Shown piece by piece: positions 1 to 24,000 of a stretch of DNA of 24,000 nt (position 1 is its first letter; each line of letters opens with the position of its first letter). The DNA comes from Candidatus Woesearchaeota archaeon. Lineage in GTDB: Archaea; Nanobdellota; Nanobdellia; Pacearchaeales; UBA284. The notes under the pieces were generated by a model. The model saw only the letters and a list, made by a program, of their open reading frames with translations, did not search any database and was not told where the DNA came from. The position numbers were made by a program, and so were the translations under genes. Location of the stretch: positions 382,570 to 406,569 of the forward strand of contig CAYGZP010000001.1 of NCBI GenBank assembly GCA_964354405.1, read 5' to 3'.

Positions 1-3
1 AAA

Positions 4-717
4 ATGTTCAATAAAAAGATAAAATGCCGCTGCGGCAAGAAAGTTGATGTAAAGTATGATTTTTGTCCTTACTGCGGCGCTGATTTGAAAGCCAAACTTG
101 TAAGAGACAAGGCTCGCGACAAGGAAGTTGATGGAATGATAAAGCAAGTCGAAAGCGCTTTCAATGTTCCTTTCTTTATGAAATTCCCTTTTGAGAAATT
201 AGTGAAGCAAATGGTTAAGGAAGTAGATAAACAGTTTCATGAGTATGATGCAATGTTATCCCAGGAGCAGAATGAAGCTGAAAAAAATCCCAATGTCATA
301 GCTTCTGGAATAAGCATAAGTGTCAATACATCACCAGAAGGCGAGCCAGTAATAGAAGTCAAGCAATTTGGCCAAGGGCAAGAGGAAAAGCCCCAAATCT
401 CAAAAGTTGACGAGCCAAAACAATATAAGAAACTTCCAAGGCCAGTTTTCTCAGAAGCCGAAGTATCAAAACTCTCAAAATTGCCAAGGAAAGAGCCCGA
501 GACAAAAGTCCGAAGGCTCACTGACAAGATTATCTATGAAATCTCATTGCCAGGAGTTAAGCAAGAGAAAAACATAATCATCCACAAGTTGCAGAATAGC
601 ATCGAGATTAAGGCATTCGCGAAAGACAAGGCTTATTTCAAACTGATTCCTTTAGATTTGGCAATCAAAGACTACAGGCTCAGCAACGAGGTTCTGACTC
701 TTGAGCTCAAGCCTTAA
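4..717 (+). CDS. Zinc-ribbon protein with C-terminal Hsp20/alpha-crystallin-like domain
   Basis: 237-aa ORF starting at the ATG at base 4; upstream sequence is not visible. The N-terminus has a CxC...CxxC pattern (KCRCGKK...FCPYCG). The C-terminus (IIYEISLPGV...SIEIKAF...NEVLTLELKP) resembles the sHSP alpha-crystallin domain consensus. Confidence 0.5.
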   Translation: MFNKKIKCRCGKKVDVKYDFCPYCGADLKAKLVRDKARDKEVDGMIKQVESAFNVPFFMKFPFEKLVKQMVKEVDKQFHEYDAMLSQEQNEAEKNPNVIASGISISVNTSPEGEPVIEVKQFGQGQEEKPQISKVDEPKQYKKLPRPVFSEAEVSKLSKLPRKEPETKVRRLTDKIIYEISLPGVKQEKNIIIHKLQNSIEIKAFAKDKAYFKLIPLDLAIKDYRLSNEVLTLELKP

Positions 718-1028
718 TGGCCCAGTTTATGACAAGAATTCTTATATTTTTTCCAAAGTTCATTTTTCTTTAATAACTTTAGAGTTGGTGGATTGCTGTA
801 AGTAACTTGATAGACTTGTATGCTTTTAATAATGCCCTCTCTACTATAATATTTTGCAAGCCGATCTTCTAAACATTCGTGATTACATAATTCTATAGCT
901 GGTGCTGACTGGTGGTCTCTAAGAACTAAGTAAATTGAATAATTTTTTCTCAAGCCAATCTTGTTCTTATTAGGCATATCCTCCATCATATCCCCTATAA
1001 GTTCAGTGATATCTTCTACGATTTTCAT
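714..1028 (-). CDS. Hypothetical protein
   Basis: 104-aa ORF convergent with the previous gene, with a 4-nt overlap. No recognisable motif. It fills an otherwise empty gap. Confidence 0.35.
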   Translation of the reverse strand: MKIVEDITELIGDMMEDMPNKNKIGLRKNYSIYLVLRDHQSAPAIELCNHECLEDRLAKYYSREGIIKSIQVYQVTYSNPPTLKLLKKNELWKKYKNSCHKLGH

Positions 1029-1122
1029 ACGTTTAATCAGTCCATTCGTCTTATATATTTTTCGTTGGCCCTAAGTCGAGGGCAAGCCATAAATTTTTAA
1101 ATAATAATTGCCTCGAGTTTTT

Positions 1123-2289
1123 ATGAAAAGAGGGCTGTTTGCATTAGTGTTATTGACATTCATTGTGTTCTTGTTATCTATCTTTTCTATCAATTTTGTA
1201 ATGGCCCAATATGGTGACACTCCGGGCTACAATCCTTATTCCAGTTCAAGCAGCTCTTTCTTTGGCTTGTCAATCTCGGATTTAATTTCAAACGAGTGGT
1301 TCAATGCAGCTGTGCTGTTTTTGCTTGTTTTCGCAGTGTGCTGGTTTGTACTGCTGAAAGTTTTCAGTGGCAGCAAGGGCGCTGCTATAATTGTTTCAGT
1401 AGTAATCGCATTGATGGGCTCGATGGGAACAATTTATTTTTATGGATTGATTCTGCCTAAACTCGCGACATGGCTTGTTGTTGCGATATTCGTGGCAATT
1501 GCTTTAATCTTGACATATCAATTAAGAAGAATAGGCATGGCAATATGGCTTGTCATGGCAGCTGTGGCGTTATTCTGGCTTTTATGGGCCAATAAGCAAT
1601 TATGCCCTCCATTAGGATTCCTGCCTCAAGAAGTCTGCGTCATTCTTGACACGATTGCATTCGCGTTGTTAATAATTATTTTTATAAGACTCTTGGCATG
1701 GCTCATCAAAAAAGTCACAGGAACTATCGGCATGACTAGAGGGGGTGGCGGCGGAGGTTACAAGCCCCCAAAACCTTCAAAAGCTCCTCCGGGAAGATTT
1801 AATTTAACAATAGGGGTTCAAGGAAACGGCACCACAAACCCCCGGCCTGGAAATCGTGTTTTAAAAGAAAGAGCTCGATTTGGTGTTAGGGCGATTTCAG
1901 GAACAAATTCAAAGCTTCATCATTGGGAGCTTGATGGAACTCATATGGGCGCATCAAATGTAATAAATGTCACAATGAATTCTGATCATACGTTAGTTGC
2001 GGTGTTCGAAGGAGTAAGACAAGCACAAGCTCAAGTTCAACAGCAACAGCAGCAACAACTTCAACAGCAAGTGATTCAAAAAAAGATAAGAACCGCCCGC
2101 GAGCTGCAACATGCATACAATGACTATAAATTCAAAATTTTCAATACAAGGTATAACCCTAGCAATAGAACGTGGATGTTAAATGCGATGAAAATAATAG
2201 CGCAGAAAGCACAACAAATGAACTACACAATAAAAGGCCCATCACCAAACGACATAGAAGCAAAACTCAGAAAAAATAAATTAATATAG
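1123..2289 (+). CDS. Multi-pass membrane protein with InlB B-repeat-like beta domain and poly-Q segment
   Basis: I prefer the ATG at 1123 over the track's TTG at 1108. The N-terminal half has about 6 hydrophobic helices, followed by a GGGGG linker. FNLTIGVQGNGTTNPRPGN...HHWELDG...VTMNSDHTLVAVFE fits the divergent InlB B-repeat pattern (y.Ltv..G.G.v.P..G...F..W..dg....tm..d.tv.A.F). A QAQAQVQQQQQQQLQQQ run follows. Confidence 0.6.
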   Translation: MKRGLFALVLLTFIVFLLSIFSINFVMAQYGDTPGYNPYSSSSSSFFGLSISDLISNEWFNAAVLFLLVFAVCWFVLLKVFSGSKGAAIIVSVVIALMGSMGTIYFYGLILPKLATWLVVAIFVAIALILTYQLRRIGMAIWLVMAAVALFWLLWANKQLCPPLGFLPQEVCVILDTIAFALLIIIFIRLLAWLIKKVTGTIGMTRGGGGGGYKPPKPSKAPPGRFNLTIGVQGNGTTNPRPGNRVLKERARFGVRAISGTNSKLHHWELDGTHMGASNVINVTMNSDHTLVAVFEGVRQAQAQVQQQQQQQLQQQVIQKKIRTARELQHAYNDYKFKIFNTRYNPSNRTWMLNAMKIIAQKAQQMNYTIKGPSPNDIEAKLRKNKLI

Positions 2290-2352
2290 TTCATCGACAA
2301 ATTTATAAATCTCAAACCACTGGTAATCAAATAAAAGAGGTAATCAAGAAAA

Positions 2353-2559
2353 ATGGTTTTTTACGGAAATCCAGCCAAAACATGGCTTTTGATATTGGGC
2401 TTAGTGATCTTAGTTGTAAGTGTTGTAGGCGGCTTAGTTAATCTAGGGATAACTTTTTGGGTTTTGTCTGCGTTGCCAGCCAATCCTGTAATTTACTTGG
2501 GAATAGACGCTTTGTTTGGGCTCATAATGTTAATCATCGGCCTTAATCCTACGATATAA
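2353..2559 (+). CDS. Small membrane protein (2 predicted TM helices)
   Basis: 68-aa ORF that is almost entirely hydrophobic. AGAGGT lies upstream of the ATG. Confidence 0.45.
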   Translation: MVFYGNPAKTWLLILGLVILVVSVVGGLVNLGITFWVLSALPANPVIYLGIDALFGLIMLIIGLNPTI

Positions 2560-2598
2560 AATATAATAAAGTAAGATAACAGAAAATATTTGAATAAA

Positions 2599-2823
2599 AT
2601 GAAACCGCGAGTAATGTTAATCATGTTCGGGATTTTTGTATCTTTGTTGAGTGCGATAGCGCTTATACAAGGCACAAGCATAACAGGCTTTGCAACAGTT
2701 TCAGATACACTGACAGACAAGTTGAACTTCCCGGTTTCAACAACTTTCTATCTCTTTGCCTTGCTGATTATCGGAATAATTGCAATAGTAGTTGGGATAA
2801 AACACAGAAAAGTTGTTTATTAG
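2599..2823 (+). CDS. Small membrane/secreted protein
   Basis: I prefer the ATG at 2599 over the TTG at 2590. It has an N-terminal signal-like helix and a C-terminal TM helix. Confidence 0.45.
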   Translation: MKPRVMLIMFGIFVSLLSAIALIQGTSITGFATVSDTLTDKLNFPVSTTFYLFALLIIGIIAIVVGIKHRKVVY

Positions 2824-2893
2824 TGAGTGTTAAATCGTTTGTTATCTGAAAACCCCTTCTTCAAAAACCGCGCTTATCAAATTATCTTATCTC

Positions 2894-3937
2894 TCAAAAA
2901 TCGCCCAATCCTTTCTGGCTGGCTTTTTCTTTGTTCTCGTATATCTTCCCTAAAGCTGATGTAACTCGCTCCTCGCTGAAATCATGCTCATCACATAACA
3001 ACTTCTTGAGGGCTTTTTCATCTATTTTTTTGAATTCTATTTTGTAGTCACTTGTAACGTCGGGTTTTTTGAACAATTCAAAAATGTCTTGCCAGTCAAA
3101 ATCAGGATTATTAATCTTGCCCTCTTCTGCGAGCTTGCCTAAAGCACTAAATAACAGGGAAGGAGATCTATACTGTTGCACAAGTTGCAGAGCTTTCTTT
3201 GGCCCGATTCCTTTGACACCTCCGGGGTTAAAATCAGTTCCAACAAGAATCCCCAAACAAATGAGCTGCTCGTGATTTATCTGCAGTGAGTTGAGAACTT
3301 GCTCAAGCTCAATCATCTCAGGAACAATAGGAACAAATGCACCGCTCGCCAATTTTCTTTTTCTTGCTAAAGTCAAATTCTGGATAAGCCGGGAAGCTCC
3401 AAAAGCTAATGAATCATAATCCTGCGAGGCAACAGCATAAGCCTCCCCTTTCTTGACAATGTAAGAGCATTGAGCCTCGCCTTCGCTCGGAGCCTGCACA
3501 ACAGGCAGCCCCAGAGCTTCAACAAGTTTCTTGCTCTCCTCTATCATCTCCTCTGTCAAATGCAGCGCTTGCCTTGAATATTTGAACATATCCTCTTCGC
3601 TTCCTCGAGCTTTAGCTTTATCATACTTTTCCTTGGCTTCTTCCTTGTGCGCGATTCTTTCTGAGACAGTCTCGCCTTTCAAAGCATGAGGCTTGCCGTC
3701 AAAAACATAAATGAGTTTCAAACCCCGCGCCATCAAATTAGTGGTTCTATAAAACAATCCCGAGAGATGAGAAGTAACCCGTTTCTTGCTGTCCATTAAA
3801 GGGGTTCCGTCAGGCTGTCTTATGTTGGCAAGAAATTGATAAATGACATTAAAGGCGTCTACCGCCAGGATTTTGCCTTTCAAATCCTCAATCTTTATTT
3901 CTTTTTTAGGAACAATATCCCTTATCTGCAAACCCAT
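2894..3937 (-). CDS. fen: Flap endonuclease 1 (FEN1)
   Basis: MGLQIRDIV...LKGKILAVDAFNVIYQFL...LIYVFDGKP...GLPVVQAPSEGEAQCSY...QDYDSLAFG...GTDFNPGGVKGIGPKKA are the XPG-N, XPG-I and H3TH motifs. The ATG at 3937 is preferred over the TTG at 3952. The C-terminal QKGLGDF is PIP-box-like. Confidence 0.95.
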   Translation of the reverse strand: MGLQIRDIVPKKEIKIEDLKGKILAVDAFNVIYQFLANIRQPDGTPLMDSKKRVTSHLSGLFYRTTNLMARGLKLIYVFDGKPHALKGETVSERIAHKEEAKEKYDKAKARGSEEDMFKYSRQALHLTEEMIEESKKLVEALGLPVVQAPSEGEAQCSYIVKKGEAYAVASQDYDSLAFGASRLIQNLTLARKRKLASGAFVPIVPEMIELEQVLNSLQINHEQLICLGILVGTDFNPGGVKGIGPKKALQLVQQYRSPSLLFSALGKLAEEGKINNPDFDWQDIFELFKKPDVTSDYKIEFKKIDEKALKKLLCDEHDFSEERVTSALGKIYENKEKASQKGLGDF

Positions 3938-3959
3938 AAAAATCCAAAGCAAAGGAAAC

Positions 3960-3967
3960 TTAAATAA
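3960..3967 (-). promoter_or_regulatory. TATA box for fen (leaderless spacing)
   Basis: The minus strand reads TTATTTAA, centred about 26 nt upstream of the fen ATG. Confidence 0.5.
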
Positions 3968-4019
3968 TTTGCCCCGAGCTTAATTGGGCTTAGCCAATCT
4001 TAATTAAACTTAACATTAG

Positions 4020-4028
4020 TTTTAAAAA
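4020..4028 (+). promoter_or_regulatory. TATA box for polB (leaderless spacing)
   Basis: TTTTAAAAA, centred about 26 nt upstream of the ATG at 4050. Confidence 0.5.
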
Positions 4029-4049
4029 TTGCAAAGCTCTCAAATTACA

Positions 4050-6506
4050 ATGGAGATACAGTTCATTCCAATAGATTATGATTATTTTGATTGGCAGTCT
4101 CGCAACTATATCAAGATAATTGGCAGAGATGACAAGGGCAAGAGGGTTTGTATTGTTGACAGTCTCAATCCTTATTTGTGGGCTATTTTCAAGCAAGGGA
4201 CAAGTGAGAAAAAAATCAAGGAAATTCAGCAAAAGATAGAAAAAATAAAAATAGAAGCCATGAGCAGGACAACTATAGTAGAAAAAACCGAACTTCATGA
4301 CAAGAAGTTCTTGGGCAAGGATGTCAAAGCACTCAAAATATTCATAACAAACTACAAAGATGCTCACCCAGTCGCAGACAAGCTTGACTTTCCAGAAATC
4401 GAGGCTCGAAGAGAATATGATTTGAACATAATTACAAAATATATCATTGACAAGAAACTCGCACCTTTAGCATGGCACAAAATTTCAGGAGAAGCTTTAG
4501 AAAATAACGATTTCGGTGGCCTTGCGAACTCGTTAGATGTCGAGCTTTGCCTAAAAGCAGAGAAGATTGAAAAAATAGAGGATAAGGCCATTTCTCCAAG
4601 GATTCTTGCTTATGACATTGAAACAGATGAGTTCGAGATTGGCAGGGGCGAAATTTTAATGATATCGCTAGTTGGCAAGGATTTCAAAAAAGTTTTGGCA
4701 TGGAAACGAGTTGCGAAAGCTCCAGAGTTTGTCGAGTTCTGTAGAGATGAAGCTGAGATGCTTGAAAAATTTGTTGAATATGTTAAAGAGCAAAATGCTG
4801 ACATGTTAGTAGGTTATTTTAGTGATGGTTTTGACTTGCCTTATCTCCGGGCTAGAGCAGAAAGACATAAAGTCAAGCTTTCTCTTGGATTAGATAACTC
4901 GCAGCCAACTTTTGCTCGCGGGCGCATTACTTCAGCGAGAATATCTGGAATTGTCCATGTTGATTTGTTAAGATTCATTGAAACAGTCTATTCACAATAC
5001 ATGCAATCCGAAACCTTGGGCTTGGATGAGGTCGCCACAGAATTTCTTGGCGAGGGCAAGAAAAATTTCGAGCACAAACACTCAACTCGCATTAAAGAGC
5101 ATGAATGGAGGGATTATTTTGAATATAATCTTCAAGATTCTCTGCTCACATACAAACTCGCGGAGAAATTTTGGCCCGATATGCAGGAGTTCTGCAAGAT
5201 TATCCAAGAACCATTGTTTGAGATGACGAGAGACGGGATGTCGCAGCTTGTCGAAGGCTACATTTTACATCACCTTGATGAATATAATGAAATCGCTGAG
5301 AAAAGGCCATTACATGATGAAATTGAACAGAGAAGAATGCGCGAGAAATATGAAGGGGCGTTTGTTTTACAGCCCACCCCCGGACTTTATGAAAATGTTG
5401 GGATGTTTGATTTCACGAGCATGTATTCTTCCGTGATTGTTACATACAACCTTTCAAAATCAACGCTTCTTGCAGATAAAAGAGATGAAAAAGAAGTAAA
5501 TGAAGCAGATTTAGGAGACGAGGGCAAAGTTTACTTTTCAAAAAAGCCGGGGTTTTTTCCAACAATGTTAAGAGATATGGTTGATAAGAGAAAGAAATAC
5601 AAAGCAGAGTATAAAAAAGAGCCCTCTCCAGTAAAAAGAGCCCGAAGTAATGCTTACAAGCTTCTGGCTAATGCCTCATATGGTTATCAGGGATTCTTCG
5701 GAGCAAGATATCATTGTCGAGAAGCCGCAGCAGCAACAGCGGCCCTAGCCAGAAAATCAATTCTTACTACTATTGATAAAATAAAAGCCGCAGGCTATCA
5801 AGTTATATATTCTGACACAGATTCAATAGCTTTTCTTCTAGGAAAACACAAAAAATCAGAAACTCTTGAGTTTCTAAAGAAACTCAATTCCGAGTTGCCA
5901 GGAATCATGGAGATGGAGCTCGAAGACTATTACAAGAGGGGTATTTGGGTTACAAAGAGAACAGGAGAGTTCGGCGCAAAGAAAAAGTATGCGCTCATCA
6001 CAGAAGACGGCAAGTTGAAAATAAGAGGCTTTGAAACAGTTCGGAGAGACTGGTGTTCTCTGGCCCGCGAACTGCAGAATGAAGTATTGATCAGAATATT
6101 GAAAGAAGGAAATGAAAAATCAGCTCTCGAGTACACTAAAAAAATAATCAAAGAGCTGAAAGAAAGAAAAGTTGACAGAGAGGATATTATGATTAGAACC
6201 CAGCTCAAGAAGCCTATTTCAGAATACAAATCAATAACCCCACATGTCATCGCAGCAAAAAAGATGGAAGAAGCAAACATTCCTGTTGATGTAGGCATGC
6301 TAATCCAGTATTTTATAGCTGAAACTCGCGACACAAAAAAACTTGTCCGCGATAAAGTCAAGCTTCCAGATGAAAAGGGCGAATACAACCTCAAATATTA
6401 CTTGGAGCATCAGTTGATTCCTGCAGTCGAGAACATCTTTGAAGTCTTCGGAATAAAGAAAGACGATTTGTTAGGAAAAGGTCAGAAGAAATTATTGGAA
6501 TTTTGA
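4050..6506 (+). CDS. polB: Family B DNA polymerase
   Basis: Exo I is LAYDIETD, Exo II is GYFSDGFDLPYL, and Exo III is YNLQDSLLTYKL. Pol motif A is DFTSMYSSVIVTYNLS, motif B is KLLANASYGY, and motif C is YSDTDSI. The ATG at 4050 is preferred over the TTG at 4029. The C-terminal QKKLLEF is PIP-box-like. The motifs are contiguous, so there is no intein. Confidence 0.95.
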   Translation: MEIQFIPIDYDYFDWQSRNYIKIIGRDDKGKRVCIVDSLNPYLWAIFKQGTSEKKIKEIQQKIEKIKIEAMSRTTIVEKTELHDKKFLGKDVKALKIFITNYKDAHPVADKLDFPEIEARREYDLNIITKYIIDKKLAPLAWHKISGEALENNDFGGLANSLDVELCLKAEKIEKIEDKAISPRILAYDIETDEFEIGRGEILMISLVGKDFKKVLAWKRVAKAPEFVEFCRDEAEMLEKFVEYVKEQNADMLVGYFSDGFDLPYLRARAERHKVKLSLGLDNSQPTFARGRITSARISGIVHVDLLRFIETVYSQYMQSETLGLDEVATEFLGEGKKNFEHKHSTRIKEHEWRDYFEYNLQDSLLTYKLAEKFWPDMQEFCKIIQEPLFEMTRDGMSQLVEGYILHHLDEYNEIAEKRPLHDEIEQRRMREKYEGAFVLQPTPGLYENVGMFDFTSMYSSVIVTYNLSKSTLLADKRDEKEVNEADLGDEGKVYFSKKPGFFPTMLRDMVDKRKKYKAEYKKEPSPVKRARSNAYKLLANASYGYQGFFGARYHCREAAAATAALARKSILTTIDKIKAAGYQVIYSDTDSIAFLLGKHKKSETLEFLKKLNSELPGIMEMELEDYYKRGIWVTKRTGEFGAKKKYALITEDGKLKIRGFETVRRDWCSLARELQNEVLIRILKEGNEKSALEYTKKIIKELKERKVDREDIMIRTQLKKPISEYKSITPHVIAAKKMEEANIPVDVGMLIQYFIAETRDTKKLVRDKVKLPDEKGEYNLKYYLEHQLIPAVENIFEVFGIKKDDLLGKGQKKLLEF

Positions 6507-6560
6507 TGACAGAATCATTCTATTTTGTTACTTCTCTCAAATAACAACGAAACCAAAAGA

Positions 6561-6568
6561 TTTATAAA
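6561..6568 (+). promoter_or_regulatory. TATA box for the DGR target gene
   Basis: TTTATAAA, centred about 26 nt upstream of the ATG at 6590. Confidence 0.45.
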
Positions 6569-6589
6569 TTCCCATTTCTTATAAAAAGC

Positions 6590-7345
6590 ATGACAGAACA
6601 AATCAAACTATTTGAAGGACATTATAACAAACAAATGCCCTTGCTAAGAGCAAAAGGCTTTAAACCCGCAACAGCAGAGGAAATACAAAAATTAAGGCTG
6701 GAAAGCAAACTTTCTTTTGATGTTTATTATGACACTGCAACAGGAATTTTCTATGCAGGAGATAATAAAGACAAATTCAAAATTATTCCTTATTCAAAAG
6801 ACTTAGCCAATGTAACTGATAAAACTGAGCTTTATAACGGCGGAATAAAGAAAACTCAAGAGGATTATGAAAAAGCAAAAGCTCAAGAATTCACAAGAAA
6901 AAACATGATTTTAAATGAAAGATTAACAGAAAAAGAAGTTTTAGAGCATTTAGGATGGCTTACTGCATTAAATAATAATAAAGAACTGCTTGAAAAAGTT
7001 GTTGAGCATGTCTTCAAAGAAGTTAGAAATAGATATGATGAAAGTAAGGCAATGGGCTTTTATTTAAGAGATGCTCAAAAAGTTCCGAATGAGCGCGCCC
7101 TTTACCTCGACAGGTTCGACGGCGGCTGGGCTGGTGCCAGCGGCAGCTACGGCCTCGACGACGATGCGCGTCTTGTTGGGGTATGTGAGAAAACTGGCGA
7201 AGCCAGTTCGCGCCCAGAAAAAGTTTTGCCTTATTCCCGAGAGGAACTAAAAAATTATGAAAAGATTATAAATGGGGTTGTTAAGGGCAAAATACCAAGT
7301 CAAGAACTTAAGCCTCTTTTAAAATTTATCAAAAAACTAAGGTAA
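6590..7345 (+). CDS. DGR variable (target) protein, otherwise uncharacterised
   Basis: 251-aa ORF. The VR encodes residues about 168-198 (ERALYLDRFDGGWAGASGSYGLDDDARLVGV). No signal peptide or TM helix is visible by eye. The C-terminal 50 aa are K-rich. Confidence 0.85.
   Translation: MTEQIKLFEGHYNKQMPLLRAKGFKPATAEEIQKLRLESKLSFDVYYDTATGIFYAGDNKDKFKIIPYSKDLANVTDKTELYNGGIKKTQEDYEKAKAQEFTRKNMILNERLTEKEVLEHLGWLTALNNNKELLEKVVEHVFKEVRNRYDESKAMGFYLRDAQKVPNERALYLDRFDGGWAGASGSYGLDDDARLVGVCEKTGEASSRPEKVLPYSREELKNYEKIINGVVKGKIPSQELKPLLKFIKKLR
7090..7183 (+). repeat. DGR variable region (VR)
   Basis: The core 7092-7178 aligns without gaps to 7543-7629 (offset 451): 72 identities and 15 mismatches. Every mismatch lies opposite a TR adenine (14 A->G, 1 A->T). 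The flanking positions 7090, 7091 and 7179-7181 also differ only at TR adenines. The first non-A mismatch is at 7184. Confidence 0.9.
7192..7208 (+). promoter_or_regulatory. Perfect hairpin just 3' of the VR (candidate DGR target-recognition stem-loop)
   Basis: AACTGGC-GAA-GCCAGTT forms a 7-bp stem with a 3-nt loop, starting 9 nt after the end of VR homology. No counterpart follows the TR. Confidence 0.55.
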
Positions 7346-7540
7346 GTTTTTTAAATTATTCCTTTTTTATTTTAAAGCCCCAGTAATTCTGTTAATCCAA
7401 AAGATTTAACAGAAAAGCTTGGACTACACGCCAATTAATAGAGCTTTTTGTTGTTAATAAAAAGTTATGAAATACAGCTGCAACCATGAGTAGCTTATGC
7501 GAAAATCGAAGCAGCAGTGAAGTTTAGTTAATTGACTATT

Positions 7541-7634
7541 AAAGCGCGCCCTTTACCTCAACAGGTTCGACAACAACAGGGCTGATGCCAACGACAACTA
7601 CAACCTCAACAACAATGCGCGTCTTGTTGAAATA
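7541..7634 (+). ncRNA. DGR template region (TR)
   Basis: Noncoding copy of the VR. In the VR frame it reads KRALYLNRFDNNRADANDNYNLNNNARLVEIV, with 8 AAC codons and 1 AAT codon. The core contains 26 adenines, of which 15 are substituted in the VR. It ends 24 nt before the RT start codon. Confidence 0.9.
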
Positions 7635-7658
7635 GTCCTTGCTTCTCGGGGTTTTACC

Positions 7659-8678
7659 ATGAAAACTTATAAAAACCTTTATGAAAAGCTGTATTCTTTA
7701 GAAAATTTGATTCTTGCCTGGAAAAGTGCAAGAAAAAGAAAAACAAGAAAAGATTATGTTATTGAATTTGAAAAAGATCTTTTTAAAAATCTAATGGCTT
7801 TGCATTACGAATTGAAAAGCCAGACTTATAGCCCAAAGCCCCTAAAATCTTTTATAATAAGAGACCCTAAAACCCGCAGAATTTCAAAATCTGCTTTTCG
7901 TGATAGAATTGTTCACCATGCCTTATGCAATATCATTGAGCCAATATTATCTAAATCTTTCATATATGACAGCTATGCAAATAGAAAAAGGAAAGGAACA
8001 CACAAAGCAATACAAAGATTTGACTTGTTTAAGAGAAAAGTCTCAAGAAATAACACAAAAGCGTGTTTTGTATTAAAAGCAGACATAAAACATTATTTTC
8101 AGGAAGTCAGCCATAAAATTTTATTAAACATAATAGGCAGAAAAATAAAAGATGGAAAAGTTTTGTGGCTTATTAAAAAGATTTTAAACAACCATGAGAC
8201 AAGCAAATCTGACAAGGGCATGCCTTTAGGCAATCTGACATCTCAGTTCTTCGCAAATGTTTATTTAAATGAGCTTGATAATTTTGCTAAAAGAAATTTG
8301 GGGGTAAAATATTATATAAGATACGTTGACGATATTGCTATATTTTCAAATTCTGAGAAAGAATTAAAATGTATTTTAATAAAAATAGAATCCTTTTTGA
8401 AATCTGAACTTGATTTAAAAGTTCATGAAGACAAGTCCAGAATAAAATTAATACATTCTGGAATAAAAATGTTGGGCTATAGAATTTTCTACTACTATAA
8501 ATTATTAAGAAAGAGTAATTTAAGGAAATTCAAGAAGAATTTTACAGAAAAATTAAGTTTGTTAGAAAGTGGAATAATCTGTAAAGAAGAGTTGCTTTTA
8601 AGTTTGAACGGATGGTTTGGATATGCAAAATGGGCAGATACTTATAAGTTAAGAAAAGAAATAATCAATCAAATCTAA
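7659..8678 (+). CDS. DGR-type reverse transcriptase
   Basis: 339 aa. N-terminal LENLILAWKSARKRKTRK, then FRDRIVHHAL and DSYANRKRKGTHKA. PLGNLTSQFFANVYLNELD (8229-8246 encodes GNLTSQ) is the DGR-typical xGxxxSQ motif rather than the group II QGxxxSP. Catalytic YVDD is at 8322-8333. There is no maturase or endonuclease tail. Confidence 0.9.
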   Translation: MKTYKNLYEKLYSLENLILAWKSARKRKTRKDYVIEFEKDLFKNLMALHYELKSQTYSPKPLKSFIIRDPKTRRISKSAFRDRIVHHALCNIIEPILSKSFIYDSYANRKRKGTHKAIQRFDLFKRKVSRNNTKACFVLKADIKHYFQEVSHKILLNIIGRKIKDGKVLWLIKKILNNHETSKSDKGMPLGNLTSQFFANVYLNELDNFAKRNLGVKYYIRYVDDIAIFSNSEKELKCILIKIESFLKSELDLKVHEDKSRIKLIHSGIKMLGYRIFYYYKLLRKSNLRKFKKNFTEKLSLLESGIICKEELLLSLNGWFGYAKWADTYKLRKEIINQI

Positions 8679-8687
8679 ATCTAATGC

Positions 8688-9365
8688 TCAGAACTCCCCA
8701 AGCTTTTTCTGCCCGGGTTTTCTGTTCGCTGTCTTCCATGTCGCCCATGATTTTCTTATCAATCCTATCTTTGCGAGTTCTTTAGCTTTGTCAGTTTTCA
8801 GGAACTTAACGCATAGAGGATCAGAAGGATAGCCGCTCCCGCAATCAACATCATATTTTTTTCTTATCTTATCCATTTCATCATCTCTCGTGACTTTTGC
8901 CAAGATGCTCGCGGCTGAACAGACAGGATGATTAACATCAGCTTTATGCTCGCATTTCAAAACAATTTTATCTACATTATTCACATGAGACAAGACATAA
9001 TTTCTCCATGCCATGATATTATTTGAAGGGCAGTCGATAATGACTTCAACTTTGCTTGGAATATTTTTTGTCAGGACATTGATTATCTCTGCTGATTTGA
9101 GAGCTTCAATCTTATTCAGATTGATTTTCTGTCCTAAGAGCGAGTCAATCTCGCTTGCTGTTGATTTCAGGGTGATATGCGCACCAACAATCTTTTTGAT
9201 TTCTCTCGCAAGAAACTCGCGGCGTTGTGGTGTGAGAAGTTTAGAATCTTTTACTTTGATGAGCTTTAACTTGGCTTCCTGTTTCTCGTCTACTAACACA
9301 CCTGCAAGAATCATCGGCCCGATAACAGGTCCGCGCCCAGCATCATCAATTCCAATTCGTAACAT
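8688..9365 (-). CDS. rnhB: Ribonuclease HII
   Basis: MLRIGIDDAGRGPVIGPMILAGV (DDAGRG active-site motif), then CEHKAD and DCGSGYPSD. The C-terminal QKKLGEF is PIP-box-like. Confidence 0.9.
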   Translation of the reverse strand: MLRIGIDDAGRGPVIGPMILAGVLVDEKQEAKLKLIKVKDSKLLTPQRREFLAREIKKIVGAHITLKSTASEIDSLLGQKINLNKIEALKSAEIINVLTKNIPSKVEVIIDCPSNNIMAWRNYVLSHVNNVDKIVLKCEHKADVNHPVCSAASILAKVTRDDEMDKIRKKYDVDCGSGYPSDPLCVKFLKTDKAKELAKIGLIRKSWATWKTANRKPGQKKLGEF

Positions 9366-9391
9366 GTTACTTGTCCCCTTATTTTGAAAAG

Positions 9392-9496
9392 TAGCGGGGG
9401 TGGGATTTGAACCACACGACCTCGAGGTTATGGGCCTCGCGAGCTAACCAGGCTGCTTTGGGCAACACTTTTTTGTTTTAGTGTTTCCACCCCGCT
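9392..9496 (-). tRNA. tRNA-Met(CAU), initiator-like (A1:U72), with a 29-nt D-arm intron
   Basis: The minus strand has acceptor AGCGGGG/CCCCGCU and discriminator A. The anticodon stem is CGAGG/CCUCG and the loop is CCCAUAA, with the anticodon at 9430-9432. The T-arm is GUG(U)GG-UUCAAAU-CCCAC, with one bulged U. Removing 9458-9486 restores the D-arm GAGC-AGCCUGGUUA-GCUC and gives a 76-nt tRNA. CCA is not encoded. Confidence 0.8.
9458..9486 (-). other. Predicted noncanonical tRNA intron (between positions 10 and 11), bulge-helix-bulge-like
   Basis: The intron is AAACACUAAAACAAAAAAGUGUUGCCCAA. The internal helix is AACAC/GUGUU. The 4-bp helix GGGU (exon)/GCCC (intron 3' end) is flanked by the 3-nt bulges GG|A and AA|A, which contain the inferred junctions. 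That 4-bp helix uses acceptor-stem nucleotides, so it would compete with acceptor pairing. Confidence 0.55.
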
Positions 9497-9497
9497 A
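9486..9497 (-). repeat. Direct repeat copy 2 (TAGCGGGGTGGA): HEG stop codon plus tRNA-Met nt 1-11
   Basis: Exact 12-bp match to 10043-10054. Confidence 0.9.
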
Positions 9498-10037
9498 GGA
9501 TAGCATCCCCGCTTTTATAGAAATATGTTTTATACTTTTAAACTTAACTGAAATAAAGAGATTATATGACGGTAATTTATCCTTAATTGATATGGATTTT
9601 CTCCTTATAGAAGAATTAATCCCCAAAGAATTTAATTCTTTATTCAAAAATTTTATCAATTTAAAATCTGTATTTACTACTTCTATAAAATTCTTCTTCC
9701 TATTTACATATCCTTCTGCATCTATAACTCCCGAAATAAATCCCAATATTTCCTCTTTTTTTAAATTGAGTTTATTTATATCTTTATCAAATAATCCAAA
9801 AAATTCTTTATTTACAACTCTCAATCTTAAACAATTGAATCTTTTATCTTTATAATAATGAATATTATATCCCGCCTTCTTTAATATAGAAACAAGAAAT
9901 TCAATTATCTTTTTGTCATTTACAGAATTTAAATAAAATTCCACATAGTACTTTCTATATTTTTTATCATGATATTTATAACCATCTCCTATAAATAACC
10001 CTTTCAAATATCCAAATTCCTCTTTTGTTATGTTCAT
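9495..10037 (-). CDS. LAGLIDADG homing endonuclease (double-motif, I-DmoI-like size)
   Basis: 180 aa. Motif 1 is LKGLFIGDGY and motif 2 is ILGFISGVIDAEGY. The gene is very AT-rich relative to its neighbours. Its TAG stop overlaps nt 1-2 of tRNA-Met. Confidence 0.85.
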   Translation of the reverse strand: MNITKEEFGYLKGLFIGDGYKYHDKKYRKYYVEFYLNSVNDKKIIEFLVSILKKAGYNIHYYKDKRFNCLRLRVVNKEFFGLFDKDINKLNLKKEEILGFISGVIDAEGYVNRKKNFIEVVNTDFKLIKFLNKELNSLGINSSIRRKSISIKDKLPSYNLFISVKFKSIKHISIKAGMLS

Positions 10038-10042
10038 TTTTC

Positions 10043-10054
10043 TCCACCCCGCTA
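10043..10054 (-). repeat. Direct repeat copy 1 (TAGCGGGGTGGA): duplicated tRNA-Met 5' end upstream of the HEG
   Basis: Exact 12-bp match to 9486-9497. It lies 5 nt upstream of the HEG ATG and about 28 nt downstream of a TATA box. Confidence 0.9.
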
Positions 10055-10077
10055 TCTGGGATATAGACGATAAAGAC

Positions 10078-10085
10078 TTTTAAAT
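10078..10085 (-). promoter_or_regulatory. TATA box driving repeat copy 1, the HEG and tRNA-Met (possibly rnhB as well)
   Basis: The minus strand reads ATTTAAAA, centred about 28 nt upstream of the A of AGCGGGG in copy 1. No comparable element lies upstream of copy 2. Confidence 0.5.
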
Positions 10086-10109
10086 CTAATGGAAAACCTC
10101 TATAAAAAA

Positions 10110-10183
10110 TGGGGCTGCCCGGATTCGAACCGGGGCCGCGAGTGCCCTAGACTCGTATACTAACCAAGCTATACTACAACCCC
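10110..10183 (-). tRNA. tRNA, apparent anticodon AGG (Pro)
   Basis: 74 nt. The acceptor is GGGGUUG/CAGCCCC with discriminator A. The D-arm is GUAU-AGCUUGGUUA-GUAU. The anticodon stem is CGAGU/ACUCG and the loop is CUAGGGC (U33, G37). The T-arm is CCCGG-UUCGAAU-CCGGG. The anticodon complement CCT is at 10146-10148. Confidence 0.75.
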
Positions 10184-10197
10184 TTGAGAATATTAGT

Positions 10198-10221
10198 AAA
10201 AAGTTATTTAAAATCCTTTTT
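10198..10221. promoter_or_regulatory. Quasi-palindromic bidirectional TATA/BRE-like element between divergent tRNAs
   Basis: AAAAAG-TTA-TTTAAAA-TC-CTTTTT; 18 of 24 positions are self-complementary. The TATA centre (about 10210) is 27 nt from tRNA nt 1 at 10183 (minus strand) and 26 nt from tRNA nt 1 at 10236 (plus strand). Confidence 0.5.
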
Positions 10222-10235
10222 CTTTGTCAGCTCAA

Positions 10236-10317
10236 GCCGCGATGGCCCAATGGTAAGGCGCAAGGTTGCTAACCTTGTTTCCGAAAGGATATCTGGGTTC
10301 AATTCCCAGTCGCGGCG
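10236..10317 (+). tRNA. tRNA-Ser(GCU), class II
   Basis: The acceptor is GCCGCGA/UCGCGGC with discriminator G. The anticodon stem is CAAGG/CCUUG and the loop is UUGCUAA, with the anticodon at 10268-10270. It has a 15-nt variable arm. The T-arm is CUGGG-UUCAAUU-CCCAG. A T6 run follows at 10318-10323. Confidence 0.9.
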
Positions 10318-10379
10318 TTTTTTCATTTTTTCTTGCACATTCTCGCAACCTTTTTAAATCTCCTTTTTCTTAGACTGTA

Positions 10380-11243
10380 ATGCCAAGAAAAAAGAAAACT
10401 GAAGGAACTGAAGAAGCGAAAATAGAAGAAAAAATCGAAGAAGTAGTAGAAGAAAGCGAGGAAGTAGTAGAGGAGAAACCAAAGAAAGAGAAGAAAGAAG
10501 AGAGCGAAGAGGTAAAGCAAAAGCAAGAGGTTCTTCTGGCTCCGCTTGAAGATTATATCAAGGCAGCTGTTCATCTCGGAACTCGCGCCATTACTCCAGA
10601 TATGAGACAGTATGTTTACAGGAGAAAAGCAGATGGTGTCGCTGTTCTAAACACAAAAAAGATTGATGAAAAGATTGCAGTCGCCGCGAACTTCTTAGCA
10701 AATTACGAGCCGAAAGATATACTTGTGTGCTGCAAGAGAGAGATGGGCTACAAATCTCTTGAGGCTTTTCACGAGGCTCTTGGAGTGAGAATATTCACAA
10801 GATATCCAGCAGGCATTATAACTAACTCGGATTTGGAGAATTTTTTCGAGCCAAAATGCCTTTTCATTGTTGATCCATGGCTTGACAAGAATGCGCTACA
10901 CGATGCCACAAGAATGGGCATTCCAGTTGTCGCGTTATGCGACACGAATAATATGACAACTAATATCGACTTAGTCGTTCCTTGCAATAACAAAGCAGCC
11001 AAGAGCGTTGGCCTGATATTATATTTGATTGCAAAATTATACTTGCAAAAGCGCGGAGACAAGAAAAAACTTAATCCCCGCGATTTCTATGAAGTTGAAG
11101 AAGCGCAAGAGCAAAAGTACAAAGAAAAACCAGAGAGAAAAAAATTGAGTGAAGAGATTCTAAAAAGGATAAGTATAATTGAAGATAAGATAGAAACAAA
11201 AAAAGAGAGGAAAAAGAAAGAAGACACGACGGCCTCAGCCTAA
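10380..11243 (+). CDS. rps2: 30S ribosomal protein uS2 with K/E-rich N- and C-terminal extensions
   Basis: The core LLAPLEDYIKAAVHLGTR...ADGVAVLNTKKIDEKI...FIVDPWLDKNALHDATRMGIPVVALCDTNN...VVPCNNKAAKSVGLILYLIA matches archaeal/eukaryotic S2. A TATA box (TTTTTAAAT) lies about 26 nt upstream. Confidence 0.9.
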   Translation: MPRKKKTEGTEEAKIEEKIEEVVEESEEVVEEKPKKEKKEESEEVKQKQEVLLAPLEDYIKAAVHLGTRAITPDMRQYVYRRKADGVAVLNTKKIDEKIAVAANFLANYEPKDILVCCKREMGYKSLEAFHEALGVRIFTRYPAGIITNSDLENFFEPKCLFIVDPWLDKNALHDATRMGIPVVALCDTNNMTTNIDLVVPCNNKAAKSVGLILYLIAKLYLQKRGDKKKLNPRDFYEVEEAQEQKYKEKPERKKLSEEILKRISIIEDKIETKKERKKKEDTTASA

Positions 11244-11253
11244 GCTGCGAGGA

Positions 11254-11262
11254 TTTTTAAAT
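11254..11262 (+). promoter_or_regulatory. TATA box positioned for the tRNA 5' fragment and tRNA-Thr transcript
   Basis: TTTTTAAAT, centred about 26 nt upstream of G1 of the fragment at 11285. Confidence 0.45.
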
Positions 11263-11284
11263 TTCTTTTGTTTATTAATAACAT

Positions 11285-11305
11285 GCCTCGGTAGCTCAAT
11301 GGCAG
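11285..11305 (+). other. tRNA 5' fragment (acceptor 5' strand, D-stem, D-loop); partner of 12420-12454
   Basis: GCCTCGG-TA-GCTC-AATGGCA-G. GCCTCGG is a perfect 7/7 complement of CCGAGGC at 12447-12453. tRNA-like sequence stops after G21 (GATATT follows), and tRNA-Thr starts at 11312. Confidence 0.65.
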
Positions 11306-11311
11306 GATATT

Positions 11312-11384
11312 GCCCCTATAGCTCAGGTGGAAGAGCACCATCCTCGTAAGATGGGGGTCCCGGGTTCGAAACCCGGTAGGGGCT
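11312..11384 (+). tRNA. tRNA-Thr(CGU)
   Basis: The acceptor is GCCCCTA/TAGGGGC with discriminator T. The D-arm is GCTC-AGGTGGAA-GAGC. The anticodon stem is CCATC/GATGG and the loop is CTCGTAA, with the anticodon at 11345-11347. The T-arm is CCGGG-TTCGAAA-CCCGG. Confidence 0.92.
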
Positions 11385-11385
11385 C

Positions 11386-11392
11386 TTTTTTT
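11386..11392 (+). terminator. Oligo-T archaeal terminator after tRNA-Thr
   Basis: A T7 run starts 2 nt after the tRNA 3' end. Confidence 0.5.
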
Positions 11393-11423
11393 ATGTGTAG
11401 ACCTAATAGCACAAAACACAATA

Positions 11424-11431
11424 TTTAAATA
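11424..11431 (+). promoter_or_regulatory. TATA box for the second LAGLIDADG gene (leaderless spacing)
   Basis: TTTAAATA, centred about 26 nt upstream of the ATG at 11453. Confidence 0.5.
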
Positions 11432-11452
11432 GAAACATTTCTTATATTAGGA

Positions 11453-12418
11453 ATGTATAGAATATTCTTTATAAATACCAAGGATTGTGCCGAATTTTTT
11501 GAAGAAGCAAGGAGAAATTTAGAAGTTAAAAGCTGGAAAAAACTAGGGGAAAGTATAGGAACTAATAAATCGATGATAGATAATTATAGAAAGGGAAGAT
11601 TATGTATTCCTGAAGATAAATTTAATACATTATTAAATCAATTAACTGAAAATAGAAAACAATATTTTTTGAGATTAATCGAAAAGAGAAATAGTAACTG
11701 GGGGCAAATAATAGGGGGTAAAAAAGCATATAATATAAATAAAAGGGCATTTGATATTGGAAGAAAAAATAGATTAAATCAGGTCAAATATAATTTTGAT
11801 ATCCATATTGATCTTTCAGAAGAATTGTGTGAATTTATTGGGGCATTTATTGGAGATGGTTTTACAAACAAATATAGATATTTATATCAAACACAAATAA
11901 CTGGAGATAATGTTTTAGATTCAGACTATTATTACAATAGACTAAAACCTCTTTGTGAAAAATTGTTTAAAATATCTCCTAAAATTACACAAAAGGAAGG
12001 ATGGATAAGATTAAATATATACTCAAAAAGGATGTTTGAATTGTTGACAAAAAGATTTAATTTTCCTGCTGGAAAGAAATCCTCTTCTGTTTGTATTCCT
12101 TCAGAGATCTATAATGGAAAAGAAAAATTACTTAATTCTACCTTAAAAGGAATGTTTGATACTGATGGGGGGATTGGTATTGATAAAAGAAAAGCCTATA
12201 CTGTACCTTACATAAGAATAAATTATACTTCTAGTTGTATAAAGTTGATAAAACAAGTGCACGCTATCTTATTAAAATATTCTATTAGTCATTCAATTCA
12301 TAGAAAAGAAAAAACATTTATGATCCAGATTAATGGTAAAAAGAATGTTAAGATGTTTTTATCAAAAATAGGATTTTCCAATAAAAGACATTTGGATAAA
12401 ATTAGAAGATTTTTATAA
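11453..12418 (+). CDS. LAGLIDADG homing endonuclease with about 130-aa N-terminal extension
   Basis: 321 aa. Motif 1 is LCEFIGAFIGDGF and motif 2 is LKGMFDTDGGIG. The sequence is unrelated to the 9495-10037 endonuclease outside these motifs. The gene is very AT-rich. Confidence 0.85.
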   Translation: MYRIFFINTKDCAEFFEEARRNLEVKSWKKLGESIGTNKSMIDNYRKGRLCIPEDKFNTLLNQLTENRKQYFLRLIEKRNSNWGQIIGGKKAYNINKRAFDIGRKNRLNQVKYNFDIHIDLSEELCEFIGAFIGDGFTNKYRYLYQTQITGDNVLDSDYYYNRLKPLCEKLFKISPKITQKEGWIRLNIYSKRMFELLTKRFNFPAGKKSSSVCIPSEIYNGKEKLLNSTLKGMFDTDGGIGIDKRKAYTVPYIRINYTSSCIKLIKQVHAILLKYSISHSIHRKEKTFMIQINGKKNVKMFLSKIGFSNKRHLDKIRRFL

Positions 12419-12419
12419 A

Positions 12420-12454
12420 AGCAAGGGTTGAGGGTTCAAATCCCTTCCGAGGCT
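12420..12454 (+). other. tRNA 3' fragment (AGCA, variable region, T-arm, acceptor 3' strand, discriminator U)
   Basis: AGCA-AGGGTT-GAGGG-TTCAAAT-CCCTT-CCGAGGC-T, followed by a T-run to 12460. AGCA would complete the D-stem of the 11285 fragment (GCTC...G+AGC). I found no anticodon arm. Confidence 0.65.
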
Positions 12455-12519
12455 TTTTTTAATTATTTTTACTTAGAAAAGATTTTTATATAATTAAAAC
12501 CTATCAAAGAAGGGCTAAG

Positions 12520-12900
12520 ATGGAAACGACTGATTTGTGGGACTTTAGAAAAATGAAGGAAGAATGGCGTAAAGAAGAAATGAAAGAACTATCTAAGCAA
12601 AATGCACAGAATACAAGTGCAATGGCTATACAACTTGAGAGACAAACGATTATGCAGGATGAAATAACTAAAATTCAAACACAACAAACGAAGCTTACAA
12701 GGGCATTAGTTCTTTTTACTGGATTTTTGGTTGCAGCAACGATAATAGCTGCTGGAATGAATTATGCTGTTGTTCTTCGTGCCGCAAAGATGCTAACTAC
12801 TGCAGATAGTATAGCGCTTATAACTGCTACAATAGGGATTATAATATTATTAGTAGGAAGTTATCAACTTTTGATTAGATATGGAAACAAAAAGATTTAA
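12520..12900 (+). CDS. Hypothetical membrane protein (coiled-coil N-terminus, 2 TM helices)
   Basis: 126-aa ORF and the first gene of a same-strand, AT-rich cluster. Confidence 0.5.
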   Translation: METTDLWDFRKMKEEWRKEEMKELSKQNAQNTSAMAIQLERQTIMQDEITKIQTQQTKLTRALVLFTGFLVAATIIAAGMNYAVVLRAAKMLTTADSIALITATIGIIILLVGSYQLLIRYGNKKI

Positions 12901-12912
12901 AGAATAGATAAA

Positions 12913-13128
12913 ATGGGATTTTGCGAATGGTTATGTGGTTGGGAAAAAATAGAATATATACCTAACTGGCTTGAAAGAGCGTTTGGAAAGGCATTTAATA
13001 GAGCGGGATACAATCATAGATATTATTTTAGAGGAAAAACATTTAGATATCAGGCAGTTGTAACTAATCCTAAATATCAAGGACATATACCTGTAACTTT
13101 TTATAAAAAACTTAGGAAGAAAAAATGA
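12913..13128 (+). CDS. Hypothetical small basic protein
   Basis: 71 aa. Its stop overlaps the next start (ATGA at 13125-13128). Confidence 0.45.
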   Translation: MGFCEWLCGWEKIEYIPNWLERAFGKAFNRAGYNHRYYFRGKTFRYQAVVTNPKYQGHIPVTFYKKLRKKK

Positions 13129-13310
13129 AAAAACCTATATCAAAGGAAGAATTAAAGGAAATTGTTCAGGACTCCATAAAAGAAGTGCAAAGACAACAAG
13201 TAAAAGAGGCTCTAAAAATTGGAGCTTATTGTGTTTATTCTTCGAAAGAATTAAAAGAACTCGGTTTTACACCAAAAGAAATTAAACAAATAAAAGAGAG
13301 GAGAAAATGA
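13125..13310 (+). CDS. Hypothetical small K/E-rich helical protein
   Basis: 61 aa, with ATGA overlaps at both ends. Confidence 0.45.
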   Translation: MKKPISKEELKEIVQDSIKEVQRQQVKEALKIGAYCVYSSKELKELGFTPKEIKQIKERRK

Positions 13311-13525
13311 AGTGGCGATACGTAATAGGAACTCTTGCATGGTTAGCAGGGATATATGGATTGAAAGGTACAAGATTTGGAGATGAACAAAATATAGCTT
13401 CCTGGCTTCTTATTGTTGTTGGTATCTTACTTATATTTTGGAATTCATCATATAAAACAATCGGGAATATAGCCTATAAAATTAGAGATTTCTTTAAGAA
13501 AATATGGAAATGTTTTCAAAAATGA
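13307..13525 (+). CDS. Hypothetical small membrane protein (2 TM helices)
   Basis: 72 aa, with an ATGA overlap to the previous gene. Confidence 0.45.
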   Translation: MKWRYVIGTLAWLAGIYGLKGTRFGDEQNIASWLLIVVGILLIFWNSSYKTIGNIAYKIRDFFKKIWKCFQK

Positions 13526-13929
13526 AAAAGAAAATATGGGATTTATTTAAGAAGAGAAAAGGTAGAGATATTGGGTTCTTCATTCATATAGAAAATAAAA
13601 TTCCTTATACGGAAAGAAGAGAAAAAGTTGGAAATTATATAAAGGATTTAATTAATCAATTTTATGAACATGTTGCTGTTCAATACTTTCATGAAGGAAA
13701 AGAGAACTGTTTAACAGGTGTAAGGGTTGTTGGTGGTAATGCTAGGTTTAAGTATAGTGAACAGGAACAAATTGTTAGGCACATTTTATATAAATTAACT
13801 ATATTCTTTATTAATAATAAAATAAAGTTTGATGAAAATTCAATAGAGTTCTATACTCCTCAACCCTTTAAGGAAGAAGTAACAAAATTCGCTATGGAGA
13901 CGGCAGAAGCAATCTCTAAGAAAAAATAA
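13522..13929 (+). CDS. Hypothetical protein
   Basis: I prefer the start at 13522 (MKKKIWDLF...) because it forms a third ATGA stop/start overlap (13522-13525). The track start at 13504 is also possible. Confidence 0.45.
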   Translation: MKKKIWDLFKKRKGRDIGFFIHIENKIPYTERREKVGNYIKDLINQFYEHVAVQYFHEGKENCLTGVRVVGGNARFKYSEQEQIVRHILYKLTIFFINNKIKFDENSIEFYTPQPFKEEVTKFAMETAEAISKKK

Positions 13930-13999
13930 GTCAATTTCCTAGATTGAAGAAGTCTTAAAGAAGAAAAAGGTTTAAATCTTATAATTTGCTTGGTTTAAT

Positions 14000-14500
14000 A
14001 TGGATTGGGCTATATTGTTATATATTCTTTTCATTATAAGTTGTATTATTCTATACATTTTCTATTGTAGAAAACTGGTTAAGATAGCTAAGGATTTGGG
14101 AATAAAAGATAACCTTTGGTTAATATATATTCCTTTTGTCCAAAATTATTTGATTTCAAAAATGGCAGATTTCCCCCTATGGACATTTATAATTTCTCTA
14201 TTCTTTTTTATGCCCTTTGTAAATCTAATTGGTTACTTTTGGTATTATAAAATAGTTAAGAAATATGATGATAGTGGTTTGTGGTGTTTAGCCTTTTGGA
14301 TATGGGTGTTTAGTATGGACTTAAAAGAAGAAAGGAAATTAAGAGTAAAAGAAGAAAAGGAAAGAATAGAATATTATCAAAAAAATAAAAAGTTGATTGA
14401 AAAGAAAGAAGATAATGATTTTCGTAGATTTCTAAAATGGGGAGCGATAATATTGGGGTTTTTAATTCTTTTAGCAATCATTAAAAAAATACTTGGGTAA
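14000..14500 (+). CDS. Hypothetical multi-pass membrane protein
   Basis: 166 aa with about 4 hydrophobic helices and a K/E-rich loop. GGTTTAAATC lies about 26 nt upstream. Confidence 0.5.
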   Translation: MDWAILLYILFIISCIILYIFYCRKLVKIAKDLGIKDNLWLIYIPFVQNYLISKMADFPLWTFIISLFFFMPFVNLIGYFWYYKIVKKYDDSGLWCLAFWIWVFSMDLKEERKLRVKEEKERIEYYQKNKKLIEKKEDNDFRRFLKWGAIILGFLILLAIIKKILG

Positions 14501-14550
14501 TAAAAAAGCAAGAAAGAAGAAAAAATGAATTATGTTGAAGATTAGATAAA

Positions 14551-14844
14551 ATGGCAAAAGATAAGAATAATATTAAAAATGCACTTGTAATCTTTGTTCT
14601 AGTTCTAGCTGGTTTAGCTCTTTTTGGGTTTTCAGCAAGACAAATTGATATAATCGCTCAATGGGGCATTTCGATAATTATTGGAATGATTTTAGGTGTT
14701 TTATCTGGACAGATTGTTGAAACATTCACAGGAGATATTCTTAAAAAAATATCTCTTTCCTTTGAGATTAGGGGCATCGATTTTTCAATAACTTTATTTG
14801 TGATAGTTGCTTTTCTTGTAAAACTAATTATATTTGGATTGTAA
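14551..14844 (+). CDS. Hypothetical membrane protein (3 TM helices)
   Basis: 97-aa hydrophobic ORF. Confidence 0.45.
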   Translation: MAKDKNNIKNALVIFVLVLAGLALFGFSARQIDIIAQWGISIIIGMILGVLSGQIVETFTGDILKKISLSFEIRGIDFSITLFVIVAFLVKLIIFGL

Positions 14845-14870
14845 AAAAGTTCTGAAACAAAAATTGGAAA

Positions 14871-15167
14871 ATGAGAATAAAAGTTAAAAAAGTTAAAAGT
14901 GTTTTTGGAAAAGCAACAGGTTTAATGTTTTCTAAACCTCACAATTTAATATTTATCTTCAAGGACGAGAGAAAAAGAAGCTTACATATGCTTTTTGTTT
15001 TCTTTTCTATAGATGTTTTGTTCCTTGATTCAAAAAAGAAAGTTGTTGAGCGAGCAACATTAAAACCTTTCTCTCTCTATACATCAAAGAAAAAAGCGCG
15101 ATATGTCATAGAATTAAGAAAAGGACAAGCGAAAAAAATCAAAATTGGCGCGAAAATAGAATTTTAA
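14871..15167 (+). CDS. DUF192-family protein
   Basis: GKATGLMFSK...LIFIF...HMLFVFFSIDVLFLDSKKKVVE...ARYVIELRKGQAKKIKIGAKIEF follows the DUF192/COG1430 pattern (GLM...f.f...w M...pLD..F.d..g.V......a.yvLEl..G......G). Confidence 0.6.
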   Translation: MRIKVKKVKSVFGKATGLMFSKPHNLIFIFKDERKRSLHMLFVFFSIDVLFLDSKKKVVERATLKPFSLYTSKKKARYVIELRKGQAKKIKIGAKIEF

Positions 15168-15677
15168 TTATTTCTTGTTTCCTTTCTGAAAGCTTAGGAA
15201 ATCGCCCAAATTTTCATCTTTGCTTTCAAGAATCTTGCCACTGAAACAGTCGACATGTAATCTTAGGATTTTCAGGCAATCCATCAGACAAGTTACATTC
15301 CACAGCTGAACATTTTTTATTTTCTGCAGCACAGCAAATATCTTGTTTATGTTGAATTCTGTAAGCGATTTCTTCTTGATATCGCCCTCAATTATCTTCT
15401 TCAATTTCTCAATATCAATCTTAATTTTCTCATCTAACGCACTCAGCTCGCTTTTTGAGTCAATTTTGTCTGTCTTCTGCTCAACTCCATCATCGTTTAC
15501 AAGAAATGTTGCAACTTTATTTTTATTGATGCTGTAATCCAGCTGCTGTGTTTCAACCTCGAGTTTAGAATTAAGCATAAAGAAAGCGCTGAACAAGAAA
15601 GCACTTTTGTTCTTTGCCTTGAAATGTTTGAATTCCTTGCTGCCTCGCAGAATTTTCAAAGAATTTTGAAATGACAT
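15168..15677 (-). CDS. Hypothetical protein
   Basis: 169-aa ORF with no recognised motif. It lies between DUF192 and thrS. Confidence 0.45.
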   Translation of the reverse strand: MSFQNSLKILRGSKEFKHFKAKNKSAFLFSAFFMLNSKLEVETQQLDYSINKNKVATFLVNDDGVEQKTDKIDSKSELSALDEKIKIDIEKLKKIIEGDIKKKSLTEFNINKIFAVLQKIKNVQLWNVTCLMDCLKILRLHVDCFSGKILESKDENLGDFLSFQKGNKK

Positions 15678-15711
15678 TATGATATTTTAAGATATGAAAA
15701 ACCTCTGTTCT

Positions 15712-17433
15712 CTACAGTTCTCGCTTTTCAATTTTTTCTTTAATTTCTTTTATAAATTTCTCTAGCTTGACTCCGAACTCTGGTTTCTTGCCTCTTGCGC
15801 GCACAGCTAAAGTCCCTTGCTTCTCTTCTTTATCACCTATGACAATTATGTAAGGGATTTTTTGGATTAAATCAGCCTCACGCACTTTATAATCAACTGT
15901 GCTGTCCTTGAAATCAGAGTCAACTCTCAAGCCTTCTTTCTCCAGAGCTTTCACAATTTTTTCAGCTGCTTTCACATTTCTCTCTGTGAATGACAAGACG
16001 CGTACTTGTACTGGAGCAAGCCATATAGGCAGATTACCATTCAAATGCTCAAGCAACACCCCTATAAAGCGCTCTATCGAACCATATATTGCCCTGTGAA
16101 GCATGATTGGCCTCTGTTTTTGATTATTCTCATCAGTATAAGTCAAATCAAACCGCTCTGGCATTGCGAAATCGAGTTGGATTGTAGCGCACTGCCACAT
16201 CCTTCCAAGAGAATCTTTCATTGAGTAATCTATCTTCGGTCCGTAAAATGCGCCAGCTCCTTTGCTCAATTTGAACTTAATCTTGTTTTTCTTCAGAACT
16301 TTTTCCAATATTTTCTCGCCCTTGTCCCACATCTCATCGCTTCCAATCCTTTTCTCAGGCTTCAAGGATAATTCAATGCTTATTTCGAACTTGAATGGTT
16401 TGTAAAGTATATTTATCAATTCTATAACTTTTTCTATCTCGCTTTCGATTTGTTTTTCTGTGCAATAAACATGTGCATCGTCTTGTGTGAATTGAATAAC
16501 TCGGAACAATCCTCCTAAAACTCCGCTAAGCTCTTGTCTATGAACAGTTCCCAGTTCGCCAACCCGCAAAGGCAATTCTTTATAGCTTCTCGGCCGGGTT
16601 TTGTAAACGAGAATGCCTCCTGGACAGTTCATCGGCTTTACTACAAAATCTCTATCTTCATATTTTGTCAAGAAAATACTCTCGCGATACTTTTCCCAGT
16701 GTCCTGAAATCTTCCATAATCGCGAGTCCATGATTTGTGGAGTAGAGATTTCCTGATAGCCCGCTTTCTGATGCTCCTCGCGCCAGAATTTCAAAAGTTC
16801 TTGATAAATTATCCACCCGTTCTTGTGCCAGAACACCATCCCTGGCGCGACTTCATTGAATGAGAATAAATCTAATCTCTGTCCAATGATTCTATGATCA
16901 TTCTCTTTTAGCTTGCTTGTGTCAAGTTGAGTTTTAGAAATCTGGTTCAAAAGTTGTTTGTAATCATATTTTTCTTCCTTTGCCACAATCTTGTTCTTTT
17001 CTTCTGCTTTTCCTTCTGCGCCGAACTGTCGCGAGAGCTCGCTCAATGGATGTCCTTTGCATTTAAGCTCGAATTCTTTATACCATCCAAAAGGCGCTCT
17101 TGTAACAGAAAATTTTTCCTTGATGAGAGCTTTTTCGCCTTCTTCCAAGACTTCCAGCGCGCTCGCCGGCTTTGAAGGTGAGTTAGTTAAATGGACATAA
17201 GGATATAACACTATAGTTTTGCATTTGACTTGTGACGCGATGTCCTTGATATTATTCACAAGTTCCTTTGCTATAGCAGTCTCGTGCCCTTCATCCTGCT
17301 TCTCGACAGCGCTCAAGACAACTAAGCACTCTTTGACAACATGCTCTTTGGCAGCGATGTCTTCAGGCTCCTTGAGTGCTTTCTTGACTGGCTTGAACTT
17401 TATGTAGTCGCAATGCAGAGTCAATATTTTCAT
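15712..17433 (-). CDS. thrS: Threonyl-tRNA synthetase (archaeal type with N-terminal editing domain)
   Basis: MKILTLHCDYIKFKPVKKALKEPE is an archaeal editing-domain start. The class II core shows FWHKNGWIIYQELLKFWREEHQKAGYQEISTPQI, HRQELSGVLGGLFRVIQFTQDDAHVYC and YGPKIDY...QCATIQLDF. A C-terminal anticodon-binding domain follows. GAGGAG lies upstream of the ATG. Confidence 0.93.
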   Translation of the reverse strand: MKILTLHCDYIKFKPVKKALKEPEDIAAKEHVVKECLVVLSAVEKQDEGHETAIAKELVNNIKDIASQVKCKTIVLYPYVHLTNSPSKPASALEVLEEGEKALIKEKFSVTRAPFGWYKEFELKCKGHPLSELSRQFGAEGKAEEKNKIVAKEEKYDYKQLLNQISKTQLDTSKLKENDHRIIGQRLDLFSFNEVAPGMVFWHKNGWIIYQELLKFWREEHQKAGYQEISTPQIMDSRLWKISGHWEKYRESIFLTKYEDRDFVVKPMNCPGGILVYKTRPRSYKELPLRVGELGTVHRQELSGVLGGLFRVIQFTQDDAHVYCTEKQIESEIEKVIELINILYKPFKFEISIELSLKPEKRIGSDEMWDKGEKILEKVLKKNKIKFKLSKGAGAFYGPKIDYSMKDSLGRMWQCATIQLDFAMPERFDLTYTDENNQKQRPIMLHRAIYGSIERFIGVLLEHLNGNLPIWLAPVQVRVLSFTERNVKAAEKIVKALEKEGLRVDSDFKDSTVDYKVREADLIQKIPYIIVIGDKEEKQGTLAVRARGKKPEFGVKLEKFIKEIKEKIEKREL

Positions 17434-17507
17434 TTTAAACTCCTCTTTACTTAGAACTAAAGATAAAAGAGATTTATAAAATTAACTTATTGTCTCGAGT
17501 TTCCTGC

Positions 17508-18566
17508 TCAATCTTTGAACGAGCCTATTTCGACTTGCCTTTTGCCGCCGTCCATGTCAGTTCCTATCCTCAAGATTCCTTCAGGAATCCTCTGCCACTC
17601 CGAAGGGTCGCCGCCCACGTTTGTATATATAAGATAAGGCACGAATGCTGTGTCAGGAGTATATCTAGTCACTCTTCGGGACGAGCTCGAGTTTCCGTTC
17701 AATATTTTTAACACAGTTTGATAATCTCCCCCCTTATACATCGGACAATTATAAGGATAACATATAGGAAAGTCTGCCAAATCAAACCATTGTTCTTTGT
17801 TTGAAGTTCCTCTCGTGATTAATCTCAACACGACAAAATCTAAATATCTGCTCTGCATATCGCTGATATCTTGCGGGCTCAATCTTTCAAAAGTCAAACC
17901 CGCCGCGCGCCACATATCGCTCCATTCTATTCTCTTGCGATATGCTTCATCAATTTTCCACTCCAAAGGACAATCATCGCTCGCAACCTTAACCCATTCA
18001 TCAATCCCATAAATATTTGGCCCTGCTTGCTCATCCTCGTACTGATTTTGGGTTTGTTCGTCTTGGGCTTGCGATTTTTCTCTTATATCAAAAAACAATT
18101 CTTCTCCAACCACCGATTGCTCTAAGAACTCTATTCCATCAGTTACTTTTCCAAAGACAGGGTCAGCACCATAGGGGTAATTTTCAAATAGCATAATGCA
18201 AGGATGCCCGAATGAATAATAATCTGGGGGGAGTACAAAATCTCCTTTTTTAGGTATTTTAATATTCTCCTGAAATCTCTCTGGATTTCCAAAATTATAT
18301 CTATAATCTGTTCTAAACGCTATTATTTGCGGTTTTTTAATTTCTACTTTAACTCCTTTGTAACATCCATTATTCCACGCAAATATAATTTCTCTAACAA
18401 TTTCTGGAGCTTCTTTTTCTAATAAATCTATTACTGCAGTACCTTTTTTTGTTTTAATTGTTAATTCTTTGTCAACACTAGGATTTAACAAATATTCAAG
18501 GTTTTCACCCCTACTCATTGCAAATCCAAATAATAAAGTAAACAATAATCTTTTAAAATTTCCCAT
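17508..18566 (-). CDS. Secreted hypothetical protein (weak cyclophilin-like N-terminal pattern)
   Basis: The N-terminus MGNFKRLLFTLLFGFAMS is signal-like. TKKGTAVIDLLEKEAPEIV...NNGCYKGV...VFGKVTDGIEFLEQ loosely recalls the PPIase cyclophilin consensus. This domain call is tentative. Confidence 0.5.
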   Translation of the reverse strand: MGNFKRLLFTLLFGFAMSRGENLEYLLNPSVDKELTIKTKKGTAVIDLLEKEAPEIVREIIFAWNNGCYKGVKVEIKKPQIIAFRTDYRYNFGNPERFQENIKIPKKGDFVLPPDYYSFGHPCIMLFENYPYGADPVFGKVTDGIEFLEQSVVGEELFFDIREKSQAQDEQTQNQYEDEQAGPNIYGIDEWVKVASDDCPLEWKIDEAYRKRIEWSDMWRAAGLTFERLSPQDISDMQSRYLDFVVLRLITRGTSNKEQWFDLADFPICYPYNCPMYKGGDYQTVLKILNGNSSSSRRVTRYTPDTAFVPYLIYTNVGGDPSEWQRIPEGILRIGTDMDGGKRQVEIGSFKD

Positions 18567-18685
18567 GTCATCTCAAGCCCCTACAAATTTATAAACTTTT
18601 ATATTATCGAGTATAATTAAGCACAAGTATATAGAAAAACACACAAAAAACTTTAAATACGATTAACTGTATCTAATTAATATAG

Positions 18686-20827
18686 ATGATAAGTAAAATG
18701 AAAAGCGCGGTTTTGTTTTTGTTTGTGGGTTTGATGGCTGTTTTGTCAATTAATTTGGCTTCTGCCACAATTATATTATCAGATATAAATCCGGTCTATA
18801 ATCTAGGGGATTCAATAAAAATTGATGCAAAAGTCTCTCAAGCTGGCGAGTTCCAGGGATTTTTCAGAATCTCGCTCAAATGCGATGTTACAGAATCACT
18901 GATGTATTTCTCTCCTTTAGAGCTTGAAGGCGAGAGAGTCAAGACAATCTCAATAAATTATCCTGTCACAACAACTGGCGCTTGCCATATAACCGCAATA
19001 TTAGAAGACAATCGCGGCAACGTCATAGAAGAAACCACAACTTCTCTGATTACTTTGAGCAACAAGATTGACATTGAATTGAAACTTAACAAACAAGAAT
19101 TTCCGCCTGAAGATACTTTAACGCTCACTGGCACAGCAACAAAAGAAAATGGACAACTCGCCCAAGGAATAGCAATAATCACTTTTGACAAAGAATACAG
19201 CACCCAAGTCTCAGGAGGCAAGTTCACATTTAATTTAAAACTTGAGCCAGATGTCACGCCAGGGGAAAGAGCAATCAATGTTGTAGTCAAAGATAACAGC
19301 AACAATTCAGGCAATGTCTCAACAACAGCAAAGATTCTCTCGATTCCAACTGCTTTAATCATAGAGACAAACCAAGAGAGTTTCATTCCCGATACATTAT
19401 TAATGATAACTCCTAAGCTTCTAGATCAGGCTTCAGGAATTTTAAAATCAACCGCAACAGTTAAACTTTCAAAACAAGTTTCTGTTCTTAAAACCGAGTT
19501 ATTGCTCGAGGAGCTCGTTGAGAGCGGCAACTCAACTTTCTATAGGATTACAAAATATACCGAGCCTGGAAACTATCTACTCGAGGCTTCTGCAGACAAG
19601 TTCAATGTTAAAAAAACAATTATAGTCGAGCGATATGAAAAGATAAGTGTTGACTTGAAAGACAGTATTCTTTACATCTCGAACATAGGAAATGTTCCAT
19701 TCAAACAGAAAATAGAGGTTGAGTTTCTCATCGAGGGGCAAAGCACCAAGAAGATTATAGATTTGGATTTGGACATCGGCGAGTTCAAGCAGTTCAGGCT
19801 CGAGGCTCCTAAAGGGACTTATGAGATTAAAGTCAACACAGGCAGCGAGATATTAGATTATTCTCAAGTTCCTTTGACTGGATTTGTTATTGCTACTGTG
19901 GAGCTCACTAAATCTCCTCGCTTGGATTTGAAATGGCTCATAGGGATAATTGTTCTTGTGGTTTTGCTGGCCATAGTCTTAATTTTCATAAAACTGCATA
20001 AATCAAAAAAAGTCAAACAAAACATAATCAAAATGGTTGAGGATAATAAGATTGTTTCCCAATCCCCAACAACCGGAGCAACAGGCACAGCGACAAAAAA
20101 ACCAGTTTATCTTGGACGCGCAGACAGTTTTTCATCGAGTGACACAACAACGAAGAAAATTTTTGAAAGACACTCGTCAAAACTTGCAGCAAGTTCAGTA
20201 GTTCCTGCTATAGTCTATGGAACTAAACAAGAGATTACAGCACTGTTCATACATCTTGGGATAAGCAGCTTGAATGACATCAAGAAAAAAGACCCTGTGA
20301 CTTATGCAAAGATTCTTGATGAGTATTTCGCAGGCATAGTGAGCAAGATAAAAGAGCATCAGGGAGTCGCGGATTTATATGGAAATGATTTGATTGTCTT
20401 GTTCAATGTCATTAAACAATATCGCCATGACACTGCAGCGCTAAAAACAGCAGAAGCCATAAAAAAAGTAACTGAGGAGCTTAATGTTGCTCTCGCGCCA
20501 AAAGGAATTTCAGTTGAAATCCGCGCAGGAATCAACACAGGCATGGCAAATGTGAGCTCAATACAGAATGAAACTGTCAAATACACTTCAATAGGCGATA
20601 CAACTTATCTCGCGAAAGCGCTCCAAGCTAAAGCGCTCACTAATGAGATTCTTTTCACCGAGACAATTTATGAGCGCGCGGCAAATGTCATCAAGGCAAA
20701 GAAGATGCAGCCTTACTATCTGAGCGAGCAACAAGCAATCAACATTTACTCGCTCGAGGATACTACTAAAGCCGAGCTTCGCGACAAGAACCAGTGGTAT
20801 ATCAGGCGAGCTCTAGGAAAAGCATAA
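18686..20827 (+). CDS. Single-pass receptor-like protein: signal peptide, beta-sandwich ectodomain, TM helix, degenerate class III nucleotidyl cyclase-homology domain
   Basis: The signal is MKSAVLFLFVGLMAVLSINLASA. The TM helix is WLIGIIVLVVLLAIVLIFI (about 19931-19990). The C-terminal ITALFIHLGISS...DPVTYAKILDEYF...KEHQGVADLYGNDLIVLFN...VEIRAGINTGMANV...YTSIGDTTYLAKALQAKA...ILFTETIY aligns by eye with the cyclase consensus vLFaDivGFT...gG.v.k.iGDa.mavFg...lriGihtG.v..G....r..ytviGdtVNlAsRle......ilvs..ty. Confidence 0.7.
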   Translation: MISKMKSAVLFLFVGLMAVLSINLASATIILSDINPVYNLGDSIKIDAKVSQAGEFQGFFRISLKCDVTESLMYFSPLELEGERVKTISINYPVTTTGACHITAILEDNRGNVIEETTTSLITLSNKIDIELKLNKQEFPPEDTLTLTGTATKENGQLAQGIAIITFDKEYSTQVSGGKFTFNLKLEPDVTPGERAINVVVKDNSNNSGNVSTTAKILSIPTALIIETNQESFIPDTLLMITPKLLDQASGILKSTATVKLSKQVSVLKTELLLEELVESGNSTFYRITKYTEPGNYLLEASADKFNVKKTIIVERYEKISVDLKDSILYISNIGNVPFKQKIEVEFLIEGQSTKKIIDLDLDIGEFKQFRLEAPKGTYEIKVNTGSEILDYSQVPLTGFVIATVELTKSPRLDLKWLIGIIVLVVLLAIVLIFIKLHKSKKVKQNIIKMVEDNKIVSQSPTTGATGTATKKPVYLGRADSFSSSDTTTKKIFERHSSKLAASSVVPAIVYGTKQEITALFIHLGISSLNDIKKKDPVTYAKILDEYFAGIVSKIKEHQGVADLYGNDLIVLFNVIKQYRHDTAALKTAEAIKKVTEELNVALAPKGISVEIRAGINTGMANVSSIQNETVKYTSIGDTTYLAKALQAKALTNEILFTETIYERAANVIKAKKMQPYYLSEQQAINIYSLEDTTKAELRDKNQWYIRRALGKA

Positions 20828-20903
20828 AAAGATAGATTAACTAAAATCACTAATCATATTATTATAAAATAAAAAAGAGAACAAATTGAAAGGAGGTAAA
20901 TAA

Positions 20904-21779
20904 ATGGAAAATCAGACTTTTTGGGCTTTTTTAGCCATAACATTTATTGTAGGCTTGACTTTAGGCATAGCAATCTATGGCTCATCGATCACAGGCCGCG
21001 CTTTCTTTGGCTTGTTCCCAGATGATACTGATGATGCAGCACAGTTTGGTTTGGGTAATCAGACAAATTGTATAGACAGCGACGGTGGAATCAACTTGCC
21101 TGTCAAGGGAACTTGCAATGATGATAGTGGGTACAAAACAGATGTTTGCTTGAACACAACTTATTTGAAAGAGTATTTCTGTGTTAATGCAACTTCTTGC
21201 AATTGGCACGTTTACAATTGTGCCCGATTCAATTACACCAGCTGTTACAACGGAGCTTGCACAAGAAACCAGACAACTGCAGCAGGAACATCAGGAACAG
21301 CAGGGGGAGCAACACCTGCAACAGTTCAAGAACAGGAGCAAGCAGCTTTAGGATGCACATATCAGGAAGTTTTGAATATGTTAAATCAGTGTACTATAAC
21401 CATAGCCAGAAATAATTCAAATGCTTCATGTAACAATGTATGCCAACAACAAAACAAAACATGTGTTCAGGCATATTCTTTTGATGAAATTTCAAAAGGG
21501 ACTTTACCTTATCAGTGTAATTGGATAGCAGAAACTGCGACTAATACAATGGTATGTAATTGTTGTTTGCCATCTGGCGAAGGCGTACAAGTTCAAGGAA
21601 CGCCTCGCTCGGGAAAATGTGAATCAAGGGTATTTTTTATGCCATGCACTCAAAGTAGTTGTAGAAATTATTGTGGGGGCAAATGCTATGCTCCGGGCGT
21701 GCAATGCTCAATAGGAGCTTCATGCGACGAAGATGTATGTTTCTGCGAGTGTACTGGTGGCGGAGCAGGATCTGGATAA
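20904..21779 (+). CDS. Cys-rich, N-glycosylation-sequon-rich membrane-anchored surface protein
   Basis: A strong SD (AAAGGAGGT) lies 8 nt upstream. The N-terminal TM helix is FWAFLAITFIVGLTLGIAIYG. I count about 27 Cys in 291 aa and at least 9 NxS/T sequons. It also has a CIDSDGG motif, a TAAGTSGTAGGATPAT linker and a C-terminal GGGAGSG. Confidence 0.65.
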   Translation: MENQTFWAFLAITFIVGLTLGIAIYGSSITGRAFFGLFPDDTDDAAQFGLGNQTNCIDSDGGINLPVKGTCNDDSGYKTDVCLNTTYLKEYFCVNATSCNWHVYNCARFNYTSCYNGACTRNQTTAAGTSGTAGGATPATVQEQEQAALGCTYQEVLNMLNQCTITIARNNSNASCNNVCQQQNKTCVQAYSFDEISKGTLPYQCNWIAETATNTMVCNCCLPSGEGVQVQGTPRSGKCESRVFFMPCTQSSCRNYCGGKCYAPGVQCSIGASCDEDVCFCECTGGGAGSG

Positions 21780-21841
21780 TTTTTTTCTCTTTTTCTTTAT
21801 TTTTTTAATTCTCTTAGAAGTCGCTATGCTCTTTATGCTCT

Positions 21842-22051
21842 CTACTTCACTTCTTTTATCTGGATGATATTCACTGGGCACACGTCTGCCGCGTCCTTGT
21901 TGCATTTGTATTCTGCGTCGCTGATTGTTGTTTTCTTTGGTTTTGCTTTTCCATCACTTGCCATCACCCAGTTATCAGGGCAAGCCGCAACACACGCGCC
22001 GCATCCAATGCATTTCTCATGCTCCTGAGTTATCTTGAATTTTTTTGTCAT
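21842..22051 (-). CDS. fdx: Small 4Fe-4S (or 3Fe-4S) ferredoxin
   Basis: 69 aa with CIGCGACVAACP plus a distal CP (ADVCPVN), which is the single-cluster ferredoxin pattern. A TATA box lies about 25 nt upstream. Confidence 0.8.
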   Translation of the reverse strand: MTKKFKITQEHEKCIGCGACVAACPDNWVMASDGKAKPKKTTISDAEYKCNKDAADVCPVNIIQIKEVK

Positions 22052-22113
22052 TCTTATTGTTATATGTTTAAGATTTAAAAATATTTATGATAAGCCTTGT
22101 TTATCAGGATTTA

Positions 22114-24000
22114 TTATTTATTTCCATTACTAACACCGTTTCCATTAACATCAACTTCTGAAACATCAACGACTTTAGCCAAGTCAGTGACTTTATCATC
22201 CGCTCTCAACTTGATAATTCTCACTCCCTGGGTTGCTCTGCCCATGACTCTCAAATCCTTGCAAGATATTCTGATAACCATTCCTTTTGATGTTGTAATA
22301 ATCCCCGAATCTTTATCATTAACTGACACAGTTGTAATAACTGTTCCAGTCTTGTCCGATACTCTCAAATTGATTACTCCCTTGCAAGCTCTTCCAGTTA
22401 ATCTGTAATCTTCAATCGCGCTTCTCTTTCCATAACCCTTTTCTGTGATAGTAAGAATAGTGCTCTTTGGGTCATCCAAAACTTCAAGCGATACAACCTC
22501 ATCTTTACTATCAAGTTTTATTCCTGTGACCCCATAAGATGCGCGCCCCATTGATCTCACCTCATCGCTGTTGAATCTTATTGCCTGTCCGTCTTTTGTC
22601 ACGAGCAAAACTTCTTGCTTTTCCTTGATTAGTTTTACATCTATGACAATATCGCTGTTGTCTTGAGGCAAGTTGACGACTCTGACTCCAGAAGCTCTTG
22701 GCTTGCTGAGCAATGAAAGATTCATTTTCTTCACTTGCCCTTTCTTTGTGACTATCATCAAAAAGTCTTTGAACTCCTTGACAGCCATGATGCTCTGTAT
22801 TGTTTCATCTTTCAAGCTTACCAAGTTGATTAGGGCTTTTCCCTTGCTGTATTTCTCGGCTCCTGGAACAAGATAAGCTTTCAACCAATAAACTCGTCCT
22901 TTATTTGTAAACAATAACAAGTAATCGTGAGTTGAGCAAGTGATTATCTGTTTTACAAAATCTCCGGTTGCCAAGTCACTTCCTATAACTCCCTTGCCCC
23001 CGCGCTTCTGCTCCTTGTAATCCTTGACATCAATTCTCTTGCAATATCCTTTGTCAGTGATTGTTATGACAACATCTTTCTTGCTCACCAAGTCCTTTTC
23101 CTCAATTTCCGAGATTCTCTGCAAGATTTGTGTTCTTCTCTCATCGCCATATCTTCTTTTTAACTCTGAAACTTCTTTCTTGATGACACTTAATATTTCT
23201 TTTCCACTTGCTAATATTCTCTCGAGCTCTTTTATTAGCTCTTTCAATTTCTTTTCCTCATCTTTGAGTTTGTCTTGCTCCAAGCTTGTCAAGCTGCTGA
23301 GCTTCATATCCAAGATGGCTTGAGCCTGTTTTCCAGTGAGTGAGAACTTCTTTAAAAGTGAATCATAAGCTTCAGTAGTATTCTTGCTTCCTTTGATAAG
23401 TTTGACAACCGCATCGATATCCTTGAGCGCAATCAAGAGTCCCTGGATAATTTCCTCGCGCTCCTGCGCTTTCTTCAAATCAAACTTTGTCCTCTTTGTG
23501 ACAATAATCTCTCGATATTTAACATATTCCTCTATAAAGTTTTTCAAATTGAGCTGTTTAGGATGCCCTTTCACAAGAGCAATCATATTCACATCAAAAT
23601 TATCTTGCAATCTAGTAAACTTGTAAAGCCTGTTAAGAGTGAATTTATAATCCGCTCCTTTTCTTAATTCTATGACAATGCGGACTTTGCCTTTCGCAGA
23701 TTCATCTCGCAAATCCCAAACATCTGGCAACTTTTTCTCCTGGATTAATCTCGCCATGTCCTTGACAAGCTCTGACTTGTTTAACATGTAAGGGATTTCT
23801 GTAACAATGATGCTTGTCTTGCCTTTGTGCTCCTCTGTTGTTGTCTTCGCTCTCAAAACAATTCTGCCTTTGCCTGTCTTGTAAATTTCCAGGAAGTTTG
23901 CATTAGCCTGCCCGCCTGTAGGAAAATCAGGGCCGATTATTATCTCTGACAGTTTTTCTATTGTGATTTCTGGATTGTTAATATAAGTATTAATGGCGTC
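22114..24000 (-). CDS. gyrA: DNA gyrase subunit A (N-terminus beyond window edge)
   Basis: The frame stays open to base 24000. It translates ...IIGPDFPTGGQ...GKGRIVLRAKTT...IVTEIPY...LRDESAKGKVRIVIELK..., followed by C-terminal beta-pinwheel repeats. The track's M at 23856 is an internal TTG (Leu). Confidence 0.93.
   Translation of the reverse strand, partial: DAINTYINNPEITIEKLSEIIIGPDFPTGGQANANFLEIYKTGKGRIVLRAKTTTEEHKGKTSIIVTEIPYMLNKSELVKDMARLIQEKKLPDVWDLRDESAKGKVRIVIELRKGADYKFTLNRLYKFTRLQDNFDVNMIALVKGHPKQLNLKNFIEEYVKYREIIVTKRTKFDLKKAQEREEIIQGLLIALKDIDAVVKLIKGSKNTTEAYDSLLKKFSLTGKQAQAILDMKLSSLTSLEQDKLKDEEKKLKELIKELERILASGKEILSVIKKEVSELKRRYGDERRTQILQRISEIEEKDLVSKKDVVITITDKGYCKRIDVKDYKEQKRGGKGVIGSDLATGDFVKQIITCSTHDYLLLFTNKGRVYWLKAYLVPGAEKYSKGKALINLVSLKDETIQSIMAVKEFKDFLMIVTKKGQVKKMNLSLLSKPRASGVRVVNLPQDNSDIVIDVKLIKEKQEVLLVTKDGQAIRFNSDEVRSMGRASYGVTGIKLDSKDEVVSLEVLDDPKSTILTITEKGYGKRSAIEDYRLTGRACKGVINLRVSDKTGTVITTVSVNDKDSGIITTSKGMVIRISCKDLRVMGRATQGVRIIKLRADDKVTDLAKVVDVSEVDVNGNGVSNGNK

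Follow-up and report, generated by a model that had tools for sequence, protein, structure and literature searches.

Does the compact cassette examined here, in which an open reading frame (ORF), a noncoding near-copy of part of that frame and a reverse transcriptase (RT) gene follow one another on the same strand, represent a diversity-generating retroelement (DGR), and if so, of which kind and with which components? All coordinates below refer to the window, that is, the whole stretch of 24,000 nucleotides that was analysed. The locus is a genuine DGR of a known type in a DPANN archaeon, and we assign a probability of roughly 0.9 to the more specific reading that it is a chromosomal DGR of the nanoarchaeal (DPANN) type that lacks an Avd gene. 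What is new here is an RT-16 RNA located immediately 5′ of the DGR template, whereas the rest of the element belongs to a known class. A preliminary description of the same DNA had already called the cassette a DGR, and every defining feature that is testable in sequence was found. Its term 'two-gene' cassette is accurate as far as proteins are concerned; the conserved RT-16 RNA at 7379–7544 is a third component that it omits. The features are as follows.

6590–7345, plus strand: target gene encoding a 251-residue variable protein (ORF; AvpA-like C-type lectin fold predicted)
7092–7178, plus strand: variable region (VR), residues 168–197 of 251, with 16 variable codons (87-nt ungapped repeat)
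7165–7183, plus strand: IMH-like 3′ end of the VR, consisting of the adenine-free TGCGCGTCTTGTTG and then GGGGTA (from the sequence; TGGGGT at 7177–7182)
7192–7208, plus strand: hairpin or cruciform AACTGGC-GAA-GCCAGTT with a 7-bp stem and a GAA loop, inside the target ORF (DNA fold)
7350–7357, plus strand: TATA-like box TTTAAATT, 29 nt 5′ of the RT-16 start (putative archaeal promoter)
7379–7544, plus strand: RT-16 RNA (Rfam RF03019), structured leader whose 3′ end meets the 5′ boundary of the template region (covariance model)
7543–7634, plus strand: template region (TR), noncoding, with a core at 7543–7629 and then IMH* TGAAAT(A) at 7628–7634 (repeat)
7659–8678, plus strand: DGR RT of 339 residues with LGNLTSQ and YVDD and no additional domains

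A repeat finder returned the VR (7092–7178) and the TR (7543–7629) as a single 87-nt ungapped pair with 83% identity, and no further copies of this repeat were detected in the window. A recount gives the same gap-free alignment of 72 identities and 15 mismatches that the preliminary description had reported. Its central claim, that the mismatches are confined to template adenines, is borne out by the alignment: all 15 fall on TR adenines, which make up 26 of the 87 template bases, and the 61 other positions are without exception unchanged. The probability of such a pattern by chance had been put at about 0.3^15; the adenine bias stands, although the figure is replaced by a somewhat stronger hypergeometric P value of 2.9e-10. 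The changes from TR to VR comprise 14 A>G and a single A>T substitution and affect only codon positions 1 and 2 of the target ORF (6590–7345), in whose frame the TR carries eight AAC codons and one AAT codon, as had also been stated. Because the variable codons are AAY-rich, no stop codon can arise, and the VR repertoire amounts to 3.5e14 protein variants across 16 codons. Hypervariable columns in the family alignment of the target coincide with the VR.

The TR itself is noncoding, with no ORF longer than 31 residues within 7346–7658. Its end at 7629 is separated by 29 nt from the ATG of the RT gene at 7659, and the 24 nt cited earlier for this spacing is obtained only by counting the repeat to 7634. 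The AAA/GGG differences immediately beyond the core (7630–7632 versus 7179–7181) were considered as a product of mutagenesis and rejected, as they reflect a fixed IMH*/IMH distinction of the clade.

We extended the comparison to 81 loci of the clade, searching the region upstream of each RT for TR and VR with a diagonal scan that tolerates changes at adenines. Both regions were recovered in 54 of the 81 loci; the order there is VR, TR and RT, with median distances of 329 nt between VR and TR and 26 nt between TR and RT. Substitutions affect 647 of 1299 TR adenines in the clade versus 21 of 3012 other positions.

By its sequence characteristics, the enzyme is a DGR-type RT. Each of the motifs quoted in the preliminary description (FRDRIVHHAL, DSYANRKRKGTH, GNLTSQ and YVDD) was located within the 339-residue ORF, which matches Pfam RVT_1 (2.4e-27) and shares 33% identity along its whole length with bRT of Bordetella phage BPP-1 (E 3e-62). 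The protein bRT (8ub7, identity verified) is also the best solved relative, scoring 178 bits versus 104 bits for the best group II RT. A DGR RT is expected to carry an [I/L/V]GxxxSQ motif, here present as LGNLTSQ; the RT of the window also has the equivalent of bRT R74 (PMC7826257), as its Arg73 aligns with Arg74 of bRT, and a leucine aligns with Ile181 of bRT. The best annotated phage match is the DGR RT of ANMV-1 (41% identical), and at least 499 relatives are encoded in DPANN genomes.

No Avd or other accessory ORF lies between the target and the RT. Likewise, no Avd, HRDC or MutS-like domain was detected in the 20 ORFs of the window, and no conserved accessory or small ORF family was found across the 81 loci. 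Avd is present in about 74% of DGRs and is not universal. Its absence here is consistent with the known Architecture A, as this is set out in the accessible portions of Wu et al. 2018 (PMC5758913). The DGRs of Architecture A1 and of the CPR/DPANN set share with the present element a TR–RT core, an upstream target, the lack of an accessory gene and a DPANN host, and Wu et al. infer an Avd-independent mechanism for the accessory-less class.

The neighbours of the cassette in the window are housekeeping genes. These genes, together with the identity of all close homologues, place the host among the DPANN. A set of CPR/DPANN DGRs was reportedly assembled by Paul et al. in 2017. This class of DGR is already on record in Paul 2015 (PMC4372165), Handa 2016 (PMC5006420) and, as 'Architecture A', Wu 2018 (PMC5758913).

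The target protein has no match in Pfam, NCBIfam or PADLOC. An AF2 model of the protein (pLDDT 83, pTM 0.74) has as its best Foldseek match 5ioo_A, which is AvpA (E 5.6e-8, TM 0.58/0.68), and the next matches are mostly C-type lectins. The target is thus predicted from this model to adopt the C-type lectin fold of AvpA, a solved nanoarchaeal variable protein, and the family profile reaches AvpA marginally (E 0.021). Since the predicted fold matches AvpA and the family comprises 1043 sequence clusters, the preliminary description of the target as 'otherwise uncharacterised' does not hold. The VR occupies an internal position, and a disordered linker and a pair of C-terminal helices come after it; its 16 variable codons lie on the putative ligand-binding face. 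A paralogue (P0002) encoded elsewhere on the 420-kb contig carries a second VR, read at the protein level, and is frameshifted inside that VR. Exact look-ups returned no record of either the target or P0002. It is probably a second DGR target, giving the element one adjacent target and probably one remote target.

The cis elements of the locus conform to a pattern that recurs in the clade. In the window, the IMH of the VR reads TGGGGT and the IMH* of the TR reads TGAAAT, whereas clade VRs end in GGGGT(A/G) and clade TRs in GGAAT(A/G), such that the IMH* of the window is a one-base variant of the clade form TGGAAT. The pair IMH TGGGGT and IMH* TGGAAT is known from a DUSEL4 DGR (PMC4372165). A GAA-loop hairpin lies 3′ of the VR in 24 of the 54 clade VRs, and GRA-loop hairpins within the target gene have been described for nanoarchaeal DGRs (Paul 2015, PMC4372165).

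Similarities to the DUSEL4 Nanoarchaeota DGRs and AvpA (PMC4372165, PMC5006420, PDB 5IOO) extend to the order of target, TR and RT, to TGGGGT in the IMH and a hairpin with a GRA trinucleotide loop within the target ORF, to a short internal AAY-rich VR (about 27–30 residues) with a tail of ~50 residues behind it in which two helices are predicted, and, as far as the structural model indicates, to the AvpA subclass of the C-type lectin fold. The differences are that the target is only 16% identical to AvpA in sequence, that the IMH* is TGAAAT here versus TGGAAT there, and that small ORFs of Avd size between target and RT, which the accessible portions of Paul 2015 (PMC4372165) report for the DUSEL4 DGRs, are absent from the window. 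Furthermore, a structured RNA 5′ of the TR is not described in the accessible portions of PMC4372165 and PMC5006420, and those of the Architecture A1 survey (PMC5758913) give no RNA element as a class feature.

Such an RNA regularly accompanies the TR in the related loci surveyed here. The RT-16 model matches positions 7379–7544 with 97.2 bits (gathering score 50) over its entire length (model positions 1–158 of 158). The 166-nt RNA has a fold z-score of −4.0, compensatory changes are seen at 13 of the 17 consensus pairs, and RT-16 is present in 53 of 58 sources of related loci. Weak matches of the RT-11 and RT-14 models occur at the same position. The RT-16 motif (RF03019) was defined near RT genes and was given no assigned function (Weinberg et al. 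2017, PMC5737381). Its name in Rfam 15 is still 'RT-16 RNA', and RT-10 is now listed as 'Phage_DGR' (RF03022), a DGR RNA.

On the basis of position and conservation, we tentatively propose, at odds somewhat short of even, that in DPANN DGRs without Avd the RT-16 RNA serves as a domain acting in cis. Transcribed ahead of the template as its 5′ leader, it would recruit and position the RT and set the cDNA stop at the TR 5′ boundary, and so assume the functions that the 3′ spacer RNA and Avd have in the Bordetella phage element. Alternatively, RT-16 might be only a 5′-UTR element of the RT mRNA that affects stability or translation and takes no part in template-directed cDNA synthesis. Such a role would suit the fact that RT-16 resides in the 5′ untranslated region of the RT in most loci, about 105–130 nt before the ATG, and that a TATA-like box is found 5′ of it. 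Across the clade, TTTAWATA-like matches 5′ of RT-16 are over-represented between −27 and −33 (23 of 39 matches) and A+T content peaks at 0.89 from −30 to −25, and the box at 7350–7357 is a putative promoter of a transcript comprising RT-16, TR and RT.

A 5′-UTR role would also fit the lack of conserved pairing between RT-16 and the 3′ flank of the TR. We considered a clamp between the 3′ end of RT-16 (GGCUA) and this flank (UAGCC) that would draw the TR into a loop, for which the window offers six complementary bases, and rejected it. The corresponding bases are unpaired in the GGAAUGGCU and GGAAUAACC classes of loci, and therefore the complementarity in the window is probably due to chance. 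A separate result counts against the main reading of the locus. RNAalifold, applied to 40 loci, returned no pairs between the 3′ end of the TR and nucleotide 110 of the RT ORF, where an analogue of the BPP-1 spacer or cis-primer was sought.

However, the end of RT-16 tracks the start of the TR rather than that of the RT, falling within 5 nt of it in 46 of 50 loci. In two loci (L006 and L007), RT-16 and the TR are located together on the strand opposite to the RT gene, and orphan target loci that have no TR are missing RT-16 as well. In addition, RT-16 contains an AGUA/GAA internal loop of the sarcin-ricin class, and a motif of this class contacts protein in structures of the BPP-1 DGR RNA (PMC13085918). 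These features all speak against a function confined to the RT mRNA, which we consider unlikely.

If RT-16 acts as a cis-acting domain, it would amount to a second, permuted DGR RNA architecture, in which the structured domain lies 5′ rather than 3′ of the TR. The BPP-1 DGR (mtd-avd-TR-brt) has a 144-nt structured spacer 3′ of its TR (RF03022), whereas the corresponding interval here is 29 nt and the 166-nt RT-16 lies 5′ of the TR instead. Otherwise the two systems have much in common, including homologous RTs that share the motif set with an IGxxxSQ-type motif and the R74 equivalent, adenine-specific transfer from TR to VR with ~50% of adenines changed, a GC-rich IMH with a downstream hairpin, and a target with a C-type lectin fold. 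They differ further in that Avd is present in BPP-1 and absent here, and in that the BPP-1 element resides in a phage and the present one in the chromosome of a cellular archaeon.

The DGR itself adds little, since the richness of DPANN in such elements is known and the target fold has been solved. The locus is of value because it shows the Avd-less class in clean and complete form: RT and TR are both intact, the cis elements are canonical, and there is a hint of present-day activity. The RNA abutting the TR provides a testable handle on how an RT selects its template, primes and stops in a system that has no Avd, and its placement gives an orphan Rfam family a likely role. Were RT-16 indeed a cis-acting domain, the orphan motifs RT-11 and RT-14 would be suggested as DGR leaders too. 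A minimal system of one RT protein and one RNA is also of interest for engineering DGRs for targeted mutagenesis.

These components suggest the following route to diversification. A single transcript would begin ~25–30 nt 3′ of the TATA-like box (at ~7379) and run through the RT-16 leader and the 87-nt TR into the coding sequence of the RT. RT-16 might bind and position the RT and define the TR 5′ end, possibly taking over the roles of the spacer RNA and Avd of BPP-1. By homology to bRT of BPP-1, the RT would copy the TR RNA into cDNA and misincorporate opposite adenines. The mutagenised cDNA would then replace the VR (7092–7178) in the target gene, presumably guided by 3′ homology that is GC-rich and free of adenine, by the TGGGGT of the IMH and by the GAA-loop hairpin downstream. 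The outcome would be up to ~3.5e14 stop-free variants of the AvpA-like target at 16 codons.

We conclude that the DGR is probably in working order. An independent assembly (L083, a 1-kb contig) has a TR and an RT-16 identical to those of the window, whereas its VR differs from that of the window at five sites, all of them TR adenines. A constant TR combined with a VR changed at adenines suggests that the element is active, with the reservation that this short contig may be chimeric, because it matches the paralogue along its 5′ half but the window locus along its 3′ half. Its IMH-proximal substitutions are common to the window and the distal part of the VR differs, which is unlike a single partial re-homing event.

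An inactive relic, in which the differences between TR and VR record past diversification and homing has ceased, would accord with several observations. The evidence comes from a single genome plus a short contig with a variant VR, the probable second target P0002 has a frameshift within its VR, the IMH* TGAAAT departs from the clade form, and scans of JGI metagenomes and IMG/VR for VR/TR variants with conserved ends and a free middle gave no match. However, the RT ORF is intact, with every catalytic motif and the R74 equivalent preserved, the same holds for the hairpin and IMH, and there is no mismatch at any of the 61 non-adenine template positions. Together with the two assemblies that agree in TR and RT-16 and differ at five adenine sites of the VR, these features make a relic quite improbable.

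The preponderance of A>G changes raises the possibility that adenosines in the template or the DNA are deaminated, rather than miscopied by a polymerase. The A>G share in the window (14 of 15) and in L083 (13 of 14) exceeds the 58% seen on average in the clade (P = 0.003). However, deamination yields A>G alone, and the window contains an A>T substitution and L083 a different one. Among changes at TR adenines in the clade, 36% are A>T and 6% are A>C. No deaminase gene is present in the window. We reject deamination on the strength of the clade spectrum and regard it as very improbable. The order of substitutions in the clade is G > T >> C, compared with T > G > C for bRT in vitro.

That the RT belongs to a group II intron, to a retron or to a defence system (DRT/Abi), with the repeat being unrelated, is effectively refuted. 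The matches that point this way are a best NCBIfam model for a group II intron RT/maturase (TIGR04416, 164.7 bits) and PADLOC DRT-class hits of up to 119 bits. The scores fall far below curated cut-offs (group II 164.7 versus 300, retron 44 versus 235, Drt3a 76 versus 200 bits), the PADLOC hits reflect only generic RT-domain similarity, and the neighbours are housekeeping genes. The RT aligns with bRT from one end to the other and lacks any maturase or endonuclease extension, and neither a ribozyme domain of group II type nor a retron msr is detected by Rfam in the window. In addition, the mismatches are restricted to adenines (P = 3e-10), and 54 of the 81 loci have the TR/VR arrangement of the window.

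The GAA-loop hairpin at 7192–7208 also has a coding role, as it specifies part of the disordered linker of the target protein, and a hairpin identical to it is found in two other loci of the clade (L037 and L039).

The window carries a genuine and complete diversity-generating retroelement (DGR) of an already described archaeal type, and this element is probably active. That interpretation, offered in the preliminary description, is supported by the adenine-specific relation between the template repeat (TR) and the variable repeat (VR), a DGR-type reverse transcriptase (RT), the distinctive 3′ ends of VR and TR (IMH and IMH*) and a hairpin.

Elements of the DGR in the window
6590–7345: target gene, encoding a protein of 251 aa
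7092–7178: VR, inside the target gene
7177–7182: IMH, TGGGGT
7192–7208: hairpin, AACTGGC-GAA-GCCAGTT, identical to those of the related loci L037 and L039
7350–7357: TATA-like box, TTTAAATT
7379–7544: RT-16 RNA (Rfam RF03019)
7543–7629: TR, noncoding
7628–7633: TGAAAT, the counterpart of the IMH in the TR
7659–8678: RT, 339 aa

A repeat finder returns VR and TR as one ungapped 87-nt pair with 83% identity. Direct counting gives 72 identities and 15 mismatches, all 15 of which fall at adenines of the downstream noncoding copy (hypergeometric P = 2.9 × 10−10, given 26 A among the 87 TR bases). When read in the frame of the target ORF, the VR changes are confined to codon positions 1 or 2, and the TR contains eight AAC codons and one AAT codon. 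Thus, the repeat pair is as first described: ungapped over 87 nt, with every mismatch on a TR adenine and an AAC-rich template. The RT motifs quoted with it are likewise all present in the 339-aa ORF, and only the distance from the TR to the RT start codon needs correction, from 24 to 29 nt (the figure of 24 nt requires a repeat that runs to 7634). The window holds no third repeat copy. From this TR, 16 variable codons can generate roughly 3.5 × 10^14 protein variants, and a stop codon is impossible. Across 7536–7658, the VR frame also stays open through the TR and continues into that of the RT start codon (...LLKRALYLNRFDNN...ARLVEIVLASRGFT-MKTYK), where the sole upstream stop is at 7533–7535 and an in-frame start codon is absent; this arrangement may be a coincidence.

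A diagonal scan that tolerates adenine substitutions, with its anchor upstream of every RT, recovered the same TR/VR layout at 54 of 81 loci. Median distances are 26 nt from the TR end to the RT and 329 nt from the VR to the TR downstream of it, with both repeats mostly on one strand. With the window and the IMH left out, 647 of 1,299 TR adenines (49.8%) are substituted, versus 21 of 3,012 other positions. The clade-wide 3′ end is GGGGT(A/G) for VRs and GGAAT(A/G) for TRs, and a GC-rich hairpin, whose commonest loop is GAA (24 of 54), follows the VR end by 8–14 nt. These elements match those of the DUSEL4 nanoarchaeal DGRs, for which Paul et al. 2015 (PMC4372165) give IMH TGGGGT, IMH* TGGAAT and GRA-loop hairpins within the target gene. 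The 647 clade events (loci L001–L080) are led by A>G (58%), followed by A>T (36%) and A>C (6%), whereas the RT of Bordetella phage BPP-1 (bRT) in vitro yields approximately 43% T, 35% G and 22% C. The window is more skewed still, with A>G at 14 of 15 sites (P = 0.003). Either enzyme bias or selection could account for this skew.

The RT matches Pfam RVT_1 (2.4 × 10−27), and its top match among solved structures is 8ub7 (E = 1.8 × 10−51, 178 bits), compared with 104 bits for the top group II intron RT. A search with the annotated brt gene of AY029185 established that 8ub7 is bRT, with which the window RT aligns end to end (33% identity, E = 3 × 10−62). Adenine mutagenesis is promoted by bRT residues Arg74 and Ile181 (PMC7826257), which align with Arg73 and the Leu of LGNLTSQ, respectively. 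Assignment to the group II, retron or DRT types was rejected, as all model scores are far under the curated cut-offs, and Rfam reports no group II or retron RNA within the window. Among annotated phages the top match is the ANMV-1 RT; this archaeal virus is where DGRs of archaea were first reported. Known DGR phages rank next.

The target protein has no match in Pfam, NCBIfam, PADLOC or PDB sequences. A word-indexed search finds only a dozen relatives; exhaustive profile search gathers 1,043 clusters, nearly all of them single-domain proteins of 200–280 aa, and none of 117 sampled members matches a Pfam model. The family alignment shows conservation of an N-terminal domain some 165 residues long, then a hypervariable block that corresponds to the VR, then a conserved ARLVG. 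From 12 sequences, AlphaFold predicts (pLDDT 83, pTM 0.74) a fold like that of AvpA, a nanoarchaeal DGR variable protein (PDB 5ioo; Foldseek E = 5.6 × 10−8, probability 1.0, TM 0.58/0.68). Lower-ranked matches are mostly ordinary C-type lectins with weak scores, and a broad sequence profile matches AvpA only marginally (E = 0.021). The two proteins also share their layout (PMC5006420).

Layout of AvpA and of the window protein
Length: AvpA, 256 aa; window protein, 251 aa
VR: AvpA, 181–203, internal; window protein, 168–197, internal
Hairpin: AvpA, encoded in a disordered linker; window protein, encoded in disordered residues 202–213
C-terminal tail: AvpA, 46 residues with two predicted helices; window protein, helices 217–231 and 237–250

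At one related locus (L085, 2880–3020), an RT fragment comprising only the last 47 residues (60% identity) directly follows an orphan target homologue; the arrangement resembles a degraded DGR from which the TR and most of the RT are gone.

Evidence on activity comes from a paralogue of the target and from a variant contig. A paralogue on the same 420-kb contig, outside the window (P0002), is 81% identical over the aligned region. It tracks the target up to the VR, where it differs at codons containing TR adenines; this VR of its own traces back to the same TR and contains a frameshift. The protein sequence points to an insertion of 2 nt within a run of G, and the options for P0002 are an additional target, a pseudogene or an error of assembly. 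The variant contig is L083, of 1,086 nt from an independent assembly (run ERR4334732), whose 5′ half is that of the paralogue (related stretch 33–788) and whose remainder, apart from the VR, matches the window base for base, RT-16 and TR included. Its VR differs from that of the window at five positions (19, 30, 31, 34 and 36), all five at TR adenines, as DGR activity would predict. L083 may be a chimera across the two paralogues. The substitutions common to L083 and the window sit close to the IMH, a pattern that one round of partial re-homing would not give. Searches of JGI metagenomes and IMG/VR found no further VR/TR variants. On these comparisons, current activity of the window DGR is likely.

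The preliminary description correctly named the target with its VR, the TR and the RT as parts of the cassette and overlooked a structured RNA. RF03019 matches over its full model (97.2 bits versus a threshold of 50), and its 3′ end is the first base of the TR. The window sequence folds better than 200 of 200 shuffles (z = −4.0), and an alignment of 17 RT-16 copies has compensatory changes at 13 of 17 consensus pairs. RT-16 scores above threshold in 53 of 58 sources. In 46 of 50 loci, no more than 5 nt separate its 3′ end from the start of the TR (median offset 0). At two loci (L006 and L007), where target and RT gene point in opposite directions, RT-16 keeps with the TR on the strand opposite to the RT; target loci lacking a TR also lack RT-16. 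The juxtaposition of RT-16 and TR is therefore conserved. A TATA-like box is enriched 27–33 nt upstream of the RT-16 5′ end, which points to RT-16 as the likely start of transcription.

Weinberg et al. 2017 (PMC5737381) reported nineteen ‘RT’ motifs, RT-16 among them; they connected RT-10 alone with a DGR and speculated that some of the others might be related to DGRs. Rfam 15 now names RT-10 ‘Bacteriophage Diversity-Generating Retroelement RNA’ and gives RT-16 no functional name. No paper linking RT-16 to DGRs was found in the literature searched, which did not cover Paul et al. 2017. In BPP-1, RT-10 lies 3′ of the TR, between TR and brt, whereas RT-16 lies 5′ of the TR. A motif survey places a sarcin-ricin-type loop in both RNAs, and that of RT-10 contacts protein in bRT-Avd-RNA structures (PMC13085918); the common loop is a lead rather than evidence. 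Sub-threshold matches to RT-14 (27.8 bits) and RT-11 (22.2 bits) within 7387–7519 overlap RT-16, and all three have an AGUA...GAA stem in common. Several of the ‘RT’ motifs may belong to a single class of RNA as variant forms. Locus L039 has two RT-16 copies (671–888 and 3671–3896) and a near-identical 126-nt duplication (734–859 versus 3746–3871), which may mean that this contig has a further TR unit or even a further DGR.

No ORF longer than 31 aa lies between target and RT, and 20 window ORFs contain no Avd, HRDC or MutS-like domain. ORF clustering across the 81 loci recovered the RT at 80 loci and several target families, that of the window at 23 loci; all other clusters are unrelated genes. 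This lack of an accessory gene matches ‘Architecture A’, the accessory-less class for which Wu et al. 2018 (PMC5758913) inferred an Avd-independent mechanism. A single transcript would span RT-16, TR and RT, and the RT, given its homology to bRT, would produce adenine-mutagenised cDNA. Homing of this cDNA to the VR would be directed by three features: the 3′ homology free of adenines, the IMH and the hairpin. RT-16 may serve as an RT-binding, boundary-setting RNA domain that replaces spacer RNA and Avd. We found no conserved structure downstream of the TR that might bear on cDNA priming, and a candidate clamp pairing failed across the clade. What this locus adds is the RT-16/TR link, which is worth testing.

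The RT has at least 499 relatives in a species-representative genome collection, the best 80 of which are 52–62% identical and mostly labelled Woese-, Pace-, Nanoarchaeota or other DPANN. Genes around the DGR encode FEN1, family B DNA polymerase, RNase HII, two LAGLIDADG endonuclease-like ORFs, GyrA, ribosomal protein S2, three tRNAs and a threonyl-tRNA synthetase with an archaea-specific editing domain. Together, these labels and flanking genes indicate a chromosomal DGR in a DPANN archaeon, not a viral one. Elsewhere in the clade, members of an ORF family with a tyrosine-recombinase-like motif (ETGMRVAE; median about 390 aa) lie near DGRs at 13 of 81 RT loci, for example L007 1747–2346 (−), and some clade DGRs may reside on integrated mobile DNA; none occurs within 5 kb of the window DGR. 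The RNase HII gene (8688–9365, −) lies on the opposite strand, 9 nt past the RT stop. An RNase H beside a retroelement is suggestive, but ORF clustering of the 81 loci does not recover it as a conserved neighbour. The free-standing LAGLIDADG homing-endonuclease-like ORFs (9495–10037, −; 11453–12418, +) bracket tRNA-Pro, tRNA-Ser, S2 and tRNA-Thr. ARAGORN predicts anticodon AGG for the tRNA-Pro (10110–10183, −), and an A34 proline tRNA would be unusual in an archaeon.

Follow-up and report, generated by a model that had tools for sequence, protein, structure and literature searches.

Organization of the locus

The 24,000-nt stretch of DNA analyzed here (the window) contains, on its minus strand, an initiator tRNA-Met gene from a Pacearchaeota/Woesearchaeota-like DPANN archaeon which, compared with related empty sites, contains a 586-bp insertion bearing a LAGLIDADG homing endonuclease gene (HEG). 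All features described for this locus lie on the minus strand. Upstream of the insertion remain P1 (TTTAAAAG, 10084–10077), the native TATA-like box that now stands 5′ of the HEG, and copy 1 (AGCGGGGTGGAG, 10042–10053), the displaced original tRNA 5′ end (nucleotides 1–12), which is now the HEG 5′ leader. The inserted segment comprises the HEG itself (9495–10037), which is the sole open reading frame (ORF) in the insert and occupies almost all of it; a second promoter-like box, P2 (AGTTAAGTTTAAAAG, 9535–9542), in the 3′ coding region of the HEG; the relic of an older tRNA 5′ end (AGCGGGGA, 9506–9513), 21 nt after P2, which doubles as the HEG C-terminal codons K-A-G; copy 2 (AGCGGGGTGG, 9487–9496), corresponding to tRNA nucleotides 1–10; and a predicted 29-nt mini-intron (9458–9486). 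The 3′ exon (9392–9457, nucleotides 11–76) provides the D arm, the CAU anticodon arm, a T arm with an extra U, the acceptor 3′ strand and the discriminator A, and is followed by a gene for RNase HII (8688–9365; Pfam RNase_HII, 7.8e-45).

Relative to the empty sites, the insertion follows tRNA nucleotides 10–12, or nucleotide 14 if one mismatch is allowed. These junctions were set by eye and from BLAST coordinates; when the window and the empty sites are aligned three ways with MAFFT, the placement of the 5′ part is ambiguous because of the repeat described below. Judged by this comparison, the HEG and the mini-intron are parts of one 586-bp insertion rather than independent neighbors. Around the HEG and tRNA, every stretch compared with an independent Logan assembly (L001) was identical, so the locus is not an assembly artefact. 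Elsewhere in the window, a tRNA-Thr gene has a second, larger LAGLIDADG family beside it in mirror-image layout.

The tRNA and its predicted splice product

The unspliced gene is largely invisible to standard searches. ARAGORN makes no tRNA call in the unspliced sequence and returns only spurious calls in intron mode with relaxed thresholds, while Rfam finds nothing at the tRNA locus at gathering threshold and a partial tRNA match only (23.1 bits, 9392–9454) in a permissive search. Following deletion of 9486–9458, ARAGORN calls a tRNA-Met(CAU) of 76 nt. This in silico spliced tRNA is identical at 76/76 positions to the uninterrupted gene of another DPANN genome (L120), including all 66 nt of the 3′ exon, and at 74/76 to that of L102. 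The first-pass annotation had held that a proper D-arm forms only if these 29 nt are removed, and both the ARAGORN call and the identity to L120 bear this out. Its splice position between nucleotides 10 and 11 is supported in that removal restores the tRNA, but a one-base shift of the junction is possible (10/11 or 11/12).

The description of the tRNA as initiator-like also holds, given its A1:U72 pair and CAU anticodon. The acceptor strands read AGCGGGG...CCCCGCU-A, and A1:U72 and CAU occur likewise in ~70 DPANN genomes. At 29–31:39–41, where three successive G:C pairs are a mark of archaeal initiators, the anticodon stem (CGAGG/CCUCG) contains A29:U41, G30:C40 and G31:C39, and many of its relatives have GGG:CCC in a comparison made among initiator tRNAs. 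The T arm carries one extra nucleotide, which is normal for this tRNA type. A pseudogene reading of this nucleotide was considered and rejected, because it is conserved and common to the tRNA-fMet of Streptomyces and Clostridia, and because a U:A pair has changed to C:G in a compensatory manner.

A predicted relaxed bulge–helix–bulge intron

The 3′ part of the intron pairs with tRNA nucleotides 5–8, forming a bulge–helix–bulge (BHB). The fold matches that originally drawn for this segment and is the local minimum-energy structure: a central GGGU/GCCC helix (9492–9489 with 9463–9460), bulges GG↓A and AA↓A (9488–9486 and 9459–9457) and an inner helix (9485–9480 with 9469–9464). Across 18 distinct homologous introns, 91.4% of alignment cells are paired, as opposed to 28–53% with slid partners; pairing in the central helix is complete (100%) in 18/18, and compensatory changes occur at all seven inner-helix pairs. 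None of 500 shuffles reached the observed covariation score. The BHB fold of the 29-nt intron is thus supported by covariation, as far as sequence comparison can tell. An outer helix of just 2 bp (G2-C13 and C3-G12, with G4 unpaired) closes the 3′ bulge, which places the intron in the relaxed BHB class and qualifies the original designation of a BHB-like D-arm intron to that extent. When the full pre-tRNA is folded, the conformer with an intact acceptor stem (−37.1 kcal/mol) is preferred over the BHB conformer (−28.0 kcal/mol), the latter being favored in the local fold only.

Two copies of the tRNA 5′ end

The sequence TAGCGGGGTGGA occurs exactly twice in the window, at 10054–10043 and 9497–9486 of the minus strand, and 0/100 shuffles contain two matches. 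The same pair is found by a repeat tool, with a 557-nt spacing (family D4). A 12-bp duplication of the tRNA 5′ end therefore brackets the ORF, as the first-pass annotation had claimed; the repeat is real, but its extent needs correction, in that copy 1 matches the tRNA to nucleotide 12, or to nucleotide 14 with one mismatch. Also confirmed is the overlap of copy 2 with the HEG stop codon, TAG (9497–9495), which spans tRNA positions −1 to +2.

Copy 1 includes a Shine–Dalgarno-like GGUGGAG followed by AAAA and ATG, and precedes the HEG start in most relatives, where it is frequently degenerate. The distance from P1 to A10053 is 23 nt, the value most often found where initiator tRNA genes of the clade lack a HEG (29/72). 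The TATA box noted upstream of copy 1 in the first-pass annotation is present, one base away from the 10078–10085 first given for it. From this arrangement, P1 and copy 1 would now drive the HEG, forming its promoter, leader and ribosome-binding site.

The copy closest to the 3′ exon behaves differently from copy 1. In all 31 scored loci (of ~33 related ones), the downstream-most 5′ end, here copy 2, forms 7/7 Watson–Crick pairs with the 3′ acceptor strand. In this window copy 1 shows no mismatch up to nucleotide 12, and some splicing from it may occur here. At least 12 relatives have an imperfect copy 1, often with T at nucleotide 1, and in ~6 it is undetectable; in two loci (L135 and L139) it corresponds to a different tRNA variant from the resident gene. 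Because copy 2 always pairs with the acceptor strand while copy 1 often fails to, copy 2 is favored as the working 5′ exon.

These observations bear on one of two models proposed at the outset, in which 10043 to 9458 is a single HEG-bearing BHB intron, copy 1 is the 5′ exon and copy 2 is intronic, so that the endonuclease would be translated from the excised RNA, possibly circular, as with rRNA introns of the I-DmoI type. As a description of the inserted DNA this is right, as the segment is exactly what distinguishes the window from empty sites. Copy 1 is intact here and stands at the native promoter distance, its GGGU could pair with GCCC as that of copy 2 does, and I-DmoI, the closest solved relative of the HEG product, is itself encoded in an archaeal rRNA BHB intron. 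The proposed RNA pathway is nevertheless unsupported. The acceptor mismatches of copy 1 are never seen in copy 2, and the covarying inner helix forms only with sequence following copy 2. Some relatives have a HEG and no intron, and others an intron with neither HEG nor copy 1. Where an intact tRNA gene with no intron follows copy 1 and the HEG, copy 1 cannot supply the 5′ splice site. Copy 1 furthermore extends beyond the 10/11 splice site, which fits insertion into an intronless gene and not an exon–intron border, and the ORF stands not within the intron but before the 5′ exon whose changes track those of the acceptor strand. A single 586-nt intron is accordingly very improbable.

The final ~15 codons of the HEG contain both P2 and the relic 5′ end. 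P2 is paired with P1 by the repeat tool (family D11), is kept in nearly all relatives, and alone remains as a promoter candidate in two loci from which the HEG has been deleted (L083 and L051). It also encodes the conserved HEG motif SVKFK, and its conservation may reflect this protein motif rather than a promoter role. The relic occupies the same position in type A relatives, an allele class that includes L118 (from CP070794.1), and in L135 its sequence matches the resident tRNA variant, AGCAGGG. The functional tRNA of L008 begins 24 nt beyond the P2 box of that locus, about where the relic lies in this window, and that start is read as the HEG C-terminus.

The LAGLIDADG endonuclease

The ORF (10037–9495) encodes 180 residues with two LAGLIDADG motifs, GLFIGDG and GVIDAEG, and matches Pfam LAGLIDADG_3 (66.5 bits against a cut-off of 22.5; 2.6e-18), in agreement with its initial assignment as a double-motif LAGLIDADG protein. 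A profile of the family matches I-DmoI at 8.7e-8 over residues 11–147. Among 12 homologs, the acidic residue D18 is almost invariant and E108 is invariant. On this basis, the protein is identified as an I-DmoI-like monomeric LAGLIDADG homing endonuclease, with DNA cleavage as its predicted activity.

Homologs fall into 11 protein clusters and 45 metagenome loci. Of 33 HEG ORFs, 30 are intact with both acidic motifs; two are frameshifted and one (L011) lacks an ATG. The distribution is patchy, with the HEG present in 3 of ~78 archaeal species genomes among the first 120 pattern matches listed.

It is possible to ask whether such a protein has instead been domesticated and is inherited vertically, acting as a maturase-like or WhiA-like DNA- or RNA-binding factor in initiator tRNA expression or processing. 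The association of the HEG with initiator tRNA persists down to ~40% protein identity, Pfam finds the product weakly similar to the LAGLIDADG-like domain of WhiA, and the ORF overlaps promoter-like and tRNA 5′ sequences, all of which would suit such a role. The patchy distribution would not, and nor would a syntenic relative lacking the HEG, frameshifted copies, deletion remnants, or tandem HEGs on one contig (L149). The conserved acidic catalytic residues likewise point to a nuclease, and BHB splicing is carried out by a protein enzyme that needs no maturase. Domestication is therefore considered unlikely.

Empty sites and the separability of HEG and intron

The first-pass annotation pointed to HEG-less alleles in related genomes as an informative comparison, and two such empty sites frame the insertion. 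Pace33H (L105), a member of the Pacearchaeota, has an intronless, HEG-less gene in a syntenic arrangement of S2, tRNA-Ser, tRNA-Pro, tRNA-iMet and RNase HII, and L120 has the identical mature tRNA. The synteny with Pace33H is also the basis for placing the host as Pacearchaeota/Woesearchaeota-like. Occupied and empty alleles thus coexist at one conserved site. The RNase HII neighbor is shared by Pace33H and several, not all, HEG-bearing relatives, and the same minimal HEG unit recurs beside initiator tRNA genes with unrelated flanking genes.

The relatives form a compact set of states: an empty site, a HEG with an intact tRNA, a HEG with an intron, and an intron with only a HEG remnant. A HEG accompanies an intact, intronless tRNA in L008, L148, L151, L153 and L159; in L008–L010 the HEG ORF overlaps the complete intronless tRNA, and in some relatives copy 1 and the HEG stand in front of one. 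Conversely, the HEG has been deleted and copy 1 is gone in L083, L033 and L051, which retain copy 2 and the intron. These arrangements show that HEG and intron are separable. Simple co-inheritance, in which each intron position would mark one HEG clade, was rejected, as the neighbor-joining tree interleaves the architecture types. Either order of events, intron gain or intron loss, would be compatible with that tree.

The comparative data favor the other model proposed at the outset, of a small 29-nt intron and a free-standing HEG in the tRNA leader, with two amendments: the HEG and intron are parts of one 586-bp insertion, and P2 and the relic of an older tRNA 5′ end lie inside it as well. 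The locus is best read as a mobile HEG cassette in an otherwise intronless initiator tRNA gene that has been rebuilt by copy 2 and the mini-intron, a reading to which we assign a probability of roughly 0.7.

A direct repeat of a tRNA end (copies 1 and 2) flanking an insert beside a rebuilt tRNA gene also invites comparison with integrase-type elements such as pNOB8 or SSV. The repeat would then be an attachment-site duplication and the LAGLIDADG gene a surviving passenger. Repeated tRNA ends are typical of site-specific integration, and the layout of tRNA 5′ fragment, insert, and rebuilt tRNA with a new intron is that reported in PMC3293823. No recombinase gene is present in the 586-bp insert, however, or among the called genes of more than 40 related loci. 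The insert is small and nearly filled by the LAGLIDADG ORF, the minimal unit recurs with unrelated flanks, and the HEG ORFs are mostly intact with their catalytic motifs. An integrase-derived origin is, on balance, very improbable, and the mobile HEG cassette remains preferred.

A proposed mechanism of homing and immunity

An uninterrupted G7/C13 5′ region is found at 0 of ~33 HEG-bearing loci and in 53 of 73 HEG-less genomes, a count of loci that are not phylogenetically independent. The mini-intron interrupts the presumed recognition site; it probably destroys the endonuclease target, and the occupied allele would thus be immune. In relatives, immunity could be conferred by introns at 5/6, 7/8 or ~16/17, or alternatively by the base changes A7:U66 and A13:U22. 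Of these two changes, A7:U66 is present in 12 HEG-less genomes as well.

In the proposed mechanism, the endonuclease would cut uninterrupted initiator tRNA genes near nucleotides 12–15, and repair would copy the cassette from the occupied allele, allowing spread by homing. The tRNA would be expressed from copy 2, either by initiation at P2 or by read-through from P1, its leader trimmed by RNase P, and the 29 nt removed by the archaeal splicing endonuclease and ligase, to give a normal 76-nt initiator tRNA. Recombination between the repeated promoter/5′-end modules could later delete the HEG, leaving an orphan non-canonical intron.

Relation to known systems

The HEG product resembles I-DmoI-type enzymes in being a single chain within ~180–200 residues with two motifs and conserved acidic residues, in its archaeal host, and in its linkage with an intron removed (here predictively) by the tRNA splicing endonuclease. 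The ORF differs from that of I-DmoI in its setting, which is a tRNA gene instead of one for rRNA, and in lying outside the intron, before the working 5′ exon. Its coding sequence also takes in P2 and the relic 5′ end, and its relatives include HEGs without introns and introns without HEGs.

The Seg and Mob endonucleases of phage T4 are free-standing GIY-YIG or HNH enzymes whose genes are inserted between other genes. They share with the present HEG a position outside any intron or intein, beside a conserved presumed target that differs in occupied alleles. Here, however, a LAGLIDADG gene lies within the tRNA gene, together with a replacement tRNA 5′ end and an intron. SegB, encoded in the T4 tRNA gene region, is mentioned in PMC13096335.

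A mobile-element model of tRNA gene disruption has been put forward for the tRNA-Thr of Caldiarchaeum subterraneum (Sugahara et al. 2012, PMC3293823), in which a non-canonical intron is proposed to block further invasion. Both loci combine an upstream tRNA 5′ fragment, an insert, and a rebuilt tRNA that has gained a non-canonical intron. The Caldiarchaeum element, however, is 1.8 kb long, with a putative recombinase and att recombination, whereas the element described here is 0.59 kb and has a LAGLIDADG endonuclease only. Its presumed target is the initiator tRNA gene, and dozens of DPANN contigs contain it, with the intron at one of several positions.

Non-canonical introns and split tRNAs of Crenarchaeota, Nanoarchaeum and ARMAN offer a further parallel. 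They too lie outside position 37/38, in the acceptor/D-arm region, and likewise combine a 4-bp central helix, a well-formed 5′ bulge and inner helix, and a weakly closed 3′ bulge. Splicing endonucleases of DPANN archaea carry inserts linked with more extensive tRNA gene disruption (PMC5829648). In contrast to known non-canonical tRNA introns, which have no associated protein gene, the intron described here travels with, or was left by, a HEG cassette. Searches of the literature, mostly outside subscription journals, turned up no account of an initiator tRNA gene with an adjacent HEG, in line with the initial impression that HEGs tied to non-canonical tRNA introns are not well documented.

Implications for tRNA gene disruption

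The origin of non-canonical tRNA introns and of tRNA fragmentation are long-standing questions, for which mobile-element and protection ideas have been supported by few cases (PMC3293823; reviewed in PMC4090602 and PMC4390854). The locus described here, together with ~45 relatives, ties intron presence to a HEG cassette and not to an integrase. It is tempting to speculate, if only tentatively and at somewhat less than even odds, that in DPANN archaea some non-canonical tRNA introns and orphan tRNA fragments originate from HEG cassettes. In such a general scheme, a cassette would enter a tRNA gene and repair it with its own tRNA segment carrying a short, immunizing BHB intron; decay or deletion of the HEG would then leave an orphan intron (5/6, 7/8, 10/11 or ~16/17) and stray tRNA ends. 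The mirror-image LAGLIDADG family at tRNA-Thr suggests that the cassette habit may be general. Standard tRNA finders miss the essential gene described here. Prediction of full tRNA sets has failed for some DPANN genomes (PMC5829648), and missed interrupted tRNA genes of this kind may help to explain their incompleteness.

Organization of the initiator tRNA locus

The initiator tRNA-Met locus lies on the minus strand of the window. A TATA-like box identified by sequence reading (P1, TTTAAAAG, 10084-10077) and a 23-nt spacer precede an upstream copy of the tRNA 5′ end (copy 1, AGCGGGGTGGAG, 10053-10042), the bases AAAA, and the homing endonuclease gene (HEG; ATG to TAG, 10037-9495), which encodes a two-motif LAGLIDADG protein (Pfam LAGLIDADG_3, 2.6e-18). 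These are followed by a downstream copy of the 5′ end (copy 2, AGCGGGGTGG, 9496-9487), a predicted 29-nt intron (AAACACTAAAACAAAAAAGTGTTGCCCAA, 9486-9458), the 3′ part of the tRNA (AGCAGCCTGGTTAGCTCGCGAGGCCCATAACCTCGAGGTCGTGTGGTTCAAATCCCACCCCCGCTA, 9457-9392), and an RNase HII gene (9365-8688). There are exactly two occurrences of the 12-mer TAGCGGGGTGGA in the 24 kb, and two matches were obtained in 0/100 shuffles. The unspliced tRNA is called by neither ARAGORN nor Rfam, which gives a partial match to 9392-9454 alone (23 bits); once the 29 nt are deleted in silico, ARAGORN calls a 76-nt tRNA-Met(CAU). The repeat, LAGLIDADG ORF, TATA-like box, and interrupted tRNA-Met described in the first-pass annotation are thus borne out by sequence reading, Pfam, the shuffles, and ARAGORN. 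Misassembly is excluded, because across the stretches compared the window is matched exactly by L001, an independent assembly from Logan.

Scanning for the T-arm and acceptor pattern yielded at least 120 matching stretches. About 78 of the matches listed belong to Woesearchaeota, Pacearchaeota, or Nanoarchaeota genomes, the remainder being bacterial tRNA-fMet genes. The predicted spliced tRNA is identical to uninterrupted genes at 76/76 positions (L120) and 74/76 positions (L102). The complete Pacearchaeota genome Pace33H (L105) shares synteny with the window over S2, tRNA-Ser, tRNA-Pro, tRNA-iMet, and RNase HII; its initiator tRNA gene has neither intron nor HEG and therefore represents an empty site. 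Relatives of the HEG comprise 11 protein-cluster members and 45 metagenome loci, and nearly all directly adjoin an initiator tRNA gene.

A predicted relaxed bulge-helix-bulge mini-intron

Twenty distinct homologous introns of 18–41 nt were gathered, and 18 were scored against the fold first proposed for the 29 nt (a GGGU/GCCC helix, bulges, and an inner helix). Pairing of the central helix (tRNA nt 5-8 GGGU with RCCY) holds in 18/18, and compensatory changes occur at 7/7 pairs of the inner helix. In the proposed register 91.4% of cells are paired, versus 28–53% with the 3′ partners slid, and the covariation score was equalled by 0/500 shuffles. The local minimum-energy fold is also a bulge-helix-bulge, with an outer helix of 2 bp (G2-C13 and C3-G12). 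Covariation and local folding thus uphold the proposed structure. Across the full precursor, the bulge-helix-bulge conformer (−28.0 kcal/mol) competes with the acceptor stem (−37.1 kcal/mol); given this and the 2-bp outer helix, the motif is best termed relaxed. As judged from comparative sequence data, the predicted splice product and intron are real. Greater disruption of tRNA genes has been linked to an insert (L3 loop) in DPANN splicing endonucleases (PMC5829648).

Introns at sites other than 10/11 also occur, and the clade's initiator tRNA gene is an intron hot spot, with two or three introns in some genes (L005 about 2880-2925; L033, L036, L059; L012, L017, L020, L044, L045, L087, L128, and others). 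These lie in the D loop, the anticodon stem (~29/30), and the T arm (L147, L156, L162), and at 37/38, where some exceed 100 nt.

Identity of the 5′ exon

Two arrangements had been offered: a 29-nt intron with a free-standing HEG in the tRNA leader, or a single 586-nt HEG-bearing intron spliced from copy 1. Acceptor pairing was scored in 31 of ~33 HEG-bearing loci examined. The downstream-most 5′ end forms 7/7 Watson-Crick pairs with the 3′ acceptor strand in 31/31, including lineages with an altered stem (AGCAGGG with CCCTGCT). At least 12 loci have an imperfect copy 1, with T at nt 1 (L135, L139, L141, L143, L168, L171), G7 opposite U66 (L008, L151, L153, L159), or other mismatches (L148, L157), and ~6 distant loci lack it. 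In L008-L010, L148, L151, L153, and L159, copy 1 and the HEG precede a complete intronless tRNA, so splicing from copy 1 is impossible there. In L008 (the same contig as L099 and L132), the tRNA's first ~35 nt encode the HEG C-terminus, and the stop is the UAA of the anticodon loop. Conversely, the HEG body and copy 1 are gone from L083 and L033 (both with a 10/11 intron) and from L051 (intron in the D loop); what remains is one 5′ end, the intron, and the final codons of the HEG. Copy 1 reaches tRNA nt 12 (nt 14 allowing one mismatch), beyond the 10/11 junction, and has the same reach in L155, where the intron is at 7/8.

Acceptor pairing, the separate occurrence of HEG and intron, and the extent of copy 1 together indicate that copy 1 was once the 5′ end of an intronless gene and has since been displaced, rather than being an exon–intron border. 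Copy 2 and the 29-nt intron very probably constitute the working gene, which favors the free-standing HEG, and the first-pass interpretation is upheld in part. The 586-nt alternative holds as a description of the inserted DNA, and otherwise fails on the copy 1 mismatches, the separate occurrence of HEG and intron, and the extent of copy 1.

Cassette anatomy and candidate promoters

The conserved HEG C-terminus, SVKFK-x-L-x-H-x-SIKAG, is encoded by AGTTAAGTTTAAAAG, a ~21-nt spacer, and AGCGGGG(A); to judge by its sequence, this coding end has the form of a native tRNA promoter and tRNA start. In the window these are a candidate promoter-like box (P2, 9542-9535, minus strand) and a relic tRNA 5′ end (9513-9506, minus strand), and a repeat tool pairs 9534-9553 with 10076-10095 (family D11). 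The P2 box is kept in nearly all relatives. In HEG-less genes the TATA box lies modally 23 nt from A1 (29/72), and in L008 the working tRNA begins 24 nt after P2. P2 is the sole promoter candidate in the HEG-deleted L083 and L051. Transcription from P2 would leave a ~17-nt leader ahead of copy 2. Copy 1 contains GGUGGAG four bases ahead of the HEG ATG; P1 and copy 1 may express the endonuclease, and P2, or read-through from P1, the tRNA.

Probable mobility of the HEG

The HEG protein is I-DmoI-like. Its ORF is intact with both acidic motifs in 30/33 cases, two being frameshifted and one lacking an ATG, and the HEG is carried by 3 of the ~78 archaeal genomes among the matches listed. L149 has two tandem HEGs on one contig with a tRNA 5′ end after each, and in L135 and L139 the tRNA variant to which copy 1 belongs is not that of the resident gene. 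These features would fit a cycle of invasion, decay, and loss with host-to-host transfer or co-conversion, and the HEG is quite probably a mobile cassette. Deletion between the repeated promoter and 5′-end modules would yield the L083 and L051 states. On a rough HEG tree the architecture types interleave, with L008 (no intron) sister to the window and L011 (intron), so introns were gained and lost repeatedly. The best explanation, with a probability of roughly 70%, is an HEG cassette in the initiator tRNA gene that brought its own replacement 5′ exon and bulge-helix-bulge mini-intron.

Other tRNA-linked elements

A second, larger LAGLIDADG gene (11453-12418, plus strand; 321 aa, including an HTH domain) lies 3′ of a complete tRNA-Thr(CGU) (11312-11385). 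Flanking the pair, within 11285-12455 (plus strand), are a tRNA-like 5′ fragment (GCCTCGGTAGCTCAATGGCAGGATATT, 11285-11311) before the tRNA and a 3′ fragment ending in TTCAAATCCCTTCCGAGGCT at about 12424-12455. The acceptor strands of these fragments pair at 7/7 positions, with no anticodon arm between them. Two relatives (L177 861-2010 and L179 859-2000; 65% and 61% identity) have, in order, tRNA-Thr(CGU), a conserved spacer, the gene, and a tRNA 3′ fragment that does not match; in DPANN, 318 family members are found at E≤0.001. By sequence, the layout looks like a mirror image of the initiator tRNA cassette. In the genome contigs L033 and L059, a different ~210-aa LAGLIDADG ORF, which shares 27% identity with the C-terminal portion of the 321-aa protein, lies upstream of intron-bearing initiator tRNA genes, and in L033 it adjoins a 180-aa family remnant. 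This gene appears to be targeted by more than one endonuclease family. Extra initiator tRNA 3′ ends (...CCCACCCCCGCTA or ...CCCGTCCCCGCTA, each continuing into the same flank) occur ~100–200 nt downstream of the tRNA (L168 about 2060-2148, L171 about 2230-2440, L148 about 2440-2600), a sign that the 3′ side may have undergone additional partial duplications.

An RT-16 RNA (Rfam, 97 bits; 7379-7544, plus strand) immediately precedes a reverse transcriptase of 339 aa (7659-8678; Pfam RVT_1 2.4e-27), whose top NCBIfam match is group II intron RT/maturase at 165 bits, below the model's 300-bit cut-off. The region holding this block (8688 down to 6502) has no counterpart in Pace33H. The tRNA-Pro adjoining the initiator tRNA gene (10110-10183, minus strand) has anticodon AGG with A at position 34, unusual for archaea and kept in Pace33H (L105 6219-6293) and L033. 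The initiator T arm (9392-9420, minus strand; at least 120 genome loci) has one extra nucleotide, GYG-U-GG with CCCRC, and a compensatory U:A to C:G change. Streptomyces and Clostridia tRNA-fMet have exactly the same T arm, and, except for A1:U72, the DPANN initiator and bacterial tRNA-fMet have nearly identical bodies. Position 33 is C in most DPANN copies (CCCAUAA loop).

Comparison with known systems and a proposed role of the intron

The nearest known parallel is the tRNA-Thr locus of Caldiarchaeum, which has the same layout: a 5′ piece of the tRNA is followed by a 1.8-kb element encoding a recombinase and then by a rebuilt tRNA that has gained a new intron (PMC3293823). In the window, however, the engine is a 0.59-kb LAGLIDADG cassette without a recombinase and, in contrast to I-DmoI-type elements, the ORF lies outside the intron. 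Homing endonucleases go unmentioned in reviews of archaeal tRNA introns and disrupted tRNA genes (PMC4090602, PMC4390854, PMC4033280), and we found no description of an HEG beside an initiator tRNA in the literature covered; as that coverage is incomplete, we rate the arrangement as a variation on known kinds, not as categorically new.

In the Caldiarchaeum model, a mobile element leads to intron gain and the intron serves as protection (PMC3293823). The common uninterrupted sequence AGCGGGGTGGAGCAG is present in 53/73 HEG-less genomes and in no HEG-bearing locus examined. Every HEG-bearing locus has an intron at 5/6, 7/8, 10/11, or ~16/17, or an A7:U66 or A13:U22 variant, all of them no farther than about 10 nt from the insertion point, in the stretch that a ~22-bp LAGLIDADG site would occupy. 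Given this clustering, and bearing in mind that the loci compared are not independent, we propose as an evenly balanced hypothesis that the mini-intron may render the occupied allele immune.

Follow-up and report, generated by a model that had tools for sequence, protein, structure and literature searches.

A probable homing-endonuclease cassette that carries a replacement tRNA-Thr(CGU) inside a broken tRNA-Thr(CGU) gene of a Woesearchaeota archaeon

We analyzed a 24,000-nucleotide stretch (the window) from a Candidatus Woesearchaeota genome, a 51-contig MAG of 833,623 bp. With a probability of roughly 85%, a free-standing homing-endonuclease cassette has lodged in the resident tRNA-Thr(CGU) gene of this genome, bringing with it a whole replacement tRNA-Thr(CGU). 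The preliminary description, made from the letters of the window, had listed such a cassette of tRNA-Thr plus endonuclease with its own replacement tRNA as one of three explanations for two separated tRNA pieces, and it was borne out by an empty site in congeners, by the foreign character of the inner tRNA, and by the presence of the cassette with different stubs elsewhere.

All features given in that description, namely the two pieces, the inner tRNA, the ORF, the TATA-like boxes, and the T-runs, were found where it had placed them, on the + strand. The resident tRNA-Thr promoter is represented by a TATA-like box (11254..11262, read directly) located 23 nt upstream of the 5' stub. The corresponding GGATTTTTAAATTTCT block is also found upstream of the intact tRNA in the same-genus genome G001 and upstream of the stub in L043, a Logan contig from another sample, and the promoter region is identical between the window and L043 at 36 of 41 positions. 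The 5' stub (11285..11305, read directly as GCCTCGGTAGCTCAATGGCAG) aligns with nt 1 to about 21/22 of the intact resident alleles and comprises the acceptor 5' strand, the D-stem 5' strand, the D-loop, and G22. It is followed by a GATATT filler (11306..11311), a non-homologous join at the left junction that lacks a counterpart in the intact alleles and varies between loci (GTTCAT in L043, TTA in one contig of run X1). The inner tRNA-Thr(CGU) (11312..11384) is complete, as identified by ARAGORN and by a full-model Rfam tRNA match of 61.6 bits, and the T7 run behind it (11386..11392, read directly) is likely, from its letters, an archaeal terminator. The cassette spacer (11393..11452) contains the TATA box of the endonuclease gene, TTTAAATA, at 11424-11431; homologous cassettes whose proteins are 51-82% identical keep the motif CTAATAG(C/T)ACA(A/G)AAACA..TTTAAATA in the stretch that separates the tRNA from the endonuclease gene.

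The endonuclease gene (11453..12418) ends with a TAA stop codon at 12416-12418, which abuts the edge of the displaced anticodon loop. The 3' stub (12419..12454) corresponds to about nt 37/38-73 of the resident gene by alignment to G001 and a second same-genus genome, G002, and its positions 12420-12454 read directly as AGCAAGGGTT-GAGGG-TTCAAAT-CCCTT-CCGAGGC-T. It includes A38, a decayed 3' anticodon-stem strand GCAAG, a variable loop that is 1 nt short, the T-arm, the acceptor 3' strand, and U73, and it runs into the resident tRNA terminator T-run (12454..12460, read directly), which now lies 3' of the endonuclease gene. The acceptor strands of the two stubs pair at 7/7 positions. Between the stubs, an insert of 1,113 bp takes the place of ~14 nt (about nt 23-36) from the D-stem 3' strand and the anticodon arm of the resident gene.

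The ancestral state of the locus was assessed by comparison with the congeners. Both G001 and G002 carry an intact 72-nt tRNA-Thr(CGU) at the syntenic site directly after rps2, the resident site being located between rps2 and the ThrRS neighbourhood. Both stubs align to this one gene (BLAST E 1e-10 and 1e-7; G001, G002), and 14 nt separate the two stub-matching ends in the intact genes. The 5' stub is identical to the G001 and G002 genes at 20 of 21 positions, and the T-arm plus acceptor of the 3' stub is identical to G002 at 24 of 25; as a sequence match, this is far above chance. By synteny, an intact tRNA-Thr(CGU) directly after rps2 is the ancestral state and, by alignment, the outer pieces are the ends of that gene. 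The site is thus polymorphic for presence and absence, a sign of mobility: the cassette occupies it in the window genome and L043, whereas G001 and G002 have the empty site with its intact tRNA. An Rfam search of 9300-12600 at a relaxed threshold, covering the possibility that the outer pieces are parts of other RNAs, produced no match that accounts for them.

The alignments also bear on how much of the resident gene was lost. The AGC before the 3' piece had been proposed to complete the D-stem, which is probably a coincidence: by alignment, AGCA (12420-12423) corresponds to A38-G39-C40-A41, which belong to the anticodon loop and 3' stem of the resident gene, and G001, G002, and L043 have TAA-GCAGG at this place. 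The 3' stub of L043 keeps GCAGG, whereas the window has the decayed GCAAG. Since the 3' stub starts in the anticodon loop, a single replacement of ~14 nt explains the locus, and a separate deletion of the anticodon arm is not needed. Of the suggestion that the pieces are a recombination scar, one part stands, in that the stubs are the scar of the insertion; in any other sense it fails.

The product of the 321-aa ORF (P0001) was described beforehand as a LAGLIDADG protein, and this assignment is confirmed by a Pfam LAGLIDADG_3 match (39.4 bits, cut-off 22.5), accompanied by a weak N-terminal HTH_19 match. Two LAGLIDADG motifs, LCEFIGAFIGDGF (D135) and LKGMFDTDGG (D238), each end in a catalytic acidic residue; among 40 homologues, D135 never varies and the conservation of D238 reaches at least 90%. 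The AlphaFold model has a mean pLDDT of 92.1 and contains the duplicated alpha-beta-beta-alpha-beta-beta-alpha fold. Foldseek matched its C-terminal ~200 aa to I-DmoI (target TM 0.75, E 2e-9), to the Tli VMA intein endonuclease (E 1e-9), and to I-Tsp061I. Based on its motifs and modelled fold, P0001 is a monomeric two-motif LAGLIDADG homing endonuclease with an N-terminal HTH domain, encoded by an intact gene. It also looks functional, given the conserved Asp pair, the I-DmoI-like fold of the model, and a smaller number of changes relative to L043 at the first two codon positions than at the third (90/89/75% identity at positions 1/2/3).

The inner tRNA-Thr(CGU) is identical to the resident allele of G002 at 51 of 73 positions (70%), against 66 of 72 between the G001 and G002 alleles, and its best match, at 91%, is the tRNA-Thr(CGU) of G019, a genome of another genus; by these identities it is foreign to the genus. 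It differs from the resident at 8 of the 27 positions that make up the D-stem 3' strand, the anticodon arm, and the variable loop. The assembly contains all three Thr isoacceptors, contrary to the possibility that one is missing, and the inner gene is the sole copy with the CGU anticodon. In the presumed target region, only 5 of 27 positions separate the resident CGU allele from the genome's own tRNA-Thr(UGU), which is intact. Splicing of the 5' half of the inner tRNA to the outer 3' stub was considered and rejected because the acceptors GCCCCTA and CCGAGGC do not pair.

Related loci were retrieved when an alignment of homologues was used as the query, whereas the single protein as query retrieved none. 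L043 has the same nested layout with an endonuclease that is 82% identical in amino acid sequence, equal to the 82% observed for rps2, and contigs of run X1 also carry the nested layout with a 5' stub. In L128, where the endonuclease is 68% identical, the inner acceptor TAGGGGC is the same and the 3' stub is different; L048, with other genes around it, has a stub of its own. At seven loci an invariant inner acceptor, GCTTCCG/CGGAAGC, is combined with four different stub acceptors. In the closest clade, tRNA-Thr(CGU) ends 35-71 nt upstream of the endonuclease at 14 of 18 loci, and a strict stub of T-arm, acceptor, and U73 occurs within 60 nt past the stop codon at 12 of 18, in 11 of these 12 cases within 5-22 nt; about three further stubs are decayed and visible by eye. 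Across 80 homologous DPANN loci, a tRNA lies within 150 nt of the endonuclease at 54 and is tRNA-Thr at 45, compared to a background of 26 of 438 ORFs (6%) with a nearby tRNA in the window genome. Many homologous loci retain a displaced 3' stub and some a 5' stub, and at other cassette loci the 5' stub is gone and the 3' stub persists. Similar nested stubs surround units of endonuclease with tRNA-Thr(GGU), Gln, Val, or Arg, and the endonuclease family as a whole has more than 300 homologues with Thr, Gln, Val, Arg, Phe, and other tRNA partners. A search of sequencing runs revealed related sequence in one DNA run only (as Logan contigs) and in no RNA run; the matched DNA run contained same-layout relatives, not the window strain, and no empty-site joint.

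The following course of events would account for the locus. The endonuclease would recognise and cut the anticodon-arm region of resident-type tRNA-Thr genes, and the break would be repaired from incoming cassette-bearing DNA. On the right side, the resident 3' half and the 3' stub of the donor itself would provide the homology for repair, which would explain the precise junction in the anticodon loop. The left end would be resected by ~13 nt and then joined non-homologously just upstream of the donor tRNA. The resident TATA box at 11254-11262 now probably drives transcription of the foreign tRNA, from which the 27-nt stub plus filler would be removed by RNase P as a 5' leader; the endonuclease gene would use its own promoter and the resident terminator. 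With 8 of 27 positions different from the resident, the foreign tRNA is presumed to be uncut, so that the cassette would destroy the resident gene yet rescue its function. The putative target site and the presumed immunity of the inner tRNA are read from the positions of the junctions. With rps2 and the endonuclease each 82% identical in amino acid sequence between the window genome and L043, the insertion is probably older than the split of these two lineages, and for this reason current mobility in the window lineage is not evident. Other points against the cassette model are the non-homologous left junction, which textbook homing would not leave; a conservation of the stubs between the window and L043 that plain debris would not predict; the intact state of tRNA-Thr(UGU), close to the resident in the presumed target; and the fragmented state of the genome, a 51-contig MAG.

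The stubs of the window and L043 are identical at 52 of 55 positions, above the 75% identity at third codon positions, and several cassette tRNAs have an intron exactly at the insertion junction. These two observations motivate a bolder and rather unlikely reading, in which the stubs are working parts of the element and such cassettes are a main source of tRNA fragments, splits, and introns in DPANN archaea. Under this reading, the 5' stub may be a promoter-proximal leader of the spare tRNA, and the 3' stub (T-arm, acceptor strand, and T-run) may provide the endonuclease mRNA with its 3' end or a processing signal and also act as a homology arm when the element homes again. On a wider scale, LAGLIDADG cassettes that replace tRNA genes may feed orphan tRNA fragments, split tRNA genes, and anticodon-loop introns in DPANN archaea, with anticodon-loop introns possibly being immunity patches.

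Among explanations other than the cassette, a tandem duplication of tRNA-Thr(CGU), followed by entry of an endonuclease into one copy, decay, and divergence in place, would require no mobile cassette. An intact and a broken copy of one isoacceptor side by side would be expected from it, and the insertion is old enough to be common to the window and L043. We nevertheless consider it very improbable: the intact copy is nested within the broken one rather than adjacent to it; it is 70% identical to the genus allele and 91% identical to that of another genus; its acceptor stem differs from the stubs on both strands; and the same inner tRNA type accompanies related endonucleases beside unrelated stubs in unrelated neighbourhoods.

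The preliminary description had also raised a split or tri-split tRNA, in which the outer pieces, made as separate transcripts or within a single long precursor, would be joined with an anticodon-arm piece encoded elsewhere. Consistent with this are the 7/7 acceptor strands and the perfect T-arm, a promoter-like box ahead of each piece, the conservation of the stubs beyond that of third codon positions in the comparison with L043, and the many tRNA introns spliced in the window genome. The anticodon-arm piece itself has no candidate in the whole 833,623-bp assembly: neither a hairpin that combines a CGU loop with a stem complementary to GCAAG nor a copy of the missing AGCATCTGCTTCGT is present, and a search of all 51 contigs for fuzzy AGCATCTGCTTCGTAAGCAGG and for 5-bp hairpins with a YTCGTRN loop returned the inner tRNA and unrelated hairpins only. 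No complementarity that could form a BHB had been noticed at first, and none is readable at the junctions: direct reading of GATATTGCCCC after the 5' piece against AGATTTTTATAAA before the 3' piece revealed no complementarity, nor is GATATT... after 11305 complementary to ...TTTTTATAAA before 12419. In addition, a complete CGU gene lies 6 nt away and supplies this anticodon among the three Thr isoacceptors, the gene is in one piece in congeners, and cassette loci without a 5' stub elsewhere still hold the 3' stub. The split-tRNA proposal is, in our view, hardly credible.

A comparably slim chance is given to the cassette being the end of a larger virus or plasmid (11306 to about 15167) that entered through an integrase, with the 3' piece as an att remnant. 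The element would include the AT-rich 2.7-kb operon 3' of the cassette. tRNA genes are classic integration sites, GC content falls to 27-31% over 11,000-15,000, and the 2.7-kb block directly after the 3' stub is absent from G001, G002, and L043. In L043, the nested cassette is complete and the 2.7-kb block is absent, so the cassette and the block are two separate events. Moreover, 12520-15167 contains neither an integrase nor a Pfam or PHROG mobile-element domain (a PHROGs scan of the block gave zero matches), no recombinase domain was found in 11306-15167, and no direct repeat of tRNA sequence flanks the region: a search for att-like repeats around 11200-15800 gave AT-rich chance matches only, and the pieces are complementary halves, not att-type repeats. 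Finally, an intron-encoded endonuclease was rejected because the flanking exons are 14 nt short of a full tRNA, and Rfam searches for group I/II introns found none, either in the window (gathering level) or in 9300-12600 (E<=5). In contrast, the tRNA-Asn gene of contig C2 does contain a true group I intron, which carries an HNH ORF.

The nearest known cases to the cassette are fungal mitochondrial mORFs, T4 SegB, and a tRNA-Thr insertion in Caldiarchaeum. The mORFs, described in atp6 of Allomyces macrogynus and in atp6, atp9, cox2, and nad3 of Glomus, are free-standing LAGLIDADG ORFs inside a gene that come with a foreign copy of the displaced gene part, and the native part remains downstream as a remnant closer to relatives than the inserted copy is (PMC3630166). 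The window has the same order of gene or replacement, endonuclease, and displaced native 3' end, with a foreign copy beside the endonuclease (70% to the genus allele) and a native part displaced but kept (20/21, 24/25). In contrast, the mORF targets are mitochondrial protein-coding genes, and the foreign segment is only a C-terminus read in frame, whereas the window has an archaeal chromosomal tRNA target, a whole supplied tRNA gene, a 5' stub as well, and an extra N-terminal HTH; because of this target, the likeness is one of mechanism, not of family membership. T4 SegB is a free-standing homing endonuclease in a tRNA gene cluster that cuts the endonuclease-less allele in the tRNA region, and its gene is co-inherited with flanking tRNAs by intron-less homing (PMC2330249). 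It resembles the window in adjoining tRNA genes, but it is a GIY-YIG phage enzyme without a broken resident tRNA around a nested replacement.

The tRNA-Thr(GGU) locus of Caldiarchaeum subterraneum contains a 5' tRNA-Thr fragment and a ~1.9-kb, single-ORF insertion that directly abuts a complete tRNA-Thr of the same strand; the insertion is polymorphic in the natural population, a second copy adjoins tRNA-Thr(CGU), and tRNA-Thr was seemingly a specific target (Sugahara et al., 2012, PMC3293823). The authors interpreted the ORF as a DNA recombinase, took the event for a pNOB8-type integration or transposition, and named no endonuclease family (PMC3293823). The likeness of this insertion to the cassette is one of layout, and the layout fits the GGU-type loci (stub, endonuclease, tRNA) rather than the order in the window (tRNA, endonuclease, stub). 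A review of recently split tRNAs attributes the splits to mobile elements targeting tRNA genes (PMC3218864). Like the split and tri-split tRNAs of Nanoarchaeum equitans and Caldivirga maquilingensis, the window has separated archaeal tRNA pieces with matching acceptor strands; unlike them, it has an incomplete tRNA, no complementary flanks, and a complete gene with the same anticodon. Among enzymes, the closest solved folds and sequences to the C-terminal ~200 aa of P0001 are I-DmoI, I-Tsp061I, PI-PfuI, and the Tli VMA intein. The I-DmoI group likewise consists of archaeal monomeric two-motif enzymes, but these are housed in spliced-out bulge-helix-bulge introns or in inteins, whereas the cassette locus has no splicing, exons that fall short of a tRNA, and a cost offset by a spare gene.

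Homing endonucleases usually spare their host by residing in a self-splicing intron or an intein. The cassette described here would represent a third solution, suited to tRNA genes, in which the resident gene is broken and a complete, presumably uncuttable spare is carried along; in effect, it would be a natural cleave-and-rescue element. The cassette offers a testable origin for the orphan tRNA halves, split tRNAs, and odd introns that small archaeal genomes commonly contain. It also carries a warning for annotation, as tRNA halves with perfect acceptor complementarity can be scars. Since the large endonuclease family is paired with different tRNAs, it would constitute a pool of LAGLIDADG enzymes whose natural targets are related yet differ from one another.

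A DNA search of the window against 40 related genomes identified the outer tRNA pieces. Two genomes of the same genus, G001 and G002, match the window from the rps2 end across the 5' piece (11285-11305, 21 nt by direct reading) up to 11305, and the match restarts at 12419, next to the 3' piece (12420-12454, 35 nt by direct reading); between the two matches the relative has only 14 nt. The synteny comparison called for by the preliminary description thus revealed a single intact 72-nt tRNA-Thr(CGU) at the same site, immediately after rps2 (tRNA-Ser(GCU), rps2, tRNA-Thr in G002), and the two stubs are identical to the G002 gene at 20/21 and 24/25 positions. Based on these flanking matches, we concluded that the outer pieces are, as judged by alignment, both ends of this genus's resident tRNA-Thr(CGU) gene. 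Between them lie a complete tRNA-Thr(CGU) (11312-11384; ARAGORN, Rfam tRNA 61.6 bits) and a 321-aa endonuclease ORF (11453-12418; Pfam LAGLIDADG_3 and a weak HTH_19 match). All these features, together with two TATA-like boxes and two T-runs seen by direct reading, were found where the preliminary description had placed them. The source genome is archaeal (834 kb in 51 contigs), with the window at C1:382570-406569. Homologues of the endonuclease carry labels from within DPANN: Pacearchaeota, Woesearchaeota or Nanoarchaeota.

The junctions were read against the intact alleles, GAGCA-TCTGC-TTCGTAA-GCAGG-(T/C)GGTT followed by the T-arm, where the window has ...GGCAG / GATATT-(inner tRNA)...TTA-TAA-AA-GCAAG-GGTT-GAGGG... 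An independent Logan contig from another sample, L043, is nested in the same way at this rps2 to ThrRS locus; its endonuclease is 82% identical to that of the window, and its right junction retains TAA-AATG-GCAGG-GGTT. The AGCA previously taken for the 3' strand of the D-stem fits better, in the alignment of relatives, as A38 followed by the decayed anticodon-stem nucleotides G39-C40-A41. With this reading, one replacement of resident nucleotides ~23-36 by 1,113 bp would account for the locus, and a second deletion is unnecessary. The right junction is fixed in the anticodon loop, and the left one is variable.

The inner tRNA is identical to the resident G002 allele at only 51/73 positions, compared with 66/72 between G001 and G002, and both strands of its acceptor stem are unlike the stubs, with G1-C72, C2-G71, C3-G70 and U73 retained. 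Its best match (91%) is the stand-alone tRNA-Thr(CGU) of G019, a genome of another genus in the same family. An in-place duplication of tRNA-Thr would leave both the nesting and the foreign type of this copy unexplained. The foreign inner tRNA and the empty allele in congeners bear out the earlier suggestion of a tRNA gene destroyed by a tRNA-Thr and endonuclease cassette that brings its own replacement. An inventory of isoacceptors confirmed that Thr(CGU), Thr(UGU) and Thr(GGU) are all encoded, the CGU anticodon by the inner gene only. Another option raised earlier, that the outer pieces form a working split or tri-split tRNA, does not hold on three points that define such tRNAs: the genome-wide search for an anticodon-arm piece found no middle piece in the assembly, the flanks of the pieces are not complementary on direct reading, and an uninterrupted gene with this anticodon exists. 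In G019 (L002 ~1606-1645), an inverted tRNA-Thr-like 3' fragment, GCAGG-TTCAATC-CCTGT-CAGAGGC-T, lies ~55 nt upstream of the stand-alone tRNA-Thr(CGU) and could be a scar left by a previous cassette.

Acidic residues are present in both LAGLIDADG motifs of the endonuclease; of the 40 homologues compared, all share D135 and at least 90% share D238. The predicted structure is confident (pLDDT 92): its C-terminal ~200 residues match I-DmoI (target TM 0.75) and archaeal intein endonucleases in fold, and the N-terminal ~110 residues form an additional helical, HTH-like domain. Identities to the L043 gene of 90/89/75% at codon positions 1/2/3 point to purifying selection. The spacer between tRNA and endonuclease gene has its TATA box within a motif conserved among cassettes of 51-82% protein identity. 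Since 8/27 positions of the presumed target differ between the inner tRNA and the resident allele, the spare is probably immune. The tRNA-Thr(UGU) of this genome is similar to the resident CGU allele (5/27 differences in the presumed target) and is intact, suggesting that the endonuclease either discriminates finely or is no longer active in this genome.

More than 300 endonuclease homologues were found, and 80 loci from named DPANN genomes were analysed with the endonuclease gene set to the plus strand. A tRNA lies within 150 nt in 54/80 loci, tRNA-Thr in 45 of these, against a background of 26/438 ORFs (≥200 aa) in the source genome. In the close clade (endonuclease ≥48% identical to that of the window, 18 loci), a tRNA-Thr(CGU) ends 35-71 nt before the start codon in 14 loci, and a strict T-arm, acceptor and U73 fragment occurs ≤60 nt past the stop codon in 12, at 5-22 nt in 11 of those; about three further 3' fragments are decayed yet recognisable by eye. 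At the commonest stop-to-T-stem distance, the TAA stop coincides exactly with U36-A37-A38 in the anticodon loop that was displaced. Further 5' stubs occur in L043, L058, L061, L077 and contigs of X1, the only sequencing run found, which is of DNA. A distant GGU-type clade and its relatives beside Gln, Val and Arg tRNAs have the order 5' stub, promoter, endonuclease gene, complete tRNA and often 3' stub, the ORF ending within the first 10-25 nt of the complete tRNA. Locus L128 (endonuclease 68% identical) shares the inner acceptor of the window and has a different stub, L048 holds the tRNA, endonuclease and stub unit in an unrelated gene neighbourhood, and one inner acceptor stem is common to seven loci whose stub acceptors are of four different kinds. 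These patterns indicate that the inner tRNA is part of the cassette and the stubs are of host origin. In L059, L063, L066 and L070, the tRNA-Thr(CGU) upstream of the endonuclease gene has an intron in or beside the anticodon loop (in L059, ...CTCGTA[tctttagtgagtga]AGCGG...), exactly at the insertion-junction position; such an intron might keep the spare tRNA gene from being cut.

The observed empty and occupied alleles, foreign inner tRNA and intact, conserved endonuclease gene can be set beside a homing mechanism. The endonuclease would cleave the anticodon arm of resident-type tRNA-Thr genes, and break repair would copy the cassette from a donor, whose own 3' stub would pair with the resident 3' half. 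The left end would undergo resection and then non-homologous joining at a point 6 nt upstream of the donor tRNA, leaving the 5' stub. The resident promoter (36/41 conserved in L043) would then drive the spare tRNA with the stub as leader, and the resident terminator would end the endonuclease mRNA. The rps2 of the window is 82% identical to that of L043, 78% to G001 and 64% to G002; the simplest history would be a single insertion in the ancestor shared by the source genome and L043, once G001 had diverged. The stubs (11285-11305 and 12419-12454) are 52/55 identical to L043, compared with 75% at third codon positions of the endonuclease gene, 74% in the spacer and 50% in the 6-nt filler (binomial P = 1.6e-4 at a 25% divergence rate). 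By this measure the stubs change more slowly than neutral proxies, which plain debris does not predict. A role as leader, terminator or homology arm may constrain them, or functional alleles may renew them each time homing recurs.

Other features were noted in the window and elsewhere. An AT-rich 2.7-kb block (12461-15167, 27-30% GC) with eight small ORFs, all on one strand, separates the T-run of the 3' stub from a 169-aa gene (15168-15677); G001, G002 and L043 are without it, and there the tRNA end abuts the 169-aa gene. The block had no Pfam mobile-element domains (DUF192 only, in the last ORF), PHROG matches or flanking repeats, and represents a further insertion at the tRNA locus, distinct from the cassette. 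L043 carries the cassette and lacks the block, contradicting a single large integrated element that takes in both, and no recombinase or att repeat was found. A direct repeat brackets the first LAGLIDADG gene (9495-10037, minus strand, 180 aa): AGCGGGGTGG, the 5' end of an initiator-type tRNA-Met, is found at 10052-10043 and a second time at 9496-9487, where it overlaps the TAG stop. After ~30 additional nt, the remainder of the tRNA (anticodon CAT, ~9455-9392) follows; it was missed by ARAGORN and scores only 23.1 bits with Rfam. This locus (9392-10085) has the stub, endonuclease, tRNA design of the GGU-type loci with an unrelated, shorter enzyme. At C2:55628-56207 (L130 455-663) of the same genome, a group I intron of 506 nt (RF00028, 79.3 bits) interrupts tRNA-Asn(GUU) between nt 35 and 36 and encodes a ~113-aa HNH-type endonuclease, a third kind of endonuclease-bearing tRNA-gene insert in this 0.83-Mb genome. 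In the window, a tRNA-Pro (10110-10183, minus strand; full-length Rfam match, 56.6 bits) has the anticodon loop CUAGGGC, that is, A34-G35-G36; A34 is unusual for Archaea, in which G34 is expected. A tRNA-Pro(AGG) also directly adjoins one of the endonuclease homologues, in another genome (L112). An Rfam RT-16 RNA (7379-7544, 97.2 bits) directly upstream of a reverse transcriptase gene (RVT_1, 7659-8678) looks like a retroelement unrelated to the tRNA-Thr cassette.

Our literature search found no paper on LAGLIDADG cassettes replacing archaeal tRNA genes. Among the closest parallels are fungal mitochondrial mORFs, in which a LAGLIDADG ORF comes with a foreign gene C-terminus and the native C*-terminus is pushed downstream (PMC3630166), and T4 SegB, located in a phage tRNA cluster (PMC2330249). 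Another is the tRNA-Thr(GGU) of Caldiarchaeum subterraneum, where a polymorphic 1.87-kb insertion left a 5' fragment and an ORF abuts the complete tRNA-Thr, interpreted there as a recombinase or integration event (PMC3293823). The cassette also parallels the proposal of Chan et al. that split tRNAs arise from mobile elements that target tRNA genes (PMC3218864).
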